From: Clostridia bacterium
GTDB lineage: Bacteria; Bacillota; Clostridia; UMGS1840
Assembly: GCA_017936745.1 (NCBI GenBank)
Contig: JAGBEY010000011.1
Coordinates: 8,498-72,497, forward strand
Direction: 5' to 3'
Length of the DNA stretch: 64,000 nt
Shown here: positions 1-64,000 of the stretch, one piece after another
Position numbering within the stretch: position 1 is the stretch's first letter
Layout of the letters: the number at the start of each line of letters is the position of its first letter
Position numbers and translations under genes: made by a program
The notes under the pieces: model-generated
Seen by the model: only the letters and a program-made list of their open reading frames with translations
Database searches by the model: none
What the model was told of the DNA's origin: nothing

Positions 1-1
1 T

Positions 2-676
2 GCAATTACAGCGGACAATTACGATACAGACTGTCAGGATGGAAAACGGAATTTGTTATCTGCCTTGTTTCTGTGTGAAAATTTGGAAAAAACATATCGG
101 GAAAAAGGAATCAATGAGCAGGTTCTAATGAGTACGCTAAGTGATGTTGTTACATATACCAACATTTTCAGCGATTTGAAAAATGAGCTTTCCTTAGGTA
201 GAATGGATTGGATTCTAAAGCTTTTATCGGGAAAAATTTTCCGGCTTGGCAGATTGCAGTTCGGGTTGGAAAAATCTCAGTGGGACATTCGTGAGAAAAA
301 TATAAAAATTGGGGACACCGTCATTCGCTGTTATATTCCTGCAGGCGAAAAATTAACCCGAGAATTGTGTGAGGATTCGTTCTCTCAGGCGAAATCGTTC
401 TTTGGAGCAGAATTTCCTATTTTTGTGAAATCCTGGCTCTTGGATGAAACTTTAGAGGACATCCTTACTGAAGAAAGCAATATTTTAAAATTTCAAACAA
501 TGTTTGAAATTCTTGAAAAAGAGGAATCTGATGCCATTTTACGGTATGTGTTCCGTTGGAATACCAATCGGTTCAGTGTGAAATATGTACCTGCCTATAA
601 CGGATTTTCCGATGCTGTGAAGCAGCAGGCATTAGCAGGAAGAACTTTTTACGAGGGGCTTGGCATTTTGCGTTAA
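2..676 (+). CDS. hypothetical protein, 5'-truncated by window edge (possibly an acyltransferase-domain family; uncertain)
   Basis: Reading frame is open from nt 2 with no stop before the listed start at 53. It ends at 676. I see no motif I can name with confidence. Confidence 0.45.
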   Translation, partial: AITADNYDTDCQDGKRNLLSALFLCENLEKTYREKGINEQVLMSTLSDVVTYTNIFSDLKNELSLGRMDWILKLLSGKIFRLGRLQFGLEKSQWDIREKNIKIGDTVIRCYIPAGEKLTRELCEDSFSQAKSFFGAEFPIFVKSWLLDETLEDILTEESNILKFQTMFEILEKEESDAILRYVFRWNTNRFSVKYVPAYNGFSDAVKQQALAGRTFYEGLGILR

Positions 677-708
677 TGTAAGGAAACACTTTTCTGTGAG
701 GAGAGAAT

Positions 709-1626
709 ATGAAAACAGTTTTTCCGAATTATTACCCTGATTTTCAGTGTATTGCAGGTGCTTGTCGGCACAGCTGTTGTATCGGTTGGGAAATTGATAT
801 TGATGAAGAAACCTGTCAATGCTATCAGAATATTCCCGGTGGATTTGGAGACCGCTTACGAGAAAATATTTCCAGGGAAACTATTCCGCATTTTATCCTG
901 GGAGAAGGGGAACGCTGTCCTTTTTTAAATCGGGATAATTTGTGTGATATCATTTTGGAATTGGGAGAAAATGCGCTGTGTCAGATTTGCACCGACCATC
1001 CCCGGTTTCGTAATTTTTATACTGATTTTACCGAGGTTGGGCTGGGGCTTTGCTGTGAAGCGGCAGCGGAGATTATCCTAAAGCAAACAGAGCCGTTTTC
1101 TCTGATTGGAATGGAAAATTTCAACTTACCTGAGGAGGAAGCAATGCTATTCTCTCTGCGGGAGCATTTGTTCGAGCTTGTGCAAAACCGAACACTCCCT
1201 CTTTTGGAACGGATTCAGAACATACAGAGTCAATACCTGATTGCTTTTCCCAAAAAAACCAATCGGGAATGGGCAGAACTTTTTTTGTCCTTAGATCGGC
1301 TGGAGGAAAAGTGGGGAGAATTGTTGGTTGGGCTTTCCCAAAAAGACACGCTTCCGCCTATGCCAAAGGAGTGGGATATTCCGATGGAGCAGCTACTTTG
1401 TTATTTTCTGTACCGACATCTTCCCGGTGGTTTGGATGATGGAAAATACCGGGAGAGAATCTTATTTTCATTACTGGGAGTCTTTATGATTGCGGCGATA
1501 TGCCGTTTGGTTTGTGCTGACGGCTTCACCATGGAAAATTTAGTGGAAATTGCCCGTATGTATTCCTCTGAAATTGAATACAGCGAGGAAAACACAGCTG
1601 CACTTCTGGAATGGTTGAAACAGTAA
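709..1626 (+). CDS. FliB-family Cys-rich protein (family annotated as flagellin lysine-N-methylase)
   Basis: N-terminal Cys cluster FQCIAGACRHSCCIGWEIDID plus later CPFL and CDII motifs, typical of this family. RBS GAGGAGAG lies upstream of the ATG. Confidence 0.55.
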   Translation: MKTVFPNYYPDFQCIAGACRHSCCIGWEIDIDEETCQCYQNIPGGFGDRLRENISRETIPHFILGEGERCPFLNRDNLCDIILELGENALCQICTDHPRFRNFYTDFTEVGLGLCCEAAAEIILKQTEPFSLIGMENFNLPEEEAMLFSLREHLFELVQNRTLPLLERIQNIQSQYLIAFPKKTNREWAELFLSLDRLEEKWGELLVGLSQKDTLPPMPKEWDIPMEQLLCYFLYRHLPGGLDDGKYRERILFSLLGVFMIAAICRLVCADGFTMENLVEIARMYSSEIEYSEENTAALLEWLKQ

Positions 1627-1666
1627 AAAGGATGGAAAAGTCATTGGCTTTTCCATCCTTTTTTTC
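1626..1666. terminator. bidirectional rho-independent terminator
   Basis: Stem AGGATGGAAAAG/CTTTTCCATCCT is flanked by an A-run and a T-run, between convergent genes. Confidence 0.75.
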
Positions 1667-3766
1667 TTAGAAAATCAGCTTGGAAACCGTTGCGATTACA
1701 AAGCAGATAAAAAATCCGATTACTGTAGGAAGAAGTGCCGAAATTACGGTCCATTTCACACTGTTTGTTTCTTTCTTTATGGTGATAAGTGTAGTGGAAC
1801 AGGGCCAGTGAAACAAAGAAAATACCATGGTGCAAAGTGCTGTGATTTGTGTCCAGCCGTTTTGTAACAGAATTTGTTTCAAGGAGAGTAAGTCCGAAGC
1901 ATCGGTCAGACTTCCGTGAGAAAGATATGCCATCAGCATTATCGGAATCACAATTTCATTGGCGGGAAGTCCTAATAAAAAGGCAGTAAGAATCACCCCA
2001 TCCAATCCGAACCATCTTGCAAACGGATCAAACCATCCGCTGAGATAAGACAAAATAGTTTGCGAACCGATTTCTACATTGGCACAAAGCCATAGCACAA
2101 GCCCTGCCGGTGCGGCTACTGCCAGTGCACGTCCTAATACAAATACCGTTCTGTCCAACATGGAACGAATGAGAATTTTTCCGATTTTTGGTTTTCGGTA
2201 GGGCGGAAGCTCCAGTGTGAAGGAGGAGGGATGCCCTCGCAATAAGGTTTTGGATAACAGATAAGACACCGCAAATGTCATCCCGATTCCTGCTGTTACA
2301 GTTAAGGTTAAACAAAATGCCTGCCATAAAGAAGAATATGGAGAGGTAATGGCAAAAAACATAGAAATCATAGCGATTAGAGTCGGAAACCGACCGTTAC
2401 ATGGCACAAAGCTGTTGGTGAGAATGGCAAGTAACCGTTCTCTCGGAGAGTCAATAATCCGACATCCTACTACGCCCACTGCATTGCAGCCAAAGCCCAT
2501 ACACATGGTAAGTGCCTGCTTTCCGCAGGCTTTACAGCATTGGAAGGCTTTGTCTAAATTAAAGGCAATCCGAGGTAAATATCCCAAATCTTCCAAAAGG
2601 GTAAACAGCGGAAAGAAAATTGCCATAGGAGGAAGCATAACGGATACAATCCAGCCGACCACACGGAAAATTCCGGCACAAAGCAGAGAACAAAGCCACG
2701 GAGGGAGTCCAATGGAAACACACCCTGCAAAAAGGAGCTGCTCTCCGTGGGAAAACAAAGAAGAAAGAAGCTGCGACGGATAATTTGCTCCCGTAATAGT
2801 CAGCCAGAAAATGCCGGCAAACAACAGTAACATCAAAGGAATTCCGGTGAGCTTTCCAGTCAGGAGTCGGTCGATGATACGGTCTCTTTTTTCGTAATTT
2901 TCATCCTCGAAGGTGACTACATCCCTTGCAATTTGTTCTCCCTGTGTCACCAAGGCGGTGGCAACGGTGTCCCGATAGGTATTTTGGGTAAAGTTATGGC
3001 TTCTGAGCAGACTTTTTGCATGGAGAAAGGCGGTGGATATTCCGGCGTCATTAGAAAACTCAAGCGGAAGAACTTCGTCCTCCAAAAGCTTTCGCGCCCT
3101 TTGACGTGTGTAACGAAGTGTATCCCCGGGAAGATATGTAGCAAGAGCAGAAATTGCTTCTTCAATAGGGTCAGGATAGGTAACACAATAAGCAGACTCC
3201 GATGGATGTTGAAGCATTCGCTCCAGTGTTTCCATTAAATTCGGAAGTCCCGTTTTGTTTTTGGCACTGGTTGTTACCACGGGGACACCTAATTTTTGCG
3301 ATAACGCATCAGTGTCAATTCGGATTTTCTTTTTATTTGCTTCATCCATTAGATTGACACACACCACAACCCGATGAGTAATTTCCAATATTTGCAGCAC
3401 CAGATTCAGATTCCGTTCCAGGCAGGTGGCATCGCATACTACAATCACACCGTCCGGATTACCGTAGCATAAAAAATCCCGTGCTGCCTCCTCCTCGGGG
3501 GAATGGGAGAGCAGGGAATAGGTTCCCGGGATGTCAACCAAAATGTAATTGCGATTGTGGTAGGTACAGACTCCGCGCGCATTGGTGACCGTTTTTCCGG
3601 GCCAGTTTCCCGTATGCTGGTGCATCCCGGTCAGTGCATTGAATACGGTGCTTTTTCCTACGTTCGGGTTTCCTGCCAGACCGATTATAAGGTCGTTATC
3701 GCTTTTTGTTTGAACAATAAAATCCGAAGCTGCGGAAGCAGAAAGCTGATTTCTCATAAGCATCAA
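1667..3766 (-). CDS. feoB: ferrous iron transport protein B
   Basis: N-terminal G-domain GNPNVGKSTVFNALTG and DIPGTYSL, followed by a polytopic membrane domain. 699 aa, with feoA directly upstream. Confidence 0.95.
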   Translation of the reverse strand: MMLMRNQLSASAASDFIVQTKSDNDLIIGLAGNPNVGKSTVFNALTGMHQHTGNWPGKTVTNARGVCTYHNRNYILVDIPGTYSLLSHSPEEEAARDFLCYGNPDGVIVVCDATCLERNLNLVLQILEITHRVVVCVNLMDEANKKKIRIDTDALSQKLGVPVVTTSAKNKTGLPNLMETLERMLQHPSESAYCVTYPDPIEEAISALATYLPGDTLRYTRQRARKLLEDEVLPLEFSNDAGISTAFLHAKSLLRSHNFTQNTYRDTVATALVTQGEQIARDVVTFEDENYEKRDRIIDRLLTGKLTGIPLMLLLFAGIFWLTITGANYPSQLLSSLFSHGEQLLFAGCVSIGLPPWLCSLLCAGIFRVVGWIVSVMLPPMAIFFPLFTLLEDLGYLPRIAFNLDKAFQCCKACGKQALTMCMGFGCNAVGVVGCRIIDSPRERLLAILTNSFVPCNGRFPTLIAMISMFFAITSPYSSLWQAFCLTLTVTAGIGMTFAVSYLLSKTLLRGHPSSFTLELPPYRKPKIGKILIRSMLDRTVFVLGRALAVAAPAGLVLWLCANVEIGSQTILSYLSGWFDPFARWFGLDGVILTAFLLGLPANEIVIPIMLMAYLSHGSLTDASDLLSLKQILLQNGWTQITALCTMVFSLFHWPCSTTLITIKKETNSVKWTVISALLPTVIGFFICFVIATVSKLIF

Positions 3767-3830
3767 ATCCTTTCGTTTAAATTTTCAGAAAGAAAATGCA
3801 GGGCTTTTTTGAAAGAAAACCCTGCATTAT

Positions 3831-4064
3831 TCAAGGATTCATTAAAATGGTTTCGGAGTCTTTTTTACGGAGTGCAATGAGTGCACCGCGTATCCGATAT
3901 GCCACAGGATCTCCGGCGGGACTTTTCAGCACACATTCTATTTGTGTTCCCGGAATGATTCCCAAATCCTGCAACCTTCGCCGCATAGTACCCGAGGTGA
4001 GAATTTTAAGAACCGTTGCGTTTTGTCCCATAGGAAGCTGTGACAGCGGAAATATGAAATCCAT
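3831..4064 (-). CDS. feoA: FeoA family iron transport accessory protein
   Basis: 77-aa SH3-like FeoA pattern (LSQLPMGQNATVLKI...RRRLQDLGIIPGTQIE), immediately upstream of feoB. Confidence 0.85.
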   Translation of the reverse strand: MDFIFPLSQLPMGQNATVLKILTSGTMRRRLQDLGIIPGTQIECVLKSPAGDPVAYRIRGALIALRKKDSETILMNP

Positions 4065-4161
4065 AATAGCAACCTCCGGATTGGGAATTTCTTTGGAAAG
4101 TGTTTCCTGCTTTTAATATATGAAAAAAAAGAGAAACTGTGAAAATCTTCCGAAAAAAGAC

Positions 4162-4190
4162 TTGCACTTTCTTATGAAAAGTTGTATAAT
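4162..4190 (+). promoter_or_regulatory. sigma-A-type promoter
   Basis: TTGCAC, 17-nt spacer, TATAAT, about 30 nt upstream of the 4222 CDS. Confidence 0.55.
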
Positions 4191-4221
4191 AAAACTATTC
4201 TGATAAAGTGAGGTTGAAACG

Positions 4222-5109
4222 ATGGAATATGTTTTAGAATATCAAGGAATGAAAGCAATCTGTACCACTACCGGAGCGGAGCTTGTTTCCCTTACCAAAG
4301 ATGGTGGCAGAGAAGTAATCTGGCAAGGGGATGAAACCTATTGGAACGGTCGTAACCCCAATTTATTTCCCATTGTCTGCAGCTTGAAAAACTCCAAAAC
4401 CGTAATCAACGGCGTGGAGTACACCATTCCCAAGCATGGCTTTGTAAGACGAAAAGAATTTGAACTGGTGGAAAAAACTGATAAAAGCATCACCTTTTTA
4501 TATCGTGATAACGAAGAAACCAAACAGCATTATCCCTTTTCGTTCCGGTTTTATGTCACCCATACTTTGACGGAAGATGGGTTTATTACTGAGTATCGCG
4601 TGGAAAATACCGATAAACAGACCATGCTTTTTGGTCTTGGCGGTCACACTGCCTATAATTGCCCTATGAAAGAAGGAGATTCTTTTACCGATTACGAAAT
4701 TCGTTTTTCTGAAACGGAAACTCATCCTGTTTACCAGTGTGTTGCGGAGGATTTAGGCGGGCTGTTATATGAAAGAGGCATCCGCAAGGAATATGAAAAT
4801 GTGTCTGTAATTCCGTTGAAATACGATATTTTTGATTTGGATGCCCTGATGTTTTCCAAGCTCAATTCTAAAAAAATACAGTTGATTCATCAGTCGGGAG
4901 ACTATGGGGTAGAGGTGGAAGTAGACGGTTTTTCCTGCCTGGGAATCTGGACTCCCATAAAAAAAGAAGCACCGTTTTTGTGTATTGAGCCATGGACCAT
5001 TATTCCTGATAAAGAAGACACCACGGGCGTATTTTCCGAGAAACCTAATATCACTGCTTTGGAAGCAGGAAAATCCAAAACCTATTCTTATCGGGTTCGG
5101 TTGATATAG
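4222..5109 (+). CDS. aldose 1-epimerase family protein
   Basis: Mutarotase-like motifs (NLFPIVCSLKN, PKHGFVRRKEFELV, GGHTAY). 295 aa. Confidence 0.75.
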   Translation: MEYVLEYQGMKAICTTTGAELVSLTKDGGREVIWQGDETYWNGRNPNLFPIVCSLKNSKTVINGVEYTIPKHGFVRRKEFELVEKTDKSITFLYRDNEETKQHYPFSFRFYVTHTLTEDGFITEYRVENTDKQTMLFGLGGHTAYNCPMKEGDSFTDYEIRFSETETHPVYQCVAEDLGGLLYERGIRKEYENVSVIPLKYDIFDLDALMFSKLNSKKIQLIHQSGDYGVEVEVDGFSCLGIWTPIKKEAPFLCIEPWTIIPDKEDTTGVFSEKPNITALEAGKSKTYSYRVRLI

Positions 5110-5123
5110 AAAGTGAGACGTAT

Positions 5124-5894
5124 ATGGTAACAAAATATCCCTTCTGGGTTTTGAAAAGTGATGCACGGCGATTGCTGAAAGGCAAGTGGAATGCCGTGGT
5201 GCTGTCCTTGTTTATTCCTTTTTTGCTTTACGTTATTCTGGCAGTAAAACTGGCACAGGCGGTGCCGCAAAATGCATCGGCTGTTCAGCTTGAAAAAATT
5301 ATGATGATACAGTATGCAGGCACCATTGGCTTTTCTGTCTTATTGGAGCTTATTATGGTTGGAATTTTTCGCAATCTTCAGCCAAATCAGGAAAAGGCAA
5401 GCTGCCTGAATATTTACGCTGTGGGATTTGGAAGCTTTTTCAAATTACTTCCCACGATGCTCATTACATTGGGAGTCCCCTTTGTGTGCAATCTGCTGCT
5501 GTCCTCTGATTCGGTAACCAAATTTTATGATTATCTGATGTTCAGCCTGATGAGTATTGAGGTCTATGGCGTTCTGGTACAGCTTGTATCCTTATTTCTT
5601 GAGCTTTTTATGCTGTATCTGACGCTTTCTCTCACAATGGTTCCTTGTATCTTGGCAAATCATCCGACATATGGTGGAATCCGGTTGATAAAGGAAAGCT
5701 TTTCTCTGATGAAGGGAAACCGCTTGTATTTTGTCGCTTTCAGCTTCAGCTTTGTTGGGTGGATTCTTTTGGGCAGTTTGGCATTTACCATCGGTATTTT
5801 ATGGGCATTGGCTTATATGATGGCGGCACAGTATGCTTATTATCGCCGTCTTGCTTTTGAGGCAGAATCAGTGATTGATGTCAATGAAATTTAA
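5124..5894 (+). CDS. DUF975-family integral membrane protein
   Basis: N-terminus ...ARRLLKGKWNAVVLSLFIPFLL followed by multiple hydrophobic spans, typical of DUF975. Confidence 0.6.
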   Translation: MVTKYPFWVLKSDARRLLKGKWNAVVLSLFIPFLLYVILAVKLAQAVPQNASAVQLEKIMMIQYAGTIGFSVLLELIMVGIFRNLQPNQEKASCLNIYAVGFGSFFKLLPTMLITLGVPFVCNLLLSSDSVTKFYDYLMFSLMSIEVYGVLVQLVSLFLELFMLYLTLSLTMVPCILANHPTYGGIRLIKESFSLMKGNRLYFVAFSFSFVGWILLGSLAFTIGILWALAYMMAAQYAYYRRLAFEAESVIDVNEI

Positions 5895-5898
5895 GAAA

Positions 5899-5933
5899 AA
5901 CAACCTCTGAATAGATAGGTTCAGAGGTTGTTT
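5899..5933. terminator. bidirectional rho-independent terminator
   Basis: Stem AACAACCTCTGAA/TTCAGAGGTTGTT with flanking A and T runs, between convergent genes. Confidence 0.8.
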
Positions 5934-5937
5934 TGTT

Positions 5938-6483
5938 TTATGCTTCAAACAGCTTCCCAAGTACCGTTGCGGCAGTGGTAGTCAGCTTTTTTTCTGTGTC
6001 TCCCAAGGTGGTGTGTATATCGGTGGAATATAAAATTACAGAGCCAATAACATCTCCCTCGGAAATAATAGGAACAACTGTGCCGCAAAGATAATCATTG
6101 TTGCGGTCCAGAAGATGAAGTCTGGAGTCGGAAAGATTTGTCACAAAATAGGGTTCTCGGTTTTGCAGAACCGTCTCAATTTCGGAAGAAATTTTCTGGT
6201 CGGTCAGTTCTTTTTTTCCTGCCCCCGCCGCACAGATAATGGTATCTGTGTCAGTAATTACTGTGTTGTGACCGCTGATTTTATATAACGCGTCTGCATA
6301 TTGGGAGGCAAAGTTTCCAAGCTCACCAACGGCTGAATATTTTTTGAAAATTACTTCGCCTTCTTTATTGGTGAAAATTTCCAGCGGGTCGCCTTCACGG
6401 ATTCTCATAGTACGGCGGATTTCCTTTGGTATTACTACACGACCAAGGTCGTCTATTCTTCTAACAATTCCTGTTGCTTTCAT
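5938..6483 (-). CDS. spoVT: stage V sporulation protein T (AbrB-family regulator)
   Basis: AbrB/SpoVT N-terminus MKATGIVRRIDDLGRVVIPKEIRRTMRIREGDPLEIF plus a GAF-like C-terminal domain. 181 aa. Confidence 0.9.
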   Translation of the reverse strand: MKATGIVRRIDDLGRVVIPKEIRRTMRIREGDPLEIFTNKEGEVIFKKYSAVGELGNFASQYADALYKISGHNTVITDTDTIICAAGAGKKELTDQKISSEIETVLQNREPYFVTNLSDSRLHLLDRNNDYLCGTVVPIISEGDVIGSVILYSTDIHTTLGDTEKKLTTTAATVLGKLFEA

Positions 6484-6589
6484 ATATAAATTGCTCCTTT
6501 TTGTTTTTTGTTACGAGCTTATTATTTGCAACTGTGGAATTTTTATGTAAGGAAAAAGGTGGGAAATCAATTTATGAAAATTTTTATAG

Positions 6590-6618
6590 ATTGACAAGAA
6601 AAGAAGGGAATGTTATAA
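6590..6618 (+). promoter_or_regulatory. consensus sigma-A promoter with no CDS downstream
   Basis: TTGACA, exactly 17 nt, TATAAT. The next credible CDS on this strand is about 390 nt away. Confidence 0.6.
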
Positions 6619-6624
6619 TTGGCA

Positions 6625-6745
6625 TATACAGAATTTTATTTTATAAAATTCTTAAAAGTCTGACGGCTTTCTGTAGTCTTTCAGCCTGCGTATGCCAATT
6701 GACGGCGTCGTAAAAATGCCCTTGCAAGCAAGCATTTTTACTCCT
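6625..6745 (+). ncRNA. candidate small structured RNA or leader (family unknown)
   Basis: Lies just downstream of the consensus promoter. Closing helix is GGCATA...TATGCC. Inside is a perfect 9-bp hairpin, GAATTTTAT/ATAAAATTC. The 3' hairpin AAAAATGC..GCATTTTT is followed by T residues. Confidence 0.25.
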
Positions 6746-6755
6746 GGTAGAATGA

Positions 6756-6797
6756 GTTGCATCTTTTCTATCACCTGATTATATAATGAGATTTATA
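6756..6797 (+). repeat. repeat module P, copy 1 (promoter-like: TTGCAT ... TATAAT GAGATT)
   Basis: About 35 nt are shared with 14948-14983: TTGCAT.TTTCT..C.TGATTAT.ATATAATGAGATT. Confidence 0.7.
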
Positions 6798-6896
6798 CTA
6801 TATCGAGTTTTTTGTAAAACGAAAAACAAATCGAATTTACAAAGTAAAAATAACGAGCCATCAAGGATTTCGTATCGGCAGATTTTTTGTTCCTGT

Positions 6897-6943
6897 CTTG
6901 ACACCAAAAAGGTTTGCATCTAAACCTTATGCCTCGCAATTAA
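6897..6943 (+). repeat. repeat module A, copy 1
   Basis: CTTGACACCAAAAAGGTTTGCATCTAAACCTTATGcCTCGCAATTAA is near-identical to 9055-9101. It contains the hairpin AGGTTT/AAACCT. Confidence 0.85.
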
Positions 6944-7004
6944 GTATTGTATGAAAAAGTCAGGAACAAAGAATAGACAAACAAGAATTTGGAGAGGGGA
7001 TTGT

Positions 7005-7136
7005 ATGGATAAAGAAACTCAAAAATGGCTTGCTATTATTAGCATATCTATCGCAGTAATAGTTATTTTAATACTCTTGCTTTCGGGATATGAACTTAGT
7101 GGATTTGAAATACATAGAGGGATTAAGATTAACTAA
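7005..7136 (+). CDS. small single-pass membrane protein (43 aa)
   Basis: RBS GGAGAGGGGA lies 5 nt before ATG 7005. Sequence MDKETQKWLAIISISIAVIVILILLLSGY has one TM segment. Confidence 0.45.
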   Translation: MDKETQKWLAIISISIAVIVILILLLSGYELSGFEIHRGIKIN

Positions 7137-7154
7137 GTTCCAATTTGTTGGCAG

Positions 7155-7211
7155 TTTTTTTGTTCTAATTTAATATGAGCTACATGGATATGTCGAATGA
7201 TGTCGAAAGGA
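7155..7211 (+). repeat. repeat module B, copy 1
   Basis: TTTTTTTGTTCTAATTTAATATGAGCTACATGGATATGTCGAATGATGTCGAAAGGA matches 8607-8662 with few substitutions. Confidence 0.85.
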
Positions 7212-7213
7212 AA

Positions 7214-7262
7214 AGCCTCCCTTGCCTAAAGGGAGGGGGACCACCGAAGGTGGTGGAGGGAT
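7214..7262. repeat. left inverted repeat framing the DUF559 gene
   Basis: AGCCTCCCTTGCCTAAAGGGAGG (7214-7236) is the exact reverse complement of 7638-7660. GGAGGGAT (7255-7262) pairs with ATCCCTCC (7612-7619). Confidence 0.9.
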
Positions 7263-7264
7263 AT

Positions 7265-7648
7265 ATGGATAGAAAACATAACACCAATTTAACAACTAAT
7301 GCAAGAATGTTGCGTAAGAATATGACAAAAGAAGAACGACATCTCTGGTATGATTTCTTGAAAAGTTATCCTGTTAGATTTTTAAGACAAAAAGTAATTG
7401 ATAATTACATAGTTGATTTTTATTGTCATAGTGCTAGATTAATCATTGAACTTGATGGCTCACAACATTACGAAGAAAAAGGATTAGTGAAAGACGAAAT
7501 CAGAACTGAAAGAATAGAACAACGAAATCTAACAGTTATCCGAATACCTAACAATGAGGTTAACAGAAATTTTGAGGGGGTTTGTCAATATATTGATATT
7601 GCGGTAAAAGAATCCCTCCGTCAGTCTGCGACTGCCACCTCCCTTTAG
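7265..7648 (+). CDS. DUF559 endonuclease-domain protein (Vsr-like fold family)
   Basis: Motifs MTKEERHLWYDFLK...FLRQKVIDNYIVDFYCHSARLIIELDGSQH. RBS GGAGGG precedes ATG 7265. The listed start at 7175 only translates repeat B and the left inverted repeat. Confidence 0.8.
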   Translation: MDRKHNTNLTTNARMLRKNMTKEERHLWYDFLKSYPVRFLRQKVIDNYIVDFYCHSARLIIELDGSQHYEEKGLVKDEIRTERIEQRNLTVIRIPNNEVNRNFEGVCQYIDIAVKESLRQSATATSL

Positions 7649-7660
7649 GCAAGGGAGGCT
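7612..7660. repeat. right inverted repeat framing the DUF559 gene
   Basis: Reverse complement of 7214-7262, with a divergent central ~17 nt. It encodes the C-terminal tail of the ORF. Confidence 0.9.
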
Positions 7661-7665
7661 AAGCT

Positions 7666-7714
7666 GCATCTAAACCTTATGTGTCGCAATATGGATATGT
7701 CGAAAATTGACGAA
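7666..7714 (+). repeat. hybrid repeat: module A core fused to the 3' half of module B
   Basis: GCATCTAAACCTTATGTGTCGCAAT (A core) is directly followed by ATGGATATGTCGAAAATTGACGAA (B 3' half). Confidence 0.8.
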
Positions 7715-7723
7715 TAAATAAAG

Positions 7724-7839
7724 CCTTCCCCTTGAGGGGAAGGTGGCAGCGAAGCTGACGGATGAGGTGGAACAGAATAACGATTGCATTCGCAATCTAC
7801 ACCTCACCACCGCCTACGGCGGAGCCTCTCCTCAGAGAG
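7724..7839 (+). repeat. cluster of five GC-rich hairpins
   Basis: CCTTCCCC..GGGGAAGG. GAGGTG...CACCTC enclosing GATTGC..GCAATC. CCGCC..GGCGG. CTCTC..GAGAG. GC-rich within an AT-rich context. Confidence 0.7.
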
Positions 7840-7862
7840 AAGCCTTTGAAAGGAGCAAGAAA

Positions 7863-8606
7863 ATGAAACCAAAAATAATTGCATTGATTGGTGTAGTGCT
7901 TACTGTATATGGGTTAATATTATGTGTCGTGTCAAACTTAAATCTTGGCGTTGTGCTTGTTGTATTTTTGGGCATTGCCACATTGTGTACAGGTGTTTTC
8001 TATTCAAAGATAAAGAGAATGACAACTATAAAAATTTTTAAGCTTTGCAAAATTTTATTTGTTTTGTTTTTATGTGTCGAAGCTGCATTGATATCTTTTA
8101 TAGCAATTTACGGATATTCTGATAATATGGATTATAAAGAAGATGCGGTTATTGTTTTAGGTGCGGGTATTCGTGGTGATAGGGTGACGCTACCATTAAA
8201 AATGCGTTTGGATAAAGCAATAGAATATCATTATAAAAATCCGGACGCTTTCATCGTTGTTACCGGCGGACAAGGATTGCAGGAAACCGTCACCGAGGCT
8301 TATGCGATGGAAAAATATCTTGTGCAAAACGGAGTGGATAACAGCAGAATTCTTAAAGAAGAAAAAGCAACCTCTACATTTGAAAATATGAAATATTCAA
8401 AAGAAATACTTGATAATTGTTTTACAAATGACTATTCGGTAGTGGTTATAACAAATAATTTTCATGTTTTTCGAGGAACGACCATAGCAAAAAATACAGG
8501 CTTCAAAGACGTTACTCATATGCACGCAGGCTTACAATGGTATAATCTTATGCCTTGTTTTCTAAGAGAAAGCCTTGCGGTAATAAAAATGATAATTTTG
8601 GGATGA
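7863..8606 (+). CDS. YdcF/DUF218 (ElyC/SanA-like) family membrane-anchored protein
   Basis: RBS AAAGGAG precedes ATG 7863. N-terminal TM helices, then a DUF218 core (AVIVLGAGIRGD, VVTGGQG..ETVTEAYAM..YL, ITNNFH). Confidence 0.7.
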   Translation: MKPKIIALIGVVLTVYGLILCVVSNLNLGVVLVVFLGIATLCTGVFYSKIKRMTTIKIFKLCKILFVLFLCVEAALISFIAIYGYSDNMDYKEDAVIVLGAGIRGDRVTLPLKMRLDKAIEYHYKNPDAFIVVTGGQGLQETVTEAYAMEKYLVQNGVDNSRILKEEKATSTFENMKYSKEILDNCFTNDYSVVVITNNFHVFRGTTIAKNTGFKDVTHMHAGLQWYNLMPCFLRESLAVIKMIILG

Positions 8607-8662
8607 TTTTATGTTCTAACTTAATACGAGATACATGGAGATGTCGAATGTTGTCGAAAGGA
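8607..8662 (+). repeat. repeat module B, copy 2
   Basis: Starts directly after the ydcF-like stop. TTTTATGTTCTAACTTAATACGAGATACATGGAGATGTCGAATGTTGTCGAAAGGA. Confidence 0.85.
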
Positions 8663-8671
8663 GGCGATAGT

Positions 8672-9043
8672 GTGAAAAGGGTTTTTAGAAAATTTAGAAA
8701 AGAGAAACGAATAATTCCCCCAATGCCTGAATGGAATGAGATTGTTGAAATGCTTTATGACAAAAATCTTGATTTTTTAGATTCAACAGTAGAGGAAGTT
8801 ATATATTCAAAAGATAAGTCAAAAAGATATGTTGTCTTAAAAAGTGATAAAGGTTTCTTTACCTATCGTCTTGAGAAAATATATCAGCTTAACGAAGATG
8901 AATGAAGTTATAGATGCAGTTTTGATTTAACACCAGCATTCTGGCAGGATGTCGATAATGGAAGTAAGTCGATTTTTTCTACTTTGGAAGATGCCTTAAA
9001 AGAATTGAAACAAGAAGCAGAATATAAGTTTTTTTATTCCTAA
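8672..9043 (+). pseudogene. small cytoplasmic protein gene interrupted by an in-frame TGA at 8903-8905
   Basis: RBS AAGGAGG lies 8 nt before GTG 8672. After the TGA the same frame stays open for 45 more protein-like codons (SYRCSFDLTPAFWQDVDNG...KELKQEAEYKFFYS) up to TAA 9041-9043. Confidence 0.5.
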
Positions 9044-9054
9044 CCTGACACGAA

Positions 9055-9101
9055 CTTGACACCAAAAAGGTTTGCATCTAAACCTTATGTGTCGCAATTA
9101 A
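9055..9101 (+). repeat. repeat module A, copy 2
   Basis: CTTGACACCAAAAAGGTTTGCATCTAAACCTTATGTGTCGCAATTAA. Confidence 0.85.
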
Positions 9102-9162
9102 TGAATTTGTATGGCAAGCGTATTGAATAGGGAAAATCAATGATAATGAGGGAGGAAATACT

Positions 9163-9516
9163 ATGATTACTGTAAGAACTATATTTTCGGAAATTTCTTT
9201 TGACCAATATAAAGAGTATGCCATTTATTTTGAGTCTTACGAGGCAGACCGATACGGTCGTCCGTTATCACCGGATTCGGAGGAGGTAAAAAACGGACAA
9301 TATTATGATTTTGGTCATATTATTATCGAAACCGAAACAAAAAAATACGCTTTGAAATGTGTATATGAACCCTATCAGTGGGTGGCAGAGCTTCTCGACT
9401 ACATAGATGCACACCGTGAGGAGGAACATCTTCTTTTGGATATGTCACGATTGATGAAATCAGGAGACGATTTTGTAGAATTTGAATGCAGCGATTGTTG
9501 TGTCAGTAAGATATAA
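9163..9516 (+). CDS. hypothetical small acidic protein (117 aa)
   Basis: RBS GAGGGAGG lies upstream, with a terminator downstream. No recognisable motif. Confidence 0.5.
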   Translation: MITVRTIFSEISFDQYKEYAIYFESYEADRYGRPLSPDSEEVKNGQYYDFGHIIIETETKKYALKCVYEPYQWVAELLDYIDAHREEEHLLLDMSRLMKSGDDFVEFECSDCCVSKI

Positions 9517-9531
9517 AAATGATTGAAAAAT

Positions 9532-9575
9532 AAGTAAAAGCCCGGCAAAACAATAATTTTACCGGGCTTTTACTT
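9532..9575. terminator. bidirectional rho-independent terminator
   Basis: 14-bp stem AAGTAAAAGCCCGG/CCGGGCTTTTACTT overlapping the stop of the convergent AraC gene. Confidence 0.75.
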
Positions 9576-10437
9576 ATTCATTTGCTTCTTTACGTAATTC
9601 GTTTGGTGTTTTGTTGTAATATTTTTTAAAGGCAACGAAGAAACCGTTGGTTCTGCTGTAGCCGCATTTTTCTGCAATGTTTGTAACAGAAAGGTTGGTG
9701 TGCTGCAGAAGCGTTTTTGCATAGTTCATTTTCATCATTGCGATTCGTTCACTGAAAGATTGAGAATACAATTTCTTTATGATTCTTTGTGTCTGTTGGG
9801 GACTCAGATTCAAAAGCTCTGCTAAATTTTCCAGAGAACCGTTATGGAATTTGTTTACAAAATAGTCGTCAATGATATAGTTACGGGAATGATTGGTGTT
9901 GGTGAGGATATCGGAGGGTAACAGTTTTTGATCATCAAATTTTGTTACCTTCATCAGTGCGACAATTTCGTGCAGACAAGAGGTGATAAGCTCGTCTTTT
10001 TCAATATAATCACTTTGGAAGTATCTGGCACATCGGTGAAATGCATGAGAACCCATGAAAGCCTCCAGCACGGTTACATCCTCGTTGAGAATTTCACAAA
10101 AGGATTCATAATAGCTGGAATTGGAAACCTTGGGGTTTTTCTCTATGGTGAACACCATGGAAAACCGCATGGATTCTGCATGGAGAAATGTAGAATGAAA
10201 CACTCCGGGGGCGAGAATCACCGTGTCTTTTTCATGGAAATCTCGTTCTTGTGTTTCGGTAGCTATGGTGATGCTTCCGCGTAACACATGAAACAGCTCA
10301 TAAAATTTGTGAGAATGCAGTGTGGTATCTGAGACCTGCTGACGGGAAACAGCAGTGATATCCGAGAAAAATACAAAATCGGCATTTCCGATGCTGATGC
10401 GATACTCCTGGTAATTTTTATACAGGAAACTTTTCAT
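9574..10437 (-). CDS. AraC-family transcriptional regulator (cupin N-domain plus HTH)
   Basis: C-terminal AraC HTH (NIAEKCGYSRTNGFFVAFKKYYNKTPNELR) and an N-terminal cupin-like domain (HSHKFYELFHVLRG). Confidence 0.85.
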   Translation of the reverse strand: MKSFLYKNYQEYRISIGNADFVFFSDITAVSRQQVSDTTLHSHKFYELFHVLRGSITIATETQERDFHEKDTVILAPGVFHSTFLHAESMRFSMVFTIEKNPKVSNSSYYESFCEILNEDVTVLEAFMGSHAFHRCARYFQSDYIEKDELITSCLHEIVALMKVTKFDDQKLLPSDILTNTNHSRNYIIDDYFVNKFHNGSLENLAELLNLSPQQTQRIIKKLYSQSFSERIAMMKMNYAKTLLQHTNLSVTNIAEKCGYSRTNGFFVAFKKYYNKTPNELRKEANE

Positions 10438-10574
10438 AAAATCACCTTTCCGACGTTGCGGTTATTTCAATTTTTGCCAAAGAAAACGATTTTTAAAAAG
10501 ACAGTTACCGTTTATTCCAATCTTAACTGCAGAGTACTCCGGAGAAGCTTACCGAAGGGGTTGTTATTGCACCA

Positions 10575-11429
10575 TTAGGATTTCGCTTCTAAACGGAATT
10601 CATTCGGAGTTTTACCATAATGTTTTTTGAATGCAACAAAGAAGCCGTTCGTGCTGTTGTAGCCGCAGTTGGAAGCAATCTGAGCGATGGGAAGCTTGCT
10701 GTTTAAAAGCATCCGTTTTGCATATTGCATTTTTGACTGCACGATTTTCTCGCTGAAGGATTTGGAATACATTTTTTTTATAATTCTTTGTGTTTGCTGG
10801 GGACTCAGATGAAGAAGGTCTGCCAGCTTAACCAAAGAACCGTTCTGATAGTTCATAGTAAAATAATTATCCACAATATAGGTGCGTAAGCTGTTGGTAT
10901 CTGATAACACAGCGGAGCTTGCGTTCTGAGAACCGTGCGCAATTTTCAGAAGCACCATAATTTCGTGGAGACAAGAAATCATCAGTTCGTCCCGCTCGTT
11001 ATGATTGCTTTGAAAATAGTAAGCCAACCGTTTAAAAGGCTGGTCGGATGCAGCATTGGTGTGAATATAAGGCTTGCTCAGCATCGTCCGGAATGCATCG
11101 TAATAGCTGGAACCGGAATTGTTTTTATTTTTTCTGAAAGAAAATGTCATACAGATTCGTAATGAACCCGGTGCAAACTGAGTGGTATGCATCAACTCGG
11201 GAGAAACAATTACCGTGTCTCCCTCCCGGAGTGAGACATCACCGATACCGGTATGAATGGTAATCTTGCCTCGTAAGACGTGGAACAGCTCATAAAACCT
11301 GTGTGCGTGCATTGTTGTACCGGAATTTTGCTGATATGCCAGCGAATTGGTTTCGGAAAAAAAGGTGAAGTCGGTATCACCAACGGAAAAATGATATTCC
11401 TGATAGTTGTCAAGAGATTTGGGGTTCAT
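10575..11429 (-). CDS. AraC-family transcriptional regulator, paralog of the neighbouring gene
   Basis: Same architecture, colinear with 9574-10437 (HAHRFYELFHVLRG; QIASNCGYNSTNGFFVAFKKHYGKTPNEFR). RBS GGAGGATGG favours the start at 11429 over 11522. Confidence 0.85.
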   Translation of the reverse strand: MNPKSLDNYQEYHFSVGDTDFTFFSETNSLAYQQNSGTTMHAHRFYELFHVLRGKITIHTGIGDVSLREGDTVIVSPELMHTTQFAPGSLRICMTFSFRKNKNNSGSSYYDAFRTMLSKPYIHTNAASDQPFKRLAYYFQSNHNERDELMISCLHEIMVLLKIAHGSQNASSAVLSDTNSLRTYIVDNYFTMNYQNGSLVKLADLLHLSPQQTQRIIKKMYSKSFSEKIVQSKMQYAKRMLLNSKLPIAQIASNCGYNSTNGFFVAFKKHYGKTPNEFRLEAKS

Positions 11430-11596
11430 TGTATCACCATCCTCCGCATTACTTTTCAAAATCGTATCATAAAATGAGAAAATAGTCAAATAAAAGTTCA
11501 TTATTATTCTAAAAACATCCAAAATATGATATATCAGGTTACTATTTGACGTGTTTTTGGTGTTGTTTTGCGATAAAAATATTTTTGAAATAATTG

Positions 11597-11625
11597 TTTA
11601 CATTTGTCGGATATTCTGTTATACT
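11597..11625 (+). promoter_or_regulatory. sigma-A-type promoter
   Basis: TTTACA, 17 nt, TATACT, upstream of the MscS-family gene. Confidence 0.45.
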
Positions 11626-11656
11626 ATAATCAAATCAATCATAAAGGAGAATCGTT

Positions 11657-12478
11657 ATGACGAAAGAATCTATTGACGCGTTATTTCAAACACTGACCCC
11701 CTATGCCATTGATATTGCAAGTAAAATTTTAATCGCCGTTATTGTTCTGGCAGTTGGATTTAAGCTGACAAAGACTGTAGTAAAGCTGCTGACCAAAAGC
11801 AAGGTATTTGCCAAATTTGATCCCAATGTCAGATCGTTTATCAATAGCTTTTTGGCGATTGCATTAAAATCTGTAATTATTATTACAGTAGCCGGTATTA
11901 TCGGGATTCCGATGACGTCATTTATTACCATTTTAGGGTCTATGGCGGTTGCCATTGGGTTATCCTTACAGGGAAGCTTATCCAACATTGCCGGCGGTCT
12001 CATTATTTTGATTTTCAAACCCTTTTCTATCGGTGATTACATTACGGTAGACGGTGTGGAAGGAAGTATATCTGAAATTGGGCTGTATTACACTCATCTT
12101 ACCACGGTAGATAACCGTAAAATTGTAATTCCAAATGGCGTGGTGTCGAATAACACGCTGGTGAATGTAACACATCAGACAACAAGACGGGTAGATTTAT
12201 CCATTACCACTTCTTATGACAGTGACATTGATACCGTTAAAGATATCCTGTTAGGCATTGCCGATGCACATGATAAGGTGTTGAAAACACCTGCTGCACC
12301 GATTGCACGCCTGGCAGAACACGGAGACAGTGCCTTGGTATTTACATTTCGTTGCTGGTGTAAATCCGAGGATTACTGGGATGTTCGGTTCGATTTGCTG
12401 GAGCAGGTAAAAGAAGCGTTTGATAAACGCGGAATATCCATTCCGTATCCGCAGCTGGATGTGCATCTTGAAAAATAA
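11657..12478 (+). CDS. small-conductance mechanosensitive channel (MscS family)
   Basis: Three N-terminal TM segments, then the MscS beta-domain motif FKPFSIGDYITVDGVEGSISEIGLYYTHLTTVDNRKIVIPNG. Confidence 0.85.
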   Translation: MTKESIDALFQTLTPYAIDIASKILIAVIVLAVGFKLTKTVVKLLTKSKVFAKFDPNVRSFINSFLAIALKSVIIITVAGIIGIPMTSFITILGSMAVAIGLSLQGSLSNIAGGLIILIFKPFSIGDYITVDGVEGSISEIGLYYTHLTTVDNRKIVIPNGVVSNNTLVNVTHQTTRRVDLSITTSYDSDIDTVKDILLGIADAHDKVLKTPAAPIARLAEHGDSALVFTFRCWCKSEDYWDVRFDLLEQVKEAFDKRGISIPYPQLDVHLEK

Positions 12479-12488
12479 GTAATTCCGT

Positions 12489-12522
12489 ATCCTGCAGGGG
12501 AAACCCTGCGGGATATTTTTTT
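12489..12522 (+). terminator. rho-independent terminator
   Basis: 11-bp stem ATCCTGCAGGG/CCCTGCGGGAT followed by T7. Confidence 0.8.
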
Positions 12523-12528
12523 GCCTTT

Positions 12529-12559
12529 GTAATACGAATGGTTTTTTTCGGAAATACTA
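12529..12559 (+). promoter_or_regulatory. possible forespore (sigma-F/sigma-G type) promoter
   Basis: GTAATA, 15 nt, GGAAATACTA. This resembles the GTATA-N15-GGnRAnAnTW pattern, upstream of sigG. Confidence 0.35.
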
Positions 12560-12604
12560 TGGACAAACCTTTGGTGTTTTGGAAAAGAATTATGGAGGCA
12601 AGCT

Positions 12605-13375
12605 ATGAATAAAGTGGTTATTTGTGGTGTTAATACGCAAAATCTGCCGAATCTGAATCAGGATAAAAAAATGGAGTTGTTTCAAAAAATTAAGCAAGGG
12701 GATATGGAAGCGAGAGAAGAATTTATCAACGGAAATCTCAGGTTGGTGTTAAGTGTGATTAAGAAATTTTCCAACCGCGGGGAAAATTTGGATGACTTGT
12801 TTCAAATCGGCTGTGTGGGGTTGATTAAGGCAATTGACAATTTTGATTTGGCTCACGAGGTGAAATTTTCCACCTATGCCGTGCCCATGATTTTAGGCGA
12901 AATTAAGCGGTATCTGCGTGATTCCGGAGCAATCAAGGTGAGCCGTTCTCTCAAGGATGTGGCATACCGTGCCTTGACAGCTAAGGAACGCCTCACCGCA
13001 TCCTTGGGACACGAGCCCACACCATACGAAATCGCAAAGGAAATTGATGTCAGTCCGAAAGAGGTGGTTACTGCGTTAGAGGCTATTTGTGACCCGGTTT
13101 CCCTGTATGACCCCATTTATAACGACGGGGGAGATGTAATACTGGTGATGGATCAGCTTTCTGACCGGGAGGATAAGGAGGAAAAATGGGTAGGTGGGAT
13201 TTGTGTGTCTCAGGCGATTAGCCGCCTTTCGGAAAAAGAACGGAAAATTTTGTCTATGCGTTTTTTTGAAGATAAAACCCAAACGGAAATTGCAGAAGAA
13301 ATTCACATATCTCAGGCACAGGTTTCCCGATTGGAAAAAAATGCCCTCATATCAATGCGAAAATATATCACCTGA
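12605..13375 (+). CDS. sigG: sporulation sigma factor SigG
   Basis: N-terminus NKVVICGVNTQNLPNLN... then GNLRLVLSVIKKF..RGENLDDLFQIGCVGLIKAIDNFD..VKFSTYAVPMILGEIKRYLRD. There is no spoIIAA/AB upstream, which argues against sigF. Confidence 0.85.
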   Translation: MNKVVICGVNTQNLPNLNQDKKMELFQKIKQGDMEAREEFINGNLRLVLSVIKKFSNRGENLDDLFQIGCVGLIKAIDNFDLAHEVKFSTYAVPMILGEIKRYLRDSGAIKVSRSLKDVAYRALTAKERLTASLGHEPTPYEIAKEIDVSPKEVVTALEAICDPVSLYDPIYNDGGDVILVMDQLSDREDKEEKWVGGICVSQAISRLSEKERKILSMRFFEDKTQTEIAEEIHISQAQVSRLEKNALISMRKYIT

Positions 13376-13408
13376 AAAAGGGGAGACAGAATTGTCTCCT
13401 CTTTTTTC
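13376..13408 (+). terminator. rho-independent terminator
   Basis: Stem AGGGGAGACA/TGTCTCCTCT followed by a T-run. Confidence 0.75.
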
Positions 13409-13461
13409 ATAAGATGACACTGATTTCTCATATAAATGAGACAGGAGAGGAAGTGCTTCTT

Positions 13462-14937
13462 ATGAGAAAAACGAAAAAATTTGTTATCAATGCGGTGATT
13501 TTGACAGCTACTTCTTTGATTCTTCGGAGTCTTGGACTTTCGTTTTCTGTGTATCTGTCCAAAACTGTAGGTGCAGAGGCAATGGGGACATTTCATTTGA
13601 TTTTGTCTGTCTATTTCTTTGCCATAACCGTTTCTACATCGGGAATCGGCTTGACTATGACCAAGCTGATTTCCGAGGAAATTGCACTGGGCAGAGAGCA
13701 TTGTGTGGGAACACTTTTGAAAAAAGGTATCCTATATTGCCTGGGCTTCAGTGTCATAGGCATCGGACTCTTGCTTGCTTTTTCGCCTGTTCTGGTGACA
13801 GCCTGCTTTGACGGTGCAATTACGAGAACTCCTTTTTTGATTCTTGCTGTGGGTTTGCCTTTTGTGTCGGTTTCGGCTGCGTTATCAGGCTATTTTACGG
13901 CACGCAGAAAGGTATATAAAACTGCTGCGGGACAAATTGCTGAGCAACTTTTAAAGATGGGAATTACCGTTGGAATTTTATTGCTTTTCAAACCACAGAC
14001 ACTAACCCGGACTATGTGCACATTGATTGTCGGCGGAACCGTGGGAGAGGTATTTTCTTGTTTTTATTTATTTTTGTGCTATCGGTTTGAGAAAAAAATT
14101 GTTGAGAGACATTTCGTGAAAAGAGGGCAGTGGAAGCGACTGTTTGGGTTTGCTTTGCCGATTGCTCTTAGCTCTTACCTACGGTCAGGGCTATCAGGTG
14201 TCAAACAGTTAAGTGTACCAGCAAGACTGAGAAAATCCGGAGTTCAAAATGCAGTGGAGCAATATGGTATCATCAATGCGATGGTATTTCCGGTTCTGAT
14301 GTTTCCTCAGGTGGTTTTGTCTGCATTTTCTTCTCTCATTGTGCCTGAAATCACAGAAAAATATACACTGCGGCAGGGGCAGGCATTAAATCGGATTCTT
14401 ACCAGAATTTTTAAAATCACGCTTGTTTTTGCGGTGGCAACCGGAGGAATTTTGTTTTTATATGCGAAAGATTTATGCTTTTTGATTTACGGGAACACAG
14501 ACATCGCCTTTTATTTAAAATTACTGGCACCTCTGACTGTGATTATGTATCTGGATGATATTGTGGATGCAGTACTAAAGGGCATCAACTGTCAGGTGTC
14601 GGTGGTTCGCATCAATATTCTGGATTCCCTGGTGAGTATTTTTCTTTTGTGGTATCTTTTGCCGTTGTATCATATCAAGGGATATTTCATGGTTATTTTT
14701 ATCGGTGAAATTTTAAACGGAACGCTTAGTATCCTGAAGCTGATACAAAAAACTGACTTTTCCATTTCTTTTTTTAAGTGGATTTTTCTACCTGCTGTGA
14801 TGATTTGGATTTCTATGCTTGCCTCCAAAATTCTGTTGCCCTTTTCTATGTGGGGAAGTATCTTGTTGTCGGTATGCTTGTATGTTGGAATGTTATACGC
14901 CGCGGGAATTATTGATTACCGCGATTTTAAGCTGTGA
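13462..14937 (+). CDS. spoVB: stage V sporulation protein B (MOP-superfamily flippase)
   Basis: About 14 TM segments. N-terminus MRKTKKFVINAVILTATSLILRSLGLSFSVYLSKTVGAEAMGTFHL is typical of SpoVB. ATG 13462 is preferred over 13414. Confidence 0.7.
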   Translation: MRKTKKFVINAVILTATSLILRSLGLSFSVYLSKTVGAEAMGTFHLILSVYFFAITVSTSGIGLTMTKLISEEIALGREHCVGTLLKKGILYCLGFSVIGIGLLLAFSPVLVTACFDGAITRTPFLILAVGLPFVSVSAALSGYFTARRKVYKTAAGQIAEQLLKMGITVGILLLFKPQTLTRTMCTLIVGGTVGEVFSCFYLFLCYRFEKKIVERHFVKRGQWKRLFGFALPIALSSYLRSGLSGVKQLSVPARLRKSGVQNAVEQYGIINAMVFPVLMFPQVVLSAFSSLIVPEITEKYTLRQGQALNRILTRIFKITLVFAVATGGILFLYAKDLCFLIYGNTDIAFYLKLLAPLTVIMYLDDIVDAVLKGINCQVSVVRINILDSLVSIFLLWYLLPLYHIKGYFMVIFIGEILNGTLSILKLIQKTDFSISFFKWIFLPAVMIWISMLASKILLPFSMWGSILLSVCLYVGMLYAAGIIDYRDFKL

Positions 14938-14947
14938 TTTAATTCCA

Positions 14948-14983
14948 CTTGCATTTTCTCGCTGATTATGATATAATGAGATT
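14948..14983 (+). repeat. repeat module P, copy 2 (TTGCAT-17-TATAAT promoter-like)
   Basis: CTTGCATTTTCTCGCTGATTATGATATAATGAGATT is shared with 6756-6797. Confidence 0.7.
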
Positions 14984-14989
14984 GCAAGG

Positions 14990-15063
14990 CAATTCAATTC
15001 ATGTTGCGATAGCAACAATTCATGGCTTTAGCCAATTCATGACAACGAAGTTGTCAATTCATT
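14990..15063 (+). repeat. array of CAATTCAT(G/T) 9-mers alternating with three different short hairpins
   Basis: 9-mers at 14995, 15016, 15033 and 15055, plus a partial copy at 14990. Intervening hairpins are GTTGC/GCAAC, GGCT/AGCC and GACAAC/GTTGTC. Confidence 0.8.
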
Positions 15064-15086
15064 AAAAAGGTTTGGCATCTAAATCG
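15064..15086 (+). repeat. repeat module A, degenerate copy
   Basis: AAAAAGGTTTGGCATCTAAATCG compared with AAAAAGGTTTGCATCTAAACC. Confidence 0.55.
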
Positions 15087-15106
15087 TTCACTGATTTTAG
15101 TAAGAC

Positions 15107-15126
15107 TGTCGAATATTGTCGAAAGG
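15107..15126 (+). repeat. 3' half of repeat module B
   Basis: TGTCGAATATTGTCGAAAGG. Confidence 0.7.
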
Positions 15127-15136
15127 TGTGTACAAA

Positions 15137-15619
15137 TTGAAACGAATATTAAGTCATTATTGTGGAGTTTTTGTAACACTATACTTTTATATAACAATTG
15201 GACTTTTGTCTTATTTATTGCGAAATCAATTATTAAATGGTTGTATAGAAATTTTTGCATTCTCTTTGCCAATTGTTTCGGGAGTAATTACATTTATATT
15301 TTTGAAGAGTTATAACTTAAAAGATTTTTTTAAAAGGTGTTTTAGATATCTATGGATGTCTTTATTAACATTTGTAATTCTTGAAATAATTATAAGATTG
15401 TATCAGTCGCTTTTTTTGTACTTTCTTGGTGCGGTTTGGGCGACAGATGTTCAATTAGGATTGGGAGAAATATTTTTACTTGTTGTTTCTGAACTGGTGC
15501 ATTTGGGGTTATGTATAACTGGAATGATAGTTTCAGGGAGTGTATCTTTTTACAGACAAATAAAAATTAAACAAAGTAAAGCGACGAGCTTCGTGGAAAG
15601 GAAAGCTAACTGTGAGTAA
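15137..15619 (+). CDS. hypothetical polytopic membrane protein
   Basis: 4-5 hydrophobic spans and AT-rich. Start is uncertain: TTG 15137, placed 8 nt after AAAGGTG, or TTG 15116. Confidence 0.5.
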   Translation: MKRILSHYCGVFVTLYFYITIGLLSYLLRNQLLNGCIEIFAFSLPIVSGVITFIFLKSYNLKDFFKRCFRYLWMSLLTFVILEIIIRLYQSLFLYFLGAVWATDVQLGLGEIFLLVVSELVHLGLCITGMIVSGSVSFYRQIKIKQSKATSFVERKANCE

Positions 15620-15986
15620 AAAAATCCTTTTTGAAACTGCAACAAAATATTTGCTTTATTTTAATGTAATATTTATTATAGGATACACCGTTTTCGTATT
15701 GATGGATAGTGTATGGTCTAATGCTGCTGCGAGTTTATTGGTACATAAATTATTGAAGTATTTTATTTTAGCGTTTGTAATTGCAGGTGCTATGGTTGTG
15801 CATTATCTAATTACAAAAAATGCGTCTAAAATTAATATTGCTAATACAATTGTACTTGTATTGTTGTGTACTGCAGAATATTCAATTTATAATTCTAAAT
15901 TATATCCTATGCATTATATTGTATATGTGTATTATATTATATCATTTGTAATATGTATGGGAAAGTTTTTAATTAGAGAATTTTGA
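15612..15986 (+). CDS. hypothetical polytopic membrane protein (124 aa)
   Basis: GTG start overlaps the upstream stop. RBS GGAAAGGAAAG. Four hydrophobic spans. Confidence 0.5.
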   Translation: MSKKILFETATKYLLYFNVIFIIGYTVFVLMDSVWSNAAASLLVHKLLKYFILAFVIAGAMVVHYLITKNASKINIANTIVLVLLCTAEYSIYNSKLYPMHYIVYVYYIISFVICMGKFLIREF

Positions 15987-16013
15987 TTTAAGCATATTAT
16001 AGAATTATAGATA

Positions 16014-16040
16014 TTTTTTTGGTTTTAACATAATACGAGC
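16014..16040 (+). repeat. 5' half of repeat module B (no 3' half follows)
   Basis: TTTTTTTGGTTTTAACATAATACGAGC compared with TTTTTTTGTTCTAAYTTAATAYGAGM. Confidence 0.6.
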
Positions 16041-16146
16041 GAGTGCTAATACAGACTGGCATCCAGATTATACAGTCTTTATATAATAAATTAAAATATT
16101 GATTTACCAAGATAAAATAAAGACCATCTGAATAAGGAGGCAATCT

Positions 16147-16983
16147 ATGCTGAAAAAGATGTTTTCTTTCCTTTTGGTAGTTTTGATGCTATCATCCGTG
16201 ACTGCATTTGCCATAGATACTTATGGCGGTTATGATGTCCCCGTTGATATTGAAATAAACGGCAGCCTGATTCAGTGTGATCAAAAACCCGTGTTAATTG
16301 ATTCCACCACTTATATTCCGTTGCGTGCTTTTTCTGATGCTATTGGCGGTACAATTGGCTGGAATGCTGAAAAAAAAGAAGCAACTATGGAAAAAGGGGG
16401 ACACAGCTTTTTGTTTTCGCCCGAAACAAATACTTGTGTGATTGATGGCATAGAAGAAGGATATGCCTCTGTAATTTACAGAAGCAGGACTATGATTCCC
16501 GTTCGAGCCGTATCAGAAACCCTTGGATATGATGTGGAATGGGATGATTTTTATTTGACTGTGAAAATTACCGCACCGGGTGTTGAAATTCCGGAGGAGT
16601 GTCGGGACACATCCTACACCTATGAGGATATTTTGTATCTTGGGAAAATCACACGAATTGAAAGCGGATACCAGCATTTTGAAGTGCAACTGGGAGTTGC
16701 TGCAACGGTGATGAACCGGGTAAGGTCTCCTCAATTTCCCAATTCTGTAAAGGATGTTATCTTTGATAGCAAATATGGCGTTCAGTTTCCGCCGGCTCAT
16801 ACCGACAAATTTAATACAATGCCCTCAAAGGAAAGCATCATTGCTGCAAAATGTGCTCTGAATGGTGCCAATAATGTGGGAAATTCTCTTTATTTTATTG
16901 ATACCAAGCATGCGGCATCCTCTTGGGCACATCATCACAGACCGTATTACGGAGCTGTATATGATATGTCTTTTTATGAGTAG
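16147..16983 (+). CDS. secreted cell-wall hydrolase (copper-amine-oxidase-like N-domain plus SleB-type hydrolase domain)
   Basis: Signal peptide. Stalk domain (TTYIPLRAFSDAIGGTIGWN). C-terminal Hydrolase_2 motifs (GVAATVMNRVRSPQFPNSVKDVIF...QFPP). Confidence 0.75.
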   Translation: MLKKMFSFLLVVLMLSSVTAFAIDTYGGYDVPVDIEINGSLIQCDQKPVLIDSTTYIPLRAFSDAIGGTIGWNAEKKEATMEKGGHSFLFSPETNTCVIDGIEEGYASVIYRSRTMIPVRAVSETLGYDVEWDDFYLTVKITAPGVEIPEECRDTSYTYEDILYLGKITRIESGYQHFEVQLGVAATVMNRVRSPQFPNSVKDVIFDSKYGVQFPPAHTDKFNTMPSKESIIAAKCALNGANNVGNSLYFIDTKHAASSWAHHHRPYYGAVYDMSFYE

Positions 16984-17024
16984 ATTGCATTGAAAAAGCG
17001 AAAAAATTAAAGGAGAAAGAAATT

Positions 17025-17555
17025 TTGCATTTTTTAGGACATTTTAAAACCATCACTGCCCATAAACTGCTTGTGATGAAATATTGCTTTCGTTTGGGAC
17101 TTTATTGGCAGGGGCTATGCCACGATATGTCAAAGTATCTGCCCTCTGAATTTCTTGTGGGAGCAAAATATTATATCGGCACAGAAAGCCCCAACAACGA
17201 AGAACGGAAAGCAACAGGAGTTTCTACTGCCTGGCTGCATCATAAGGGCAGAAATAAGCACCATTTTGAATACTGGATGGATTACAGTGTCAATCGTCAA
17301 GAGGGAATTGTGGGGATGAAAATGCCCATAAATTATGTAGCAGAAATGTTTTGTGACCGTCTGGCAGCCTCCAAGAATTATCAAAAAGAAAAATATACGA
17401 AAAATCACCCCTGGGCGTATTATGAGCATTCTAAGCATCGCACCATTATTCATCCCGAAACCAGGGAAATTCTGGAAAAGCTCCTTCTGATGTTAAAGGA
17501 GGAGGGTGAGGATGCCACATTCACCTACATAAAAAAAGAATTGCTGAAACGATGA
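17025..17555 (+). CDS. DUF5662-like protein
   Basis: HFKTITAHKLLVMKYCFRLGLYWQGLCHDMSKY...WLHHKGRNKHHFEYW, the pattern I recall for DUF5662. TTG start after AAAGGAGAAAG. Confidence 0.5.
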   Translation: MHFLGHFKTITAHKLLVMKYCFRLGLYWQGLCHDMSKYLPSEFLVGAKYYIGTESPNNEERKATGVSTAWLHHKGRNKHHFEYWMDYSVNRQEGIVGMKMPINYVAEMFCDRLAASKNYQKEKYTKNHPWAYYEHSKHRTIIHPETREILEKLLLMLKEEGEDATFTYIKKELLKR

Positions 17556-17592
17556 AAAAAGCCGCATCTAATTTAAGATGCGGCTCTTTTTA
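17555..17592. terminator. bidirectional rho-independent terminator
   Basis: Stem AGCCGCATCT/AGATGCGGCT flanked by A6 and T5. Confidence 0.8.
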
Positions 17593-18999
17593 TTACAGTA
17601 ATTTATCACATTCCAAAAGCATCAGCATTGCGATTTCGGTTGCTTCTAAGAAACCTTCAATGGATAACAGCTCATCCGGCTGATGGAGATTTCCGTGTCC
17701 TTTCGGCAGAGAAAATGGAATTTCCTTTCGTACCATTGTGCCGATTTCCACCGCACAGGGCAGATGTCGTCCGTATGTGCCGCCGGCATTGACCAAGGTT
17801 TTTGCCTCCGTGTCACCGGTGTATGCTTTGTATACAGCAAGACACGCCTGAACCAATGGTAAATGCTCGGGAATCACATGGGTTGCCATGGTATGAGAAA
17901 AAGAAACCTCCCAGCCTTTTTCACCGAATTTGGTAAGCAAATCCTGCTTCAGAGCTTCGGGGTCTGTGGTAGAACCGAAACGGATATCAAATACTAAAGA
18001 AATGAACCCGTCTTTGACACGAGCAATGCCGTTGGTGCAGGTCAGCTTACCGAAATCAGGATCAACCGATTCAATAGAGAGTGCTTCGCCGTAAGATGTG
18101 CCCAGCAAGTTTTTTATAAATTGCATCTGTTCCCGGTCAGCTTGAGACAACACCTCACACTCGGACAGAATATCTGCCAGTAAAAAGCCAGCGTTTAAAG
18201 ACCCCTCCGGAAATGCACCGTGAGTAGATAAGCCCTCTGCGTAAAGAACGATGGTTCCGTTTTCTTTCGATACCGTTACAGAGTCGGTTTCTTTTTCTTT
18301 TAATGCTTCATATAAGCCGTCTTTTTCTTTTAGGGTTACGGTAGCTTTTCCCAAAATAATGTTAAAGGAAGTACCACCGTGAAAATCAAGGATATCGGTA
18401 AAAGCAGTTTTGGAGGTTGCAGTAGCCTGAAACATCCCCTTGTTGCCACGATATAACGGAAATTCGGAATCGCAAATCAGTGAAAAATCAGGTGCTTTGT
18501 GATTTTTTGCGTAGGTTTCAATATCCTGCATACCTGTTTCTTCGCTGATTCCCGTAAAGGATACAATTCTGCTTTTTATCGGAAGCTTCAGCTCTTTTAT
18601 CATCTTCATAATATAAAGAGAGGTAACCACTGCACATTTATCGTCTGATACTCCTCTGCCAATCAAAAATCCATCCTTTTCGGTGGCAGAAAAAGGGGAG
18701 CCGGCAACCCAGTCATCACCAGCTGCAACCACATCAGCATGTGCAAAAAGCCCAAGACTTGTATCATGATTTCCAAAATAAGAAAGCAGATAACCGTCTT
18801 TCGGATATGCCTCGGTTTCAAATCCGTTGGATTCATATAACTCTTTCACATAGTCCAGCACTTCGGCACATTCTTTGCCGAACGGGTATTCGGGGGATAC
18901 ATTTTGCTGCACTGAGGGGAATGAAACCAGCTTCTTTAAAAGTTCTGTCATTTCCTCTTTGTGAGACCAGATATATTCGTGAATTTGTTTCTGATACAT
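17593..18999 (-). CDS. M20-family dipeptidase (PepV/Sapep-like)
   Basis: 468 aa. M20 motifs (LFAHADVV, GRGVSDDKC, ISEETG). Confidence 0.8.
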   Translation of the reverse strand: MYQKQIHEYIWSHKEEMTELLKKLVSFPSVQQNVSPEYPFGKECAEVLDYVKELYESNGFETEAYPKDGYLLSYFGNHDTSLGLFAHADVVAAGDDWVAGSPFSATEKDGFLIGRGVSDDKCAVVTSLYIMKMIKELKLPIKSRIVSFTGISEETGMQDIETYAKNHKAPDFSLICDSEFPLYRGNKGMFQATATSKTAFTDILDFHGGTSFNIILGKATVTLKEKDGLYEALKEKETDSVTVSKENGTIVLYAEGLSTHGAFPEGSLNAGFLLADILSECEVLSQADREQMQFIKNLLGTSYGEALSIESVDPDFGKLTCTNGIARVKDGFISLVFDIRFGSTTDPEALKQDLLTKFGEKGWEVSFSHTMATHVIPEHLPLVQACLAVYKAYTGDTEAKTLVNAGGTYGRHLPCAVEIGTMVRKEIPFSLPKGHGNLHQPDELLSIEGFLEATEIAMLMLLECDKLL

Positions 19000-19041
19000 A
19001 ATGATTCTCCTTTTTTCTATTTTATGGGAAAAGCTATGGTT

Positions 19042-19860
19042 TTATACAAGAGAAAACCGTTTTAAAAGTTCCGCTTTTTTCTCTTTCAGTAAAACAAGCT
19101 CGGGCTTCCCGATGTAATTCAGATGATGGCGTTTCACCATTTCCTTTGCCCGTGCAAGATTATCTGCGTCAAAGGCATCCTTGGCAGTGTGAGCATCCAT
19201 TCCGAAGGTAACAGGGCAGCCCACAGCACCGGCAATCGAAAAGAACCGATCTCCGGGATACATACATAAGTCTCTGGCACCGTTGAAGTTAATTTCCAAG
19301 GGGATGTTATATTCCTTGGACGCGATGCAGATTTTCTTCATTTCCTCTTGATAGAGTGCCTGATTTTCGCCTCGGTAATCTAACAAATCCGGATGTGCTA
19401 CATAGCTGAAAATTCCCGTTTTCATCCCTTTCAGAACCGTGTCAACATATTCTTGCAAATCCTCGTCCCTGGTGGTGGGTGCTCCCGATGGATATCCATT
19501 CGGATATTCACTTTTCAGGTAGTGCTGCCCCAAAATTACATATTCAGCGTCATGGTCTAATGCAGATTTCAGCATTTGGGGAAAATACAGGGGATAATAT
19601 TCCATTTCGTAGCCGATTTTAATATCAATCTGGTCTTTATATTTCTCCCGAAGCCGGTTTGCTTCTTTCAGATATATGGGAACATTTTCCAAATTAATAC
19701 GGTAAAAGCTTGCTTCCCGACCGTCAGGAAACCGAAAGGGGAGGTGTTCCGAAAAACCGAGATAGCGGATGCCGTTTTCGATGGAGCGTTTTACATATTC
19801 TTCCATTTCACCACTTGCGTGATGACAATATTTTGTGTGTGTATGATAATTGTAATTCAT
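19042..19860 (-). CDS. PHP-domain histidinol-phosphatase family protein (HisJ-like)
   Basis: N-terminus MNYNYHTHTKYCHHA and later PHP metal-binding motifs (FSEHLP, AHPD, MDAHT). Confidence 0.8.
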   Translation of the reverse strand: MNYNYHTHTKYCHHASGEMEEYVKRSIENGIRYLGFSEHLPFRFPDGREASFYRINLENVPIYLKEANRLREKYKDQIDIKIGYEMEYYPLYFPQMLKSALDHDAEYVILGQHYLKSEYPNGYPSGAPTTRDEDLQEYVDTVLKGMKTGIFSYVAHPDLLDYRGENQALYQEEMKKICIASKEYNIPLEINFNGARDLCMYPGDRFFSIAGAVGCPVTFGMDAHTAKDAFDADNLARAKEMVKRHHLNYIGKPELVLLKEKKAELLKRFSLV

Positions 19861-19925
19861 AATGCAATCTCGCTTTCCTTACATTGTCGATTTTTATTAT
19901 ACCATCATTCAGAGAAGCTGTCAAC

Positions 19926-19962
19926 GAAAAAAGAACCGTTTTTCAGGAGAAAAAGGGTTCTT
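19926..19962 (-). terminator. rho-independent terminator of the atp operon
   Basis: On the minus strand, stem AGAACC/GGTTCT is followed by a T-run, directly after the atpC stop. Confidence 0.6.
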
Positions 19963-19969
19963 TTAACTC

Positions 19970-20232
19970 TTATTCTTCAAATTGGAACGACCCGGAAATC
20001 AAGGTGACAAGGTCTTTTCCAACCGTCAGCAAGCCGCCTTTTGCAGTTGCTTTTCGTTCGGTATCATCTGCCAGCCAAATTGTGACAGGAGCTTCCGCAA
20101 TGGAGGTTACAAAAGGGATGTGACCTGCCATAATAGCGAGGTCTCCCTCTGTTCCCCGAACGTCTAATTTGAACACATCTCCCTCAAACAAATTGCCATC
20201 GGGGGAGGAAATAATCAAGTGAAAGAAATTCA

Positions 20233-20233
<1 letters not shown>
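19970..20233 (-). CDS. atpC: F1 ATP synthase subunit epsilon, short form (87 aa, beta-sandwich only)
   Basis: LIISSPDGNLFEGDV..L.VRGTEGDLAIMAGHIPFVT matches the epsilon N-domain. Last gene of the atp operon. Confidence 0.85.
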
Positions 20234-22450
<2,217 letters not shown>

Positions 22451-22453
22451 TTG

Positions 22454-23944
22454 TTACACCTGCACTTTCGCAAGAATGTCTTTTAAGTTGTTTTCCAGTT
22501 CCTCGTCATAGTTGCCGTTTTCAATTTCTGTCAGCCAGGATTGGTATTCATTTTCCAATTTTTCAAAGAGCTTTTTCTCAAACTTTCTGACATCGGAAAC
22601 GGAAATAGTGTCCAGATATCCTTTGATGACCGCATACACAATAGCAACCTGACAGCCTACCCGAACGGGAGCATTTCTGCCTTGCTTCAATACTTCCACA
22701 ATTCGTTCTCCCAGTGCTAAACGGGCTTTGGTATCGGCATCTAAGTCACTTCCGAACTGCGCAAAGGACTGAAGCTCTCTGTACTGAGAATATAACAGCT
22801 TCAATTCTCCGGAAACCTTTTTCATTGCCTTAAGCTGAGCAGAACCCCCAACACGGCTGACTGAAATTCCGGGGTTAATTGCTGGCATAATACCGGAGTG
22901 GAATAATTCGGTTTCTAAGAAAATCTGACCGTCGGTAATAGAAATTACATTGGTAGGAATATAGGCAGATACATCGCCTGCCTGAGTTTCAATAATGGGG
23001 AGTGCGGTAATAGACCCACCGCCGTATTCCTTTGCCACACACGCAGCTCGTTCCAGCAGTCTGGAATGGAGATAGAATACATCGCCCGGATAGGCTTCAC
23101 GGCCCGGAGGACGGCGAATGAGCAGGGAAAGGGCACGGTATGCTACCGCATGCTTACTTAAATCATCATAAATAATGAGAACATCTTTTCCTTGCTCTCT
23201 GAAATATTCTGCCATTGCACAACCGCTGTAGGGGGCAATATACTGAAGGGGTGCACTTTCCGCCGCAGTTGCAGAAACAATAATGGTATATTCCAAAGCA
23301 CCGTTTCGTTCCAGCTCACTTGCCAGCTTTGCAACCGAGGTGCTTTTTTGTCCGATAGCAACATAAATACAGATAACGTCGGAATGTTTCTGATTGATTA
23401 TGGTATCAATGGCGATTTCGGTTTTCCCGGTCTGACGGTCACCGATAATCAACTCACGTTGACCTCGGCCAATGGGAATCATACTGTCAATGGCTTTGAT
23501 TCCCGTCTGGAGCGGTACATTGACACTTTCTCTTTCGATAATACCCGGTGCTTCCGATTCGATGGGACGGGTAGCACTGTATTTGATGGGTCCTTTTCCG
23601 TCGATAGGTTCTCCTAAGGCGTTCACAACTCTGCCCAGAAGTTCTTCCCCAACGGGAACAGACAAAACATTTCCTGTGCGTGATACCGTTGCACCCTCAC
23701 GGATATTATTTTTGTTGGACAAAATAGCAACCGAAACGGATTCTTCTTCTAAGTTCTGTGCTACACCAAAGCTTCCGTCATCAAATTCCAAAAGTTCATT
23801 TGCCATACAATTTTTCAGTCCGTATACTTGTGCGATTCCGTCTCCTACTAAGATAACCTTTCCGGTTTCTTCCATCTGCACACGGGATTTATAGCTTTCA
23901 ATCTGTGTTTTTATAATCTGGCTGATTTGTGCAGGATTGTTCAT
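22454..23944 (-). CDS. atpA: F1 ATP synthase subunit alpha
   Basis: Walker [16 protein letters not shown]. 496 aa. Confidence 0.95.
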
Positions 23945-24480
23945 GTTTTTATCACTTCCTTCAAGCTTTGTAAGCCTTTTACAATGGTTCCGTCCAATAC
24001 GTTATCCTCCAGTTCAATGCGGAGTCCGCCAATCAGAGAGGAGTCTGTCTTGTAAATGGGACAAAGGTGTTTGTGGTATTTTGCTTCCAGCTTTTGTATG
24101 AGTTTTTCTTTTTGCGCGTCTGTGAGTGCGATGGCGGAGGTTACCGTAGCGGTTACCGTGTTGGACACAGCCATTTCCAGTTTAAAAAATTCTTTGATAC
24201 TGTCAGGCAGGATTGTAATATGTCCATTTTCGCAGAGTAATTTCAGATACGAAACGATTTCCTCCGGCATGGAGTTACCGAATGCTTCTTCAATTGCCGT
24301 AAGCCGCTCGTGCAGGGGAAGGGCAGGAGTTTTGAGATAAGAGCAATAATCGGGATGCTTTGTAAGAAGAGCTTCCAATTGTTCAAATTTCTCAGCAAAT
24401 TCCGTTACCTTTTTCTGCTCCAGCGCAATGGAAAAGATAGCTTCGGCATAAGCTTTACTTATCTGCTTCATGTTATTCAC
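23941..24480 (-). CDS. atpH: F1 ATP synthase subunit delta (OSCP)
   Basis: Operon position. 179 aa. C-terminal [18 protein letters not shown] motif. Confidence 0.85.
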
Positions 24481-24970
24481 CTATATTGTCCAGGAATGTA
24501 TCAATCATATCCTTGTGGTCTTGGGCAGAAACTTCTCGTTTCAGCAGCTTTTCTGCCATTACTGTACCCACGGAAATGATTTCTTCCCGAATGGTTTCTT
24601 CTGCTTTTTTCAGCTCAAGCTCCGCATTTGCTTCTGCCTGACGCAGGATACCGTCGGCTTTTTCTTTTGCATCGGCAAGGATTTCAGATTCACGTCTTTG
24701 AGCACTCAAAACCGCAGACTGAAGTAAGCTGTCAGCTTCTTCTTCGGCGTGAGACAGCTTTTCTTCATACAGTTTTTGGTCTGAGAAGGCTTTTTCTTTT
24801 GCATCCTCTGCCTGCTTGTAATCATTGTCAATGGTTGCCTGACGGCTTGCAAGCATCTTTTTTACGGGCTGATATAAGAATTTTTTCACCAGTAAATAAA
24901 GAATGAGAAGATTCAAAAGAGCATAGAGCATCTCCCAGATATTGATAGAAATAATTGGTAATGTTTGCAT
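24473..24970 (-). CDS. atpF: Fo ATP synthase subunit b
   Basis: One N-terminal TM segment plus a long charged helix. Operon position. Confidence 0.85.
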   Translation of the reverse strand: MQTLPIISINIWEMLYALLNLLILYLLVKKFLYQPVKKMLASRQATIDNDYKQAEDAKEKAFSDQKLYEEKLSHAEEEADSLLQSAVLSAQRRESEILADAKEKADGILRQAEANAELELKKAEETIREEIISVGTVMAEKLLKREVSAQDHKDMIDTFLDNIGE

Positions 24971-24994
24971 TCTAAAGGCTCCCTGCAGTTTTAT

Positions 24995-25300
<306 letters not shown>

Positions 25301-25326
25301 TTATTTAGCATTAAATTTTTCACTGT

Positions 25327-26220
25327 TTATGTGGTTTGTTTTTTGATTTGTTTCCTTTGTTTTCTTTTTTCGTATTCATCCATAGGAAATGCTCCTGCCA
25401 CATTCATCATAGTGAGCATTGCAAAGATAAATGCCTGCAGACACCCTGAGAATACATCAAAATAGATGGATAATACTGCCGGAATACCCACCCGAAGCCA
25501 TGAGATTTCTCCTAAAAATCCGGGAAGCCATCCCAGCACCAGATGAGAAAGACCGCTTAAGCCAACTGCAATCAGGGTGGAAATTACCGTTCCCGACAGA
25601 ATGTTTCCGTAATGACGGAAGCTCATGGAAATCGGGGTTGCAAATTCGCTTAAGAAGTTGATGGGAGCAAGGAGTGCGATGGGTTCTGTAAAGCTCTTGA
25701 GGTAATAAAGAGGGCCGCATTTCATTTTATAGTAGGTAATTAAGATAAATACCAAAATTGCCCATCCGCCCACCACGTTGATGTCGGAGGTAGGGGGAAA
25801 CAAGCCGATTAACGAGCTAAGGCTGGATACAGCCGACAAAGCCAGCATCGCGATAATAAACGGGGAATATCCCATAAAATATTCGCCCATATTTTCATTT
25901 ACCAAGCCGTCCACCTTTTCTACAATCAGCTCTGCAAAATGCTGACGTTTTAACTTCACTCTTTCGTGGATGCCGTGAGTCATATACAAACAGAAAAAGA
26001 AGATGGTTACTGTAACTAACAGGGAGTTTATCTGGGATTCCGTTACATAAAAATCCTGCAGCGGCATGGGAATGGTGAAAAAGATACGTGCCCCCGTCAG
26101 AGTAATGCCCTCTGCCATAGGTTTGGTAAGTATCTGAAGCACCATACCAATTGCAAGAGGTACAATCATCATTATAATGTAAAAAATGTCCCAGAGCCGG
26201 AAACTGCGTCTGGTTTTCAT
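25327..26220 (-). CDS. atpB: Fo ATP synthase subunit a
   Basis: Polytopic. Conserved Arg motif region SMSFRHYGNILSG. Operon position. Confidence 0.9.
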   Translation of the reverse strand: MKTRRSFRLWDIFYIIMMIVPLAIGMVLQILTKPMAEGITLTGARIFFTIPMPLQDFYVTESQINSLLVTVTIFFFCLYMTHGIHERVKLKRQHFAELIVEKVDGLVNENMGEYFMGYSPFIIAMLALSAVSSLSSLIGLFPPTSDINVVGGWAILVFILITYYKMKCGPLYYLKSFTEPIALLAPINFLSEFATPISMSFRHYGNILSGTVISTLIAVGLSGLSHLVLGWLPGFLGEISWLRVGIPAVLSIYFDVFSGCLQAFIFAMLTMMNVAGAFPMDEYEKRKQRKQIKKQTT

Positions 26221-26239
26221 AAACGATCACCTCGTATGA

Positions 26240-26620
26240 TTAGTCTTTTCTGAGAATGGGATGTAAAAAAATTGCAATGCGGGGAAACAAAAGGGGAATC
26301 ACTACCGCCAGGGTGTGAAACCAGGGCAGCAAAAAGCCGACCCCTGCAATGACAAATAGCATCAGCATTCTTGCCGATTGAGAAAAACGAATTAAATTTT
26401 TTGCATCTTTTTCCTCTTTTGTAATGGCATTTTGCACCGTCAGCCCCATCAGAAAGAAATTCAGCACTGCACCAAGGGCACCCCATAAATTCCCCAGTAA
26501 CACAAAAACATTCCATTTTCCCAGTGCGAGAAAGATTCCTTCCATTACCACACTGAAAACCAGTGTAATGCCAAAAATATAACGGGTTTCTTTCAAAACG
26601 GTTGCATCAATTTTTTTCAT
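26240..26620 (-). CDS. atpI: ATP synthase protein I (AtpI-like)
   Basis: 126-aa, 4-TM protein. First gene of the atp operon. Confidence 0.7.
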   Translation of the reverse strand: MKKIDATVLKETRYIFGITLVFSVVMEGIFLALGKWNVFVLLGNLWGALGAVLNFFLMGLTVQNAITKEEKDAKNLIRFSQSARMLMLFVIAGVGFLLPWFHTLAVVIPLLFPRIAIFLHPILRKD

Positions 26621-26675
26621 AAGATTGTAACCCCATTTATCTTAAATCATAGTATACATCGTTACGGTTAAATTC

Positions 26676-26704
26676 ATTCTATCTTATTTTGGTAAAAATT
26701 GCAA
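26676..26704 (-). promoter_or_regulatory. sigma-A-type promoter of the atp operon
   Basis: On the minus strand: TTGCAA, 17 nt, TAGAAT. Confidence 0.5.
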
Positions 26705-26741
26705 GAAAAAACACAAAAAAAAATTGACTTTCCGGAAAAAT

Positions 26742-26776
26742 AAAAAAATCCCTGCAACTTATCTGGATTGCAGGGA
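26742..26776 (-). terminator. rho-independent terminator overlapping the yolD-like stop
   Basis: On the minus strand, stem TCCCTGCAA/TTGCAGGGA is followed by T7. Confidence 0.75.
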
Positions 26777-27214
26777 TGGGATTTCTTGCCCGATTTCGCA
26801 GAATAACGGACTGTTAACCGAATGAATCTGCTTCATAAAAAGCATTTCACCGTCTGAAAACACAATCGCTTGTTCATAGGTCAAAATTTTTGCTAAATTT
26901 CCGGTTTTGACAGCATAACTTCCGCCTTCCTTTTTTTGGTCTTTGATAAAATAAGTCACAGAAATTTCCGGATTTTCGGATAAATGCTCTCTAAGGTAAC
27001 AAAATTTTCGGTTCAGAATTTCTTTCGCGGTGTCATCCAAGAGAATTTCTTCTTCGGTGACACGGGCGGTTTCCTCCACTTGTTCCTCGTGCCCCGTGAG
27101 GGCAGCGAAGGGGGCAAACTGTGCAGCGTGCAAGACCTTATCGGGAAAATCCCGTTCTATTTCCTCGTTGGGATAGGGGAGATTTAAAATGTCGTTATAA
27201 GGAAATTGGCTCAT
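26759..27214 (-). CDS. YolD-like protein (partner of Y-family polymerases)
   Basis: FAPFAALTGHEE...ISVTYF..DQKKEGGSY pattern. RBS AAAGGAGGG precedes ATG 27214. Lies downstream of the polymerase gene. Confidence 0.7.
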   Translation of the reverse strand: MSQFPYNDILNLPYPNEEIERDFPDKVLHAAQFAPFAALTGHEEQVEETARVTEEEILLDDTAKEILNRKFCYLREHLSENPEISVTYFIKDQKKEGGSYAVKTGNLAKILTYEQAIVFSDGEMLFMKQIHSVNSPLFCEIGQEIPSLQSR

Positions 27215-27230
27215 AGGATAGTCCCTCCTT

Positions 27231-28736
27231 TTATGCTTTGTGACCGCCAATCTGACGGTTTCTGTCCTTGGCGGTTGCTCCCTCTTGTAAATTTGCCCCT
27301 TTCATAATGGCGTTTTTTCCGTAACGGGATTTGATACCAAGCATAGTTTCCTGAATTTTTCGTTCTTTTTTCAGCATTTTTTCCGCTTGCTCTTTTTGGT
27401 TTGCCTGAGCAGTGTAATCGGTAAAAAAATTCAGTTGTTCATAGCTTATATTTTCTTTTACTTCACTTTCCAAAATCAGACGGTTGGCAGATATGGTCAG
27501 CCTTCTTATGGTAAGCGATGGGTCTGTAATATTGTCGTAGGCTTTTAAAACCGCATCACACAACAGCTTGCCGGAGGAGGTTTGTCTGTCTAAGTTGACG
27601 GTAGTGTGAGCGTGCTTTGGGGTTTTTCTGCCGTAGCGGTCGGTGGTGATTTCCCCTTTGTATTTTTTGGATTGCTGTTTCAGATTTTCCACATCGTAGC
27701 CAACAGTGAGTACCAGCTGGTTGGTGACCAACTGTTTTTCCACCAAATCCAATGCTAAATTTTCCAGCATTTCCCACAATACCAGCCGTGCAGTTTCAAA
27801 GGGATAGGGTTCAGATAACACCTGCGAGGTGCAAATGCTTTTGGTTTCCGGGGTGTATGCTTTTGCCTCTTTGATAGTGGTTGGTTCGTAGCCCCAGGCA
27901 TGGTCTATCAGTAATTTGGCATTGATACCAAAGAGCTTTTTCAGTTTTTCTCTGCCATAAGGGGAGAGGGAAGCACGTGCCACATCTCCCATCGTATAAA
28001 AACGGTTTGCTTCCAGTTTTTTTGCGATACCACCGCCAACTCTCCAGAAATCAGTGAGAGGCTGATGCTCCCAAAGCTGGGTGCGATAGGTCAGCTCGTC
28101 TAAGGCAGCAATTCGGACTCCATCCTTGTCGGGCGGCATCTTTTTTGCGGTGATGTCCATTGCAATTTTTGCAAGATACAAATTCGTGCCGATGCCTGCC
28201 GTTGCGGTAATTCCCGTTGTTTTTAATACATCACGGAGGATGGTTACCGCAAGCTCATAAGCTGTCATTTGGTATCGCGGGAGATAGCTTGTGATATCCA
28301 GAAACACCTCGTCAATAGAGTATACCAAAATATCCTCGTGAGCGATATATTTGAGATATACATTATAGATGCGGGTGCTGTATTCCATATAGTGTGCCAT
28401 GCGGGGCGGAGCAACAATATAGCTGAGAGCAAGAGCCGGATTTTCTGCCAGCTCATCAGCATGGTACGATTCGCCTATGAATTGATGACCGGGAGCTTTT
28501 TGTAAGCGACGTTCATTTTCTTTTTTCACTTGGGAAACTACCTCAAACAGCCTTGCTCTGCCCGAAATTCCATAGGCTTTCAAGGAAGGAGTAACCGCCA
28601 GACAGATGGTTTTTTCGGTTCGACTTTCGTCGGCAACCACCAGATTGGTTTTCATAGGGTCCAACCCTCGTTCCATACATTCCACAGAAGCATAAAAGCT
28701 TTTTAAATCAATGCAAAGGTAGGTTTTTTCACTCAT
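27231..28736 (-). CDS. Y-family DNA polymerase (UvrX/DinB-like translesion polymerase)
   Basis: N-terminus YLCIDLKSFYASVECMERGLDP and SIDEVFLDIT catalytic motifs. 501 aa. Confidence 0.9.
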   Translation of the reverse strand: MSEKTYLCIDLKSFYASVECMERGLDPMKTNLVVADESRTEKTICLAVTPSLKAYGISGRARLFEVVSQVKKENERRLQKAPGHQFIGESYHADELAENPALALSYIVAPPRMAHYMEYSTRIYNVYLKYIAHEDILVYSIDEVFLDITSYLPRYQMTAYELAVTILRDVLKTTGITATAGIGTNLYLAKIAMDITAKKMPPDKDGVRIAALDELTYRTQLWEHQPLTDFWRVGGGIAKKLEANRFYTMGDVARASLSPYGREKLKKLFGINAKLLIDHAWGYEPTTIKEAKAYTPETKSICTSQVLSEPYPFETARLVLWEMLENLALDLVEKQLVTNQLVLTVGYDVENLKQQSKKYKGEITTDRYGRKTPKHAHTTVNLDRQTSSGKLLCDAVLKAYDNITDPSLTIRRLTISANRLILESEVKENISYEQLNFFTDYTAQANQKEQAEKMLKKERKIQETMLGIKSRYGKNAIMKGANLQEGATAKDRNRQIGGHKA

Positions 28737-28769
28737 TTTTATGCTCCTTTCTTATGGTTTTTCGTAATT

Positions 28770-28798
28770 AGTATATCACATTTTTTTCAGTTTCGCAA
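28770..28798 (-). promoter_or_regulatory. sigma-A-type promoter of the polymerase/yolD-like operon
   Basis: On the minus strand: TTGCGA, 17 nt, TATACT. Confidence 0.45.
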
Positions 28799-28830
28799 CT
28801 CGAGATAAGAAAATTGAGAAAAATATGAGA

Positions 28831-28858
28831 AAAACGGCAGAAAATTTTCTGCCGTTTT
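28831..28858. terminator. rho-independent terminator (palindromic)
   Basis: AAAACGGCAGAAAAT/ATTTTCTGCCGTTTT, downstream of the 28875 gene. Confidence 0.75.
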
Positions 28859-28874
28859 CATACATTTTTGAATT

Positions 28875-30146
28875 TTATTTAATCTTTCTCGCTTCGGTGT
28901 AAAAACGTTTGTCGCAGGCATCCCCCATGGAAAAGGTTTTTCGTGGCAATGCACCATCTAAAATGACCGATTTGTAAAGGTCAGATTTATCCATTGCATC
29001 TAAAATAATACCAAAGTTTTTGGGATTTTCACAAAGATTTTTTACAACATCTTCGCCGTGGATATAGTCAATTTCTCCGCCTTGCTCTGCCACAAATTCG
29101 TCCAGCATTTTCTGTACGGTTGCCACTGTTAAATATTCTTTGGAATCGGTGATGGTGACTTTTTTTTCTTCGTTGCCACACACAAACAGAAAGGACTGTC
29201 CGACAGCATTTTCATCATAGCTTACAGTATAAGTTTTTTCCAGTTTCTTTAAAAATTCATTCCCGCTTGCATCAAAAATCACACGGTGAATGGCTTCAAA
29301 TACCAGAGATTTATCGTGGAGGTTGACCAGTTCGCATAAAGCATATCTTGCAGGACTTTTTCTGGCAGCTTCCTCGCCCAGTTCTTTTTTCTTGCTTTCG
29401 TAATAGGCTTTTGCGGTTGCCAGGGAGTGGTTTCCGTCTCCCATGGCGTAAATGAGCGGAGAGTCCTTTTGCACACCGTATTTTTTGTTAAAGGCATCCA
29501 ATTCACCTAATTGTTTCAGCTTTTTATCCAGTAAATCTGCAGCTTCTTCTGACATTTTATAACCGGTCAGATGTCCGGAATTCTGCATCAGGTCAAAATC
29601 GTAAACGGGTTCAAAGGTGTGGGTTATTGCTTCGTTGGATTCAATAATATCACAAGACTCATCGTCAATCAGCAGCATAATGTGAGGCAATTCTACAGGA
29701 GCATCCTTCCGCACCTGCAAGCGGGGAGGGATACGGGACACCACAGTTCCCTCGGTTGCTCTGACCTTGGTTTGGGAGCTTGCCGAATAATCGTAATCCT
29801 CTAAATCCACCATACCCACAATACCAAGCCGTTTTACGCCGTTTCGTAAGGTTCTTTCCACAAAAATGTAAGTGTTTTTATGCTCGGTGAATACCCCTTG
29901 CTCCATATAGGCTTTCATGGTGGCATTGGTGTTTTTGATACGGGTTTCAATGTCTGCATCATTTAAGTAAATTTCGGGAACGGTAACATAAAGGGTAGAT
30001 TCTTTCCCTTTTGTCAGGGCATTTACTTCGTCCCAGTACTGTGGCTCTGAAGTGTACTGGTCGCAGGCAACCACACTCCAGGTTTGCATTTTGTCAGCTT
30101 CTTTGGAAAATGTGGGGAGTAAAATATCTGCTCGTTTGAATGTCAT
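28875..30146 (-). CDS. DUF1015-like protein
   Basis: 423 aa. GDGNHSLATAKAYY resembles the DGHHR motif of DUF1015. The family assignment is tentative. Confidence 0.4.
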   Translation of the reverse strand: MTFKRADILLPTFSKEADKMQTWSVVACDQYTSEPQYWDEVNALTKGKESTLYVTVPEIYLNDADIETRIKNTNATMKAYMEQGVFTEHKNTYIFVERTLRNGVKRLGIVGMVDLEDYDYSASSQTKVRATEGTVVSRIPPRLQVRKDAPVELPHIMLLIDDESCDIIESNEAITHTFEPVYDFDLMQNSGHLTGYKMSEEAADLLDKKLKQLGELDAFNKKYGVQKDSPLIYAMGDGNHSLATAKAYYESKKKELGEEAARKSPARYALCELVNLHDKSLVFEAIHRVIFDASGNEFLKKLEKTYTVSYDENAVGQSFLFVCGNEEKKVTITDSKEYLTVATVQKMLDEFVAEQGGEIDYIHGEDVVKNLCENPKNFGIILDAMDKSDLYKSVILDGALPRKTFSMGDACDKRFYTEARKIK

Positions 30147-30388
30147 AGGGGTTTGTCCTTTCTGAGAAAAATGATGATTTTGTCTTATTTTAGCACATAG
30201 AACGGTCTTGTGTCAACTGATTTTCTGCTTTATTTTTGTAGGGGACACAGAAAATTCTTTAAAATAGTTTTGGGTAGTAAATCACAAAAGAAAAAGGATG
30301 CAAAAAAAAACTTCAAATTAGTGTTACGGCAGGATTGAGAATGATAAAAAATTTTTCTTGTGTTTTACTATAAAATAATCTTTTTGTC

Positions 30389-30417
30389 TTGACTTTTGAA
30401 AATCGGTGTGTTATAAT
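30389..30417 (+). promoter_or_regulatory. sigma-A-type promoter of the B12-regulated operon
   Basis: TTGACT, 17 nt, TATAAT. Confidence 0.6.
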
Positions 30418-30469
30418 TCCAGTGAAAATTGAATATCTTCACACAAAGTGTTGATGATGCCGCAAAAGC

Positions 30470-30665
30470 TTTTTTGGGCCAGGTGTCATCGGTGAAAAAG
30501 GGAATGGGGTGAGAATCCCCTGCGGTTAAACTGTCGGTGTGTGCATCGAAGTTTTTGTATCCGTTGGCGAAAGCCGGTCATTGGGAAACTGAGAAGGCAG
30601 GATACAAAAATGCGGACTTTTCGTCTATATGATGCGAGTCACAAGACCTGCTTTGATGTTATCTC
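30470..30665 (+). promoter_or_regulatory. cobalamin (AdoCbl-type) riboswitch aptamer
   Basis: Conserved core GGTGAAAAAGGGAATGGGGTGAGAATCCCCTGCGG...CTGTCGG and a B12-box-like GGTCATTGGGAAACTGAGAAGGCAGG. Confidence 0.8.
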
Positions 30666-30743
30666 GTAAGTGCAACTTTTGCATAGAGATAATGTTTTTG
30701 GTTTCTTGCAAACCAAATTGTGATTCATCACAGAAAAACTCAG

Positions 30744-30784
30744 CTGTGGTAATTTTTCAATGAAAAATTACCGCAGTTTTTTTA
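30744..30784 (+). terminator. riboswitch expression-platform terminator
   Basis: 16-bp stem CTGTGGTAATTTTTCA/TGAAAAATTACCGCAG followed by T7, about 100 nt before the first CDS. Confidence 0.8.
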
Positions 30785-30884
30785 TTATCTGCGGTAAGAA
30801 ATGCAGGAGGTGTTAAAACAACAAGAAAACCCTTTCTTACAGCAAATATTTTTGAAAACTAAAAAATCAAAAGGAGAATGTAAC

Positions 30885-31958
30885 ATGAAACAGAAAATTT
30901 TTAGTATTTTGCTTTTTATTGTGATGATGGTCACAATGTTACCGCAGTTAACTTTTGCAAACGGCACATTATTGACATTAGAAGAACTCAGAGAAGAAAA
31001 CGGTGCAATCAGTGTGGAAGCCTATAATATCGGTCAAGGCTTTTTGGTGGAACCCTCTCTATATAGTAAGGATGGGCGTTGTACAGGTGAAATTACCGTA
31101 GATGTTCTATCGAGTAAAAACATTGGCTATAAAGGCAGCACTTCCTATTTTAGCGGTTTCCAGTTTGACGATACTGCGATACCCCAGTATCCTGAGTATC
31201 TGGAGCCGTACACTGCTGACTTTGAAGGCATGGGTGATGGAAATGGCTATTTAGAAGAGTTTGACTACAGCTGGCAGGCAGGCTGGTGCTACACCATTAA
31301 CGACTGGTGGGCATCTTTGGGTGCCGATTCTTCCTATCCCGGGGATACCGTTACGGACTATAACACAGGGGAAACGGTTGTTCTCGGCGATATCATCCGT
31401 TGGCATTTTACCGTTGCCGGTTATGGCACCGACTGCGGTTTTCCCGGTAATGTGATGGCGGAATATATGGGTGGAAACTTATTTATCCAGGAGGATAAAT
31501 CGGAGCTGATCTTTCTGTTGGCTGCCCTCAACGATTACTATGGCAATCTTGCAACAGACGATGTTTATGAAACAGCACTTTCTGTAGCGGAACATCCCTT
31601 GTCTACCGCAGAGGAAATTTCGGAGCAGGAAGTCATCCTCACAAGTTATATTAACGATACTTATTTCGGATCCCCTGTGGCATCGGTTTTTGCAATTACG
31701 GAATATGACGGACAGAATGCATTCATTTCATTCCCCGAGGAAGGGTCTGATATTACTGTCGTTTTTGCAGATTATGAAGGTGACAGCTTGAATAAGATGT
31801 TACCCGTACCTCTTGCTACCGTAAAAACAAATGGTGAGAACACGATGAGCATTCCTGTTCCGTCTGATATGGAGCTTGGAGCGAACGATAAAATCATGTT
31901 ATGGGATAATTTTACAACCTGTATGCCGCTTTGTGAGGCATATGTGGTGACAAATTGA
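30885..31958 (+). CDS. secreted DUF4430-like (transcobalamin beta-domain-like) protein
   Basis: RBS AAAAGGAGA. Signal peptide MKQKIFSILLFIVMMVTMLPQLTFA. Core GWCYTINDWWA...GDIIRWHFT resembles the DUF4430 signature GWMYkVNg...GDrIeWvYT. Confidence 0.6.
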   Translation: MKQKIFSILLFIVMMVTMLPQLTFANGTLLTLEELREENGAISVEAYNIGQGFLVEPSLYSKDGRCTGEITVDVLSSKNIGYKGSTSYFSGFQFDDTAIPQYPEYLEPYTADFEGMGDGNGYLEEFDYSWQAGWCYTINDWWASLGADSSYPGDTVTDYNTGETVVLGDIIRWHFTVAGYGTDCGFPGNVMAEYMGGNLFIQEDKSELIFLLAALNDYYGNLATDDVYETALSVAEHPLSTAEEISEQEVILTSYINDTYFGSPVASVFAITEYDGQNAFISFPEEGSDITVVFADYEGDSLNKMLPVPLATVKTNGENTMSIPVPSDMELGANDKIMLWDNFTTCMPLCEAYVVTN

Positions 31959-32007
31959 TTGTTATACTTTCAATGAAAGACGAAACATCAGGAAAGGAAA
32001 CTATGAA

Positions 32008-34029
32008 ATGAAACGGAAAATTTTTCGTATCCTGCTTGTTAGCATTATGATGGCTATGATACTTCCAGTTTCTTTGTCAGCTACGGCGTTTTCGGAAGAT
32101 ACCGTAACAGAGGACTTGAATTTTGACAGTATAAATGCAGTGATGGAGAAAATTGATGCCATCGGAGAGGTTACCGTCTATGCCGGCAACAGAATCAAGG
32201 ATGCCCGTTCTGCTTATGATGAATTGACAGATTCGCAAAAAGAATTGGTGGAGAATTTCATCATACTTACCGATGCGGAAACTGCAATCGCTGACTTGTA
32301 TGCTGCGGTATCCAATACGGACCACACTGCTATCTATGAAGCAACGGGGCAGTATATCGCAGAACTTGGCACACCCTCCGTAGGGTCTGTAGGCGGAGAG
32401 TGGATGGTTCTCAGCCTTACCCGTTCGGGTCGCGATTGTCCCGACGGATATTATGAAAATGTGGTTGCATTTGTGAATGAAAACATCAACGACAAAGGAC
32501 AGCTTCACAGAGCCAAATCCACAGAAAACTCCCGCGTGATTCTTGCACTCACCTCCGCAGGCTACGATGTCACAAATGTGGACGGACATAATCTGCTCTG
32601 TGGACTTTCCGATATGAATTATCTGAAACGGCAGGGGATAAACGGCCCTATCTGGGCGTTAATTGCCTTGGATAGTTACGGCTATGAAATCCCCCAAAAT
32701 AACAACGAAGAGACGCAGGCAACCCGGGAAACAATTATATCCTACCTTTTGGAAAAACAATTCTCCGACGGCGGTTGGGCTCTTGCCGGTAACGTGGCTG
32801 ACCCTGATATAACCGGTATGGCGATTCAGGCACTTGCTCCATACTATCACAGCAATCCCGATGTAGAGGTTGCAGTGGAAAGAGCGCTGGAATGTCTTTC
32901 TTCAATTCAGTATGAAAACGGTAGCTTTGGTTCGGTTGACGGAATTTGCGCCGAGTCATGTGCTCAGGTTATTGTGGCATTGACAGCACTTGGAATTGAC
33001 CCCGAAACAGACGATCGTTTTGTGAAAAACGGCATTTCGGTTGTAGATGCTTTGTGTATGTTTTCTGTAGAAGAAGGGGGCTTTGAGCATATTCCCTACA
33101 GTGGGTTCAACGGTATGGCTACCGAACAGGGACAATACGCCTTGACTGCCTATTTTCGTTATTTAGAGGGGAAAACCTTTCTTTATGATATGACAGATGT
33201 TACAATTTTCACCGATGACGACACGGCTGACGATGACGTGGTTGTTGATGAAGACCCGATAGTCGATGAAGACGAAATTGTTGACGAAGTCCCGGTAGTC
33301 GATGAATCCCCGATTGTTGACGAAGACCAGGTGGTTGACGAGGAGATAGGAGTCACTGAAACTGTTGATGCTGCAGTTTCCGAGGAGGATTCTGCTGCTT
33401 TGGAAGACACAGCATCCACAGAAATGGAAGAACCATCTGATGTAACCTTGGAAATTCCGGAATCAATCCCATTTACGGAAGACACATTTATGGATGTTCA
33501 AAAGAAGGATTGGCATTATGAATCTGTAAAATATGTCTATGAAAACAACCTGATGCAGGGAACTGACAATGGATTTGAACCAGACAGCAAGATGACAAGA
33601 GCAATGCTGGTTACGGTTCTTTACCGAATGGCAACCCCTGAAAATATGGTTGCTACCTATCATTTTTCGGATGTTCCAGAAGGTCAGTGGTATACCGATG
33701 CAATTATATGGGCGGCAGAAAACAATGTGGTGAGCGGCGTGGGTGAAAATCAATTTGCGCCGGAGGCAGAAATTACCCGCGAGCAAATGGCACTGATGAT
33801 CTATCGTTATGCGAAGAAATGTGGGGTTGATGTTTCCGGTTCCGGAAATCTTGACAAGTTTGCCGATGCAAATGAGATCAGCGATTGGGCATTGGATGCA
33901 ATGAAGTGGGCAAATTCTGTTGATTTAATCAACGGTACAAGTGACACGATGTTATCCCCGAAACATACGGCAACACGCGCTCAGGTTGCTACAATTCTTT
34001 TGCGTTTCTGTAGCATTATGACTCAATAA
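32008..34029 (+). CDS. cell-wall-anchored alpha/alpha-toroid (prenyltransferase/squalene-oxidase-repeat-like) protein with three SLH domains
   Basis: Signal peptide. Repeats with the GGW/QALA signature (SDGGWALAG..DITGMAIQALAPY, ENGSFG). Acidic PxVDE tandem linker. Three C-terminal SLH modules (F.DV..W...I.W). Confidence 0.75.
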   Translation: MKRKIFRILLVSIMMAMILPVSLSATAFSEDTVTEDLNFDSINAVMEKIDAIGEVTVYAGNRIKDARSAYDELTDSQKELVENFIILTDAETAIADLYAAVSNTDHTAIYEATGQYIAELGTPSVGSVGGEWMVLSLTRSGRDCPDGYYENVVAFVNENINDKGQLHRAKSTENSRVILALTSAGYDVTNVDGHNLLCGLSDMNYLKRQGINGPIWALIALDSYGYEIPQNNNEETQATRETIISYLLEKQFSDGGWALAGNVADPDITGMAIQALAPYYHSNPDVEVAVERALECLSSIQYENGSFGSVDGICAESCAQVIVALTALGIDPETDDRFVKNGISVVDALCMFSVEEGGFEHIPYSGFNGMATEQGQYALTAYFRYLEGKTFLYDMTDVTIFTDDDTADDDVVVDEDPIVDEDEIVDEVPVVDESPIVDEDQVVDEEIGVTETVDAAVSEEDSAALEDTASTEMEEPSDVTLEIPESIPFTEDTFMDVQKKDWHYESVKYVYENNLMQGTDNGFEPDSKMTRAMLVTVLYRMATPENMVATYHFSDVPEGQWYTDAIIWAAENNVVSGVGENQFAPEAEITREQMALMIYRYAKKCGVDVSGSGNLDKFADANEISDWALDAMKWANSVDLINGTSDTMLSPKHTATRAQVATILLRFCSIMTQ

Positions 34030-34049
34030 AGGAAGGGAAGAGAAACGAT

Positions 34050-34877
34050 TTGAAGCGACACAAACATAAAATCCTGTTCGGAGCACTCATCATAGCAATA
34101 CTTGCTTTAGTATTTTGGTATGGCGGTGATGCTCCGGGGCTTCGTGGCTGGATTTCTCAGACAAATGACCATACCGTTGTAACAAAAAACGATGCTCCTG
34201 TACCACCTGCATCACCGATGGCTTCGAAAGAACCTGCCGCTACGCCGGTTCCGACTGAGTCAGTCGTAATAGCAGCGGCGAAAGCAAAAACGGAGCCTGA
34301 GGAGCAGCGCCAATCAGAAAATGACGGTCAGAAATATCCGGAAGGAAACGGAATGATCATTGATGACTCCACCGGAAAAGACCGATATTTCACCGATCCG
34401 GTTCCCGAAGGAAAGCCACTTCCGGTGGAACCGCAGGATCAAAGCATCACAAATCAAGAATATACTTGCTTTTTATCGGTAAGATGTGATACAATATTAA
34501 ATAATATGACCTGGCTTGACCCGGAAAAGATAGAAATGGTACCGGCAGACGGTGTCATATTTGCCGAAAGAGAAGTCTCCTTTTACGAAGGCGAAAGCGT
34601 ATTTCAAGTACTCCTTCGGGAAATGAAACAAAATAAAATCCATATGGAATATGAAAACACTCCTATTTATAACAGCGCCTATATTGAAGGGATTGCCAAT
34701 CTTTATGAATTTGATTGCGGAGAGCTATCCGGCTGGATGTATAAGGTAAACGGTTGGTTTCCCAATTACGGGTGTTCTCGCTATCAGCTGCAATCGGGCG
34801 ACCGCATTGAATGGGTATATACCTGCGATTTAGGTGCCGATGTAGGTGGCTCGTATTCCGCAGGAAATGGTGGATAA
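34050..34877 (+). CDS. membrane-anchored DUF4430 (transcobalamin-like C-terminal domain) protein
   Basis: N-terminal TM segment, Pro/Ala-rich linker, and the canonical DUF4430 end GELSGWMYKVNGWFPNYGCSRYQLQSGDRIEWVYT. Confidence 0.8.
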   Translation: MKRHKHKILFGALIIAILALVFWYGGDAPGLRGWISQTNDHTVVTKNDAPVPPASPMASKEPAATPVPTESVVIAAAKAKTEPEEQRQSENDGQKYPEGNGMIIDDSTGKDRYFTDPVPEGKPLPVEPQDQSITNQEYTCFLSVRCDTILNNMTWLDPEKIEMVPADGVIFAEREVSFYEGESVFQVLLREMKQNKIHMEYENTPIYNSAYIEGIANLYEFDCGELSGWMYKVNGWFPNYGCSRYQLQSGDRIEWVYTCDLGADVGGSYSAGNGG

Positions 34878-34878
34878 T

Positions 34879-35766
34879 ATGAATGAATTTAAAACCTATC
34901 ACCCGATTGTGAATTTCACATATTTTTTGTTTGTAATCGGGTTCTCCTGCTTTTTTATGCATCCTTTATGTCTTGGCATTTCTTTGGTGTCAGGGTTTGT
35001 CTATTCGGTGATGTTAAAAGGCAGGAAAGCAATTAAAAACAATTTACTCTATATGTTGCCAATGATTCTCATCACAGCACTTCTGAATCCGGCTTTTAAC
35101 CACGAGGGGATTACCGTGTTGGACTACCTTCCCGACAATAATCCGTTGACGCTGGAATCCATTGTCTACGGAGTTTGTGCAGCAGTGATGCTGGTCAGTG
35201 TGATTTGTCATTTTTCCTGTTATAATGAGGTGATGACCAGCGATAAATTTATCTATTTATTTGGAAAAATCATTCCGGCAATGTCTTTGGTGATTTCTAT
35301 GACACTTCGCTTTGTGCCAAAATTTGCCGCACAGCTAAAGGTAGTGGCAAATGCACAGCGCACCATGGGTCGGGATGTATCAAACGGCAGCATGATAGAA
35401 CGAGCCAAGCACGGGCTGAATATTTTATCCATTATGACAACCTGGTCTTTGGAGAATGCCATTGAAACGGCAGATAGTATGAAATCCCGGGGATATGGAA
35501 TCCCCGGCAGAACTGCCTTTTCAATTTTCACCTTTGATAAACGGGATAAATGTGCGTTATTTGCTATTTTGTTTCTTGGGATATATACCTTGTGGGGGAG
35601 TATAAACGGAGAATTGTATTTTCGCTATTTCCCCTCAATACAGAGTGTGAAGCCGTCTCTGTTTGCAATGAGTGTATTTGCGGCATATCTGCTTCTTTGT
35701 ATCAGTCCGATTATCATTGAAGTCCGGGAGGTGAGAAGATGGAATGTTTTAAGGTCGAAAATTTAA
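34879..35766 (+). CDS. ECF transporter transmembrane (T) component, CbiQ/EcfT family
   Basis: Polytopic. Conserved region RTMGRD...L..W..E.A.ETADSMKSRGY. ATG 34879 lies 1 nt after the upstream stop. Confidence 0.8.
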   Translation: MNEFKTYHPIVNFTYFLFVIGFSCFFMHPLCLGISLVSGFVYSVMLKGRKAIKNNLLYMLPMILITALLNPAFNHEGITVLDYLPDNNPLTLESIVYGVCAAVMLVSVICHFSCYNEVMTSDKFIYLFGKIIPAMSLVISMTLRFVPKFAAQLKVVANAQRTMGRDVSNGSMIERAKHGLNILSIMTTWSLENAIETADSMKSRGYGIPGRTAFSIFTFDKRDKCALFAILFLGIYTLWGSINGELYFRYFPSIQSVKPSLFAMSVFAAYLLLCISPIIIEVREVRRWNVLRSKI

Positions 35767-38408
35767 GCTTTACCTATCCGAATAAAACGGGGAAAGTGCT
35801 GAAAGATATTACGTTTACCATACAGCAAGGTGAATTTTTGCTGCTATGCGGAAAATCAGGCTGCGGAAAAACGACTCTGCTAAGATTGTTGAACTCTTCC
35901 TTGTCACCTTTTGGAGAGTTAAGCGGAAGTATTGATTTTAACGGAAAACCTTTGGCACAATACAGCACAAGAGAGCAGGCAGCGGGCATCGGCTTTGTGA
36001 TGCAAAATCCCGATAATCAGATTGTGACAGACAAGGTATGGCATGAGCTGGCGTTCGGGCTGGAAAGTCTTGGTTATAAACAGAGTGAAATCCGAACAAG
36101 GGTGTCCGAAATGGCATCGTTTTTCGGGATACAAACCTGGTTTTACAAAAAAGTAACGGAGCTTTCCGGCGGACAGAAACAGCTTTTGAATCTGGCCTCT
36201 GTTATGGTGATGCAACCCTCAGTGCTGATTTTAGACGAACCCACCAGTCAGCTTGACCCCATTGCCGCAAGTGAATTTTTGCAAACACTGGAAAAAATCA
36301 ATCGGGAGCTTGGTACAACTGTCATTCTTACAGAGCATCGTTTGGAAGATGCTTTTCCATTGGCAGACAGAGTTATGGTGCTGGATGACGGGCAACTGAT
36401 TGCAGATGCAGCTCCTTGTGAAGTCGGCAAGCTTTTGAAAGCAAAACAACACGATATGTACGATGCACTTCCGACTCCTATGAAAGTGTATGGTGCTCTG
36501 AAAAGCCCCTTGTCTTGTCCTGTAACGGTAAGAGAGGGGAGAGCCTTTTTGGAGGCTTACGCCAAAGAGCATCCGCTTCATCCTGATGTGATTCCATGTG
36601 ATTCTCACCTTTTAAACAACGAAACCGTTTTGGAAATGAAAGACGTTTGGTTCCGCTATGAAAAGGATTTGCCCGACGTGGTCAAAGGATTTCACGTGAG
36701 CATCAAAAAAGGAGAATTGTTTTGTTTGGTTGGCGGCAACGGAACCGGGAAAACCACAGCTCTTTCTTTGTTATCAGGACTTAACCGGCCTTACAGAGGA
36801 GATGTGTTCATCAAGGGACAGCGTATTTCGGACATCAAAAATTTGTATTGTGGACTCCTTGGTGTTCTTCCGCAGGATCCTCAAAGTGTATTTGTCAAGA
36901 AAACCGTTTATCTGGATTTGATGGAGATATTATCCAATCGAAAGCTTTCAAAAGAAGAAAAAGAAAGAAAAGTGCAAGCGGTTGCGCTGCTTTGCAGAAT
37001 TGAAACGCTTCTGGATAGTCATCCTTACGATTTATCGGGCGGGGAACAGCAACGGGCTGCCCTGGCAAAGATTCTTCTGATGGAGCCTGAAATTCTGTTG
37101 CTGGACGAACCCACAAAGGGGATGGATGCCCATTTTAAGGAAGAATTTGCAGATGTTCTTATGGATTTGAGAGAACATGGCGTTACCGTGTTTATGGTGT
37201 CGCACGATATTGAATTTTGTGCAGAATATGCCGATAGATGCGCTCTTGTCTTTGACGGCAGTATCACATCTGTTGACACACCGAGAGAATTTTTCAAAGG
37301 AAAAAATTTCTACACCACAGCTGCAAACCGTATGGCGAGAACTTGTCTGTCGGATGCGGTTTTGGCAGACGATATCATCCTTGCTTGCGGGGGAAGCATA
37401 AAAAAAAGAGAACGGCAGTCGCGTTCTTACGAATTTTCCTCGGGAGAAGATGAGAACATGCCTCAAAAAAGCAAAAAACTGACTCCCGTCAGAATTGTGA
37501 TTGGCAGTATTTTTTCTTTACTCTTTGTTTTTACATCGTTATTTTATTATACAGAGATTGATTTGTTAGGGTTTCGGAACCTTCGCTTTTTGGAAATGGA
37601 TACCTGGCAAATTCTTGCCATTGTGGAATTGGTGGTTGTCGGGTTTAGCTTTTTTCCTCAAAAAGAGATTGGAATGGAAGTAATACAAATGCCGCGAAAT
37701 AGTCGGACACTGACCAAACGTACCCTTGCGGCGGCGTTTCTTATTTTGCTCTTGATTCCGCTGACAATCTATATCGGGACTTTCTTTTTAGGGGATAGAA
37801 AATACTATTTTATCAGCTTGCTTATCATCCTGGAAACCATGATACCGTTTTGTATGGTGTTTGAATCCCGAAAACCCAAAGCAAGAGAACTCATTATTAT
37901 CAGTGTGTTGTGTGCCATCGCCGTTGCCGGAAGAGGGGCATTTGCGATGCTTCCGCAGTTTAAACCGGTTGTTGCACTGGTTATTATTTCAGGGGTATGC
38001 TTTGGCGGAGAAACTGGGTTTTTGGTTGGTGCAGTTGCCGGCTTCGTTTCCAATTTTTTCTTCGGACAAGGGCCTTTGACTCCCTGGCAGATGTTCAGCT
38101 TTGGAATAATCGGATTTATGGCAGGAATCTTTTTTCAAAAAGGATTTCTTCGTAAGACTAAGGCATCGCTTTGCATCTTTGGCTTTTTAACCGCTCTTAT
38201 CATTTATGGCGGTATTATGAATCCAGCATCCATTCTTGTGTTTCAGAGTCACATTACGTGGGAAATGCTGATAGCATCTTATGTAACCGGCTTTTCTTTC
38301 GATTTAGTCCATGCTCTTTCTACCGCCTTTTTTCTTTGGGTTATCAGCGAACCTATGATAGATAAGCTGGAGAGAATCAAAATAAAGTATGGCTTGGTAG
38401 AACGCTAA
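35739..38408 (+). CDS. fused ECF transporter: two ABC ATPase domains plus a C-terminal S-component-like membrane domain
   Basis: Two Walker A motifs (GKSGCGKTT, GGNGTGKTT). Two signature motifs (LSGGQKQ, LSGGEQQ). After about residue 560 there are 6-7 TM spans, with MIPFCMVFE...AGRGAFAMLPQFKPV typical of ECF S units. Confidence 0.85.
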   Translation: MECFKVENLSFTYPNKTGKVLKDITFTIQQGEFLLLCGKSGCGKTTLLRLLNSSLSPFGELSGSIDFNGKPLAQYSTREQAAGIGFVMQNPDNQIVTDKVWHELAFGLESLGYKQSEIRTRVSEMASFFGIQTWFYKKVTELSGGQKQLLNLASVMVMQPSVLILDEPTSQLDPIAASEFLQTLEKINRELGTTVILTEHRLEDAFPLADRVMVLDDGQLIADAAPCEVGKLLKAKQHDMYDALPTPMKVYGALKSPLSCPVTVREGRAFLEAYAKEHPLHPDVIPCDSHLLNNETVLEMKDVWFRYEKDLPDVVKGFHVSIKKGELFCLVGGNGTGKTTALSLLSGLNRPYRGDVFIKGQRISDIKNLYCGLLGVLPQDPQSVFVKKTVYLDLMEILSNRKLSKEEKERKVQAVALLCRIETLLDSHPYDLSGGEQQRAALAKILLMEPEILLLDEPTKGMDAHFKEEFADVLMDLREHGVTVFMVSHDIEFCAEYADRCALVFDGSITSVDTPREFFKGKNFYTTAANRMARTCLSDAVLADDIILACGGSIKKRERQSRSYEFSSGEDENMPQKSKKLTPVRIVIGSIFSLLFVFTSLFYYTEIDLLGFRNLRFLEMDTWQILAIVELVVVGFSFFPQKEIGMEVIQMPRNSRTLTKRTLAAAFLILLLIPLTIYIGTFFLGDRKYYFISLLIILETMIPFCMVFESRKPKARELIIISVLCAIAVAGRGAFAMLPQFKPVVALVIISGVCFGGETGFLVGAVAGFVSNFFFGQGPLTPWQMFSFGIIGFMAGIFFQKGFLRKTKASLCIFGFLTALIIYGGIMNPASILVFQSHITWEMLIASYVTGFSFDLVHALSTAFFLWVISEPMIDKLERIKIKYGLVER

Positions 38409-38441
38409 GTGCTTGCGATTTCCGATAAGAATAGATAATAA

Positions 38442-38472
38442 AAAACGGTAATGATACCATTGCCGTTTTTTT
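38442..38472 (+). terminator. rho-independent terminator
   Basis: Stem AACGGTAATG/CATTGCCGTT followed by T7. Confidence 0.75.
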
Positions 38473-38668
38473 ATATTTGCCATTTTTCAATGTAAAATAT
38501 AATCTGTTGTTTAGCAGCGAGAAACCCTCCTTACAAAGTGAAGTCCCTTATGGCGTAATAATTATACAGATTTCTATTTGAAAGTATTGCTGGGGGAGTG
38601 TTATCTCTCTCAGTTGCGACAGAAAGACTTTCATTATGAACTCTGAATTTGTTTCAAAACTGAAATGT

Positions 38669-38965
38669 TTAAAAAGATAGAACAAAGCAAAAAAAGACTG
38701 CAACCCTTGAGATTACAGACTTTTTAGTGGCAGGGGCAGTATTGTTAGCCAGATGATTTATTATTTTATCTGTGTTATCGGGAATGAAAGACATATTGGC
38801 AACGGATGGGTCTATCAGTTCACGTATCAACCTTGTGATAGTAGACTTACCCGTTCCGTGTTCCGACGAAATGACTGCAATATAATGCGAGCTGTTTGGA
38901 AAAAAATATTGGATAAGAACTATCTTGTGGATCTTTTGTATTATCAGGTTCCATAATGCTTCCTT
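38669..38965 (-). pseudogene. start-less remnant of a P-loop NTPase (mobile-element primase/helicase-like)
   Basis: Minus-strand frame reads ...IQYFFPNSSHYIAVISSEHGTGKSTITRLIRELIDPSVANMSFIPDNTDKIINHLANN. It has no start codon and is open for only about 96 codons. The track ORFs here are in other frames. Confidence 0.45.
38727..38741. repeat. distal direct repeat (att-like) duplicating the tRNA-Trp 3' end
   Basis: GTGGCAGGGGCAGTA is identical to 43368-43382. Confidence 0.8.
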
Positions 38966-39052
38966 CTTTCGTTAAAAATATTTTTATTGGATTATGTGTT
39001 TTATAAGTAAAAACTACCCTCCCGGAATTTAATATTCTTAATAGAAAAGGAC

Positions 39053-39149
39053 ACAAAAAAACCTTTCCAGAAAGAACACATACCAAAGCATAGACTATCC
39101 CCGTAGGATTATTCTATTTTTGGGTATGTATACCTTCTGAAAAGGTTTT
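39053..39149 (-). terminator. long imperfect hairpin terminator ending the islet operon
   Basis: Arms of about 30 nt (39055-39088 and 39116-39149) are followed on the minus strand by T7. Confidence 0.55.
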
Positions 39150-39286
39150 AAGTTTATTATTATATATCTATTATTCTATTGTCAGGATAATTCCTATTTT
39201 GTCGGTGAAAGTGGTTTTAGCATATAAGAAAAGATTTGTCAAGATTTTTTTGAAAATTTTTTTATTTAACATTTAATACATAATAA

Positions 39287-39406
39287 TTATTTAATTTTTC
39301 TTGATTTAATTCCATTTACAGCTAAGTAGACATTCACTGCAAGAATAGCGCCTTCTGCAAAAGCAGTGATAACTGTCTTTGCAGTGATTCCAATCAATAA
39401 TCCCAA
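39287..39406 (-). CDS. candidate 39-aa hydrophobic micropeptide (TTG start)
   Basis: (M)GLLIGITAKTVITAFAEGAILAVNVYLAVNGIKSRKIK. AAGGAAGGGA lies 5 nt upstream. The start abuts the previous stop (TAATTG). Below the track's length cutoff. Confidence 0.3.
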   Translation of the reverse strand: MGLLIGITAKTVITAFAEGAILAVNVYLAVNGIKSRKIK

Positions 39407-39496
39407 TTAAATCCCTTCCTTTTCCATATTGATGATAGTATCTACTGTTAAAAGAATTGCTAATGTGATACCAAATCCTGATACTGTATATTCCAT
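39407..39496 (-). CDS. candidate 29-aa hydrophobic micropeptide
   Basis: MEYTVSGFGITLAILLTVDTIINMEKEGI, with RBS AAAGGAG 7 nt upstream of the ATG. Below the track's length cutoff. Confidence 0.3.
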   Translation of the reverse strand: MEYTVSGFGITLAILLTVDTIINMEKEGI

Positions 39497-39556
39497 AAAT
39501 TTAACTCCTTTGCATAAAATAAAGGCAATGAACATGACACTTCATTGCCTTATACA

Positions 39557-40069
39557 TTATTCAATATTTAATGCAGTTCCACAATACTCACATTTATTTT
39601 CACCAATCGAGGATACGTTATTGGTAGCTCCGCAGGTGGGGCATATTACACTGGTTGTGACGACTTTAGTATTGATATCAACATCTTCATTTGGCAATAC
39701 AATGGAACGTGTCATATTATCAATGTGAGCCAATCCAAAGAATCCCTTCTGAATCATTTTTCTGATATCTTTTTCAACTTGTTCATAGGAAAGTGATAGT
39801 GAGGAAGCGATTTTGTCCAATGATGAAATTCGGTGATTGTCTATCATAGAGAAGTATTCTCTTTTCCTTAAATTTCTTTTTTCCCATAAGAATCCGACTA
39901 CTACGGCAACAATGAGAGCGGTAAAGAATAACGCTCCATCTCCCATCAGCTTACCCATCCATGAACCTATGGTATAACAACCGATGATATATCCTAAAAT
40001 TCCCCCCTTAATAGCACCTTTTTTTGGTGCAATGCTTTTGATTGCTTTCTCTCTTCTAGTATCATTCAT
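39557..40069 (-). CDS. 2-TM protein with a helical (wHTH-like) domain and a C-terminal zinc ribbon
   Basis: TM segments at about residues 22-41 and 45-62. Then SLDKIASSLSLSYEQVEKDIRKMIQKGFF. Terminal ribbon CPTCG-N13-CEYCG. Confidence 0.6.
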   Translation of the reverse strand: MNDTRREKAIKSIAPKKGAIKGGILGYIIGCYTIGSWMGKLMGDGALFFTALIVAVVVGFLWEKRNLRKREYFSMIDNHRISSLDKIASSLSLSYEQVEKDIRKMIQKGFFGLAHIDNMTRSIVLPNEDVDINTKVVTTSVICPTCGATNNVSSIGENKCEYCGTALNIE

Positions 40070-40070
40070 C

Positions 40071-40733
40071 TTAAAATCCTCCTCTTTTTAACTGTGTAAC
40101 GGTAATATTTCTTTCCTGGATGAGCTGTAATGCCTTCTCGCACAACATGTCTGTTTCTGTTTCATCGGTACTATTTGAAATGGCATTCAAAACAGTCAAT
40201 ATTTCTGCACTTTTGTAATCGGAAACGTGATCGGAATATTTAATAGTATCATAGATTTCCAGAAGCTTTGTACGATGCTTTTCAAACCTACTGTTTACAG
40301 AAAGAACTTGTGCGATTCGTTCACATTCATCAATCACTGCCTTTTGCTGAATGGTGGTTTCCTCATTCTTGTTGATATCATTTGTGACTCCGCTTAAAAC
40401 TACAATGAGAATTGCGAAAATCGCTATTAATACCAAATGAATGATGCAAAATGCCGGAATACTATGAACAAACAGATTCTTAAATAATAACGAAAATAGA
40501 ATATTGATAATCAAATACACAGGCATCAGCGATGAAACGGAAAGGGAAGAAATCATTGTGGGATGTTTATAAAATGCCAACATTCCAAAAGTGATGCATT
40601 CCCCGATTATCACAAATAACAATGACACATAGTCGATTGCTCGTTTTCCGTTTTCGATTCCTAAAAGGAAGATGAGTACGGTAATTAGTAGTGTGATTCC
40701 GCCAATGACAAGAATGGAGTTCTTATTTTTCAT
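40071..40733 (-). CDS. 4-TM protein with a ~100-aa C-terminal helical domain
   Basis: Four hydrophobic spans in residues 7-116, then a charged helical tail. Only 1 nt separates it from the next gene. Confidence 0.6.
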   Translation of the reverse strand: MKNKNSILVIGGITLLITVLIFLLGIENGKRAIDYVSLLFVIIGECITFGMLAFYKHPTMISSLSVSSLMPVYLIINILFSLLFKNLFVHSIPAFCIIHLVLIAIFAILIVVLSGVTNDINKNEETTIQQKAVIDECERIAQVLSVNSRFEKHRTKLLEIYDTIKYSDHVSDYKSAEILTVLNAISNSTDETETDMLCEKALQLIQERNITVTQLKRGGF

Positions 40734-40745
40734 AAATATACCCCC

Positions 40746-41972
40746 TTAGAGTTTGTTGCCGCATTCAGGACAGAATTTAGGAGTCCCGTGAATTTCGGCA
40801 TTGCAGTTAGGGCATTTTCTTGTTTGAGGACTGCCGCATTCAGGACAGAACTTGCTGTTTTCTGCAATAGATGCTCCGCAACTGATACATTTGGTCTGAC
40901 CTGCTGATTGGGCTTCCGCTCCGCAATTGTTACAAAACTTTTGATTTGCATTCAAAATAGTACCACACTTTGCACAAGTTATGGGAGAATCGTCCGTTAC
41001 ATTCATTACGGCAGCCATATTACCCATTTGTGTTCCTACAACTGCACCCATTCTGTTGCCCATTGCAAGTCCCATTCCCATTGTCATAAAATCATTTGAC
41101 ATTCCGCTACCTTCGTTGGAAGCGGCACTTTCCATCACATCAAAGGAGCGTCGTTGCTGATAGGTATAACCTGCTTGTTTTTGTTCATAACCCATAACAT
41201 CTGCTTTTGCAGTGCCTACCTGGCGTGTGGTATAAGCTTCTGTGTCTGCTTTGGCTGTTTCTGTCCACCTTGTTTTTGCGGCATCAGCCATAGCTTCTTT
41301 TACTAACTTATAGCTGCTGTCATTCTCGTCGGCATTGACACTGTTAACAGAGAAATTCAGAAGAGTTATGCCATAATCAGCCATAAAGTCTTTCAGATAT
41401 TCTCTTATAAAATCGGATAAATCATCTAAATATGTATTAACCTGCAGAATGCCAATGTGTTTCTGAGTGAAGTATGAACCAATGATAGAAGTACATTTTC
41501 TTAAGTATTCACCCTTGAAATATGAAATAATATTTTCCTTACTGAATATGGGAAGGGTACCAACTAATTTTTCTAAGAATTTTTTTGAGTTTTCAATTCG
41601 AATGCCAAATTGACCGAAGCTTTTTACTTTCACATCAATCATAAGAAAGGGGTCGAACAAGGAAACTGGTGTGGGGGTTCCCCATTTAATATCCAATGAA
41701 TGAATCTTATTTACAAACCATACTTCTGCCTTGAAAGGGGATTGACCACCAAAGGGAAGGTTAATCAGCTTATTTAGAATCGGAATATTTCTTGTTTCTA
41801 ATGTGTGTCTCCCTGCACCGAACACATCCAATGCCTGTCCGCCTTTGAATAAGATAGCTTCCTGCGATTCATTGACTATCAGTTGTGTTTTGGTGCTTAG
41901 TTCGTCGTTTGGATATTTCCAGGCAAAGATATTTGGTCCGCCTTCATATCGTACAACATCAATTAGTGCCAT
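40746..41972 (-). CDS. SPFH/band-7 protein of the YdjI/COG4260 type with a Gly/Met-rich linker and three C-terminal zinc ribbons
   Basis: N-terminus ALIDVVRYEG..FAWKYP...LIVNESQEAILFKGGQALDVFGAGRHTLETRNIPIL...SPFKAEVWFVNK...KWGTPTPV is colinear with B. subtilis YdjI as I recall it. C-terminus has 3x CxxC-N11-CxxC. Confidence 0.75.
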   Translation of the reverse strand: MALIDVVRYEGGPNIFAWKYPNDELSTKTQLIVNESQEAILFKGGQALDVFGAGRHTLETRNIPILNKLINLPFGGQSPFKAEVWFVNKIHSLDIKWGTPTPVSLFDPFLMIDVKVKSFGQFGIRIENSKKFLEKLVGTLPIFSKENIISYFKGEYLRKCTSIIGSYFTQKHIGILQVNTYLDDLSDFIREYLKDFMADYGITLLNFSVNSVNADENDSSYKLVKEAMADAAKTRWTETAKADTEAYTTRQVGTAKADVMGYEQKQAGYTYQQRRSFDVMESAASNEGSGMSNDFMTMGMGLAMGNRMGAVVGTQMGNMAAVMNVTDDSPITCAKCGTILNANQKFCNNCGAEAQSAGQTKCISCGASIAENSKFCPECGSPQTRKCPNCNAEIHGTPKFCPECGNKL

Positions 41973-41986
41973 TTTTTCGTATCTCC

Positions 41987-42343
41987 CTATAAAGTTTCTT
42001 TAATCATTCTTCTGATTGTTTTTTCGCTGTAGCCATATTTTTGAGCTAACTGCCTGATATTCGTTCCATCATACTCAATGGGGATTCGCTGTTTGACGTA
42101 TTCCGGATTGAATAATCTTGTAGGATAAGTGATTTGCATTCCTTTGTATAATTGATACATTTTGATTGCAACATCATATCCAAATTCTTCTGAAATCTCT
42201 TCATAGATAGGATTGAGCAGTTTTAGTGTTTGCTCATTTCCCATAGCAATCACCTCTTGAACATAATCTCTACATACGTATTTTAGCATATTTTGATTTA
42301 TAAGTAAAATCTCTTTGTCCTTATGTTTTTCCATATTTTGCAT
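41987..42343 (-). CDS. Mor-family (phage Mu middle-operon-regulator-like) HTH protein
   Basis: C-terminal pattern GMQITYPTRLF....KQRI..EYDGTNIRQLAQKYGYSEKTIRRMIKE. Confidence 0.6.
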   Translation of the reverse strand: MQNMEKHKDKEILLINQNMLKYVCRDYVQEVIAMGNEQTLKLLNPIYEEISEEFGYDVAIKMYQLYKGMQITYPTRLFNPEYVKQRIPIEYDGTNIRQLAQKYGYSEKTIRRMIKETL

Positions 42344-42364
42344 CTTCTCATATACGGTAATATT

Positions 42365-42634
42365 TCACTCTTTTCCTGCAATATATAGATATTTTTTGTA
42401 GGGACAAATCACTTGTGCAAATTCTGACGTATCCAAATTTTTGTTAAAATTCTCTATGTGTAAAGATTCATTTTTTTCACACACAACTACAAAACCACCC
42501 ATATCAACATCAACATTTCGGTCTTCACCATAATTCTCATCTAACAATGCTACATCTTGGGATATTGCATTTTGAATGTGGATGGGAAGATGGGAGATTC
42601 GGAACAACTCGTTTTTCGTACCAATTTTAATCAT
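42365..42634 (-). CDS. hypothetical protein (89 aa)
   Basis: Tightly spaced within the operon (7 nt and 21 nt gaps). No motif recognised. Confidence 0.5.
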   Translation of the reverse strand: MIKIGTKNELFRISHLPIHIQNAISQDVALLDENYGEDRNVDVDMGGFVVVCEKNESLHIENFNKNLDTSEFAQVICPYKKYLYIAGKE

Positions 42635-42641
42635 TTGAACA

Positions 42642-43169
42642 TCACTCCTTATTGATTAACTCGCCTATGATAAATGGCATAAGCTTCCATTTTCTCACTT
42701 TTGGACATAACGGATGATAGAATTTTCTATCATCCGAATCAGCGATGCAAAATAGCTTTTTGCTATAGGTTGATAGTGATTCTAAAACCTCTGTTTGGCA
42801 TTTCTGGACACGCTTATCGGTAGATTTTCCTGTTCCTACTGCGAAAATAATAATCTCTGCATTGCTGGCAGATTTTTGGATAGCCTTTCGGTTCTCCTCA
42901 TCCATTTCGTTATCAATCACGGCTTTTCCATTCCCAATGGTTGCAAACAAATTTACGATATCCACACTGCCGTAATCCAATGCAATTAGATTTTCAATAC
43001 AATGCGATGTGGTTCTGTCGAACACAATTCCGTTTGCCTGACCTGATGAAAGCATAACCACACAAGCCTTTTTCTTGTCTTTATCCCATTCAACAGATAA
43101 GACATATCGTTTCGTTTTGTCATCACTATACTGTAGGGATGATTTTAGTATCGTTTTTTCTGAAATCAT
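42642..43169 (-). CDS. DUF1643 domain protein
   Basis: KRYVLSVEWDKDKKKACVVMLSSGQANGIVFDRTTSHCIENLIALDYGSVDIVNLFA fits the DUF1643 pattern. RBS GGAGG precedes ATG 43169, and the listed 43298 start is unlikely. Confidence 0.65.
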   Translation of the reverse strand: MISEKTILKSSLQYSDDKTKRYVLSVEWDKDKKKACVVMLSSGQANGIVFDRTTSHCIENLIALDYGSVDIVNLFATIGNGKAVIDNEMDEENRKAIQKSASNAEIIIFAVGTGKSTDKRVQKCQTEVLESLSTYSKKLFCIADSDDRKFYHPLCPKVRKWKLMPFIIGELINKE

Positions 43170-43367
43170 AAAAAACCTCCGTAAATAGAATAAGACCCAA
43201 ACGGTAGTTAACTGCCATTCGGGTCTCTCATCATTAGAATATATAATTGAAGATAGTTTTGTTACGTGACGTCGTCGGAGACGGCGAAATAGATACAAAT
43301 AAATATTACTAAATCAGTAACTATGAAAAGAAAAACGCCATCACTCACTATCGAATGACGGCGTTTT

Positions 43368-43382
43368 GTGGCAGGGGCAGTA
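43368..43382. repeat. proximal direct repeat (att-like) within the tRNA-Trp 3' end
   Basis: GTGGCAGGGGCAGTA is identical to 38727-38741. Confidence 0.8.
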
Positions 43383-43444
43383 GGATTTGAACCCACGACT
43401 TACAGTTTTGGAGACTGTCGCTCTACCAGCTGAACTATACCCCT
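43369..43444 (-). tRNA. tRNA-Trp (anticodon CCA)
   Basis: 76-nt cloverleaf. Acceptor AGGGGTA/TGCCCCT, D arm GTTC/GAGC, anticodon stem ACAGT/ACTGT with loop CTCCAAA, T arm GTGGG-TTCAAAT-CCTAC, and an encoded CCA. Confidence 0.95.
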
Positions 43445-43543
43445 AAATATTTGATACTGTGATATTATACACGAGTTTTTTTTGTTTGTCAATATATAAA
43501 ATGCAAAAAAATAATATTTTTCTCATAAATTTGGAATGTTTCG

Positions 43544-43572
43544 TTGACAATAGGGCTTTTTGACGATATAAT
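43544..43572 (+). promoter_or_regulatory. consensus sigma-A promoter
   Basis: TTGACA, 17 nt, TATAAT, upstream of the 43623 CDS. Confidence 0.6.
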
Positions 43573-43622
43573 AGGAACAGAAATTTATTTTGTCGAATTT
43601 TGTAAAATTTAGGAGAAAAACT

Positions 43623-44084
43623 ATGAACGAAAAGGATGACTCCCGTTTTGATGTTAAAGCTTTGACGGTATGCTTGATTCTCAGTATGTGTGCAAATGTA
43701 TACGGCTTTTTAATTATGCCGAATATCGCGAAGTCACAGACGGATTCTGTTATAATAAACAGGCTTGATCCGGCGTATTTTGAGCAGAGAGGTGTGGTTA
43801 CCGAAGAACAAATGCAGTCGTATATCATACCTGAACCTGTGCAGAAGCCTGTCATTGAGCTGGTTGCGACTCCGGCTCCAACGCCAACTCCTGCTGCTGG
43901 AGCTGTGTCCAAAAAGGCGGCACTTCCGTCTATTCAGTACGAAGGAGCTACTGTTTATGTAACAAAGAGCGGAAAGAAATTTCATCGGAGCGGATGTAGC
44001 TCACTTTCTAAATCGAAAATTCCTATGTTGTATGAGAATGCGACTGCGGATGGTTACACCCCTTGTGGAAAATGTAAGCCGTAA
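43623..44084 (+). CDS. membrane-anchored protein with a C-terminal Cys-rich (Ada-like Zn-binding type) domain
   Basis: RBS AGGAGAAAAA. One TM segment. PTPAPTPTP linker. C-terminus YVTKSGKKFHRSGCSSL....GYTPCGKCKP. Confidence 0.6.
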   Translation: MNEKDDSRFDVKALTVCLILSMCANVYGFLIMPNIAKSQTDSVIINRLDPAYFEQRGVVTEEQMQSYIIPEPVQKPVIELVATPAPTPTPAAGAVSKKAALPSIQYEGATVYVTKSGKKFHRSGCSSLSKSKIPMLYENATADGYTPCGKCKP

Positions 44085-44163
44085 GGAGCAAATCCTATTG
44101 ACAAATACGATAAGCTGATATAAGATACTAATGACACTATGACAACGAATTAGGGGGATGACT

Positions 44164-45438
44164 ATGGCAAACAAAGAACAAATGCTTCAACTGATAAATA
44201 ATGCAGACGAGCACCTGGCGGAGCTTTATGGAGCAGAAAATGTAACCGCACAGAAAAAACGATACATACAGGCTGTAGACAGCTTTTGTGAACTGTATGG
44301 TGATAGAGACAATCTGATGATTTTTTCTGCACCGGGAAGAACAGAAATTGGCGGCAACCATACCGACCATAATTTGGGAAAAGTTCTCGCCGGAAGTGTG
44401 AATTTGGACGTTATAGCAGTTTGTTCCGCTACCGACAGCAATTGGATTCACCTGAAATCTGAGGGATATCCGAGTGACCACGTTTCGTTGGAGGAATTGA
44501 CTGTTCAGGAGAATGAGGCGGGGAAATCTGTGTCTTTAATTCGTGGAATTGCGGCACGTTTTCAGCAATTGGGATACCAGATTGGGGGATTTGATGCTTA
44601 TACCACATCCAATGTATTAAAAGGCTCAGGACTTTCTTCTTCCGCAGCATTTGAAGTGTTGGTGGGGACAGCTTTAAATGGTCTCTATAACGATGAACGT
44701 GTTTCTCCTGTTGAAATTGCTAAAATAGCTCAGTATGCAGAGAATGAATATTTTAAAAAGCCTTGTGGCTTGATGGACCAGATGGCATCCTCAGTTGGTG
44801 GAATTATTACCATAGATTTTAAAGACAAAGAACAACCGCTGATTGAACGGGTTCATTATAATTTTTCCAAAAGCGGTTATGCTCTGTGTATTGTTGATAC
44901 AGGCGGAAATCATGCTGACCTGACTGATGAATACGCATCAATTCCCGGTGAAATGAAAGCAGTTGCCGGGTATTTCGGAAAATCGGTGTTGCGGGAAGTA
45001 ACCAAAGAGAAAATTCTTACTGAAATTATTCGCTTGCGGGAACAGTTTGGTGATCGTGCGGTGCTTCGTGCTTTGCATTACCTGGATGATAATGAGCGTG
45101 TGGAAAGAGAAGTTGCTGCATTAAACTGCGGAGATTTTGAAGCATTTAAAGAGTTGGTTATTGCATCGGGAAATTCTTCTTTCCGATTCTTGCAGAATGT
45201 TTACGCCACAAAAAATCCTTCCGAGCAAGGGCTATCTCTTGCCATTTATCTGGCACATGGAATTTTGGAAGGAAAAGGTGCATATCGGGTTCATGGCGGC
45301 GGCTTTGGCGGTACGACACAGAATTTTGTCCCCGTCGATATGGTGGATATGTTTCAATCTGCTATTGAAAAGGTATTTGGAAAAGGAAAATGCCATATTC
45401 TCTTTATCAGAAATCAAGGAGGCGTAAGAGTATTATGA
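44164..45438 (+). CDS. galK: galactokinase
   Basis: GHMP kinase motifs FSAPGRTEIGGNHTDHN and GSGLSSSAA. Followed by galT with an overlapping stop/start. Confidence 0.9.
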   Translation: MANKEQMLQLINNADEHLAELYGAENVTAQKKRYIQAVDSFCELYGDRDNLMIFSAPGRTEIGGNHTDHNLGKVLAGSVNLDVIAVCSATDSNWIHLKSEGYPSDHVSLEELTVQENEAGKSVSLIRGIAARFQQLGYQIGGFDAYTTSNVLKGSGLSSSAAFEVLVGTALNGLYNDERVSPVEIAKIAQYAENEYFKKPCGLMDQMASSVGGIITIDFKDKEQPLIERVHYNFSKSGYALCIVDTGGNHADLTDEYASIPGEMKAVAGYFGKSVLREVTKEKILTEIIRLREQFGDRAVLRALHYLDDNERVEREVAALNCGDFEAFKELVIASGNSSFRFLQNVYATKNPSEQGLSLAIYLAHGILEGKGAYRVHGGGFGGTTQNFVPVDMVDMFQSAIEKVFGKGKCHILFIRNQGGVRVL

Positions 45439-46814
45439 TTAATAAGTATCTTTCAGAGTTGTTGGACTACGGTCTCCGTAAAGAGATGATTGCTCCCGAG
45501 GATGAATGTTATATTGCCAACAGAATTTTGAATCTGGTTGGTGCAGCTTCTTTTGAACGTGAGAAAACAGTTTCTCACGAAAGTTTGGAAACGATTCTTT
45601 CCGGGCTTTGTGATATTGCGTTTGAAAATGGGGCGTTAGAGCAGAACACCGTGACCTACCGTGATATTTTATCGGCGGAGATTATGGACTATTTTACGCC
45701 TACACCGGGGAATCTGGTTCGTACCTTTTGGGAAGCTTATGAAAAAGCTCCTGAAAATGCCACTGATTTCTTTTATGAGTTGTCTCAAAATTCCAATTAT
45801 ATTATGACAGACCGTGTAAAACGGGATTTGAAATGGAAAACTGACACATCATACGGAGAGTTGGATATTACAATCAATTTGTCCAAGCCGGAGAAAGACC
45901 CCAAAGATATTGCAGCAGCCAAAAATGCGGTACAGACCGGATATCCAAAATGTCTGCTTTGTCCTGAAAATGTTGGGTTCCGGGGAAATGCAAATCATCC
46001 TCCCAGAGCCAATCACAGAATTATTCCAATAGAGCTTTGCGGAGAAAAATGGGCGTTGCAGTATTCTCCTTATGTATACTATAATGAGCATTGCATTCTT
46101 TTAAATCAATCGCATACGCCAATGAAAATCAATCGTGCAACATTTTCCAAATTGCTGCATTTTGTTGAGAAATTCCCTCATTATTTCATTGGTTCCAATG
46201 CAGATTTGCCAATCGTGGGCGGTTCTATTTTAACTCACGACCATTTTCAGGGCGGAAATTATGAGTTTCCCATGGCAAAATGCGGAAGCCGTTTCGAGGT
46301 GGAGTTTGTCGGGTTTTCCAATGTGAAAGCATACGTGGTTGATTGGGCATTGTCTACGATTCGTCTCATTGGTGATTCTATCGACGATTTATGCGATTTG
46401 GGGGATAAAATTCTGACCACCTGGCGCACCTATTCCGATGAATCCTGTGACATTCTTGCTCACACTGATGCACCTCACAATACCATTACTCCGATTGCCC
46501 GCTATCGTGATGGTAATTTTGAACTGGATTTAATTTTACGAAATAATCGCACCACCGAGGAGTATCCCCTTGGAATTTTCCATCCGCACAGTGAATACCA
46601 CCACATAAAAAAGGAAAATATCGGACTCATCGAAGCCATGGGGCTGGCAGTGCTTCCCGCTCGTTTGAAAACGGAGCTTGGAGAACTGACCGATTCCAAA
46701 AAAGAAGAAGTGGGTCAGATATTTATGAAAATTTTGGAAAACTGTGGCGTCTATAAAAATACCGAAGCAGGAAACAACGGAATCAAGAAATTTATTGCCG
46801 CGGTGAATTGTTAG
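45435..46814 (+). CDS. galT: UDP-glucose--hexose-1-phosphate uridylyltransferase (type 2 GalT)
   Basis: About 460 aa Firmicute-type GalT (CLLCPENVGF, GGSILTHDHFQGG). ATGA overlap with galK. Confidence 0.85.
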   Translation: MINKYLSELLDYGLRKEMIAPEDECYIANRILNLVGAASFEREKTVSHESLETILSGLCDIAFENGALEQNTVTYRDILSAEIMDYFTPTPGNLVRTFWEAYEKAPENATDFFYELSQNSNYIMTDRVKRDLKWKTDTSYGELDITINLSKPEKDPKDIAAAKNAVQTGYPKCLLCPENVGFRGNANHPPRANHRIIPIELCGEKWALQYSPYVYYNEHCILLNQSHTPMKINRATFSKLLHFVEKFPHYFIGSNADLPIVGGSILTHDHFQGGNYEFPMAKCGSRFEVEFVGFSNVKAYVVDWALSTIRLIGDSIDDLCDLGDKILTTWRTYSDESCDILAHTDAPHNTITPIARYRDGNFELDLILRNNRTTEEYPLGIFHPHSEYHHIKKENIGLIEAMGLAVLPARLKTELGELTDSKKEEVGQIFMKILENCGVYKNTEAGNNGIKKFIAAVNC

Positions 46815-46815
46815 G

Positions 46816-47349
46816 ATGAAAACAAAAGTATATCTTCTTTCCTTGATTTCCTTTCGTGAAAAATTTCCTGAGCTAACCAAGCGGGAAATCGAGAAAACAG
46901 CAGGGGACTACGCGGTCAGAACAGTGTTTTCCGATTTGTTTGGTTATGATAACGTGGAAATTATCTGTGATAAAAAGCCTTACATTAAAAATTGTCCTTA
47001 TCATTTTAATCTTTCTCATTCGGGAGATTTTTTGCTTTTGGCAGTGGGGGATACACCTGTGGGTGCAGATATCGAAAAAATCACGAAAATCCATCCAAAA
47101 ACGTTGGAAAAATGCTTTAGCAAAGAAGAACAAAGCTATGTGGAAAAAGTGGGAACAGATGCCTTTTTTGAAATCTGGACAAAAAAAGAAAGCTACGTGA
47201 AATACACAGGAGTTGGCATGAAAGGACTCTCAAAAGAAATTATTTATCCTGATGAGGTTGCTTTCTTTACCCAAAAATACGAGGGCTATCAGATTACCGT
47301 TTGTACCGGACAAAACCATCTTCCCGTTACCATAGAAACAATTGTATAG
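46816..47349 (+). CDS. 4'-phosphopantetheinyl transferase (Sfp type)
   Basis: FNLSHSGDFLLLAV...GADIE and WTKKESYVKYTG motifs. Confidence 0.8.
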   Translation: MKTKVYLLSLISFREKFPELTKREIEKTAGDYAVRTVFSDLFGYDNVEIICDKKPYIKNCPYHFNLSHSGDFLLLAVGDTPVGADIEKITKIHPKTLEKCFSKEEQSYVEKVGTDAFFEIWTKKESYVKYTGVGMKGLSKEIIYPDEVAFFTQKYEGYQITVCTGQNHLPVTIETIV

Positions 47350-47357
47350 AAAACATT

Positions 47358-47390
47358 AAAAAAAGCTTCTGCATCGCAGAAGCTTTTTTT
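47358..47390. terminator. bidirectional rho-independent terminator
   Basis: Stem AGCTTCTGC/GCAGAAGCT flanked by A7 and T7. Confidence 0.8.
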
Positions 47391-47395
47391 CATCC

Positions 47396-48421
47396 TTATA
47401 ACAACAGCATACAATCGCCAAAGGAAAAAAACCGATAATTTTTTTCTTTCGCTTTTTCATATGCATTTAAAATAGTTTCCCGGTCAGAAAGAGCGGAAAC
47501 CAGCATTAAAAGAGTGGATTTTGGTAAATGGAAGTTGGTCAGCAGCCCGTCAATTACCTTAAATTCGTAACCCGGATAAATAAAAATTTCGGTTTCGCCT
47601 GAGCAGGGGACAATACCACCTTGCTCCTGTGCCATCGCCTCCAGGGTTCTGAGACTGGTTGTTCCAACTGAAATAATCCGTCTGCCTTCTTTTTTTGCCT
47701 GATTTAAAATATCGGCAGTTTCTTTGGGAACCTGATACCATTCCTTGTGCATTTTGTGGTGATTCACGTCATCCACACTGACAGGGCGGAAGGTGCCAAG
47801 CCCCACATGGAGGGTAACATAACAAGTGATAATACCTTTTTCCTCTAATCGTTTGATATATTCTTCGGTGAAGTGGAGTCCGGCAGTAGGTGCAGCAGCG
47901 GAACCGTCAAATTTTGCATATACCGTTTGGTAACGATTTTTGTCCTCCAGTTTTTCTTTTATGTAAGGAGGGAGGGGCATATTTCCCAGTTTTTCTAAAA
48001 TGGTTTCAAATACACCCTCATAGGAAAATCTGACAATTCGTCCGCCATCGTCCAATTCTTCCACAACTTCGGCAACCAGTTCACCGTTACCGAAAATAAT
48101 TTTCCCGTGTAATTTGATTCGTTTTGCCGGCTTCATTAAAACTTCCCATTCGTCTAAATTTCGCCGTTTTAACAGCAGAACCTCGATATGTGCGGTTCCT
48201 CCTTCTTTTATGCCATAGAGGCGGGCGGGGAGCACGCGTGTGTTGTTGAATACCAGCACATCACCGGGCTTCAGATATTCTATCAGGTGATAAAATCTGC
48301 TGTGAACAATATTTCCGTTTTGTTTATCAAGCACCATCATTTTGGAGGCGGTGCGGTCTTTTAAAGGGGTTTGTGCTATCATTTCCTCAGGCAGCACATA
48401 GTTAAAATCATCGGTTCTCAT
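47396..48421 (-). CDS. queA: S-adenosylmethionine:tRNA ribosyltransferase-isomerase
   Basis: N-terminus [26 protein letters not shown], plus [12 protein letters not shown] and SFGDCMLL. Confidence 0.95.
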
Positions 48422-49149
48422 AGGTTCTCCTTGTAATGTTCGGGAACAGTTTCCAAACGGGATAATTCTTGTTGGGTTAACTCCCGGAATTCGCCCAAAT
48501 TCAGAGCTTCATCCAGAGTCACACTCCCGATTTGTACTCGCTTTAAATAGGTTACGGTACAGCCCAGTGCTTCGAACATCCGTTTTACCTGATGAAATTT
48601 TCCCTCAAACAGTGTCAGGTGACAGGTGTTGTGGGAAATCGGTTCAAAAAAAGCAGGCTTGCACCGGTATCCGTCATCTATAATGATGCCGTTTTGAAAG
48701 CTTTTATTCCACCCGGACTGCAGTGGCTTATCCAGTTCTACATAGTATTTTTTGTTAATATGATTTTTCGGACCGGTAATCCGATGGGCAAGCTTTCCGT
48801 CTGTGGTGAGAAGCACAAAGCCCTCGGTATCCTTGTCCAACCGCCCGGCAGGGAATAGCTTATGCTTGGGGAATACATCATCAGGAAGCAAGTCCAGAAC
48901 GGTTTTTTCACGGGTATCTTCGGTTGCACAAATATATCCCTGCGGTTTGTGGAGCATAATGTGATAATGCTCCTGATAGAAAATCGGGGTGCCGTTAATT
49001 GTCAGCTCAGACACTTTTGGGTCTATCTTATGAGACGGGTCTGTTATGGGGATTCCGTTTTGAAACACAACACCCGAGCGGATGAGCTTTACCACTTCTT
49101 TTCTTGAGCCTACCATTGCGTTGGCAAGAATTTTGTCCAGTCGTTCCAT
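48418..49149 (-). CDS. RsuA/RluB-family pseudouridine synthase with S4 domain
   Basis: S4 N-terminus [17 protein letters not shown] and catalytic [16 protein letters not shown]. Confidence 0.85.
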
Positions 49150-49159
49150 CTTGTTTCCT

Positions 49160-51157
49160 CTATTTTATCTGGAATTTTTCATATTCGTCTTGAATTTCAG
49201 TCTGTGCATTTTTAAAATATTCTTCAATTACCTCTCTTGCAGCGGGGGCAATGGAATTACCGTGAGCACCATGTTCTACCACAACTGAAATTGCAATTTT
49301 CGGATTATCATAGGGAGCAAAAGCGACAAATAAGCCGTTATTCGTGCCGGGGACTTCTGCAGTTCCTGTTTTACCGCCAACTGCAATGGGAAAATCCTGA
49401 AACACGTTGCTTGCAGTCCCGTCCTCGGTAACTGAGCGCATACCTTCCATAATTGCTTTGTAATTCTGAGGCTGAATTTCAATCTGCTCTACCACTTTCG
49501 GGGTGACTTCTTTGATTTCGCCGGTGGTGTAGTTTTTAATTTTATACAGAAGATGGGCTTCATATCTTGTGCCGCCGTTTACCACGGTTGCAATATAGTT
49601 GGAAAGCTGAAGAGGGGTGAATAGATTATCTGATTGCCCGATGGATGCCTGAAGCGTATCGCCCGGGTACCATACACTGCCGATTTTATCACGGTAGGCA
49701 GGGCCAGCCACAATTCCTTTTTCTTCTCCGGAAATTTCAATTCCGGTATATTCACCCAAGCCAACCTTCCTTGCATATTCATTTAGCTTCTCAATACCTA
49801 ACAGCCGGCCGGTTTCGTAGAAATAATAGTTGCACGAAACCTTAATGGCATCCGACACATTGACATAGCCATGGTTGCCGGGATATACGTGACAGGTGGG
49901 CTGATAGTCTTTGAAGTAGGTATATTTTCCCTGGTCATAAATTTGTGCACCGGGTGTGATAATACCTTCCTCCAGCACGGCAAGTGAAGTCAGAATTTTA
50001 AAGGTGGAGCCGGGAGCATACGTTCCGGAAATAGCCCGGTTCCAGAAGGGGTTTAACGGATTGTTATAATTATCGTTATAATCTTCTAAAAAGGTTTCAA
50101 TATCATAGTCGGGATAGGAGGCAATGGCAAGAATTTCTCCCGTGTGAATATCCACAACGGTGATGGCACCGCCACCTACATCGTGTATGGTTTGGCGTAG
50201 GTTGTAAATCACATCTTTCAGTGCTTTTTCTGCACGTTTTTGCAGGTTTAAATCTATGGTCAGGATAATGTCATTTCCGGGTTGTGCATTTTTCAGCACT
50301 TCAGTATCCGTGATTTTTCCAAGCTCGTTCTGTTCTACCTTCAGGACTCCGTCCTTGCCTTTTAATTCTAAATCAAAGACCTTTTCAATACCTTCTTTTC
50401 CGATGATATCTGTATATCCGTAGCCAAGCTCTTTTAGCTTGTCATATTCTTCCTTATAAATGAGACCTACTCTGCCCAATACGTGAGGACTGACCTTTTC
50501 GGGATATAAGCGGTCATAAGAGGTCATCACATTTACACCGGGGTAGCTCCTGTCGTTCTCTTTTATCACGGTTACCACATTCATATTCACATTTTCTGCG
50601 AATACAAAGTTGTTATTTTGTGAAAATTCCCGCTGTTCCATTTCGGAACGGACAGAAAGCACCTTGCGGTGATATTGTTCGGGAATGGCCTCGGAGAGCT
50701 GATATCGTTCCTTTAACGCCAAAATACATTCTTCTGCCGAAAGAGTTTCCGGTAGGTTCATTTTTTTCAGATAGTCTTTGATTTGGTCCTCCGGTTGGGT
50801 ATAGGAATAGGGAATTTCGCTGATGGGCAAGTTTTCCGTATATTCCTGATTTTCTTTTTCCATTAAGAGAATCAGATTGTAAACGGTGTCATTTACCCAT
50901 TTTTTATCTTTTCTGTATTGAGAAATTTCCAAATTGTAGGTGATTTGACTGGATACAATTACGCGACCGTATCGGTCTAAAATTTCACCTCGTTGTGCTT
51001 TTAAGGGGATTGTTTTTACCAAACGCTTCATAGAGGCTTCCGCATATTCCTCTCCCTTTACAATTTGCAAGGAGAACAAACGAAATATCACTGCCAGTAA
51101 GAATAAAACTGTCAGCACAATAACCACAGTGAGGCGGGGAAAAAGATCACGTTTCAT
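49160..51157 (-). CDS. mrdA: penicillin-binding protein 2 (elongasome transpeptidase)
   Basis: N-terminal TM segment. SxxK (PGSTFK), SCN and KTGTAE motifs. Downstream of mreBCD. Confidence 0.9.
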   Translation of the reverse strand: MKRDLFPRLTVVIVLTVLFLLAVIFRLFSLQIVKGEEYAEASMKRLVKTIPLKAQRGEILDRYGRVIVSSQITYNLEISQYRKDKKWVNDTVYNLILLMEKENQEYTENLPISEIPYSYTQPEDQIKDYLKKMNLPETLSAEECILALKERYQLSEAIPEQYHRKVLSVRSEMEQREFSQNNNFVFAENVNMNVVTVIKENDRSYPGVNVMTSYDRLYPEKVSPHVLGRVGLIYKEEYDKLKELGYGYTDIIGKEGIEKVFDLELKGKDGVLKVEQNELGKITDTEVLKNAQPGNDIILTIDLNLQKRAEKALKDVIYNLRQTIHDVGGGAITVVDIHTGEILAIASYPDYDIETFLEDYNDNYNNPLNPFWNRAISGTYAPGSTFKILTSLAVLEEGIITPGAQIYDQGKYTYFKDYQPTCHVYPGNHGYVNVSDAIKVSCNYYFYETGRLLGIEKLNEYARKVGLGEYTGIEISGEEKGIVAGPAYRDKIGSVWYPGDTLQASIGQSDNLFTPLQLSNYIATVVNGGTRYEAHLLYKIKNYTTGEIKEVTPKVVEQIEIQPQNYKAIMEGMRSVTEDGTASNVFQDFPIAVGGKTGTAEVPGTNNGLFVAFAPYDNPKIAISVVVEHGAHGNSIAPAAREVIEEYFKNAQTEIQDEYEKFQIK

Positions 51158-51663
51158 AGGCGGAACACACTCCTGTGCTTTTGATTGTGTTTTGTCTGGA
51201 CGAACAGCATGGCAAGAAAGATGATAAAATTATATAAAAACTCAATCCATGCAGTTTGGGAAATCAGTGTTAAAAATTGCCCCCGATACAGGGAAATAAA
51301 GAAAGCATAGCTGACAGAGTATAAAAAACAAACCAACAGTCCGTATAAAGCTTCTATCACAAAATTTTCAGAAAATGCACTATGGTAAAATTCACGGATT
51401 CCGAATGCTACCAGCATAAAAAAAACGGTGTACGTTCCAAATAGTCTGCCGGACACGCTGTCTAACAGAACACCAAGAATCAGTGCGGTATAAAAAGAAA
51501 ACTTTGCTTTTTTTAAAAAAGAGATTGTGAGTACGAAGCAAAAGGCAAAGTTGGGTGCTACACCAAACAGGCGGAGATGGTCAGCAAAAATAAACTGCAG
51601 CAGAAAAACTGCTGCAACCAGAACAGACCGTTTTATATATTTCAGCCATGTTGTTTGTTCCAA
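51154..51663 (-). CDS. mreD: rod shape-determining protein MreD
   Basis: 169-aa polytopic protein between mreC and PBP2. Confidence 0.75.
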   Translation of the reverse strand: MEQTTWLKYIKRSVLVAAVFLLQFIFADHLRLFGVAPNFAFCFVLTISFLKKAKFSFYTALILGVLLDSVSGRLFGTYTVFFMLVAFGIREFYHSAFSENFVIEALYGLLVCFLYSVSYAFFISLYRGQFLTLISQTAWIEFLYNFIIFLAMLFVQTKHNQKHRSVFRL

Positions 51664-51687
51664 TGGAGGTTGTTCCTTTCTGTGGTT

Positions 51688-52524
51688 TTATTTTTGTGTG
51701 ATAACCAATACTTCCTGCAAATTGGAAAAATCAACCATAGGCACAATGGTTGCATATTGAGAATTGGTATTGTCTGATATTTTTATCTCCTTGATTTTTC
51801 CGATGGATATCCCCGGGGGGTAGATTTCGCCTAACCCTGAGGTTTCCACAATATCACCCTCCAGAATGGTGAATTGCTTGGAAATATAGAGCATTTTCAG
51901 CAAACTGTCATTGACCAGCGTGTTGTCTCCCTCTGCAACTGTTACATCACCGGTACGGGAAATGCGGCATCCTACAGATGTTGACGGGTCCAGAATGGTT
52001 TGGATTTTTGACCAACCGTAGCCGGTTTCAAACACTAAGCCGACCAATCCGTTTTGCGCCATAACGGGCTGATTGACGGCAATTCCGCTTTCAATGCCTT
52101 TATCAATGGTAATAAATCTGCCGTAATTTCCACCGTCTTTTGCGATTACAGACGCCGCCGTGGTTTGAAAGGCGGGATATTTTTCTGAAAGCTCCAAAAG
52201 AGCACGAAGTCTTTCATTTTCTGTTTCCAAAGAGGAGAGGGAAGCATTCTTTTGTTCCAGCAGATTATTTTTGTAGGTCAATTCGCTGACTTGCTTCACC
52301 AGCTCTTTTTTGCTGTGGAAATAGTCAAAAAAACCGCCGACAGAGTGGGATATATTTGAGAAGAAGGTAGAAACCGGCTTAACTGTCACATTTACAACAT
52401 TGTCAATAAAGCCAACATTACTGCGGTTTTTGGCTGATGCGATGAGTAAAATTGTTGCCACAAGCACAAATACCACAACCAGAATGAGTGGCTTTTTTCG
52501 ACTGGTTCTTCTCAAATTTTTCAC
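51688..52524 (-). CDS. mreC: rod shape-determining protein MreC
   Basis: N-terminal TM segment, coiled coil (ENERLRALL), beta-rich C-domain (GLVGLV, GEIYPPGISIGKI). Confidence 0.9.
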   Translation of the reverse strand: MKNLRRTSRKKPLILVVVFVLVATILLIASAKNRSNVGFIDNVVNVTVKPVSTFFSNISHSVGGFFDYFHSKKELVKQVSELTYKNNLLEQKNASLSSLETENERLRALLELSEKYPAFQTTAASVIAKDGGNYGRFITIDKGIESGIAVNQPVMAQNGLVGLVFETGYGWSKIQTILDPSTSVGCRISRTGDVTVAEGDNTLVNDSLLKMLYISKQFTILEGDIVETSGLGEIYPPGISIGKIKEIKISDNTNSQYATIVPMVDFSNLQEVLVITQK

Positions 52525-52551
52525 CTCCGTAAAGTTGTTTTTTCGGTATGT

Positions 52552-53589
52552 TTATCTGCGGTAATGCTTCATCTGACGTCTGTCGTTGTTTAAGATTTTT
52601 AATACGTCAATTTCTTCCAGTAAAAGACCTGCACCCAATACCACACAATCCAATGCATTTTCTGCCGCCTTTACCGGGAGCATGGTTTCTTTGGTTAACA
52701 ATGCATCCAAGCCCCGCAGCAGCGCACCGCCGCCGGTTAAGGTGATCCCTTTTTCCACAATATCGGCAGCCAGCTCCGGAGGAGTAGTTTCCAGGGTTTC
52801 TTTTACCGCGTCTATAATAATGCGGATGGGTTCTTCCAATGCTTCTCTTACTTCTAATGCAGTGATTTCGATATTTCTCGGTAAACCGGAAATGAGGTCA
52901 CGACCTCTTACATCCATAGTATCTTCCAATCCTGCACATTCATAAACAGAACCAATGCGAATTTTTACCGCCTCTGCAGTTCTGTCACCAATATGGAGGT
53001 TGTGATTTTTCTTAATGTAGTTGGCAATGGCTTCGTCAAAGGCATCACCGGCAACACGAACTGTTTTAGCGGTTACAATTGCTCCCAGAGAGATAACTGC
53101 AACCTCACTGGTTCCGCCGCCGATATCCAGTACCATATTACCAAAGGGGTCAATAATGGGAAGCCCTGCACCTACTGCAGATGCCATGGATTCTTCCACA
53201 ATATACACTTCCTTTGCACCGGATTGAATGACTGCATCTTCCACAGCTCGTTTTTCCACTTCGGTAACACCTGCAGGCACGCAGGCAACCACGCGGGGCT
53301 TTGCAAAGATGCCACCCTTTAACACTTTTTTTAAAAAGAATTTAATCATTTTATAGGTCATGGCAAAATCTGAAATAACCCCTTCGCTCAAAGGACGAAC
53401 CGCGATGATGCTGTCGGGGGTTCTGCCCACCATTTCTTTTGCTTCGTTTCCAACGGCAAGCACCTCTTTGGTATAGCGGTTGATGGCAACCACGGAGGGT
53501 TCTCTTAACACAATTCCTTTTCCTTTGACATAAATCAGGGTATTAGCAGTCCCCAGGTCAATTCCGATATCTCTTGCAAACATAGACAT
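52552..53589 (-). CDS. mreB: rod shape-determining protein MreB
   Basis: Actin-fold motifs DIGIDLGTANTLIY, VLDIGGGTSEVAVIS, ITLTGGGALLRGLD. Confidence 0.95.
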   Translation of the reverse strand: MSMFARDIGIDLGTANTLIYVKGKGIVLREPSVVAINRYTKEVLAVGNEAKEMVGRTPDSIIAVRPLSEGVISDFAMTYKMIKFFLKKVLKGGIFAKPRVVACVPAGVTEVEKRAVEDAVIQSGAKEVYIVEESMASAVGAGLPIIDPFGNMVLDIGGGTSEVAVISLGAIVTAKTVRVAGDAFDEAIANYIKKNHNLHIGDRTAEAVKIRIGSVYECAGLEDTMDVRGRDLISGLPRNIEITALEVREALEEPIRIIIDAVKETLETTPPELAADIVEKGITLTGGGALLRGLDALLTKETMLPVKAAENALDCVVLGAGLLLEEIDVLKILNNDRRQMKHYRR

Positions 53590-53631
53590 AGTTCAGTTCT
53601 CCTATCTCAAAAAATCTTTATGGTAAGTAAT

Positions 53632-53898
53632 TTAAAAAACAAAGCGGTAAAACAGTGAGGAAATAAGGATTCCAAACAGCACTGCCACATTGATGTTGGC
53701 GGTCAGTCCGAAAGTCAGCTTTATCACAGCCAAATCCAGAACAAATGGCTGTTTTAAACCAAATTCATATCCGATATTTAACCAGTTCAGTGCAGAAATA
53801 TCACGGGTTAAATAGGTGATAATTCCACCGATGACCACGCCGACAGCTATAATGATAAAAAATGATAACCAAGAAAAACGTCTGGTTCCTTTTGCCAT
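53632..53898 (-). CDS. DUF4321 small membrane protein
   Basis: 88 aa. LDLAVIKLTFGLTANINVAVLFGILISSLFYR fits the DUF4321 pattern. Commonly found next to mreB. Confidence 0.6.
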   Translation of the reverse strand: MAKGTRRFSWLSFFIIIAVGVVIGGIITYLTRDISALNWLNIGYEFGLKQPFVLDLAVIKLTFGLTANINVAVLFGILISSLFYRFVF

Positions 53899-53921
53899 AA
53901 TGAAGCACCTCTCAGATAATG

Positions 53922-54446
53922 TTATTCGTAATCGTATGATATAGTATGAAGTTGTTTTATAATTTTTGCTGCCAGAAAGCCCATTACAGCGGAAGTAACC
54001 AGTGTTAAGGTGGCGGCAGGAGGGTAAAGAGCAAATACCGAGGGAGTGTAGAGAGTATATGCTGCAATTACATATTGTGCTGTAATGTGAAAAAATCCAC
54101 CGATAGCACTGACTCCAATTGTAGATATTTTCTTTGTTTCATACAGGCGGATTGCCAGCCCCATCGAGCAGCAGGAGGCGAAAGCGCCGCCCATTGTGTA
54201 AAGAAAGGCAGAAAATCCGTTAAACAGCACGGTAGACATTAGAATTTTCAGCACTGCCATTGCCAAAGCTTCCCGAAATCCGTACTCGGTGAGGCAAATA
54301 AGAATGACAAGGTTGGAAAATCCGAATTTTACACCGGGCACGCCCAGAGGAACCATAGCTTCCAGCCAGGAGAGCAAGAAAATTACGGTCAGCATCACCG
54401 CACGGAATGAGGTTTTATCTTCCACCCTTTTAATAGGAGACCGCAT
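53922..54446 (-). CDS. Gx transporter family membrane protein
   Basis: PGVKFGFSNLVILICL...LKILMSTVLFNGF pattern. Paired with the NusG-II protein. Confidence 0.65.
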   Translation of the reverse strand: MRSPIKRVEDKTSFRAVMLTVIFLLSWLEAMVPLGVPGVKFGFSNLVILICLTEYGFREALAMAVLKILMSTVLFNGFSAFLYTMGGAFASCCSMGLAIRLYETKKISTIGVSAIGGFFHITAQYVIAAYTLYTPSVFALYPPAATLTLVTSAVMGFLAAKIIKQLHTISYDYE

Positions 54447-54834
54447 CCGGTGCTTCGCCTCCTTCCATACGGATGACTACTTTGTATGGCAGACATACGA
54501 GAATGTCACCTTCCTCGGTAATTTTCCCCATTTTCACACAATCCTGATTGGGGCATGTGCTGTCTGCAATGAAGACAGCTCCGTCCTCAATCTTAATATG
54601 ATTATATCCGTATTTTGTGTGGCCGTTTACCGGAACAACAATATTATTCAAATATTTATGAGAAAGCTGATATGTTTTGTATTCCTCTCCGTTTACGTAG
54701 ATAACGATTTGCTTGGCTGACGCAGCCGGTTTGCGGTAAAAGAGTACGGCAGTGGAAAAAATGATAGCAAGAATCAGGAGAAAAACAACACCATCACCTT
54801 TTTTTAAGTATACAGATGAGAAAATTCTTTTCAT
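54430..54834 (-). CDS. NusG domain II-containing (DUF1312) membrane-anchored protein
   Basis: TM anchor, then IKIEDGAVFIADSTCPNQDCVKMGKI...ILVCLPYKVVI. Confidence 0.7.
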   Translation of the reverse strand: MKRIFSSVYLKKGDGVVFLLILAIIFSTAVLFYRKPAASAKQIVIYVNGEEYKTYQLSHKYLNNIVVPVNGHTKYGYNHIKIEDGAVFIADSTCPNQDCVKMGKITEEGDILVCLPYKVVIRMEGGEAPDAVSY

Positions 54835-55002
54835 ATCAGACCCTTTTCACATAATTACTTTTGTTTCGACTATATATCTATCTTACTATATCATAGAAAA
54901 GAATATTAGTCAAGCAGTGAGCCGGGATTTTTTAGAAAAAAATGACGCTTTTCATTGGTCTGGAAAAACTTGTCTGTATATTTTTTAAAATTGGAAAATT
55001 TT

Positions 55003-55031
55003 TTGCATTGAATTTTGAAAAATAATATGCT
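55003..55031 (+). promoter_or_regulatory. sigma-A-type promoter of the S-layer gene
   Basis: TTGCAT, 17 nt, TATGCT. Confidence 0.4.
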
Positions 55032-55037
55032 AACATA

Positions 55038-55234
55038 AGGGTGTAGCAAAGGAAATCACCTCATATGGCTACATAACAGAAACCCCTTCGGGGGTATCAC
55101 ACATATTCTTTCTTCCCCCTGTGGGGAGCCCCTCCTCCTATGCTTACATATTAAAATCTTCAGGCTCATTTGCCAAAGGTTTTGGTATGTAAGCATTTTA
55201 CTATGCAAAATAAAAAACGGAGGAGAAAAAACGT
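55038..55234 (+). promoter_or_regulatory. long structured 5' leader of the S-layer gene
   Basis: ACCCC-TTCG-GGGGT tetraloop hairpin (55082-55095). CCCC/GGGG hairpin. 11-bp stem ATGCTTACATA/TATGTAAGCAT (55140-55196). Then RBS GGAGGAG. Confidence 0.5.
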
Positions 55235-57832
55235 ATGACAAAACAGTCACAGGCAATGAAAAAGACCGTAGCATTTCTGTTAGGTCTTGTAATGGTGCTT
55301 ACCATGGCAGTTTCCGCTTTTGCATACACTGTTTCTACCGATTTGGCAGGAACTAAGTATGAAGAGGCCGGGGCGGTTTTGGGAGCACTTGGCATTATGG
55401 TCGGCGACCCTGACGGTTCTTTCCGTCCCGATGATGGCATCAAGCGTTCCGAATTTTCTAAAATAGTGGTACACGCGATGGGACTGGAGCATTCCGCAGA
55501 GGCTGCCAAAGGACAAACCAAATATCACGACGTAAGTGTGGATTACTGGGCAAGCGGCTATATCAACGTTGCATCAAATCATAAGCTGGTTGTGGGTGAT
55601 CCGGATGGTAACTTCCGCCCTGAGGACAGAATTTCCTATCAGGAAGCCATTACTATTTTAGTTCGTATGTTAGGTTATGAGCTGGTAGCGGAATCCAAAG
55701 GCGGTTACCCTGCAGGATATCTTCAGGTAGCAAATCAGTACGGCTTTACCAAAAATGCAGCAGGCAGTGGTGCTGAAGTGACCAAACGTGGTGTTGCAGC
55801 AATTTTAACCTACAACGCATTAACCATCGGGATGATGGAACAGACCGGCTTCGGTTCTAATACCAATTTTGAAATTACCGATAAAACCATTTTAAAAGAA
55901 AATCTGTCTACCGAAAAATTCCAGGGACAGATTACCGGAAACCATTATACTAAGCTGACTGCAGCAAGCGGTTTGGATAAAGACCAGATTGAAATTGACG
56001 GTGTAGTATACAAAACTGCAGATGCTCAGGCAGGCGATTTTTTAGGCTATCGTGTGAATTATTATTTAAAAACCGATGATATCGGGGATAAAACCGTAAT
56101 TCTGGTCAGACCTGAAACCGGTAAAAACAAAGAGCTTGTTATTGACGGTTCAAACATCGAAACTGTAGATGCAGACCGTATCAACTACTGGCAAAACAAA
56201 GAAACCGACAAAGCAACCAAATATGCAAAAATCTCTGCTTCTGCCAAAATGATTTATAACGGCGTTGCTGTTTCCTATGATGAAGCAAAGTTGAAAGAAA
56301 ACGGAACCTTAGCAGGAACAGTTAAGCTTTTGGATACCAATGCAGATGACACCTACGATGTAGTATTTGTAAACGAATATCAGAACCTGGTTGTAGATAC
56401 CACCAGTAGCTTATCCTACACCGTTTCCGACAAGTACGGAAACCCCTCTCTGACCTTTGACCCGGAAGAATCCGGTGTGAAATTCAGCTTAACCGATAAG
56501 CTGGGCAAAGAATTCAAATTTGAAGATTTAAAAGAGTGGATGGTTATTTCCTACCTGAAAAGCGAATCGGAAGATGTGATCCGTGCAACCGTGGTAACCG
56601 ATAAGGTAAGCGGTGCAGTAACCGAAATTGAAGATGACAAATATAAAATTGACGGCAGCTTCTATCAGATTGCAGACAACTATAAAGGCGCTGTGAAATT
56701 AGACGATGAAGGCACCTTCTATTTAGATGTCAGAGGCAACATTGCAGCAGTAGACACCAATTCCACCTTATCAGACAAATACGCATACCTGATTGATGCT
56801 GCAGAGGCAGACGGCATGGACGACCATGTTGATTTCAAACTGTTTAACTTAAAAGGTGAAATCGAAATTCTTTCTTCCAAAGACAAAATCTCATACAACG
56901 GCGGCACAAAAGAAGCAGCAAAAACAGTACTGGAAAAATTAAAATCCGACGGAAAAGTGACCAAACAGCTTATCACCTATGAAGTAGATTCTGACGGAAA
57001 AATCATTAAATTAAACACGGCAACTGATGTATCCGGAAGCGGTATCGCCATCAATAAGGACAAATTCTCCCTGAACTTCAAAGGAGAGGAAACCCTTTAT
57101 AAAAAAGCATCCTCGAAATTAGGCTCGTTTGTGATTACCGACTCCACAATTGTGTTTGACATTCCCAAAACCGCAACTTCTTCTGACGAATATGCAATCA
57201 AAAATAAAGGAATGTTTGAAGATGAAGGCTTATACGATGTAGAAATTTACGATGTAGGCGAAGATTTAACCGCAAAAATCGTACTGGTGAAAAACTCCAC
57301 CGGTCTCACCAATGCAGAAAGCCCGATTGCAGTTGTAAACAAAATCTCTCAATACAGAAATGAAAAAGGTGATATTGTAGATAAATTATATGCAGCACAC
57401 AACGGACAGATGATTGCACTGGAAACTGCAGAAAAAGGACTTTTAGTAAATGGCTCCGGTCAGCAGCTGAAAGCCGGCGACATTATCCAGTTCAGAACCA
57501 ATTCTCAGGGTGCAATTGATAGAATCACCGTACTCTTTGAAGTAAAAGACAAAGCAACCGAATTTAGTAAGACCGAGGGCGATATGCGACTCACCTACGG
57601 TAAAGTAGACCGCAAGTTTGCGACTTCTATCAACGTAACCGTAAACGGCGGCACAGTGGAAAACTTCTCTCTTGATGGCGTAAAAGTAATTTCTGTTGAT
57701 ACCACCAAATCCTCCAACCAGGTAAAACTGGCGGATGCAGGGGATATCCAGAAATACGATGCAAAGAGCCCCAGACTGGTGTTCATTCGTGAATACAAAG
57801 ATGTGGTTCAGGAAATTGTAATCGTAAGATAA
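55235..57832 (+). CDS. S-layer protein with three N-terminal SLH domains
   Basis: Signal peptide ...AVSAFA. Three SLH modules (GIMVGDPDGSFRPDDGIKRSEF, VVGDPDGNFRPEDRISYQEA, ...). Long Thr/Lys/Asp-rich beta-type remainder. Strong terminator downstream. Confidence 0.85.
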   Translation: MTKQSQAMKKTVAFLLGLVMVLTMAVSAFAYTVSTDLAGTKYEEAGAVLGALGIMVGDPDGSFRPDDGIKRSEFSKIVVHAMGLEHSAEAAKGQTKYHDVSVDYWASGYINVASNHKLVVGDPDGNFRPEDRISYQEAITILVRMLGYELVAESKGGYPAGYLQVANQYGFTKNAAGSGAEVTKRGVAAILTYNALTIGMMEQTGFGSNTNFEITDKTILKENLSTEKFQGQITGNHYTKLTAASGLDKDQIEIDGVVYKTADAQAGDFLGYRVNYYLKTDDIGDKTVILVRPETGKNKELVIDGSNIETVDADRINYWQNKETDKATKYAKISASAKMIYNGVAVSYDEAKLKENGTLAGTVKLLDTNADDTYDVVFVNEYQNLVVDTTSSLSYTVSDKYGNPSLTFDPEESGVKFSLTDKLGKEFKFEDLKEWMVISYLKSESEDVIRATVVTDKVSGAVTEIEDDKYKIDGSFYQIADNYKGAVKLDDEGTFYLDVRGNIAAVDTNSTLSDKYAYLIDAAEADGMDDHVDFKLFNLKGEIEILSSKDKISYNGGTKEAAKTVLEKLKSDGKVTKQLITYEVDSDGKIIKLNTATDVSGSGIAINKDKFSLNFKGEETLYKKASSKLGSFVITDSTIVFDIPKTATSSDEYAIKNKGMFEDEGLYDVEIYDVGEDLTAKIVLVKNSTGLTNAESPIAVVNKISQYRNEKGDIVDKLYAAHNGQMIALETAEKGLLVNGSGQQLKAGDIIQFRTNSQGAIDRITVLFEVKDKATEFSKTEGDMRLTYGKVDRKFATSINVTVNGGTVENFSLDGVKVISVDTTKSSNQVKLADAGDIQKYDAKSPRLVFIREYKDVVQEIVIVR

Positions 57833-57843
57833 ATTTCTTCTGC

Positions 57844-57878
57844 AAAAAAGGACAGAAACGTGTTTCTGTCCTTTTTTC
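57844..57878 (+). terminator. rho-independent terminator
   Basis: Stem GGACAGAAAC/GTTTCTGTCC followed by T6. Confidence 0.85.
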
Positions 57879-57904
57879 TTTTTGCTATATTTTTGTAAAA
57901 AAGG

Positions 57905-57933
57905 TTGACGATGATAGCATCCTGGGATATAAT
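57905..57933 (+). promoter_or_regulatory. sigma-A-type promoter
   Basis: TTGACG, 17 nt, TATAAT. Bracketed by the inverted repeat CGATGAT/ATCATCG. Confidence 0.55.
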
Positions 57934-57995
57934 TGACATCATCGAAGATAAAATCAATTCGTAGTGAAAAAACAAATGTAGAAAAAACATAGGAG

Positions 57996-58709
57996 ATGAA
58001 AAAATTGATTATAAAGGCGTATCAGGCTGTTTTAAAGAAAGCAAGAGAAGCTGAAGAATATCTTAGAGAACAAGAGAACGTAATCAGAAACAATTATCTT
58101 AAAACCGGCAAGGTATTAAATGTAAACGTATTCCGATTTGAAAAAACACTCTATGTTTATATTGAGTCATGTGACATTGAAATAACACCGGAACAGATTT
58201 TCCCCAAACTTCACACAATGCTTGATATGTGGCCGGATGGAGAAGAAAAGTATTACTACCCGCTGATTGATATATTTCATTTTAATGAGCCACAGAGTAT
58301 TGAACATTGGTCACGTAAGGTTAAACCTGAATTTTGCGCAGGAATGATTTCAAAAATTATTCCTGAATCAACTGCCAGATATATTTTTTACCACTATCAG
58401 ATGCAGGAGGAAACTCCCGGAAACGGTGCAAAATATGGCAGAATATTCCTTATGGGAGATACTGTGTTTTATTACAGTGAGAAGCCTGATGTTTTTGAAA
58501 AAGCCATACATAAAGGCACACTTTCTACCCATAACACACCGGTTGGTGATGAATGGCAGAAAATTATGGGGACACATTTTATATGGTGGGATAAAAATAA
58601 GTATCCCCGCAGGATAGATGATGATTATGACTGGGAAGAGGGAGGATATCATGAAAACTGCAGACTGAATCAGTGGTTATACATTAAAAATATTTTGTCA
58701 GTTCTATAA
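57996..58709 (+). CDS. hypothetical protein (237 aa)
   Basis: Clean ORF with a promoter. Start is ATG 57996 or TTG 58005. There is only a weak resemblance to rhamnose-mutarotase-like folds, so I make no family call. Confidence 0.5.
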   Translation: MKKLIIKAYQAVLKKAREAEEYLREQENVIRNNYLKTGKVLNVNVFRFEKTLYVYIESCDIEITPEQIFPKLHTMLDMWPDGEEKYYYPLIDIFHFNEPQSIEHWSRKVKPEFCAGMISKIIPESTARYIFYHYQMQEETPGNGAKYGRIFLMGDTVFYYSEKPDVFEKAIHKGTLSTHNTPVGDEWQKIMGTHFIWWDKNKYPRRIDDDYDWEEGGYHENCRLNQWLYIKNILSVL

Positions 58710-58710
58710 A

Positions 58711-59534
58711 TTATAAACTTTCGCGGTAGGCAGATGGTGAAACGCCCACTGATTTTTTAAACTGTTTTGAGAAAGTAAGCGGATCATCATAGCCGACAGA
58801 ATGCGATACATCACCGATACTCATAGATACATCTGAAAGAAGTTTTTTGCTTTGTCCATTCTGTAATAAATTATAAAATCCTGGGGAGAAAACTCCGTAA
58901 TTTCTTTAAATATTATTCCAAAATAGCTTCTGTTTAAGCCTATGTAATTTGCAACTTCTTTCACAGATATTTTTCTTGAATAATTAGATTGAATATAATC
59001 AACCGCGTTTTTCACATATTCCTCTTTTGAACTGAAAAAAGCTTTCCCCTGAACAGACAGCTTTGAAGAATTTTCCATTATAAATGCAAGAAGCATATAT
59101 AAATATCCGGTCATTTTCGTCTGACCTATAATGGTTTTTTCGTTTATGGTTTTAAATTCCTCAATTATGTTTGAAAACTCACTTTTATCTTTGCATGAGA
59201 ATACAGGGTTTTCGGTATTTAGTCCGGCGTGATTGAGATAGTATTCTGCATTTAAGCCGTTAAACCCTATCCAGGAGTATGTCCATGGCTCTTTTGCATC
59301 TGCGGTATATGATGTAATGACTTCCGGGCAGATAAGAAATCCGTGACCTGCACTCAATTCATAACTCATATTTTCACAGTAGAATGTTCCTTTCCCGCTT
59401 GTGATGAAATGAAGCAGATAGTGATCACGTTTGGCAGGACCGTATGAGTGCTGTGGTTGGCATTCTTCATAGCCATACTGGTATACTTTTAAATCATTAA
59501 TTTTTATAGGTTTTATCCATTTATGTTCATTCAT
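58711..59534 (-). pseudogene. AraC-family regulator with a frameshift in an A6 tract near the 3' end
   Basis: The ORF stops at 58821. The +1 frame continues with the second AraC HTH helix set, LLSDVSMSIGDVSHSVGYDDPLTFSKQFKKSVGVSPSAYRESL, to 58711. The junction is at GCAAAAAAC (58843-58848). Confidence 0.7.
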
Positions 59535-59647
59535 TGAAAACACACCCCACCTTTCATATATCATTATACCATAAACATATAGCAAATGTCCATTTACTTT
59601 TTATAGTCAAAATTATAGAATAAAATAAAAAAAAGGAGGTTTTTTTT

Positions 59648-60473
59648 GTGAAATATGTTATGATTTTCCATGCGAATTTAAATTATGCTTATCTGAATCC
59701 CGATAAGTATGAATTCGTAATCAGAAACAGCTATGAGTTAACATTTGACACAATGGCTGAAAATTTCCCGAATACAAAGTATGTGTTCGAGGCTTCCGGT
59801 TACACGATTGAGCAGATGGCTCTTTTGTGTCCCGATGTATTAGAGAAACTGAAAAAAGCTATTAAGAACGGAACCTGCGAGTTTATGGGCAGTCCGTATG
59901 CTCATCCAATGCTTCCCAACTTCCCGCAGGAAGATGGAACCTGGGCAATTAAGTTCTCAAACGACATTTTTAAGAAGTATCTTGGTTTCACACCGAAGAG
60001 CTTCTGGAATCCGGAGTGCGGTTGGAGACACAACTGTTGGGAAAGTATGGTATCATCTTACCAATTCATACAATTCAGACGGTCAGTGGCCGCCAACACT
60101 TCCAAATGCACCACACATTATTTATCCGTTCAACTATCAGTACTGTTTCGAGAACCTTCTTGCAGCTGAGTTGTTAGTAGGCGGTGTAGACAGAAGCAAA
60201 TTAACATCTTCACCACTTGATACAATGAAGGCAATACTTACAATTCAACAGGATTTAATTCTCGATAAGGCTGAGTTACTCTTAAAAGAAGGAACAGAGG
60301 AAGAGAAAAAGAATGCAGCTAACGCTAAGACATTGATTATGAAGTCAAAAAACTTAGATTCCATTGCAAATGCGTCAGACAAAATTCTCTATCCTGCAGA
60401 GTATGCAATTCGTGCAAATATGCTTATTGAGGCAAGACGTCTTGTGGGCGGCGTTGTATTGGAACAAAACTAA
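59648..60473 (+). pseudogene. GH57-like glycoside hydrolase remnant (internal deletion plus frameshift)
   Basis: N-terminal ~130 aa (IFHANLNYA..EASGYTIE..GSPYAHPMLP..NPECGW) and an unrelated-frame C-terminal ~140 aa join near 60030-60060. Total length is far shorter than this family normally is. Confidence 0.5.
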
Positions 60474-60508
60474 TCATATCAGAAAAGAACATTCTTTATA
60501 GATACAAT

Positions 60509-60546
60509 AAAAAAGGTTGAATCCCATTGGGATTCAACCTTTTTTT
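60509..60546. terminator. bidirectional rho-independent terminator
   Basis: Stem AAAAAGGTTGAATCCC/GGGATTCAACCTTTTT overlapping the tcdA stop. Confidence 0.8.
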
Positions 60547-61247
60547 GCAATATCCTTGATTACTTCTCCGGCTATAATCAGCCCTGCAACTGGTGGCACA
60601 AAGGCAACACTTCCCGGGGCTTTTCGTCCGGTGGTACCTTTTTCTTCGGCAGTATCATCATAAAGGGGAGTGCGGGGTTCTTCTTTGGAATAAACCACTT
60701 TTAAGGCTTTGATACCTCTTTTTTTCAGTTCTTGCCGCATCACTCTGGCAAGGGGGCAGACAGAAGTTTTGAAAATGTCCGATACTTCCAGACGGGTAGG
60801 GTCTAATTTGTTGCCTGTTCCCATAGATGAAATAATCGGGAGGTTCAGCTTGTTTGCGGTTTCAACTAAGTGAAGCTTTGCGGTGACCGTATCAATGGCA
60901 TCTACAATATAATCAATTCCGGAAAAATCAAACTGAGTTTCAGGTAGATAAAATTCGGTTTTTAAAAAAATTTTTGCATCAGGATTGATGGATAAAATCC
61001 GTTCCTTCATCACTTCTGTTTTATATTTTCCAATCGTATCCTGGGTGGCAATGAGCTGACGGTTCAAATTGGTGAGGGAAAGGGTATCGTTATCCACCAA
61101 AGTAAATGTCCCTACACCGCTTCGACACAAGGCTTCCACGGTATAAGAACCTACGCCCCCCAATCCGAATATGGCTACGTGAGCATTTTTTAAGGCTTCA
61201 ACTCCGTCTGTTCCGAGCAACAGCTCGGTTCTGGAAAATTGGTTCAT
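60534..61247 (-). CDS. tcdA: tRNA threonylcarbamoyladenosine dehydratase (ThiF/E1-like)
   Basis: FSRTELLLG..G...L....V.IFGLGGVGSYTVEALCRSGVG.FTLVDNDT...TNLNRQ. Confidence 0.85.
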   Translation of the reverse strand: MNQFSRTELLLGTDGVEALKNAHVAIFGLGGVGSYTVEALCRSGVGTFTLVDNDTLSLTNLNRQLIATQDTIGKYKTEVMKERILSINPDAKIFLKTEFYLPETQFDFSGIDYIVDAIDTVTAKLHLVETANKLNLPIISSMGTGNKLDPTRLEVSDIFKTSVCPLARVMRQELKKRGIKALKVVYSKEEPRTPLYDDTAEEKGTTGRKAPGSVAFVPPVAGLIIAGEVIKDIAKKG

Positions 61248-62110
61248 ATCAGTTCCTCCACAGGAGATTTTTTACATAGGTTCCATATCTGTTTCATTTG
61301 CTTTTTTCCATCGTTATATCCAATCTGCCACACTTTTTTCAGCTGTTCGGGGTCTTTTTCAAAGCGACCTACGGGCAGGGGAACATCCGGTGCAATCACC
61401 AGTGCCGTTCCTTGTTGCTCCAGTTCTTTTAAGTAGGCAAGGGTATGGTTGTAATTCTTGTGGCGGTTATCAAGCGCCTCTATCATTTTGGGATAGTTTT
61501 TGTAGATACGGCGGTAAATGTGTCGGAATTTTTCCGGAGCTTTCTGGTAGCTTCGTTCTCTGGTAAGCACCACAATCACCTTGTCACAGCCATCCTCCAA
61601 GGCTTTTTTTACGGGAATAGCATCGGTTGTACCACCGTCTAAATATTTTCCGCCCTGATATTCAACGATGGGGGAGAATACAGGAATGGAGGAGGAGGCA
61701 CGAAGCACTGTGTTTTTTGGTTCGCAGGCAGATTTGTCAAAGTATTTCGGAGTTCCTGTGATGACATCGGTAACACCCATAACAAATTCGCAGGGGTTTT
61801 CGTAAAAGGTTTCATAATCAAAGGGAATCAGCTCATTTGGAATGGTATCAAACAAAAAGTCCATACCAAAGAGAGATTTCGTTTTTATAAAATTTTGGAT
61901 ACTTAAATAACGGCTGTCGGAAATATATTTGGTATTTGTATGAAAGGCTCTTCCTTTTTGTTTTGATACATAAGATATGCCATTACACGCACCTGCAGAG
62001 ACACCAATCACATAATCTGCATTAAATTGTTCTTCCATCAGACAATCCAAGACCCCTACGGTGTAAATTCCGCGCATTCCGCCGCCTTCCAAAACAAGTC
62101 CGATTTTCAT
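61244..62110 (-). CDS. patatin-like phospholipase family protein
   Basis: GLVLEGGGMRGIYTVGVLD and GVSAGA nucleophile-elbow motifs. Confidence 0.85.
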   Translation of the reverse strand: MKIGLVLEGGGMRGIYTVGVLDCLMEEQFNADYVIGVSAGACNGISYVSKQKGRAFHTNTKYISDSRYLSIQNFIKTKSLFGMDFLFDTIPNELIPFDYETFYENPCEFVMGVTDVITGTPKYFDKSACEPKNTVLRASSSIPVFSPIVEYQGGKYLDGGTTDAIPVKKALEDGCDKVIVVLTRERSYQKAPEKFRHIYRRIYKNYPKMIEALDNRHKNYNHTLAYLKELEQQGTALVIAPDVPLPVGRFEKDPEQLKKVWQIGYNDGKKQMKQIWNLCKKSPVEELI

Positions 62111-62127
62111 AGCAAAATTCCTTTCTG

Positions 62128-62619
62128 TTAGGGCTTTAATTTCCGTATCCGAACGGCATAAAATAAAATTCCTTTTTCCAGTGCAATGTCATATAGAACA
62201 AAGGCTGCAAGGCCCAAAAGGTAGAGCAGCCATAGTGCGGCATCCATCACTAAGAACTGTTTTAAGATGAGGAAGCATACCGTTGCAAGTAGGGTAATCC
62301 AGCAAAGTTTCACAAGCCACCGAATCCATTTCTGATTGATTTTCCGGTCTATCAGATATTTCACCACCGGATAATGTCCCACCATAATGGCATACGCCGT
62401 CATGGTAACTTTGTTTCCCACCAGTAAAAAGCCAAGCAGGGTAATGGTGATATAGGTCATCAACCCATACCGGACCCCGTGTTCCGCTGTTGCGATATAG
62501 CAAAACAGTGTGGAAAACAAAAACAGAAACAGGGTTGTAGTCTGAAAAATATTGCTGAGTAATAAACACAATGCCCCCATCAGTGAGAGCATTGCACAGA
62601 AGGTTAGTTTTTTTGTCAT
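62128..62619 (-). CDS. hypothetical polytopic membrane protein
   Basis: Five hydrophobic spans. ATG 62619 is preferred. No family recognised. Confidence 0.5.
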   Translation of the reverse strand: MTKKLTFCAMLSLMGALCLLLSNIFQTTTLFLFLFSTLFCYIATAEHGVRYGLMTYITITLLGFLLVGNKVTMTAYAIMVGHYPVVKYLIDRKINQKWIRWLVKLCWITLLATVCFLILKQFLVMDAALWLLYLLGLAAFVLYDIALEKGILFYAVRIRKLKP

Positions 62620-62630
62620 AACGCCACTTC

Positions 62631-63242
62631 CTAACAACAGGAAATCAAATCTCCGCCCATCATTTCACAACAACAGTCGGCACACAGCAGATTGCTGCAA
62701 CAGTCACAAGTACTCATATTGCCGCCGTAGCCGTAGGTGTTGCCTGTTTGCTGATAGGTTTGCTGACGTCGGGATAAACTGTTTAGCATGTTGCGGTATT
62801 CCAGATTGGACGGCTCCATATTCACCGCAGTCTGCAAATGGTTGATTCCTTCAAAATGCCACCCCTTATTGAGATAAACCACACCCATTAAGTAGTGCCA
62901 TTCCGCAGAACCGTTATTATTTTGATTGAGCTGTGCTTCTGCTTCGGAAAACCGTCGTGCGTGAATCAGACTTCTGATACTGGCAAACTGACTCTGAGAC
63001 TGATATGAGCCGGTTTGCGAGGAATAACTTCCGTAAGAATTGCTGTAGGAATGGTTTGCACGTTCTTTGGTAATCATATCGTATGCCTGATTGATTTCCT
63101 GCAGTTTTTCTTTTGCCAAATCCTCCAGGGGATTGTCCTTATATCGGTCAGGATGATATTTTTTGACCAGCTCCCGATATGCTTTTTTGATGGTTTCTTC
63201 ATCGGCATCTCTTGAGACACCCAATACTTTATACGGGTCCAT
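62631..63242 (-). CDS. J-domain protein with a Cys-rich C-terminal tail
   Basis: MDPYKVLGVSRDADEETIKKAYRELVKKYHPDRY (HPD motif). C-terminus CDCCSNLLCADCCCEMMGGDLISCC. Start 63242 is preferred over 63368. Confidence 0.8.
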   Translation of the reverse strand: MDPYKVLGVSRDADEETIKKAYRELVKKYHPDRYKDNPLEDLAKEKLQEINQAYDMITKERANHSYSNSYGSYSSQTGSYQSQSQFASIRSLIHARRFSEAEAQLNQNNNGSAEWHYLMGVVYLNKGWHFEGINHLQTAVNMEPSNLEYRNMLNSLSRRQQTYQQTGNTYGYGGNMSTCDCCSNLLCADCCCEMMGGDLISCC

Positions 63243-64000
63243 TGTGTTTCTCCTTTTTTGTTTCTTCCCGGGAAAGCGTTTCAACATTTTTCCGAAGTCC
63301 CAGATAGATAATATTATCCAATAGCTCTTTGTTCTTTTTGATGTCCAGCAGCTCATAGGCACAGGCAATTTCGCTTAAGGTGTAGTTCAGAGACGGCACC
63401 AGATGAGCTGCCAGTATTTCTTTGGAGACTGTGCTTCCATATTTGGACAAAAACGGGTTATAGTTCTTTTTCTTCCCATCCTCTTCTATATCACAGTAGG
63501 CATCGGTGAGATAAATCAGCCTTCCAATATGATAGCCTAAGTGTTTTAGTGCAGGATTATTTCCGCCTATATCAAAAATTTCCTCCAGCAGATTGCCGAA
63601 GCAGTGGGCAACAGCATCGGGATTATCACAATTTTCCTGCTCCAGCTTGTGCAGAGCTTTCAGTTGCTTTTGAATGGCGGCTGCCTGACGGGGATATTGT
63701 TTTTTCACCTTTTTTACGGGTAAGGCATAAAAAATACGAGCCAATGATTTGAAAGAGTGTTCATCCTGCCAGTCATCCAGCAATTTATAATAGGTGAGAA
63801 GAATGGACATATCTGCACCGTATAAGATACCCGCATCCTCCTTGATGACAGGACGACGGGAAACCGGATGAGCAATACACGGCTCTTGCTTTAACATAGT
63901 TTCAGTGTCGGACAATGCGGATATCAACACCGCAAGAAAGGTCATATCATAGCTTAAGCCAAGCCTTGTCAGCTGATTGAACCGTTTGCCCAGAGTTTTG
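63229..64000 (-). CDS. DUF5685-like protein, 5'-truncated by window edge
   Basis: The frame remains open upstream of the listed Met to the window end (...KTLGKRFNQLTRLGLSYDMTFLAVL...). This pattern is typical of DUF5685 as I recall it. Confidence 0.5.
   Translation of the reverse strand, partial: KTLGKRFNQLTRLGLSYDMTFLAVLISALSDTETMLKQEPCIAHPVSRRPVIKEDAGILYGADMSILLTYYKLLDDWQDEHSFKSLARIFYALPVKKVKKQYPRQAAAIQKQLKALHKLEQENCDNPDAVAHCFGNLLEEIFDIGGNNPALKHLGYHIGRLIYLTDAYCDIEEDGKKKNYNPFLSKYGSTVSKEILAAHLVPSLNYTLSEIACAYELLDIKKNKELLDNIIYLGLRKNVETLSREETKKEKHNGPV

Follow-up and report, generated by a model that had tools for sequence, protein, structure and literature searches.

Integrons depend on a single promoter, Pc, and their attC sites are conserved in structure. 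The pneumococcal BOX elements (boxA-boxB-boxC) and the enterobacterial BIMEs are both modular interspersed intergenic repeats; they contain palindromic units or can form hairpins, and their polarity relative to genes is not obligatory. The rAID-1 clusters of interbacterial defence in Bacteroidales, described by Ross et al., have a 5′ XerD-like recombinase as their defining feature, and their intergenic repeats were called 'reminiscent of integrons' (10.1101/471110). Putative mobile promoters, as described by Matus-Garcia, Nijveen and van Passel in 2012, are stretches of 50-100 nt with at least 80% identity to one another that stand upstream of non-homologous genes, within and between genomes (PMC3488235).

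Here we describe an array of small genes in a stretch of 64,000 nucleotides from an uncultured Clostridia bacterium (contig JAGBEY010000011.1), referred to below as the window. The repeated element of this array lies at the borders of individual genes that have been swapped between species, in an integron-like layout without an integrase or a hairpin site. Our preferred reading, in which we have moderate confidence, is that it is a lineage-specific, strictly oriented junction between one-gene cassettes, a portable promoter-leader module that doubles as a recombination joint.

Anatomy and polarity of the junction element

The original prediction for this locus described modular repeats, among them A and B, between unrelated genes. 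All of these repeats are present. The two A copies (6897-6943 and 9055-9101) are 96% identical, and the A core is found again at 7665-7690; the B copies (7145-7211 and 8596-8662) are 84% identical, and the B core is found again at 7691-7714. A search of the window for the 26-nt module cores, allowing up to 3 mismatches, gave 3 matches for A and 2 for B, while 0.00 were expected from 100 shuffles. However, A and B are not independent repeats: both belong to a single composite element of about 100 nt, located between genes, with the sub-modules HEAD, A, A′ and TAIL. The order of the parts, 5′ to 3′, is HEAD, an A-tract spacer, A and/or A′, and TAIL.

HEAD (consensus TTTTTnGTYCTRACTTGAYAYGAAC) contains TTGACA-type direct repeats and adjoins the stop codon of the gene before it, beginning 0-8 nt past the stop codon in 85% of cases. 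The promoter-like core A is TTGCAT, 17 nt and CAATAT, with the A-tract directly 5′ of TTGCAT; the optional A′ is TGGCAT, 17 nt and TATAAT. In alignments, A and A′ share one register, T(T/G)GCAT-17-(CAATAT/TATAAT), and ATGTCGAA begins 4 nt after both. A is about 26-29 nt long and nearly invariant between species, spacer included. Its −10 (CAATAT) is weak, and the final T is missing where TAIL is absent, as in CAATTA at 6935-6940. The last part, TAIL (consensus ATGGATATGTCGAAwnwTGwCGAAAGGAG), is conserved as a short 5′ leader and closes with an extended Shine-Dalgarno sequence, at a median of 13-14 nt before the start codon.

The conservation of the 396 composite elements is block-like, and their architectures are few. 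In related loci, A-TAIL (n = 64) and HEAD-A-TAIL (n = 53) are the commonest, and the short HEAD-TAIL form, without A, occurs 32 times. What had been taken for a hybrid of A and B is the canonical A-TAIL form, the commonest elsewhere, and 'B' is HEAD-TAIL. Likewise, the internal recombination point proposed before ATGGAKATGTCGAA exists, but it is one among several, as module junctions are also seen at HEAD/TAIL, A/A′ and TAIL/SD. The polarity of the element is strictly gene-sense, and nearly absolutely so: a same-strand ORF with a Shine-Dalgarno sequence lies downstream of 338 of the 396 elements, and 79% of the intervals between elements are filled by a single forward ORF, with only two reverse-oriented candidates.

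The clear promoters of the host genome consist of TTGACA or TTGCAn, 17 nt and TATAAT. From this resemblance, A and A′ probably function as promoters, and TAIL may be active as a leader. The 17-nt spacer of A is near-invariant, which is not needed by a plain sigma-70 promoter, so another protein may read A. Among the 94 elements without A, 73 are internal to arrays. The other 21 open an array. In the 110 nt before these, a simple scan found a sigma-70-type promoter for 5 (L103, L171) and none for 16, which makes it less likely that A-less forms rely on a promoter upstream of them.

The arrays in the window

The features of the array, apart from the terminator-like hairpin that closes it, are on the forward strand. 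It is headed by module P (6757-6787), a sigma-70-type promoter-like site with TTGCAT at 6757-6762, a 17-19 nt spacer and TATATAAT at 6780-6787. Module P is kept in the strain variant L003. Module X (6788-6882), a repeat-bearing spacer, extends from P to the first junction element, and similar stretches are found directly upstream of A in L217, L110, L163, L221, L120, L156, L170, L111 and L137.

Junction element 1 (6883-6940; nhmmer E = 2e-12), the first A copy, has a shortened HEAD (6883-6903), an A-tract spacer (6904-6913) and A (6914-6940, TTGCAT-17-CAATTA), without TAIL. It is followed by cassette gene 1 (7006-7136, from the ORF and a gene call), for a 43-aa single-pass membrane protein, which is missing from L003. 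Junction element 2 (7154-7207), the first B copy, is a short form without A, with HEAD at about 7154-7180 and TAIL at 7184-7207; the DUF559 unit described below comes next. Junction element 3 (7665-7714; E = 4e-17), the supposed hybrid, is composed of A (7665-7690) and TAIL (7691-7714). Cassette gene 3 (7863-8606) encodes a membrane-anchored DUF218 (YdcF-like) protein (Pfam DUF218, E = 1e-27); Pfam bears out both gene assignments, DUF559 and YdcF-like, made earlier.

Junction element 4 (8607-8664), the second B copy, indeed begins at the base right after the DUF218 stop codon, with HEAD at 8607-8631, TAIL at 8635-8658 and an AGGAGG ribosome-binding site (RBS) at 8659-8664. The 'small protein' expected after it is, on translation, a 123-codon ORF, cassette gene 4 (8672-9042), with an in-frame TGA at 8903-8905, and its final TAA falls within the next HEAD. 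Junction element 5 (9029-9098; E = 2e-20), the second A copy, has HEAD (9029-9055), spacer and A (9073-9098), again without TAIL. Cassette gene 5 (9163-9516) encodes a 117-aa ORFan; a search of 5.8 billion clustered proteins returned this protein and no other. No Pfam family was found for the 43-aa, 77-aa and 117-aa ORFs or for the 123-codon ORF at 8672-9042. The array ends, as predicted, at a terminator-like hairpin (9529-9578), which it has in common with a convergent AraC gene. The genes were correctly noted as AT-rich: the GC content of the array region is 31-37%, rising to about 43-44% only in the part with GC hairpins (about 7500-7950), compared with about 40-44% in the flanks.

A second, small array (14949-16146, forward strand) is headed by another copy of P (14949-14985), in the same TATAATGAGATT context. 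An A′-like unit with TAIL (15060-15129) is followed by two membrane ORFs (about 15116-15619 and 15612-15986), and the array ends with HEAD (16014-16040) and A′ (16058-16083), after which there is a SleB-like gene (16147-16983).

The DUF559 unit and its gene-less relative

The DUF559 unit (7211-7662, forward strand) carries a gene for a PD-(D/E)xK-type nuclease (ORF 7265-7648; Pfam DUF559, E = 5e-29). The gene is bracketed by GC-rich hairpins at 7214-7239 and 7635-7660, which are mutual inverted repeats of 26 nt with 96% complementarity. The ends of the unit recur in 17 DUF559 cassettes from other species, and the unit is always found in the same junction slot, after TAIL and before A or the RBS. 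With its flanking hairpins, the DUF559 gene forms an element of its own.

Sequence comparison and folding show a gene-less, MITE-like relative of this unit at 7721-7847 on the forward strand, inserted between TAIL and the RBS of the next gene (GAAAGGAG, 7848-7855). It has 13 copies in other species, with 77-94% identity over 128-138 nt. In their consensus fold, at −51.7 kcal/mol, the two ends pair together, and there are compensatory changes in some stems. The homologue of the DUF218 gene in L121 is located behind TAIL, without the inserted hairpin element.

Distribution and cassette content

A degenerate TAIL pattern matched 86 stretches, in about 65-70 species-representative MAGs (Clostridia, Oscillospiraceae, Eubacteriales) as counted from 80 listed accessions. 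The carriers are uncultured Clostridia from ruminant and other guts. The A pattern was present on 60 metagenome contigs, and as many as 5 copies were found within 3.9 kb. By our own estimate, the number of matches expected by chance is well below one for either pattern. The related loci were gathered by module search, so the counts given here describe module-bearing loci. Arrays reach 8 co-oriented single-ORF cassettes, and there are several arrays per genome, with the element spread over several contigs.

The 338 downstream proteins fall into 216 families, which are mostly ORFans, and most are without a Pfam family. The GC content of the cassettes is 33.0%, compared with 40.6% in flanking ORFs, and the cassette value is the lower in 82 of 96 loci. 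Ordinary enzymes are found among the products (HAD, histidine phosphatase, M15 and M20), and 3 of 150 cassette families have WapI-like, immunity-type content.

Exchange of single cassettes

Homologous cassettes from different species are at least 97% identical in 17 of 105 pairs. Segments shared between species-representative genomes (at least 93% identity over at least 250 nt) numbered 32. Exactly one cassette ORF is contained in 24 of these and two cassettes in none of the 32, which fits a one-cassette-at-a-time mechanism better than generic homologous exchange. With the occurrence in many species and the co-oriented units, this bears out the gene-cassette organisation that was proposed. Both ends are in a module or within 12 nt of one in 23 of the 32 segments; by module, the ends are in A (27), TAIL (18) and HEAD (7). 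Each of the cassettes of L121 matches a different genome. The strain variant L003 differs from the window from the first cassette on, with the divergence point inside HEAD; this is a presence/absence polymorphism of the kind that had been suggested as a check, and the gene content is not invariant across strains.

Within gene families, the identity of the flanks is high from about −45 to +55 and has fallen to the background level at about −120 and +125. On the 5′ side of A, the spacer tracks the upstream gene (0.64 vs 0.52), and on the 3′ side the sequence tracks the downstream gene (0.69 vs 0.46). The change of linkage from one neighbouring gene to the other takes place within A. HEAD is inherited together with the upstream gene, which would be surprising if it were an activator site for the gene that follows.

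Since nearly invariant blocks of 25-55 nt lie between all cassettes, across species, we propose that recombination there moves single ORFs. The element would supply any ORF behind it with a ready promoter, leader and RBS. Recombination inside the shared blocks, mostly in A, would transfer single ORFs between arrays and genomes, and the outcome would be mosaic arrays of AT-rich accessory genes. The mechanism that we prefer is recombination driven by homology, perhaps with the aid of a nuclease; the identical blocks, at 17-26 nt, are short for RecA-type recombination.

Alternative explanations

It is possible, though we consider it much less probable than the portable promoter-leader junction, that the cassettes are moved by a site-specific system of their own, functionally analogous to integrons. 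A would then be the attachment site for a recombinase encoded elsewhere in the genome, and cassettes (TAIL, gene, HEAD and spacer) would leave as circles via A × A and re-enter any A. The switch of linkage within A would be explained, as would interspecies segments that hold one cassette, never two, and end most often in A. The length of A, about 26-29 nt and near-invariant, is that of a simple recombination site, and co-oriented, AT-rich, ORFan-rich arrays are found in integrons and rAID-1 (10.1101/471110). However, the linked recombinase that was looked for did not appear: a validated XerD query, which also picks up IntI4, gave no tyrosine recombinase for the window or for some 150 related loci (about 1.1 Mb), and large serine recombinases were found in only 2 related loci. 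No flanking gene is conserved over the loci (the 382 flanking ORFs fall into 336 clusters, of at most 4 members). Inspection revealed no dyad symmetry in A. On either strand, the elements fold no better than shuffles (z about 0.2 to −1.8), with no attC-like fold, in keeping with the earlier remark that the repeats do not resemble attC. Furthermore, a single crossover site leaves the HEAD/TAIL, A/A′ and TAIL/SD junctions unexplained, and the several arrays in each genome also argue against such a system.

An RNA-level role appears unlikely. The element would not be a promoter but a signal for processing, stability or translation in polycistronic array transcripts, or else the target of an RNA-binding regulator, which would recognise the UGUCGAA-N3-UGUCGAA repeat. 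TAIL is directly 5′ of the Shine-Dalgarno sequence and strictly sense-oriented, the short forms are without the promoter-like core, and P (6757-6787, 14949-14985), a good sigma-70-type promoter, could drive the whole array. Against this, RNAalifold gave no consensus structure for 51 long forms (energy 0), so the conserved fold suggested for investigation was not seen, and no Rfam family was matched at gathering or permissive thresholds. The near-consensus TGGCAT-17-TATAAT of A′ is also contrary to this role, which leaves the cassette boundaries and the interspecies breakpoints in A unexplained.

More improbable still are selfish interspersed mosaic repeats (BOX, BIME or MITE-like) in intergenic gaps, with no role for the flanking genes, the arrays being merely repeat-rich regions. 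The element is modular and mosaic and lies on several contigs per genome, and a true MITE-like element is present in the same arrays. However, HEAD, A and TAIL have neither terminal inverted repeats nor folding potential, placement is exact from stop codon to Shine-Dalgarno sequence with nearly absolute polarity, the RBS comes from TAIL itself, and the element was not found in phage or plasmid collections. Finally, simple local duplication or chance similarity at this locus only, for which there is nothing beyond the initial appearance of the locus, is refuted by the hundreds of copies in dozens of species, the single-cassette exchange between genomes and the absence of expected chance matches in the window.

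Comparison with known systems

The arrays resemble integrons, including CALINs (attC arrays without an integrase), in their tandem, co-oriented, mostly single-ORF cassettes, which are unrelated and largely uncharacterised. In both, there is a repeat at every junction, within which the linkage of the flanking genes switches; single cassettes are common to several species, and array content varies by strain. However, the arrays described here have no integron integrase or other tyrosine recombinase nearby, and several occur per genome. There is no imperfect palindrome in the junction repeat, which does not fold and is conserved in sequence, whereas attC is conserved in structure. A promoter-like core and an RBS belong to each junction, in contrast to the single Pc.

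The likeness to rAID-1 is in the co-directional arrays of small genes, with GC below that of the genome, the repetitive intergenic sequences and some immunity-type content. The differences are the absence of the XerD-like recombinase, a host in a different phylum, and cassettes of which most encode ORFans or membrane proteins and some encode ordinary enzymes, so that a role in immunity is putative. The analogy with integrons and rAID in the original prediction therefore holds for the organisation but not for the machinery, given the lack of a linked tyrosine recombinase and of an attC-like fold and the anatomy of promoter, 5′ leader and Shine-Dalgarno sequence.

For the DUF559 unit only, REP/RAYT-type systems or pairs of an autonomous element and a MITE are the appropriate comparison. 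The unit shares with these a nuclease-type gene within GC-rich palindromic inverted repeats and shorter gene-less copies with the same ends. It differs from REP/RAYT in that its enzyme is PD-(D/E)xK, Vsr-like, and not a Y1 transposase, and its mobility is putative.

BOX and BIME elements also have short modules in a limited set of mosaic intergenic architectures, but the element described here does not fold, is strictly gene-sense, and spans from stop codon to Shine-Dalgarno sequence. The A-TAIL region agrees with the description of putative mobile promoters. The present repeat differs in that it also bounds individually exchanged cassettes in long tandem arrays, follows a set modular grammar (HEAD, A, A′ and TAIL), and belongs to a very large family that extends over dozens of species.

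Results

Self-comparison of the window recovered the repeats where the original prediction had placed them. The two A copies (6897-6943 and 9055-9101) are 96% identical, with a 26-nt A core again at 7665-7690, and the two B copies (7145-7211 and 8596-8662) are 84% identical, with the B core again at 7691-7714. With as many as 3 mismatches allowed, the 64-kb window has 3 and 2 copies of the 26-nt cores, versus 0.00 in shuffles. The predicted gene content was likewise found: Pfam assigned DUF559 (E = 5e-29) and, for the gene called YdcF-like, DUF218 (E = 1e-27), and gave no family for the 43-aa, 77-aa, and 117-aa ORFs. The 117-aa protein has itself as sole match among 5.8 billion clustered proteins. 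The array lies between a divergent spoVT and two convergent genes for AraC-type regulators, and its GC content is 31-37%, versus about 40-44% outside; a GC-hairpin stretch at ~7500-7950 (about 43-44%) is the exception. A second small array at 14949-16146 comprises a copy of the promoter-like site P, an A'-like unit with TAIL, two membrane ORFs, and HEAD-A' before a SleB-like cell-wall hydrolase gene (modules described below). Rfam at the gathering score matched only a tRNA and a cobalamin riboswitch in the whole window, both outside the array, and at E ≤ 5 gave only chance-level matches within 6400-9700. The riboswitch (30449-30669) is ordinary, and neither it nor the tRNA-Trp gene (43369-43444) is related to the arrays.

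Related loci, about 1.1 Mb in all, were gathered by searching for the element itself. Patterns of 17 nt gave mostly chance matches in the viral contig collection (78 and 6), and longer patterns were used after that; by our estimate, chance matches for each 24-nt pattern (TAIL or A) are well under one. The degenerate 24-nt TAIL pattern has 86 matching stretches in species-representative genomes, and its carriers are nearly all metagenome-assembled genomes (MAGs) of Clostridia, Oscillospiraceae, or Eubacteriales from goat, deer, buffalo, sheep, and other guts. For the 24-nt A pattern, 60 metagenome contigs gave matches, as many as five within 3.9 kb. The modules are thus not confined to the window but are found across many gut Clostridia MAGs. 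A phage or plasmid origin was rejected, as blastn gave no match in 50,697 phage and 72,556 plasmid records. The only true A copy in the viral collection is at 52-89 of an IMG/VR contig (L084), at the contig end and 24 nt upstream of a gene for a 376-aa secreted protein; it is probably host or prophage-flank DNA.

The proposal that A and B are separate modules did not hold, as aligned instances show that they are parts of one composite element. It begins with HEAD (TTTTTnGTYCTRACTTGAYAYGAAC) and a spacer ending in an A-tract (..CC AAAAA GG..), followed by A (TTGCATCTAAACCTTATGnnTCGCAAT), an optional A' (TGGCATCTAGATTATACAGTCTTTATAAT), and TAIL (ATGGATATGTCGAAwnwTGwCGAAAGGAG). The loci contain 269 copies of A, 200 of HEAD, 187 of TAIL, and 60 of A', and the reversed-sequence control gave only 4 matches, all to HEAD. 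These copies form 396 composite elements of few architectures: A-TAIL (64), A alone (63), HEAD-A (54), HEAD-A-TAIL (53), HEAD alone (38), TAIL alone (32), HEAD-TAIL (32), and those with A' (about 60). From these counts, the supposed A/B hybrid (7665-7714) represents the canonical A-TAIL form; B corresponds to HEAD-TAIL, the short form, and A to HEAD-A without TAIL. The long forms (51 elements, before unrelated genes) have a mean column identity of 79% over 111 columns, and the ~55-nt A-TAIL part is far above that mean. Between HEAD and A, the spacer often resembles a small C-rich/AAAA/G-rich hairpin, with registers shifting between copies.

The element is placed precisely with respect to genes. 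HEAD follows the stop codon of the cassette gene before it by 0-8 nt in 85% of 103 cases, 2-3 nt being the commonest distance, and TAIL ends a median of 13-14 nt before the start codon, its last bases (GAAAGGAG) being the ribosome-binding site. A same-strand ORF with a Shine-Dalgarno sequence lies downstream of 338 of the 396 elements. The 238 inter-element intervals have a median of 493 nt; 79% are filled to at least 70% by one forward ORF, and only two have reverse-oriented ORF candidates. Runs reach at least 8 consecutive cassettes, in loci of 8 kb at most. The long HEAD form (TTTTTTGTTCTAACTTGACACGAACTTGACA, e.g., window 9029-9066) has stop codons in all three forward frames, so an ORF running into HEAD would terminate; in such AT-rich sequence these stops may be incidental. 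The real stop codon of the fourth cassette ORF in the window (8672-9042) falls inside the following HEAD. This ORF has an in-frame TGA at 8903-8905, identical in a 100%-identical contig (L001), which is a nonsense mutation or marks a pseudogene.

The 338 downstream proteins group into 216 families; their median length is 149 aa. Pfam assigns nothing to most of the recurrent families. The rest include a few RDD, DUF2691, or WapI-like immunity proteins and some ordinary enzymes (HAD, histidine phosphatase, M15 or M20 peptidases); among 150 family representatives, 3 are WapI-like and most others have no Pfam match. Cassette ORFs average 33.0% GC versus 40.6% for flanking ORFs, and are the lower in 82 of 96 loci.

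The limits of the cassette were examined with same-family genes from different loci, comparing mean nucleotide identity with a background of unrelated pairs. The first and last 60 nt of the genes are 79% identical within families (background 34-39%). Upstream, identity falls from 77% at -18..-1 (52%) and 72% at -45..-19 (47%) to 52% at -80..-46 (43%) and 40% at -120..-81 (34%); downstream, it falls from 66% at +1..+32 (39%) and 62% at +33..+55 (42%) to 52% at +56..+90 (38%) and 38% at +91..+125 (33%). On the 5' side of A, the adjoining spacer shows linkage with the upstream gene (0.64 vs 0.52) and none with the downstream gene (0.47 vs 0.46). On the 3' side, linkage is with the downstream gene (0.69 vs 0.46) and not with the upstream one (0.38 vs 0.46). 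Thus, the inherited unit is TAIL, gene, HEAD, and spacer, and the linkage switches inside A. Orthologous genes may be preceded by long, short, or A' forms, so there are further junctions past GAAC in HEAD, past TCGCAAT in A, and where TAIL ends.

Cassettes are exchanged between species, and array content varies between strains. Among 105 homologous cassette pairs from different species-representative genomes, 17 are at least 97% identical in DNA. An all-against-all comparison of the loci gave 32 shared segments (≥93% identity, ≥250 nt). Of these, 24 have a single complete cassette ORF, and no segment has two. Both ends are in, or at most 12 nt from, a module in 23 of the 32, with ends in A (27), TAIL (18), and HEAD (7). 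The cassettes of one locus, L121, have their closest relatives each in a different genome (L168, L174, L136, L120). Exact-protein look-ups (SpoVT, AraC, 117-aa) mostly returned the same strain, and only a strain variant of the window locus, L003, was informative. It is 98% identical to the window up to CTTGACA in HEAD and then has a different junction, a different DUF559 allele, and no 43-aa gene; gene content is therefore not invariant, and this breakpoint is inside a module. With up to 8 co-oriented units, one forward ORF per interval, and the sharing of single cassettes, the proposed cassette-type array is well supported.

The commonest cassette is DUF559, with 17 members. In its grammar, TAIL is followed by two hairpins, the first of them GC-rich, then by a Shine-Dalgarno sequence belonging to the unit, the gene, two more hairpins, TTTGAAAGG, and either A or a ribosome-binding site. 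The outer hairpins are mutual inverted repeats (7214-7239/7635-7660, 96% complementary). A gene-less GC-hairpin element of ~130 nt at 7721-7847 is related to the ends of this unit, and copies 77-94% identical are found in 13 other loci from other species (L197, L189, L184, L097, L157, L173, L120, L160, L204, L165, L091, L148, and L151), always downstream of TAIL and ahead of the next A or ribosome-binding site. Its consensus fold is -51.7 kcal/mol; the two ends pair together, and some stems have compensatory changes. The DUF559 unit and its gene-less copy look like an autonomous element with a MITE-like partner. That the unit is mobile, or has a role in cassette shuffling, is speculation.

The alignments place A and A' in one register: T(T/G)GCAT, 17 nt, and CAATAT (A) or TATAAT (A'), both 4 nt before ATGTCGAA and both preceded by an A-tract. 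The clear promoters of this genome, including P (6757-6787) and its copy (14949-14985), have TTGACA or TTGCAn, 17 nt, and TATAAT. P heads both arrays in the window, and most junctions have a promoter-like core of their own besides; a pattern search did not find P as a general array header in other species. Most elements that lack A (73 of 94) sit inside arrays. The other 21 open an array; in 5 of them a sigma-70-type promoter lies at most 110 nt upstream (e.g., L103, where TATAAT abuts TAIL, and L171), and a simple scan over the same distance found none in 16. At least 5 of these 16 are preceded by a conserved leader, R, as is L205, which was scored as having a promoter. Given the common register, the genome's own promoters, and the contexts of the A-less elements, A or A' is best read as a putative promoter core and TAIL as its transcribed 5' leader. 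A has a poor -10, which the first bases of TAIL complete; since the 17-nt spacer of A is nearly invariant, some further protein may read A. As a whole, the junction resembles a portable unit of promoter, leader, and ribosome-binding site.

Two other readings of these modules were rejected. None of the alternative sigma sites (sigma-G/F, sigma-E/K, sigma-H/ComX, ECF, and sigma-54) fits both hexamers and the spacing of A, A', or TAIL, in a comparison made by eye with consensus sequences, which is a lead only. By inspection, a leader peptide in TAIL (ATG GAT ATG TCG ...) has no synonymous bias at variable positions and no Shine-Dalgarno sequence before it.

Several conserved sequences lie upstream of the arrays. 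R is about 100-120 nt long, ends in ..GGTTCTTATTATTCACTGTTCTCC, and precedes the first HEAD-TAIL where short forms open an array (L113, L119, L121, L128, L130, L151, L162, L205); it has no Rfam match in the loci scanned. Another sequence, U (window 6591-6790), has a perfect TTGACA-17-TATAAT promoter followed by ~150 nt of hairpin-rich sequence. U recurs upstream of an array in L163, as two tandem copies beside unrelated genes in L126, and partially in L189 and L094; differences in its stems look compensatory, it matches no Rfam family, and it could represent a small RNA or leader of an unknown kind. The stretches immediately 5' of A (window 6788-6882 and 14986-15060; L100, L111, L115, L156, L217, L221, and others) are of several types, each with a short direct-repeat pair around a small inverted repeat (e.g., ATATCGA...ATATCGA or CAATTCAT...CAATTCAT). 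They may serve as alternative sites for regulators upstream of A.

Machinery that could move the cassettes was sought in several ways. A phmmer search with E. coli XerD, for which controls recovered PDB 1A0P at 2e-190 and IntI4 at 4e-22, gave no match at E ≤ 1 among all ORFs of at least 100 aa in the window and ~150 related loci. The predicted lack of a recombinase in the window thus stands for the tyrosine type, and no linked tyrosine recombinase was found in the related loci. Large serine recombinases lie near arrays only in L119 and L149; in L119, three tandem genes (2868-7406) adjoin the cassette array. There is no conserved neighbor gene, as 382 flanking ORFs of at least 170 aa gave 336 clusters, the largest with 4 members, and Pfam identifies the flanking ORFs as ordinary chromosomal genes. 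RNAalifold on the 51 long-form elements gave 0 pairs and no consensus structure, and DNA folding of 6 elements on both strands gave z values from +0.2 to -1.8. By these tests HEAD-A-TAIL shows no conserved DNA or RNA fold, attC-like folding of the elements is rejected, and the original view that the repeats do not resemble attC sites is upheld. A Xer/dif-like site was also rejected: A has the TTATG of the dif XerD arm but, by inspection, no dyad symmetry.

Discussion

The textbook means of collecting and shuffling single genes in bacteria is the integron, which, to our knowledge, is essentially absent from Firmicutes. We found no prior description of arrays like these in the literature on DUF559 mobility, junction motifs, or integron-like arrays in Firmicutes. 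From the null results for recombinase, neighbor genes, and symmetry, the arrays are integron-like in organization without the defining machinery having been found; the analogy to integrons and recombinase-associated arrays thus survives for organization and fails for machinery. That only single cassettes are shared keeps a trans-encoded enzyme in consideration. It is a doubtful proposal, taken as a whole, that the arrays are an unrecognized cassette-capture system of gut Clostridia, integron-like in function but made of different parts. The asymmetric, promoter-bearing A block would then be the site of single-gene excision and insertion, and a trans-encoded enzyme would act on it, with the very common DUF559 nuclease cassette as one candidate; DUF559 breaks at the junction could drive one-cassette gene conversion. 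Capture would bring immediate expression of any gene, since the attachment site would itself double as promoter and leader.

In widespread uncultured Clostridia of ruminant and other animal guts, mosaic arrays of AT-rich, mostly unknown genes swapped singly thus reach an integron-like outcome, with no integrase or attC hairpins found. If our reading of the junction is true, a portable promoter-leader is a simple way of keeping acquired genes both expressed and exchangeable. A-TAIL provides a sequence tag for pulling the flexible gene pool of gut Clostridia from metagenomes, and the junction modules are concrete sites for testing new recombination or nuclease activity.

How do these arrays compare with known systems? 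An integron has an adjacent intI tyrosine recombinase, promoterless cassettes expressed from a common Pc promoter, and attC sites that are imperfect palindromes (R''/L''...L'/R') folding as single-stranded hairpins. The co-oriented, mostly single-ORF cassettes described here similarly move individually and vary between strains, but there is no adjacent intI-type gene in the XerD search and there are no attC-like hairpins. MITE, BOX, and BIME repeats have terminal inverted repeats or palindromic units with hairpin potential. HEAD-A-TAIL shares the modular mosaic form of BOX/BIME but has no such hairpin units, whereas the separate element at 7721-7847 does. The rAID-1 arrays of Bacteroidales have at least two co-directional downstream low-GC genes and repetitive intergenic sequences (10.1101/471110). 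Our arrays are also co-directional and low in GC (33.0% vs 40.6%), with repetitive intergenic sequence; however, rAID-1 has a defining recombinase, and the XerD search found no tyrosine recombinase here. As to orphan immunity genes, which dominate rAID-1 content, 3 of our 150 family representatives are WapI-like, most others have no Pfam match, and some are ordinary enzymes. The arrays are thus like integrons or rAID-1 in outcome and belong to neither family. Putative mobile promoters are described as upstream regions of 50-100 nt that are at least 80% identical before non-homologous genes (PMC3488235). The junction fits this sequence description, and its promoter activity is predicted from sequence resemblance. 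HEAD-A-TAIL is set apart from both putative mobile promoters and BOX/BIME by its strict polarity, its placement from stop codon to Shine-Dalgarno sequence, and its delimitation of cassettes.

Follow-up and report, generated by a model that had tools for sequence, protein, structure and literature searches.

Islands and integrative elements with anticodon-loop att sites that enter tRNA genes by means of a tyrosine integrase regenerate the 3' part of the tRNA from the element, and the displaced part becomes attR. They are AT-rich, place their own terminator after the tRNA and decay by deletion of the integrase. All of these traits recur at positions 38727-43382 of the 64,000-nucleotide stretch of Clostridia bacterium DNA analysed here (the window), where an islet without an integrase lies beside tRNA-Trp, and relatives of this islet carry an integrase and both att sites. 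It differs from the described islands in that only 13-15 nt of its attR are left, joined to part of a gene, which argues for a remnant without a usable pair of sites. Cis-mobilisable elements (CIMEs) by definition keep attL and attR (PMC5704250). Like them, and like the products of tandem accretion of the ICESt1/ICESt3 type, the islet has lost its integration genes and shares its tRNA, in a tandem arrangement, with what is left of a second island (PMC5704250); in described tandems, too, the two integrases are less than 30% identical (PMC5704250). Since the attR of the islet is truncated and the integrase of the neighbouring island is gone, cis-mobilisation is not expected.

The ccr locus of the staphylococcal cassette chromosome (SCC) offers another comparison. 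It consists of a primase/helicase operon, one or more site-specific recombinases and small ORFs including DUF1643 (PMC7581432, PMC10581047). In the family of the islet, DUF1643 (E 1e-27) and a replication protein with weak DUF5906/primase matches likewise stand alongside a recombinase, and in the cousins L093, L099 and L100 a large serine recombinase is combined with DUF1643 and a replication protein. Unlike SCC, however, the islet lineage uses a tyrosine integrase and not Ccr, its target is tRNA-Trp and not the 3' end of rlmH (orfX), the islet has a Mor-like regulator and the hosts are uncultured gut Clostridia; none of the family ORFs scanned against Pfam matched DUF950, DUF960 or SAUGI. Phage satellites (P4-like and PICI-type) resemble the family as well, with a size of about 8-10.5 kb, an integrase, a P-loop primase/helicase-like protein, a phage-type transcription activator and variable cargo slots able to hold defence genes. 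In L092, where six ORFs stayed unannotated, Pfam and PHROGs recognised no capsid-redirecting, terminase-small-subunit or other packaging genes. As for the cargo, YdjG/H recruit YdjI to the membrane in the PspA-YdjGHI (SamGHI) system of Bacillus subtilis, and the SPFH/zinc-ribbon protein of the islet fits the published description of YdjI (PMC8581546). Two apparent membrane proteins (judged by eye) are encoded next to the SPFH gene. In contrast to PspA-YdjGHI, pspA is absent from the islet, the SPFH gene comes first and the cassette travels on mobile elements, not in the sigma-W regulon. The literature that we searched holds no description of the element family.

A direct repeat at tRNA-Trp bounds an AT-rich islet without a recombinase

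ARAGORN found a single tRNA in the window, tRNA-Trp(cca), on the reverse strand at 43369-43444; an Rfam scan, which returned the tRNA only, agreed. The 15-mer GTGGCAGGGGCAGTA has exactly two copies on the forward strand of the window, at 38727-38741 and 43368-43382, and a third is absent even when two mismatches are allowed. The right copy consists of tRNA nucleotides 63-76 and one base next to them; 4641 bp away, on the 3' side of the tRNA, the left copy has the same orientation. The repeat had been noted in a sequence-only reading of this DNA, whose coordinates we reproduced exactly, and its judgement that a chance match is very unlikely was borne out by 100 shuffles, in which GTGGCAGGGGCAGTA had a mean of 0.03 matches and never reached two (0/100). 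The AT-richness that it described was confirmed too: GC within 38250-43500 is mostly 0.28-0.41 versus 0.41-0.46 in the flanks, and the sign of the GC skew flips over the same interval. Finally, tblastn with six recombinases (three tyrosine integrase types and three large serine recombinases) against all 64 kb gave no match at E <= 0.1, in line with the absence of a recombinase noted earlier.

Relatives of the islet carry an integrase and a longer att repeat

We found two near-intact relatives of the islet, L092 and L095 (93-97%), and two more distant ones, L091 and L098. Their common order is DUF1643, a small ORF, a Mor-like regulator, variable cargo (in L091 an AbiLi-like ATPase, E 4.6e-62), tiny ORFs, an AT-rich palindromic region, a P-loop replication protein (470-489 aa in the family), a tyrosine integrase (456 aa in L092, 392 aa in L091 and 394 aa in L098) and more genes. 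L092 matches window 38967-43396 at 92.8% and 38740-38927 at 93.1%; past the breakpoint it continues with the rest of its 488-aa replication protein, the integrase (PF00589, E 9e-27; phrog_1, E 9e-78) and six more ORFs. The corresponding values for L095, in which a 484-aa replication gene is intact, are 93.8% and 99.5%. The presence of a recombinase in L092, L091 and L098 and its absence from the islet and the surrounding 64 kb argue that the islet is a remnant and not a functional member of the family. The serine-recombinase cousins L093, L099 and L100 have a large serine recombinase followed directly by DUF1643, and they also encode a DUF927 or D5_N/DUF5906 replication protein. Searches of viral contigs and phages with the DUF1643, SPFH and remnant proteins gave no match.

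The att repeat of the family is 46-48 nt long and begins at TCTCCAAAAC, at tRNA nucleotide 31 in the anticodon stem-loop (L098, L091 and L092). In L098 a perfect repeat of about 48 nt starts with TCTCCAAAAC at positions 246 and 8237, and the L092 contig ends in 30 nt that equal tRNA nucleotides 31-60. In L091 the tRNA-Trp stands at attL, and the tRNA 3' half that forms attR has diverged but can still fold; the two share only TCTCCAAAAC and the acceptor end, and from this one informative attL/attR pair we infer the position of the crossover. The tRNA-Trp genes of L091 (aroC side to AMP-binding side) and L098 lie in chromosomal settings different from that of the islet, and the family is thus mobile. 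That these integrase-bearing relatives sit at tRNA-Trp supports the tRNA-targeting geometry and the decayed element proposed in the sequence-only reading.

The left copy of the repeat is the stump of attR

A comparison of the junctions in the window, L092 and the tRNA identifies the left 15-mer (38727-38741, forward strand) as a truncated attR. Homology to L092 and L095 ends at window position 38740, the inner edge of this copy. The window reads ...GGCTAACAATA|CTGCCCCTGCCAC at the junction, L092 reads ...GGCTAACAATA|AAGTTG and the tRNA reads ...AATCCTA|CTGCC, so that the left 15-mer is made up of 13 nt from the end of the displaced 3' half of the tRNA (plus one flanking base) and 2 nt (TA) of microhomology. 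Since homology stops at this very edge, the 15-mer is not the att core that it had been taken for: the family repeat runs from TCTCCAAAAC over 46-48 nt, and only its last 13-15 nt are kept in the window, as a result of a deletion that begins midway through the replication gene and ends within attR. Missing from the left site are tRNA nucleotides 31-61/63, and with them the TCTCCAAAAC block, and an intact att pair has not been retained.

The replication gene is itself reduced to a remnant (38742-38966, reverse strand), as delimited by blastn against L092 and L095. The start codon and about nine codons survive at 38928-38966, and residues ~169-233 (38742-38927) are fused to them by an internal deletion of 485 bp. 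Over 38742-38935 the remnant is 90% and 83% identical to the replication proteins of L095 (484 aa) and L092 (488 aa), with E values of 1e-34 and 5e-31, and it keeps the Walker A motif GTGKST; what had been noted as a P-loop remnant is therefore residues 169-233 of this protein. The intact protein has weak matches to DUF5906 and to phrog_1156 DNA primase. A frameshift "repair" of the P-loop remnant turned out to be wrong, as L092 and L095 show one frame with an internal deletion; the wrongly repaired query found no homologue in a set of 5.8 billion proteins and none in phages, and its only matches were weak ones to Streptomyces and Methylobacterium plasmids. Upstream of the replication gene, an imperfect 40-nt inverted repeat (39058-39149, 80% complementary) in AT-rich non-coding DNA is a candidate origin or operator. 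This region is 77% conserved with L091, which it also matches in inverted orientation. Two tiny hydrophobic ORFs at 39290-39535 on the reverse strand (p42 at 39407-39535, whose start lies within a hairpin, and a TTG ORF of ~39 aa at ~39290-39406) are conserved in position across the family.

Every same-species contig carries the same allele and the same junction, at 100% identity or, in L004, 99.66%. The integrase-less form was seen at one genomic position only, with a single identical junction. None of the same-species contigs holds an intact element or a site lacking the islet, and a scan of metagenome contigs for an islet-free site or an intact attR junction (tRNA 3' half followed by the old terminator) gave 0 matches. 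The deletions are deduced from the 93-97% relatives, and the part deleted in the lineage of the islet may have differed from that present in L092.

The tRNA-proximal end, the head module and the cargo are preserved

The last 46 nt of tRNA-Trp (43369-43414) match the att identity block of the family, which means that the 3' part of the tRNA is formally supplied by the element (attL). Directly after the tRNA a terminator scan revealed an element-borne intrinsic terminator (43332-43367, reverse strand; fold -21.9 kcal/mol, z -6.0), conserved in L092 and L095. An alignment of five family members defined a conserved leader at 43194-43290, also on the reverse strand. Its GC-rich box (43262-43290) hardly varies among them, and it also has a -10-like TTTATATATT and a hairpin (43194-43225) that leads into a U-rich tract and an RBS. 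From this arrangement the leader is a candidate operator, promoter and attenuator of the DUF1643-hyp-Mor-cargo operon.

The head module and the cargo are encoded on the reverse strand. The first head-module gene (42642-43169) specifies a DUF1643 protein of 175 aa (PF07799, E 9.6e-28; phrog_3230) with 81 homologues and a dN/dS of 0.115 against L092. It is followed by a small conserved ORF of 89 aa (42365-42634), syntenic in L091, L092, L093, L095, L098 and L100 and 98-105 aa long in relatives, which had no family match in Pfam, PHROGs or NCBIfam. The third gene (41987-42334), directly upstream of the cargo slot, encodes a Mor-family HTH regulator of 115 aa (PF08765, E 3.9e-10; phrog_532, late transcriptional activator); it is the protein behind the phage-like regulators noted earlier in the interval. 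Mor-like matches 3-4 kb from galK in Fimenecus loci were unrelated: they are small genes of the chromosome, and neither a tRNA nor an island lies near them.

The cargo begins with a soluble SPFH (Band_7_1) protein of 408 aa (40746-41972; PF13421, E 1e-42; DZR and Zn_Ribbon_1), which has a low-complexity Met/Gly-rich linker, visible in the sequence, and C-terminal zinc ribbons. Its amino acid identity to the L092 protein is 99.3% (dN/dS 0.024), and the SPFH/zinc-ribbon cassette is also found in the serine-recombinase elements L100 and L101. The second gene (40071-40733; dN/dS 0.07 against L092) encodes a 220-aa protein, by eye a multi-pass membrane protein, with no family match in Pfam, PADLOC or NCBIfam. 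The product of the third (39557-40069), of 170 aa, combines an apparently hydrophobic N-terminal part (by eye) with a C-terminal CxxC...CxxC zinc ribbon and is 81% identical to its L092 counterpart (dN/dS 0.18). Across the retained genes dN/dS against L092 is 0.02-0.28, and by this measure the SPFH/zinc-ribbon cassette shows purifying selection; the low ratios are partly due to time spent inside intact elements. In strain L004 a nonsense mutation cuts the 220-aa gene, which argues that this cargo gene at least is dispensable. PADLOC gave nothing significant for the six proteins of the islet, NCBIfam gave nothing useful, and PDB sequence searches with the DUF1643 and SPFH proteins had no match.

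The islet abuts the trace of an older island

Immediately left of the repeat lies the old, pre-insertion terminator of tRNA-Trp (38690-38725, reverse strand), homologous to the perfect hairpin found directly 3' of tRNA-Trp in L013, L014, L016, L017 and L018; it now has stem mismatches (fold -14 versus -25.6 kcal/mol in L016). Next to it is the footprint of an older island (38615-38688, forward strand). It comprises ~50 nt from the 3' end of a tyrosine integrase gene, whose stop codon corresponds to 38661-38663, and then a single copy of a short repeat that relatives carry as a tandem duplicate. The stub agrees with the stop region of the L017 integrase at 26/26 nt, and at 76% over 108 nt. The integrase body yielded only a noisy, gappy alignment in window 38409-38614, with no blastn match among the compared loci. 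In four sister species (L013, L016, L017 and L018) this integrase is intact beside tRNA-Trp, and it is 25-27% identical to the integrase of the element family. A search for the far end of the older island found no tRNA-region repeat of at least 11 nt within the 1.8-9 kb available in these four.

The sequence-only reading had looked to related genomes for an empty tRNA-Trp site. In the five loci named above, which belong to sister species (galK 76-79% aa), a homologue of ~38650-38741 adjoins the 3' end of tRNA-Trp with one 15-mer copy and no islet, but an integrase-bearing island follows, and so the site there is not unoccupied. The left boundary of the islet is the junction of an older island and not plain chromosome.

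Discussion

Taken as a whole, these results make it very probable that 38727-43382 is the immobilised remnant of a tRNA-Trp integrative element of ~10 kb from which deletions have removed the integrase, the replication gene and most of attR. Such a remnant is an ordinary kind of genome fossil. A chance match, a conserved chromosomal motif or an assembly artefact at the junction might be suspected from the shortness of the 15-mer and from the fact that all data are metagenome assemblies. This reading is already refuted: besides the outcome of the shuffles, the second copy is followed by a homologue of the tRNA's own terminator, and the same junction recurs in contigs of different samples and collections (ENA and Logan), the 99.66% variant among them.

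It is improbable that the islet is instead a functional integrase-less hitchhiker (cis- or trans-mobilisable, or a satellite) moved through 15-bp att sites by an integrase encoded elsewhere. Two identical direct 15-mers do flank it, purifying selection acts on its head module and cargo, both of which are intact, a second type of integrase once adjoined it, and tRNA genes are well known to harbour tandem arrays and cis-mobilisable elements (PMC5704250). However, the left repeat marks the point at which a deletion was joined within a gene and is not a designed end, and it lacks the TCTCCAAAAC segment where the att identity of the family starts, which is the probable crossover segment of attR. 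Moreover, the replication gene is destroyed, the integrase-less form is confined to a single locus with one junction, no integrase is encoded in the 64 kb, and that of the neighbour is a stub of a protein only 25-27% identical to the family integrase. These observations also disfavour the satellite mobilised in trans that the sequence-only reading had kept as an option, although the 15-mer might remain a substrate if the acceptor-stem end were usable for recombination. Slightly less probable still is a recombination, driven by the integrase, of attR with a pseudo-att site in the replication gene in place of an illegitimate deletion. Integrases occasionally use secondary sites, and one end of the deletion is within attR. 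Against this, the breakpoint in the replication gene, AACAATA|AAGTTG, is unlike the TCTCCAAAAC block, the breakpoint in attR falls in the T-arm/acceptor region ~31-33 nt from that block, and only 2 nt are common to both.

For the immobilised remnant, the order of events that we infer is as follows. The element would have entered tRNA-Trp through a crossover in the anticodon stem-loop, its identical copy and its own terminator replacing the 3' 46 nt of the tRNA (attL) and pushing the original 3' half, the old terminator and the resident integrase-bearing island to the far end (attR). An illegitimate deletion of ~4.6 kb with a 2-nt microhomology junction would then have taken out everything from the 3' half of the replication gene to the first ~31-33 nt of attR, the integrase and about six ORFs beyond it included, and the surviving last 13-15 nt of attR would be the "direct repeat". 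The separate 485-bp deletion probably took residues ~10-168 of the replication protein later, and another would have cut the older-island integrase to its ~50-nt stub. The head module and a three-gene cargo (the YdjI-like soluble SPFH/zinc-ribbon protein and the two apparent membrane proteins) would have survived. The leader that came with the element probably drives their transcription, with the Mor-like activator perhaps in control, and they appear to persist as ordinary chromosomal genes.

The locus illustrates a trap for annotation: a short direct repeat at the end of a tRNA can be the stump of a longer att site, and an "integrase-less islet" should for this reason not be read as a satellite before intact relatives have been checked. 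It also shows the stepwise fossilisation of two tandem islands, at a tRNA-Trp gene that three integrase types use within one genus, and the survival, under purifying selection, of a mobile SPFH/zinc-ribbon membrane cassette. More tentatively, the family may represent undescribed small replicative integrative elements of uncultured gut Clostridia, related to SCC in layout, with swapped recombinases (tyrosine at tRNA-Trp, or large serine) and a Mor-controlled slot for exchangeable cargo (the SPFH/zinc-ribbon cassette, a Sel1/TPR protein, DUF2846 or an AbiLi-like ATPase); the islet might then be a domesticated remnant kept for the membrane-stress or anti-phage protection given by its YdjI-like SPFH cassette. 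For work on the swapping of recombinase modules and on cargo hotspots in uncultured Clostridia of the rumen and gut, the family could prove tractable.

An islet bounded by a 15-bp repeat at tRNA-Trp

ARAGORN places the sole tRNA of the window, tRNA-Trp(cca), at 43369-43444 on the minus strand, and Rfam agrees. With up to two mismatches allowed, the 15-mer GTGGCAGGGGCAGTA has exactly two sites in the whole window, 38727-38741 and 43368-43382, which confirms the repeat pair that the sequence-only reading had described. The right copy takes in tRNA nt 63-76 and one further base; the left copy, in the same orientation, is 4641 bp downstream of the tRNA 3' end. Two 15-mer matches occurred in 0 of 100 shuffles, in agreement with the earlier judgement that a chance match is very unlikely. 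The AT-richness of the interval was likewise evident, GC content being 0.28-0.41 across most of 38250-43500 versus 0.41-0.46 outside, and GC skew changes sign across the islet region. Back-to-back perfect TTGACA-17-TATAAT promoters are found at 43464-43492 (minus) for tRNA-Trp and at 43544-43572 (plus) for a 153-aa gene upstream of galK.

All genes of the islet (38727-43382) are on the minus strand and run away from the tRNA. They encode a DUF1643 protein (PF07799, E 1e-27), an 89-aa ORF, a Mor-family regulator (PF08765, E 4e-10), a 408-aa SPFH/Band_7_1 protein (E 1e-42) with C-terminal zinc ribbons, a 220-aa protein with a multi-pass membrane look (judged by eye), a 170-aa protein that has a zinc ribbon and looks hydrophobic in its N-terminal part, and a 42-aa ORF; an AT-rich non-coding stretch follows, and then a P-loop fragment adjoining the left repeat. 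The Walker A fragment and the Mor protein are the P-loop remnant and phage-like regulator noticed previously. Searching the whole 64 kb with six recombinases from related loci detected none (tblastn, E ≤ 0.1), as the earlier absence of a recombinase ORF had indicated, and no PADLOC model convincingly matched any of six islet proteins. On either side the chromosome is unremarkable, with a fused ECF-type ABC transporter to the left and the 153-aa gene, galK and galT to the right.

After the cargo genes, two tiny hydrophobic ORFs (42 aa and ~39 aa) occupy 39290-39535 (minus), a hairpin (39551-39522) spanning the start of the former. Positional counterparts exist in the related elements L091 (38 aa), L099 (42 and 37 aa) and L100 (42 aa). 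The two may encode a pair of small toxins or membrane peptides, unless the ORFs are spurious. Upstream of the replication-gene stub, the AT-rich non-coding stretch also contains an imperfect inverted repeat (39058-39149; 40-nt arms, 80% complementary). L091 shares this repeat and also matches it in inverted orientation; it is a candidate origin or operator of the element.

The left repeat is an old tRNA end facing an older integrase island

The comparison with related genomes that had been suggested was carried out by scanning genome contigs for GalK, which yielded sister-species loci from uncultured ruminant-gut Clostridia (GalK identity 76-79%). Five of these (L013, L014, L016, L017 and L018) have the same tRNA-Trp upstream of galK and a single copy of the 15-mer. 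Window 38650-38741, that is, the left repeat and ~75-90 bp leftward of it, has its homologue right after the tRNA 3' end in those five loci (blastn and alignment). In the relatives this stretch runs from a perfect terminator hairpin through a short tandem repeat to the stop codon of a tyrosine integrase. The integrase (376-390 aa; PF00589, E 1e-22 to 7e-27) is convergent with the tRNA and lies directly 3' of it in four sister species (L016:7471-8601, L017:8018-9190, L018:678-1808, L013:~1603-2769), with 66-99% amino acid identity among its members. Of the integrase gene, only the final ~50 nt survive in the window (38615-38663; 26/26 nt match L017 around the stop codon); the short repeat is present once instead of in tandem (footprint 38615-38688), and the old terminator now has stem mismatches (-14 vs -25.6 kcal/mol in L016). 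These features mark the left repeat as the former end of the tRNA, predating the islet; beyond it comes the junction with an older island that bore an integrase, rather than bare chromosome. The far end of that island was not found within the 1.8-9 kb available in L013, L016, L017 and L018. The tandem 11-13-nt repeat differs in sequence between L016 (AAAAGTTAGAAC x2) and L017 (AAAAGTTGGTGC x2); such repeats could be arm-type binding sites.

Two other sister species carry a third kind of element at the same tRNA-Trp (L012:6261-6427 and 3495-4781; L011:351-517). There the 76-nt tRNA is interrupted right behind its anticodon loop, and a complete 74-nt tRNA-Trp of a different sequence type, which is also the target in the islet relative L098, follows together with a 428-aa tyrosine integrase. 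Three integrase types have thus used one tRNA gene within one genus. At a further sister locus (L102:12675-13300; GCA_045631485.1, the assembly shared with L015), tRNA-Trp lies 200 bp after the ECF transporter gene on the same strand, with the promoter region of window 43445-43495 (93%), a different terminator, and further on tRNA-Ser plus terminase remnants; compared with the window, the tRNA locus is in inverted orientation. From this arrangement, it seems that a variable tRNA-Trp island region is enclosed by ECF and galK throughout the genus.

The parent element family

Homologues of the DUF1643 protein, followed by genomic-context look-ups, led to a family of fuller elements. L092, whose DUF1643 protein is 93% identical, encodes DUF1643, a 98-aa ORF, Mor, SPFH, 220-aa and 171-aa proteins and a 42-aa ORF, and beyond these, on the same strand, a 137-aa ORF, a 488-aa protein, a 456-aa tyrosine integrase and six more ORFs. 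L095 (97% identical) has a similar layout with a 484-aa protein. L091 (81%) and L098 (78%) share the backbone, but the slot that follows Mor and precedes the tiny ORFs holds other cargo: small ORFs in L098 and, in L091, a 718-aa Sel1/TPR protein. Each adjoins tRNA-Trp, in unrelated chromosomal neighbourhoods. The 470-489-aa protein of the family shows weak similarity to DUF5906 and to a phage primase (phrog_1156) in Pfam and PHROGs, and we take it to be the replication protein. The L092 and L091 integrases are 75% identical, and family integrases have 25-27% identity to the sister-species integrase beside the tRNA. Five cousins (L093, L094, L099, L100 and L101) instead have a gene for a 524-aa large serine recombinase that overlaps the DUF1643 start. 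They also encode additional serine recombinases and a replication protein of the DUF927 or D5_N/DUF5906 type; the window's SPFH cassette is present in L100 and L101 at 71-73% nucleotide identity.

The element also supplied the present tRNA terminator (-21.9 kcal/mol, z -6). Between attL and DUF1643, a leader (43194-43290, minus) is conserved in all tyrosine-type family members, as seen in an alignment of five. It comprises, in order, a nearly invariant GC-rich box GTTTCGCCGTCnCCGnCGACGTCACG, the -10-like TTTATATATT, a hairpin, a U-rich tract and the DUF1643 RBS. The hairpin stem shows a compensatory difference between subgroups, GACCCGAATGG/CCGTTTGGGTC vs GACTAAAGC/GCTTTAGTC (covariation judged by eye only). 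The leader may be an operator plus attenuator, and probably drives the retained operon.

The 15-bp repeat is a stump of attR

In L098, a perfect ~48-nt repeat common to the tRNA and the far end of the element starts with TCTCCAAAAC at tRNA nt 31, in the anticodon stem-loop, and ends with CCA plus one base. The far end of L091 is a diverged but foldable tRNA-Trp 3' half; what it has in common with the functional tRNA is limited to TCTCCAAAAC and the acceptor end. The 3' half of the functional tRNA itself is identical to the window's. Judging from this divergence and identity, strand exchange must have taken place within the 10-nt TCTCCAAAAC block or ahead of it, and the new 3' half came from the element. 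The L092 contig ends in 30 nt equal to tRNA nt 31-60, preceded by element sequence, which fits the same att site.

The window aligns with L092 in two blastn blocks, 38967-43396 with 4445-1 (92.8%) and 38740-38927 with 5576-5389 (93.1%), and with L095 over 38928-43398 (93.8%) and 38740-38927 (99.5%). Homology to both stops at 38740, the inner edge of the left repeat. In the window, ...CATCTGGCTAACAATA is joined to CTGCCCCTGCCAC; in L092, ...CATCTGGCTAACAATA continues into AAGTTGTT; and in the tRNA, ...AAATCCTA precedes CTGCCCCTGCCAC. Comparison of the three indicates a deletion into attR with a 2-nt TA microhomology at its junction: the replication gene breaks off at codon ~233, and the displaced tRNA half resumes at nt ~62-64. 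Measured on L092, this deletion covers ~4.6 kb, taking with it the integrase, six ORFs, the remainder of the replication gene and ~31-33 nt from the start of attR. Another deletion, 485 bp long by comparison with L095, took out replication-protein residues ~10-168 and left the start codon and ~9 codons, and residues 169-233 with the Walker A motif. The length of the 15-bp repeat is therefore set by a deletion breakpoint, not by a recombination core, and a gene fragment ending exactly at the att repeat is no longer a coincidence. The geometry of a tRNA-targeting element, as originally read, stands, but the 15-mer is not its att core: the L092/L095 breakpoint identifies it as the stump of attR.

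The sequence-only reading had left two possibilities, a decayed element or a satellite mobilised in trans. The remnant is without an integrase, an intact replication gene and the attR segment where family identity begins, and for this reason excision by a cognate integrase acting in trans would not be expected, given the crossover position deduced from the single locus L091. The loss of the attR identity segment and of the replication gene speaks against a satellite; the islet is a decayed tRNA-integrated element of a known kind. In the proposed course of events, the older integrase island would have come first at tRNA-Trp, and an element of ~10 kb would then have integrated at the anticodon-loop site. 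The large deletion, the internal deletion and the loss of the older integrase would be later steps, in any order among themselves.

Fixation and selection

The same arrangement is present in every contig with an identical SPFH, GalK or ECF protein. Over window 38400-43500, six loci are 100% identical and L004, from another study, is 99.66% identical, all with the same junction; some of these seven contigs may share biosamples, so that independent observations number fewer than seven. Neither an intact element nor an islet-free site was seen in this species, and a metagenome scan for such junctions returned none. Relative to L092, dN/dS is 0.024 for SPFH, 0.07 for the 220-aa protein, 0.115 for DUF1643, 0.18 for the 170-aa protein, 0.19 for the 89-aa ORF and 0.28 for Mor. 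In L004 (SRR31940138), a nonsense mutation (equivalent to window 40283) shortens the 220-aa cargo protein to 150 aa, and 8 of 14 substitutions fall in non-coding junk at 38482-38697. These values and mutations show that the retained genes have been under constraint and that decay is ongoing in at least one strain. In L004, moreover, the base that follows CCA (equivalent to window 43368) is changed from C to T, so that the two repeat copies agree at 14/15 positions.

Relation to known systems and the SPFH cargo

Like a CIME, the islet sits in tandem with another island, but it lacks the intact att sites that define CIMEs (PMC5704250). The parent family combines a replication operon, a recombinase and DUF1643 as SCC elements do (PMC7581432; PMC10581047); the serine-recombinase cousins L093, L099 and L100 are closer still, an SCC-like layout in gut Clostridia, whereas the islet lineage differs in its tyrosine integrase and tRNA-Trp site. 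In size and gene set the family resembles phage satellites; in L092 no packaging gene was recognised (Pfam, PHROGs), and scans of viral contigs with the DUF1643 and SPFH proteins yielded no relatives.

No membrane anchor is apparent in the SPFH protein; it has a low-complexity linker rich in Met and Gly and, at the C-terminus, zinc ribbons, and two apparent membrane proteins are encoded after it. The same description applies to B. subtilis YdjI, which depends on the membrane proteins YdjG/H for reaching the membrane and for recruiting PspA (PMC8581546; bioRxiv 10.64898/2026.02.06.704340); the likeness would be one of functional analogy. The same three-gene cassette occurs in the serine-recombinase elements L100 and L101, and more distant SPFH homologues are found on plasmids, for example one on a Butyrivibrio rumen plasmid that is surrounded by restriction-modification and toxin-antitoxin genes. 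Another family member encodes an AbiLi-like ATPase (E 4.6e-62). A role for the SPFH cassette in membrane stress or anti-phage defence is plausible but unproven. The main interest of the locus lies in its parent family, apparently undescribed, and in the SPFH cassette that the islet has retained.
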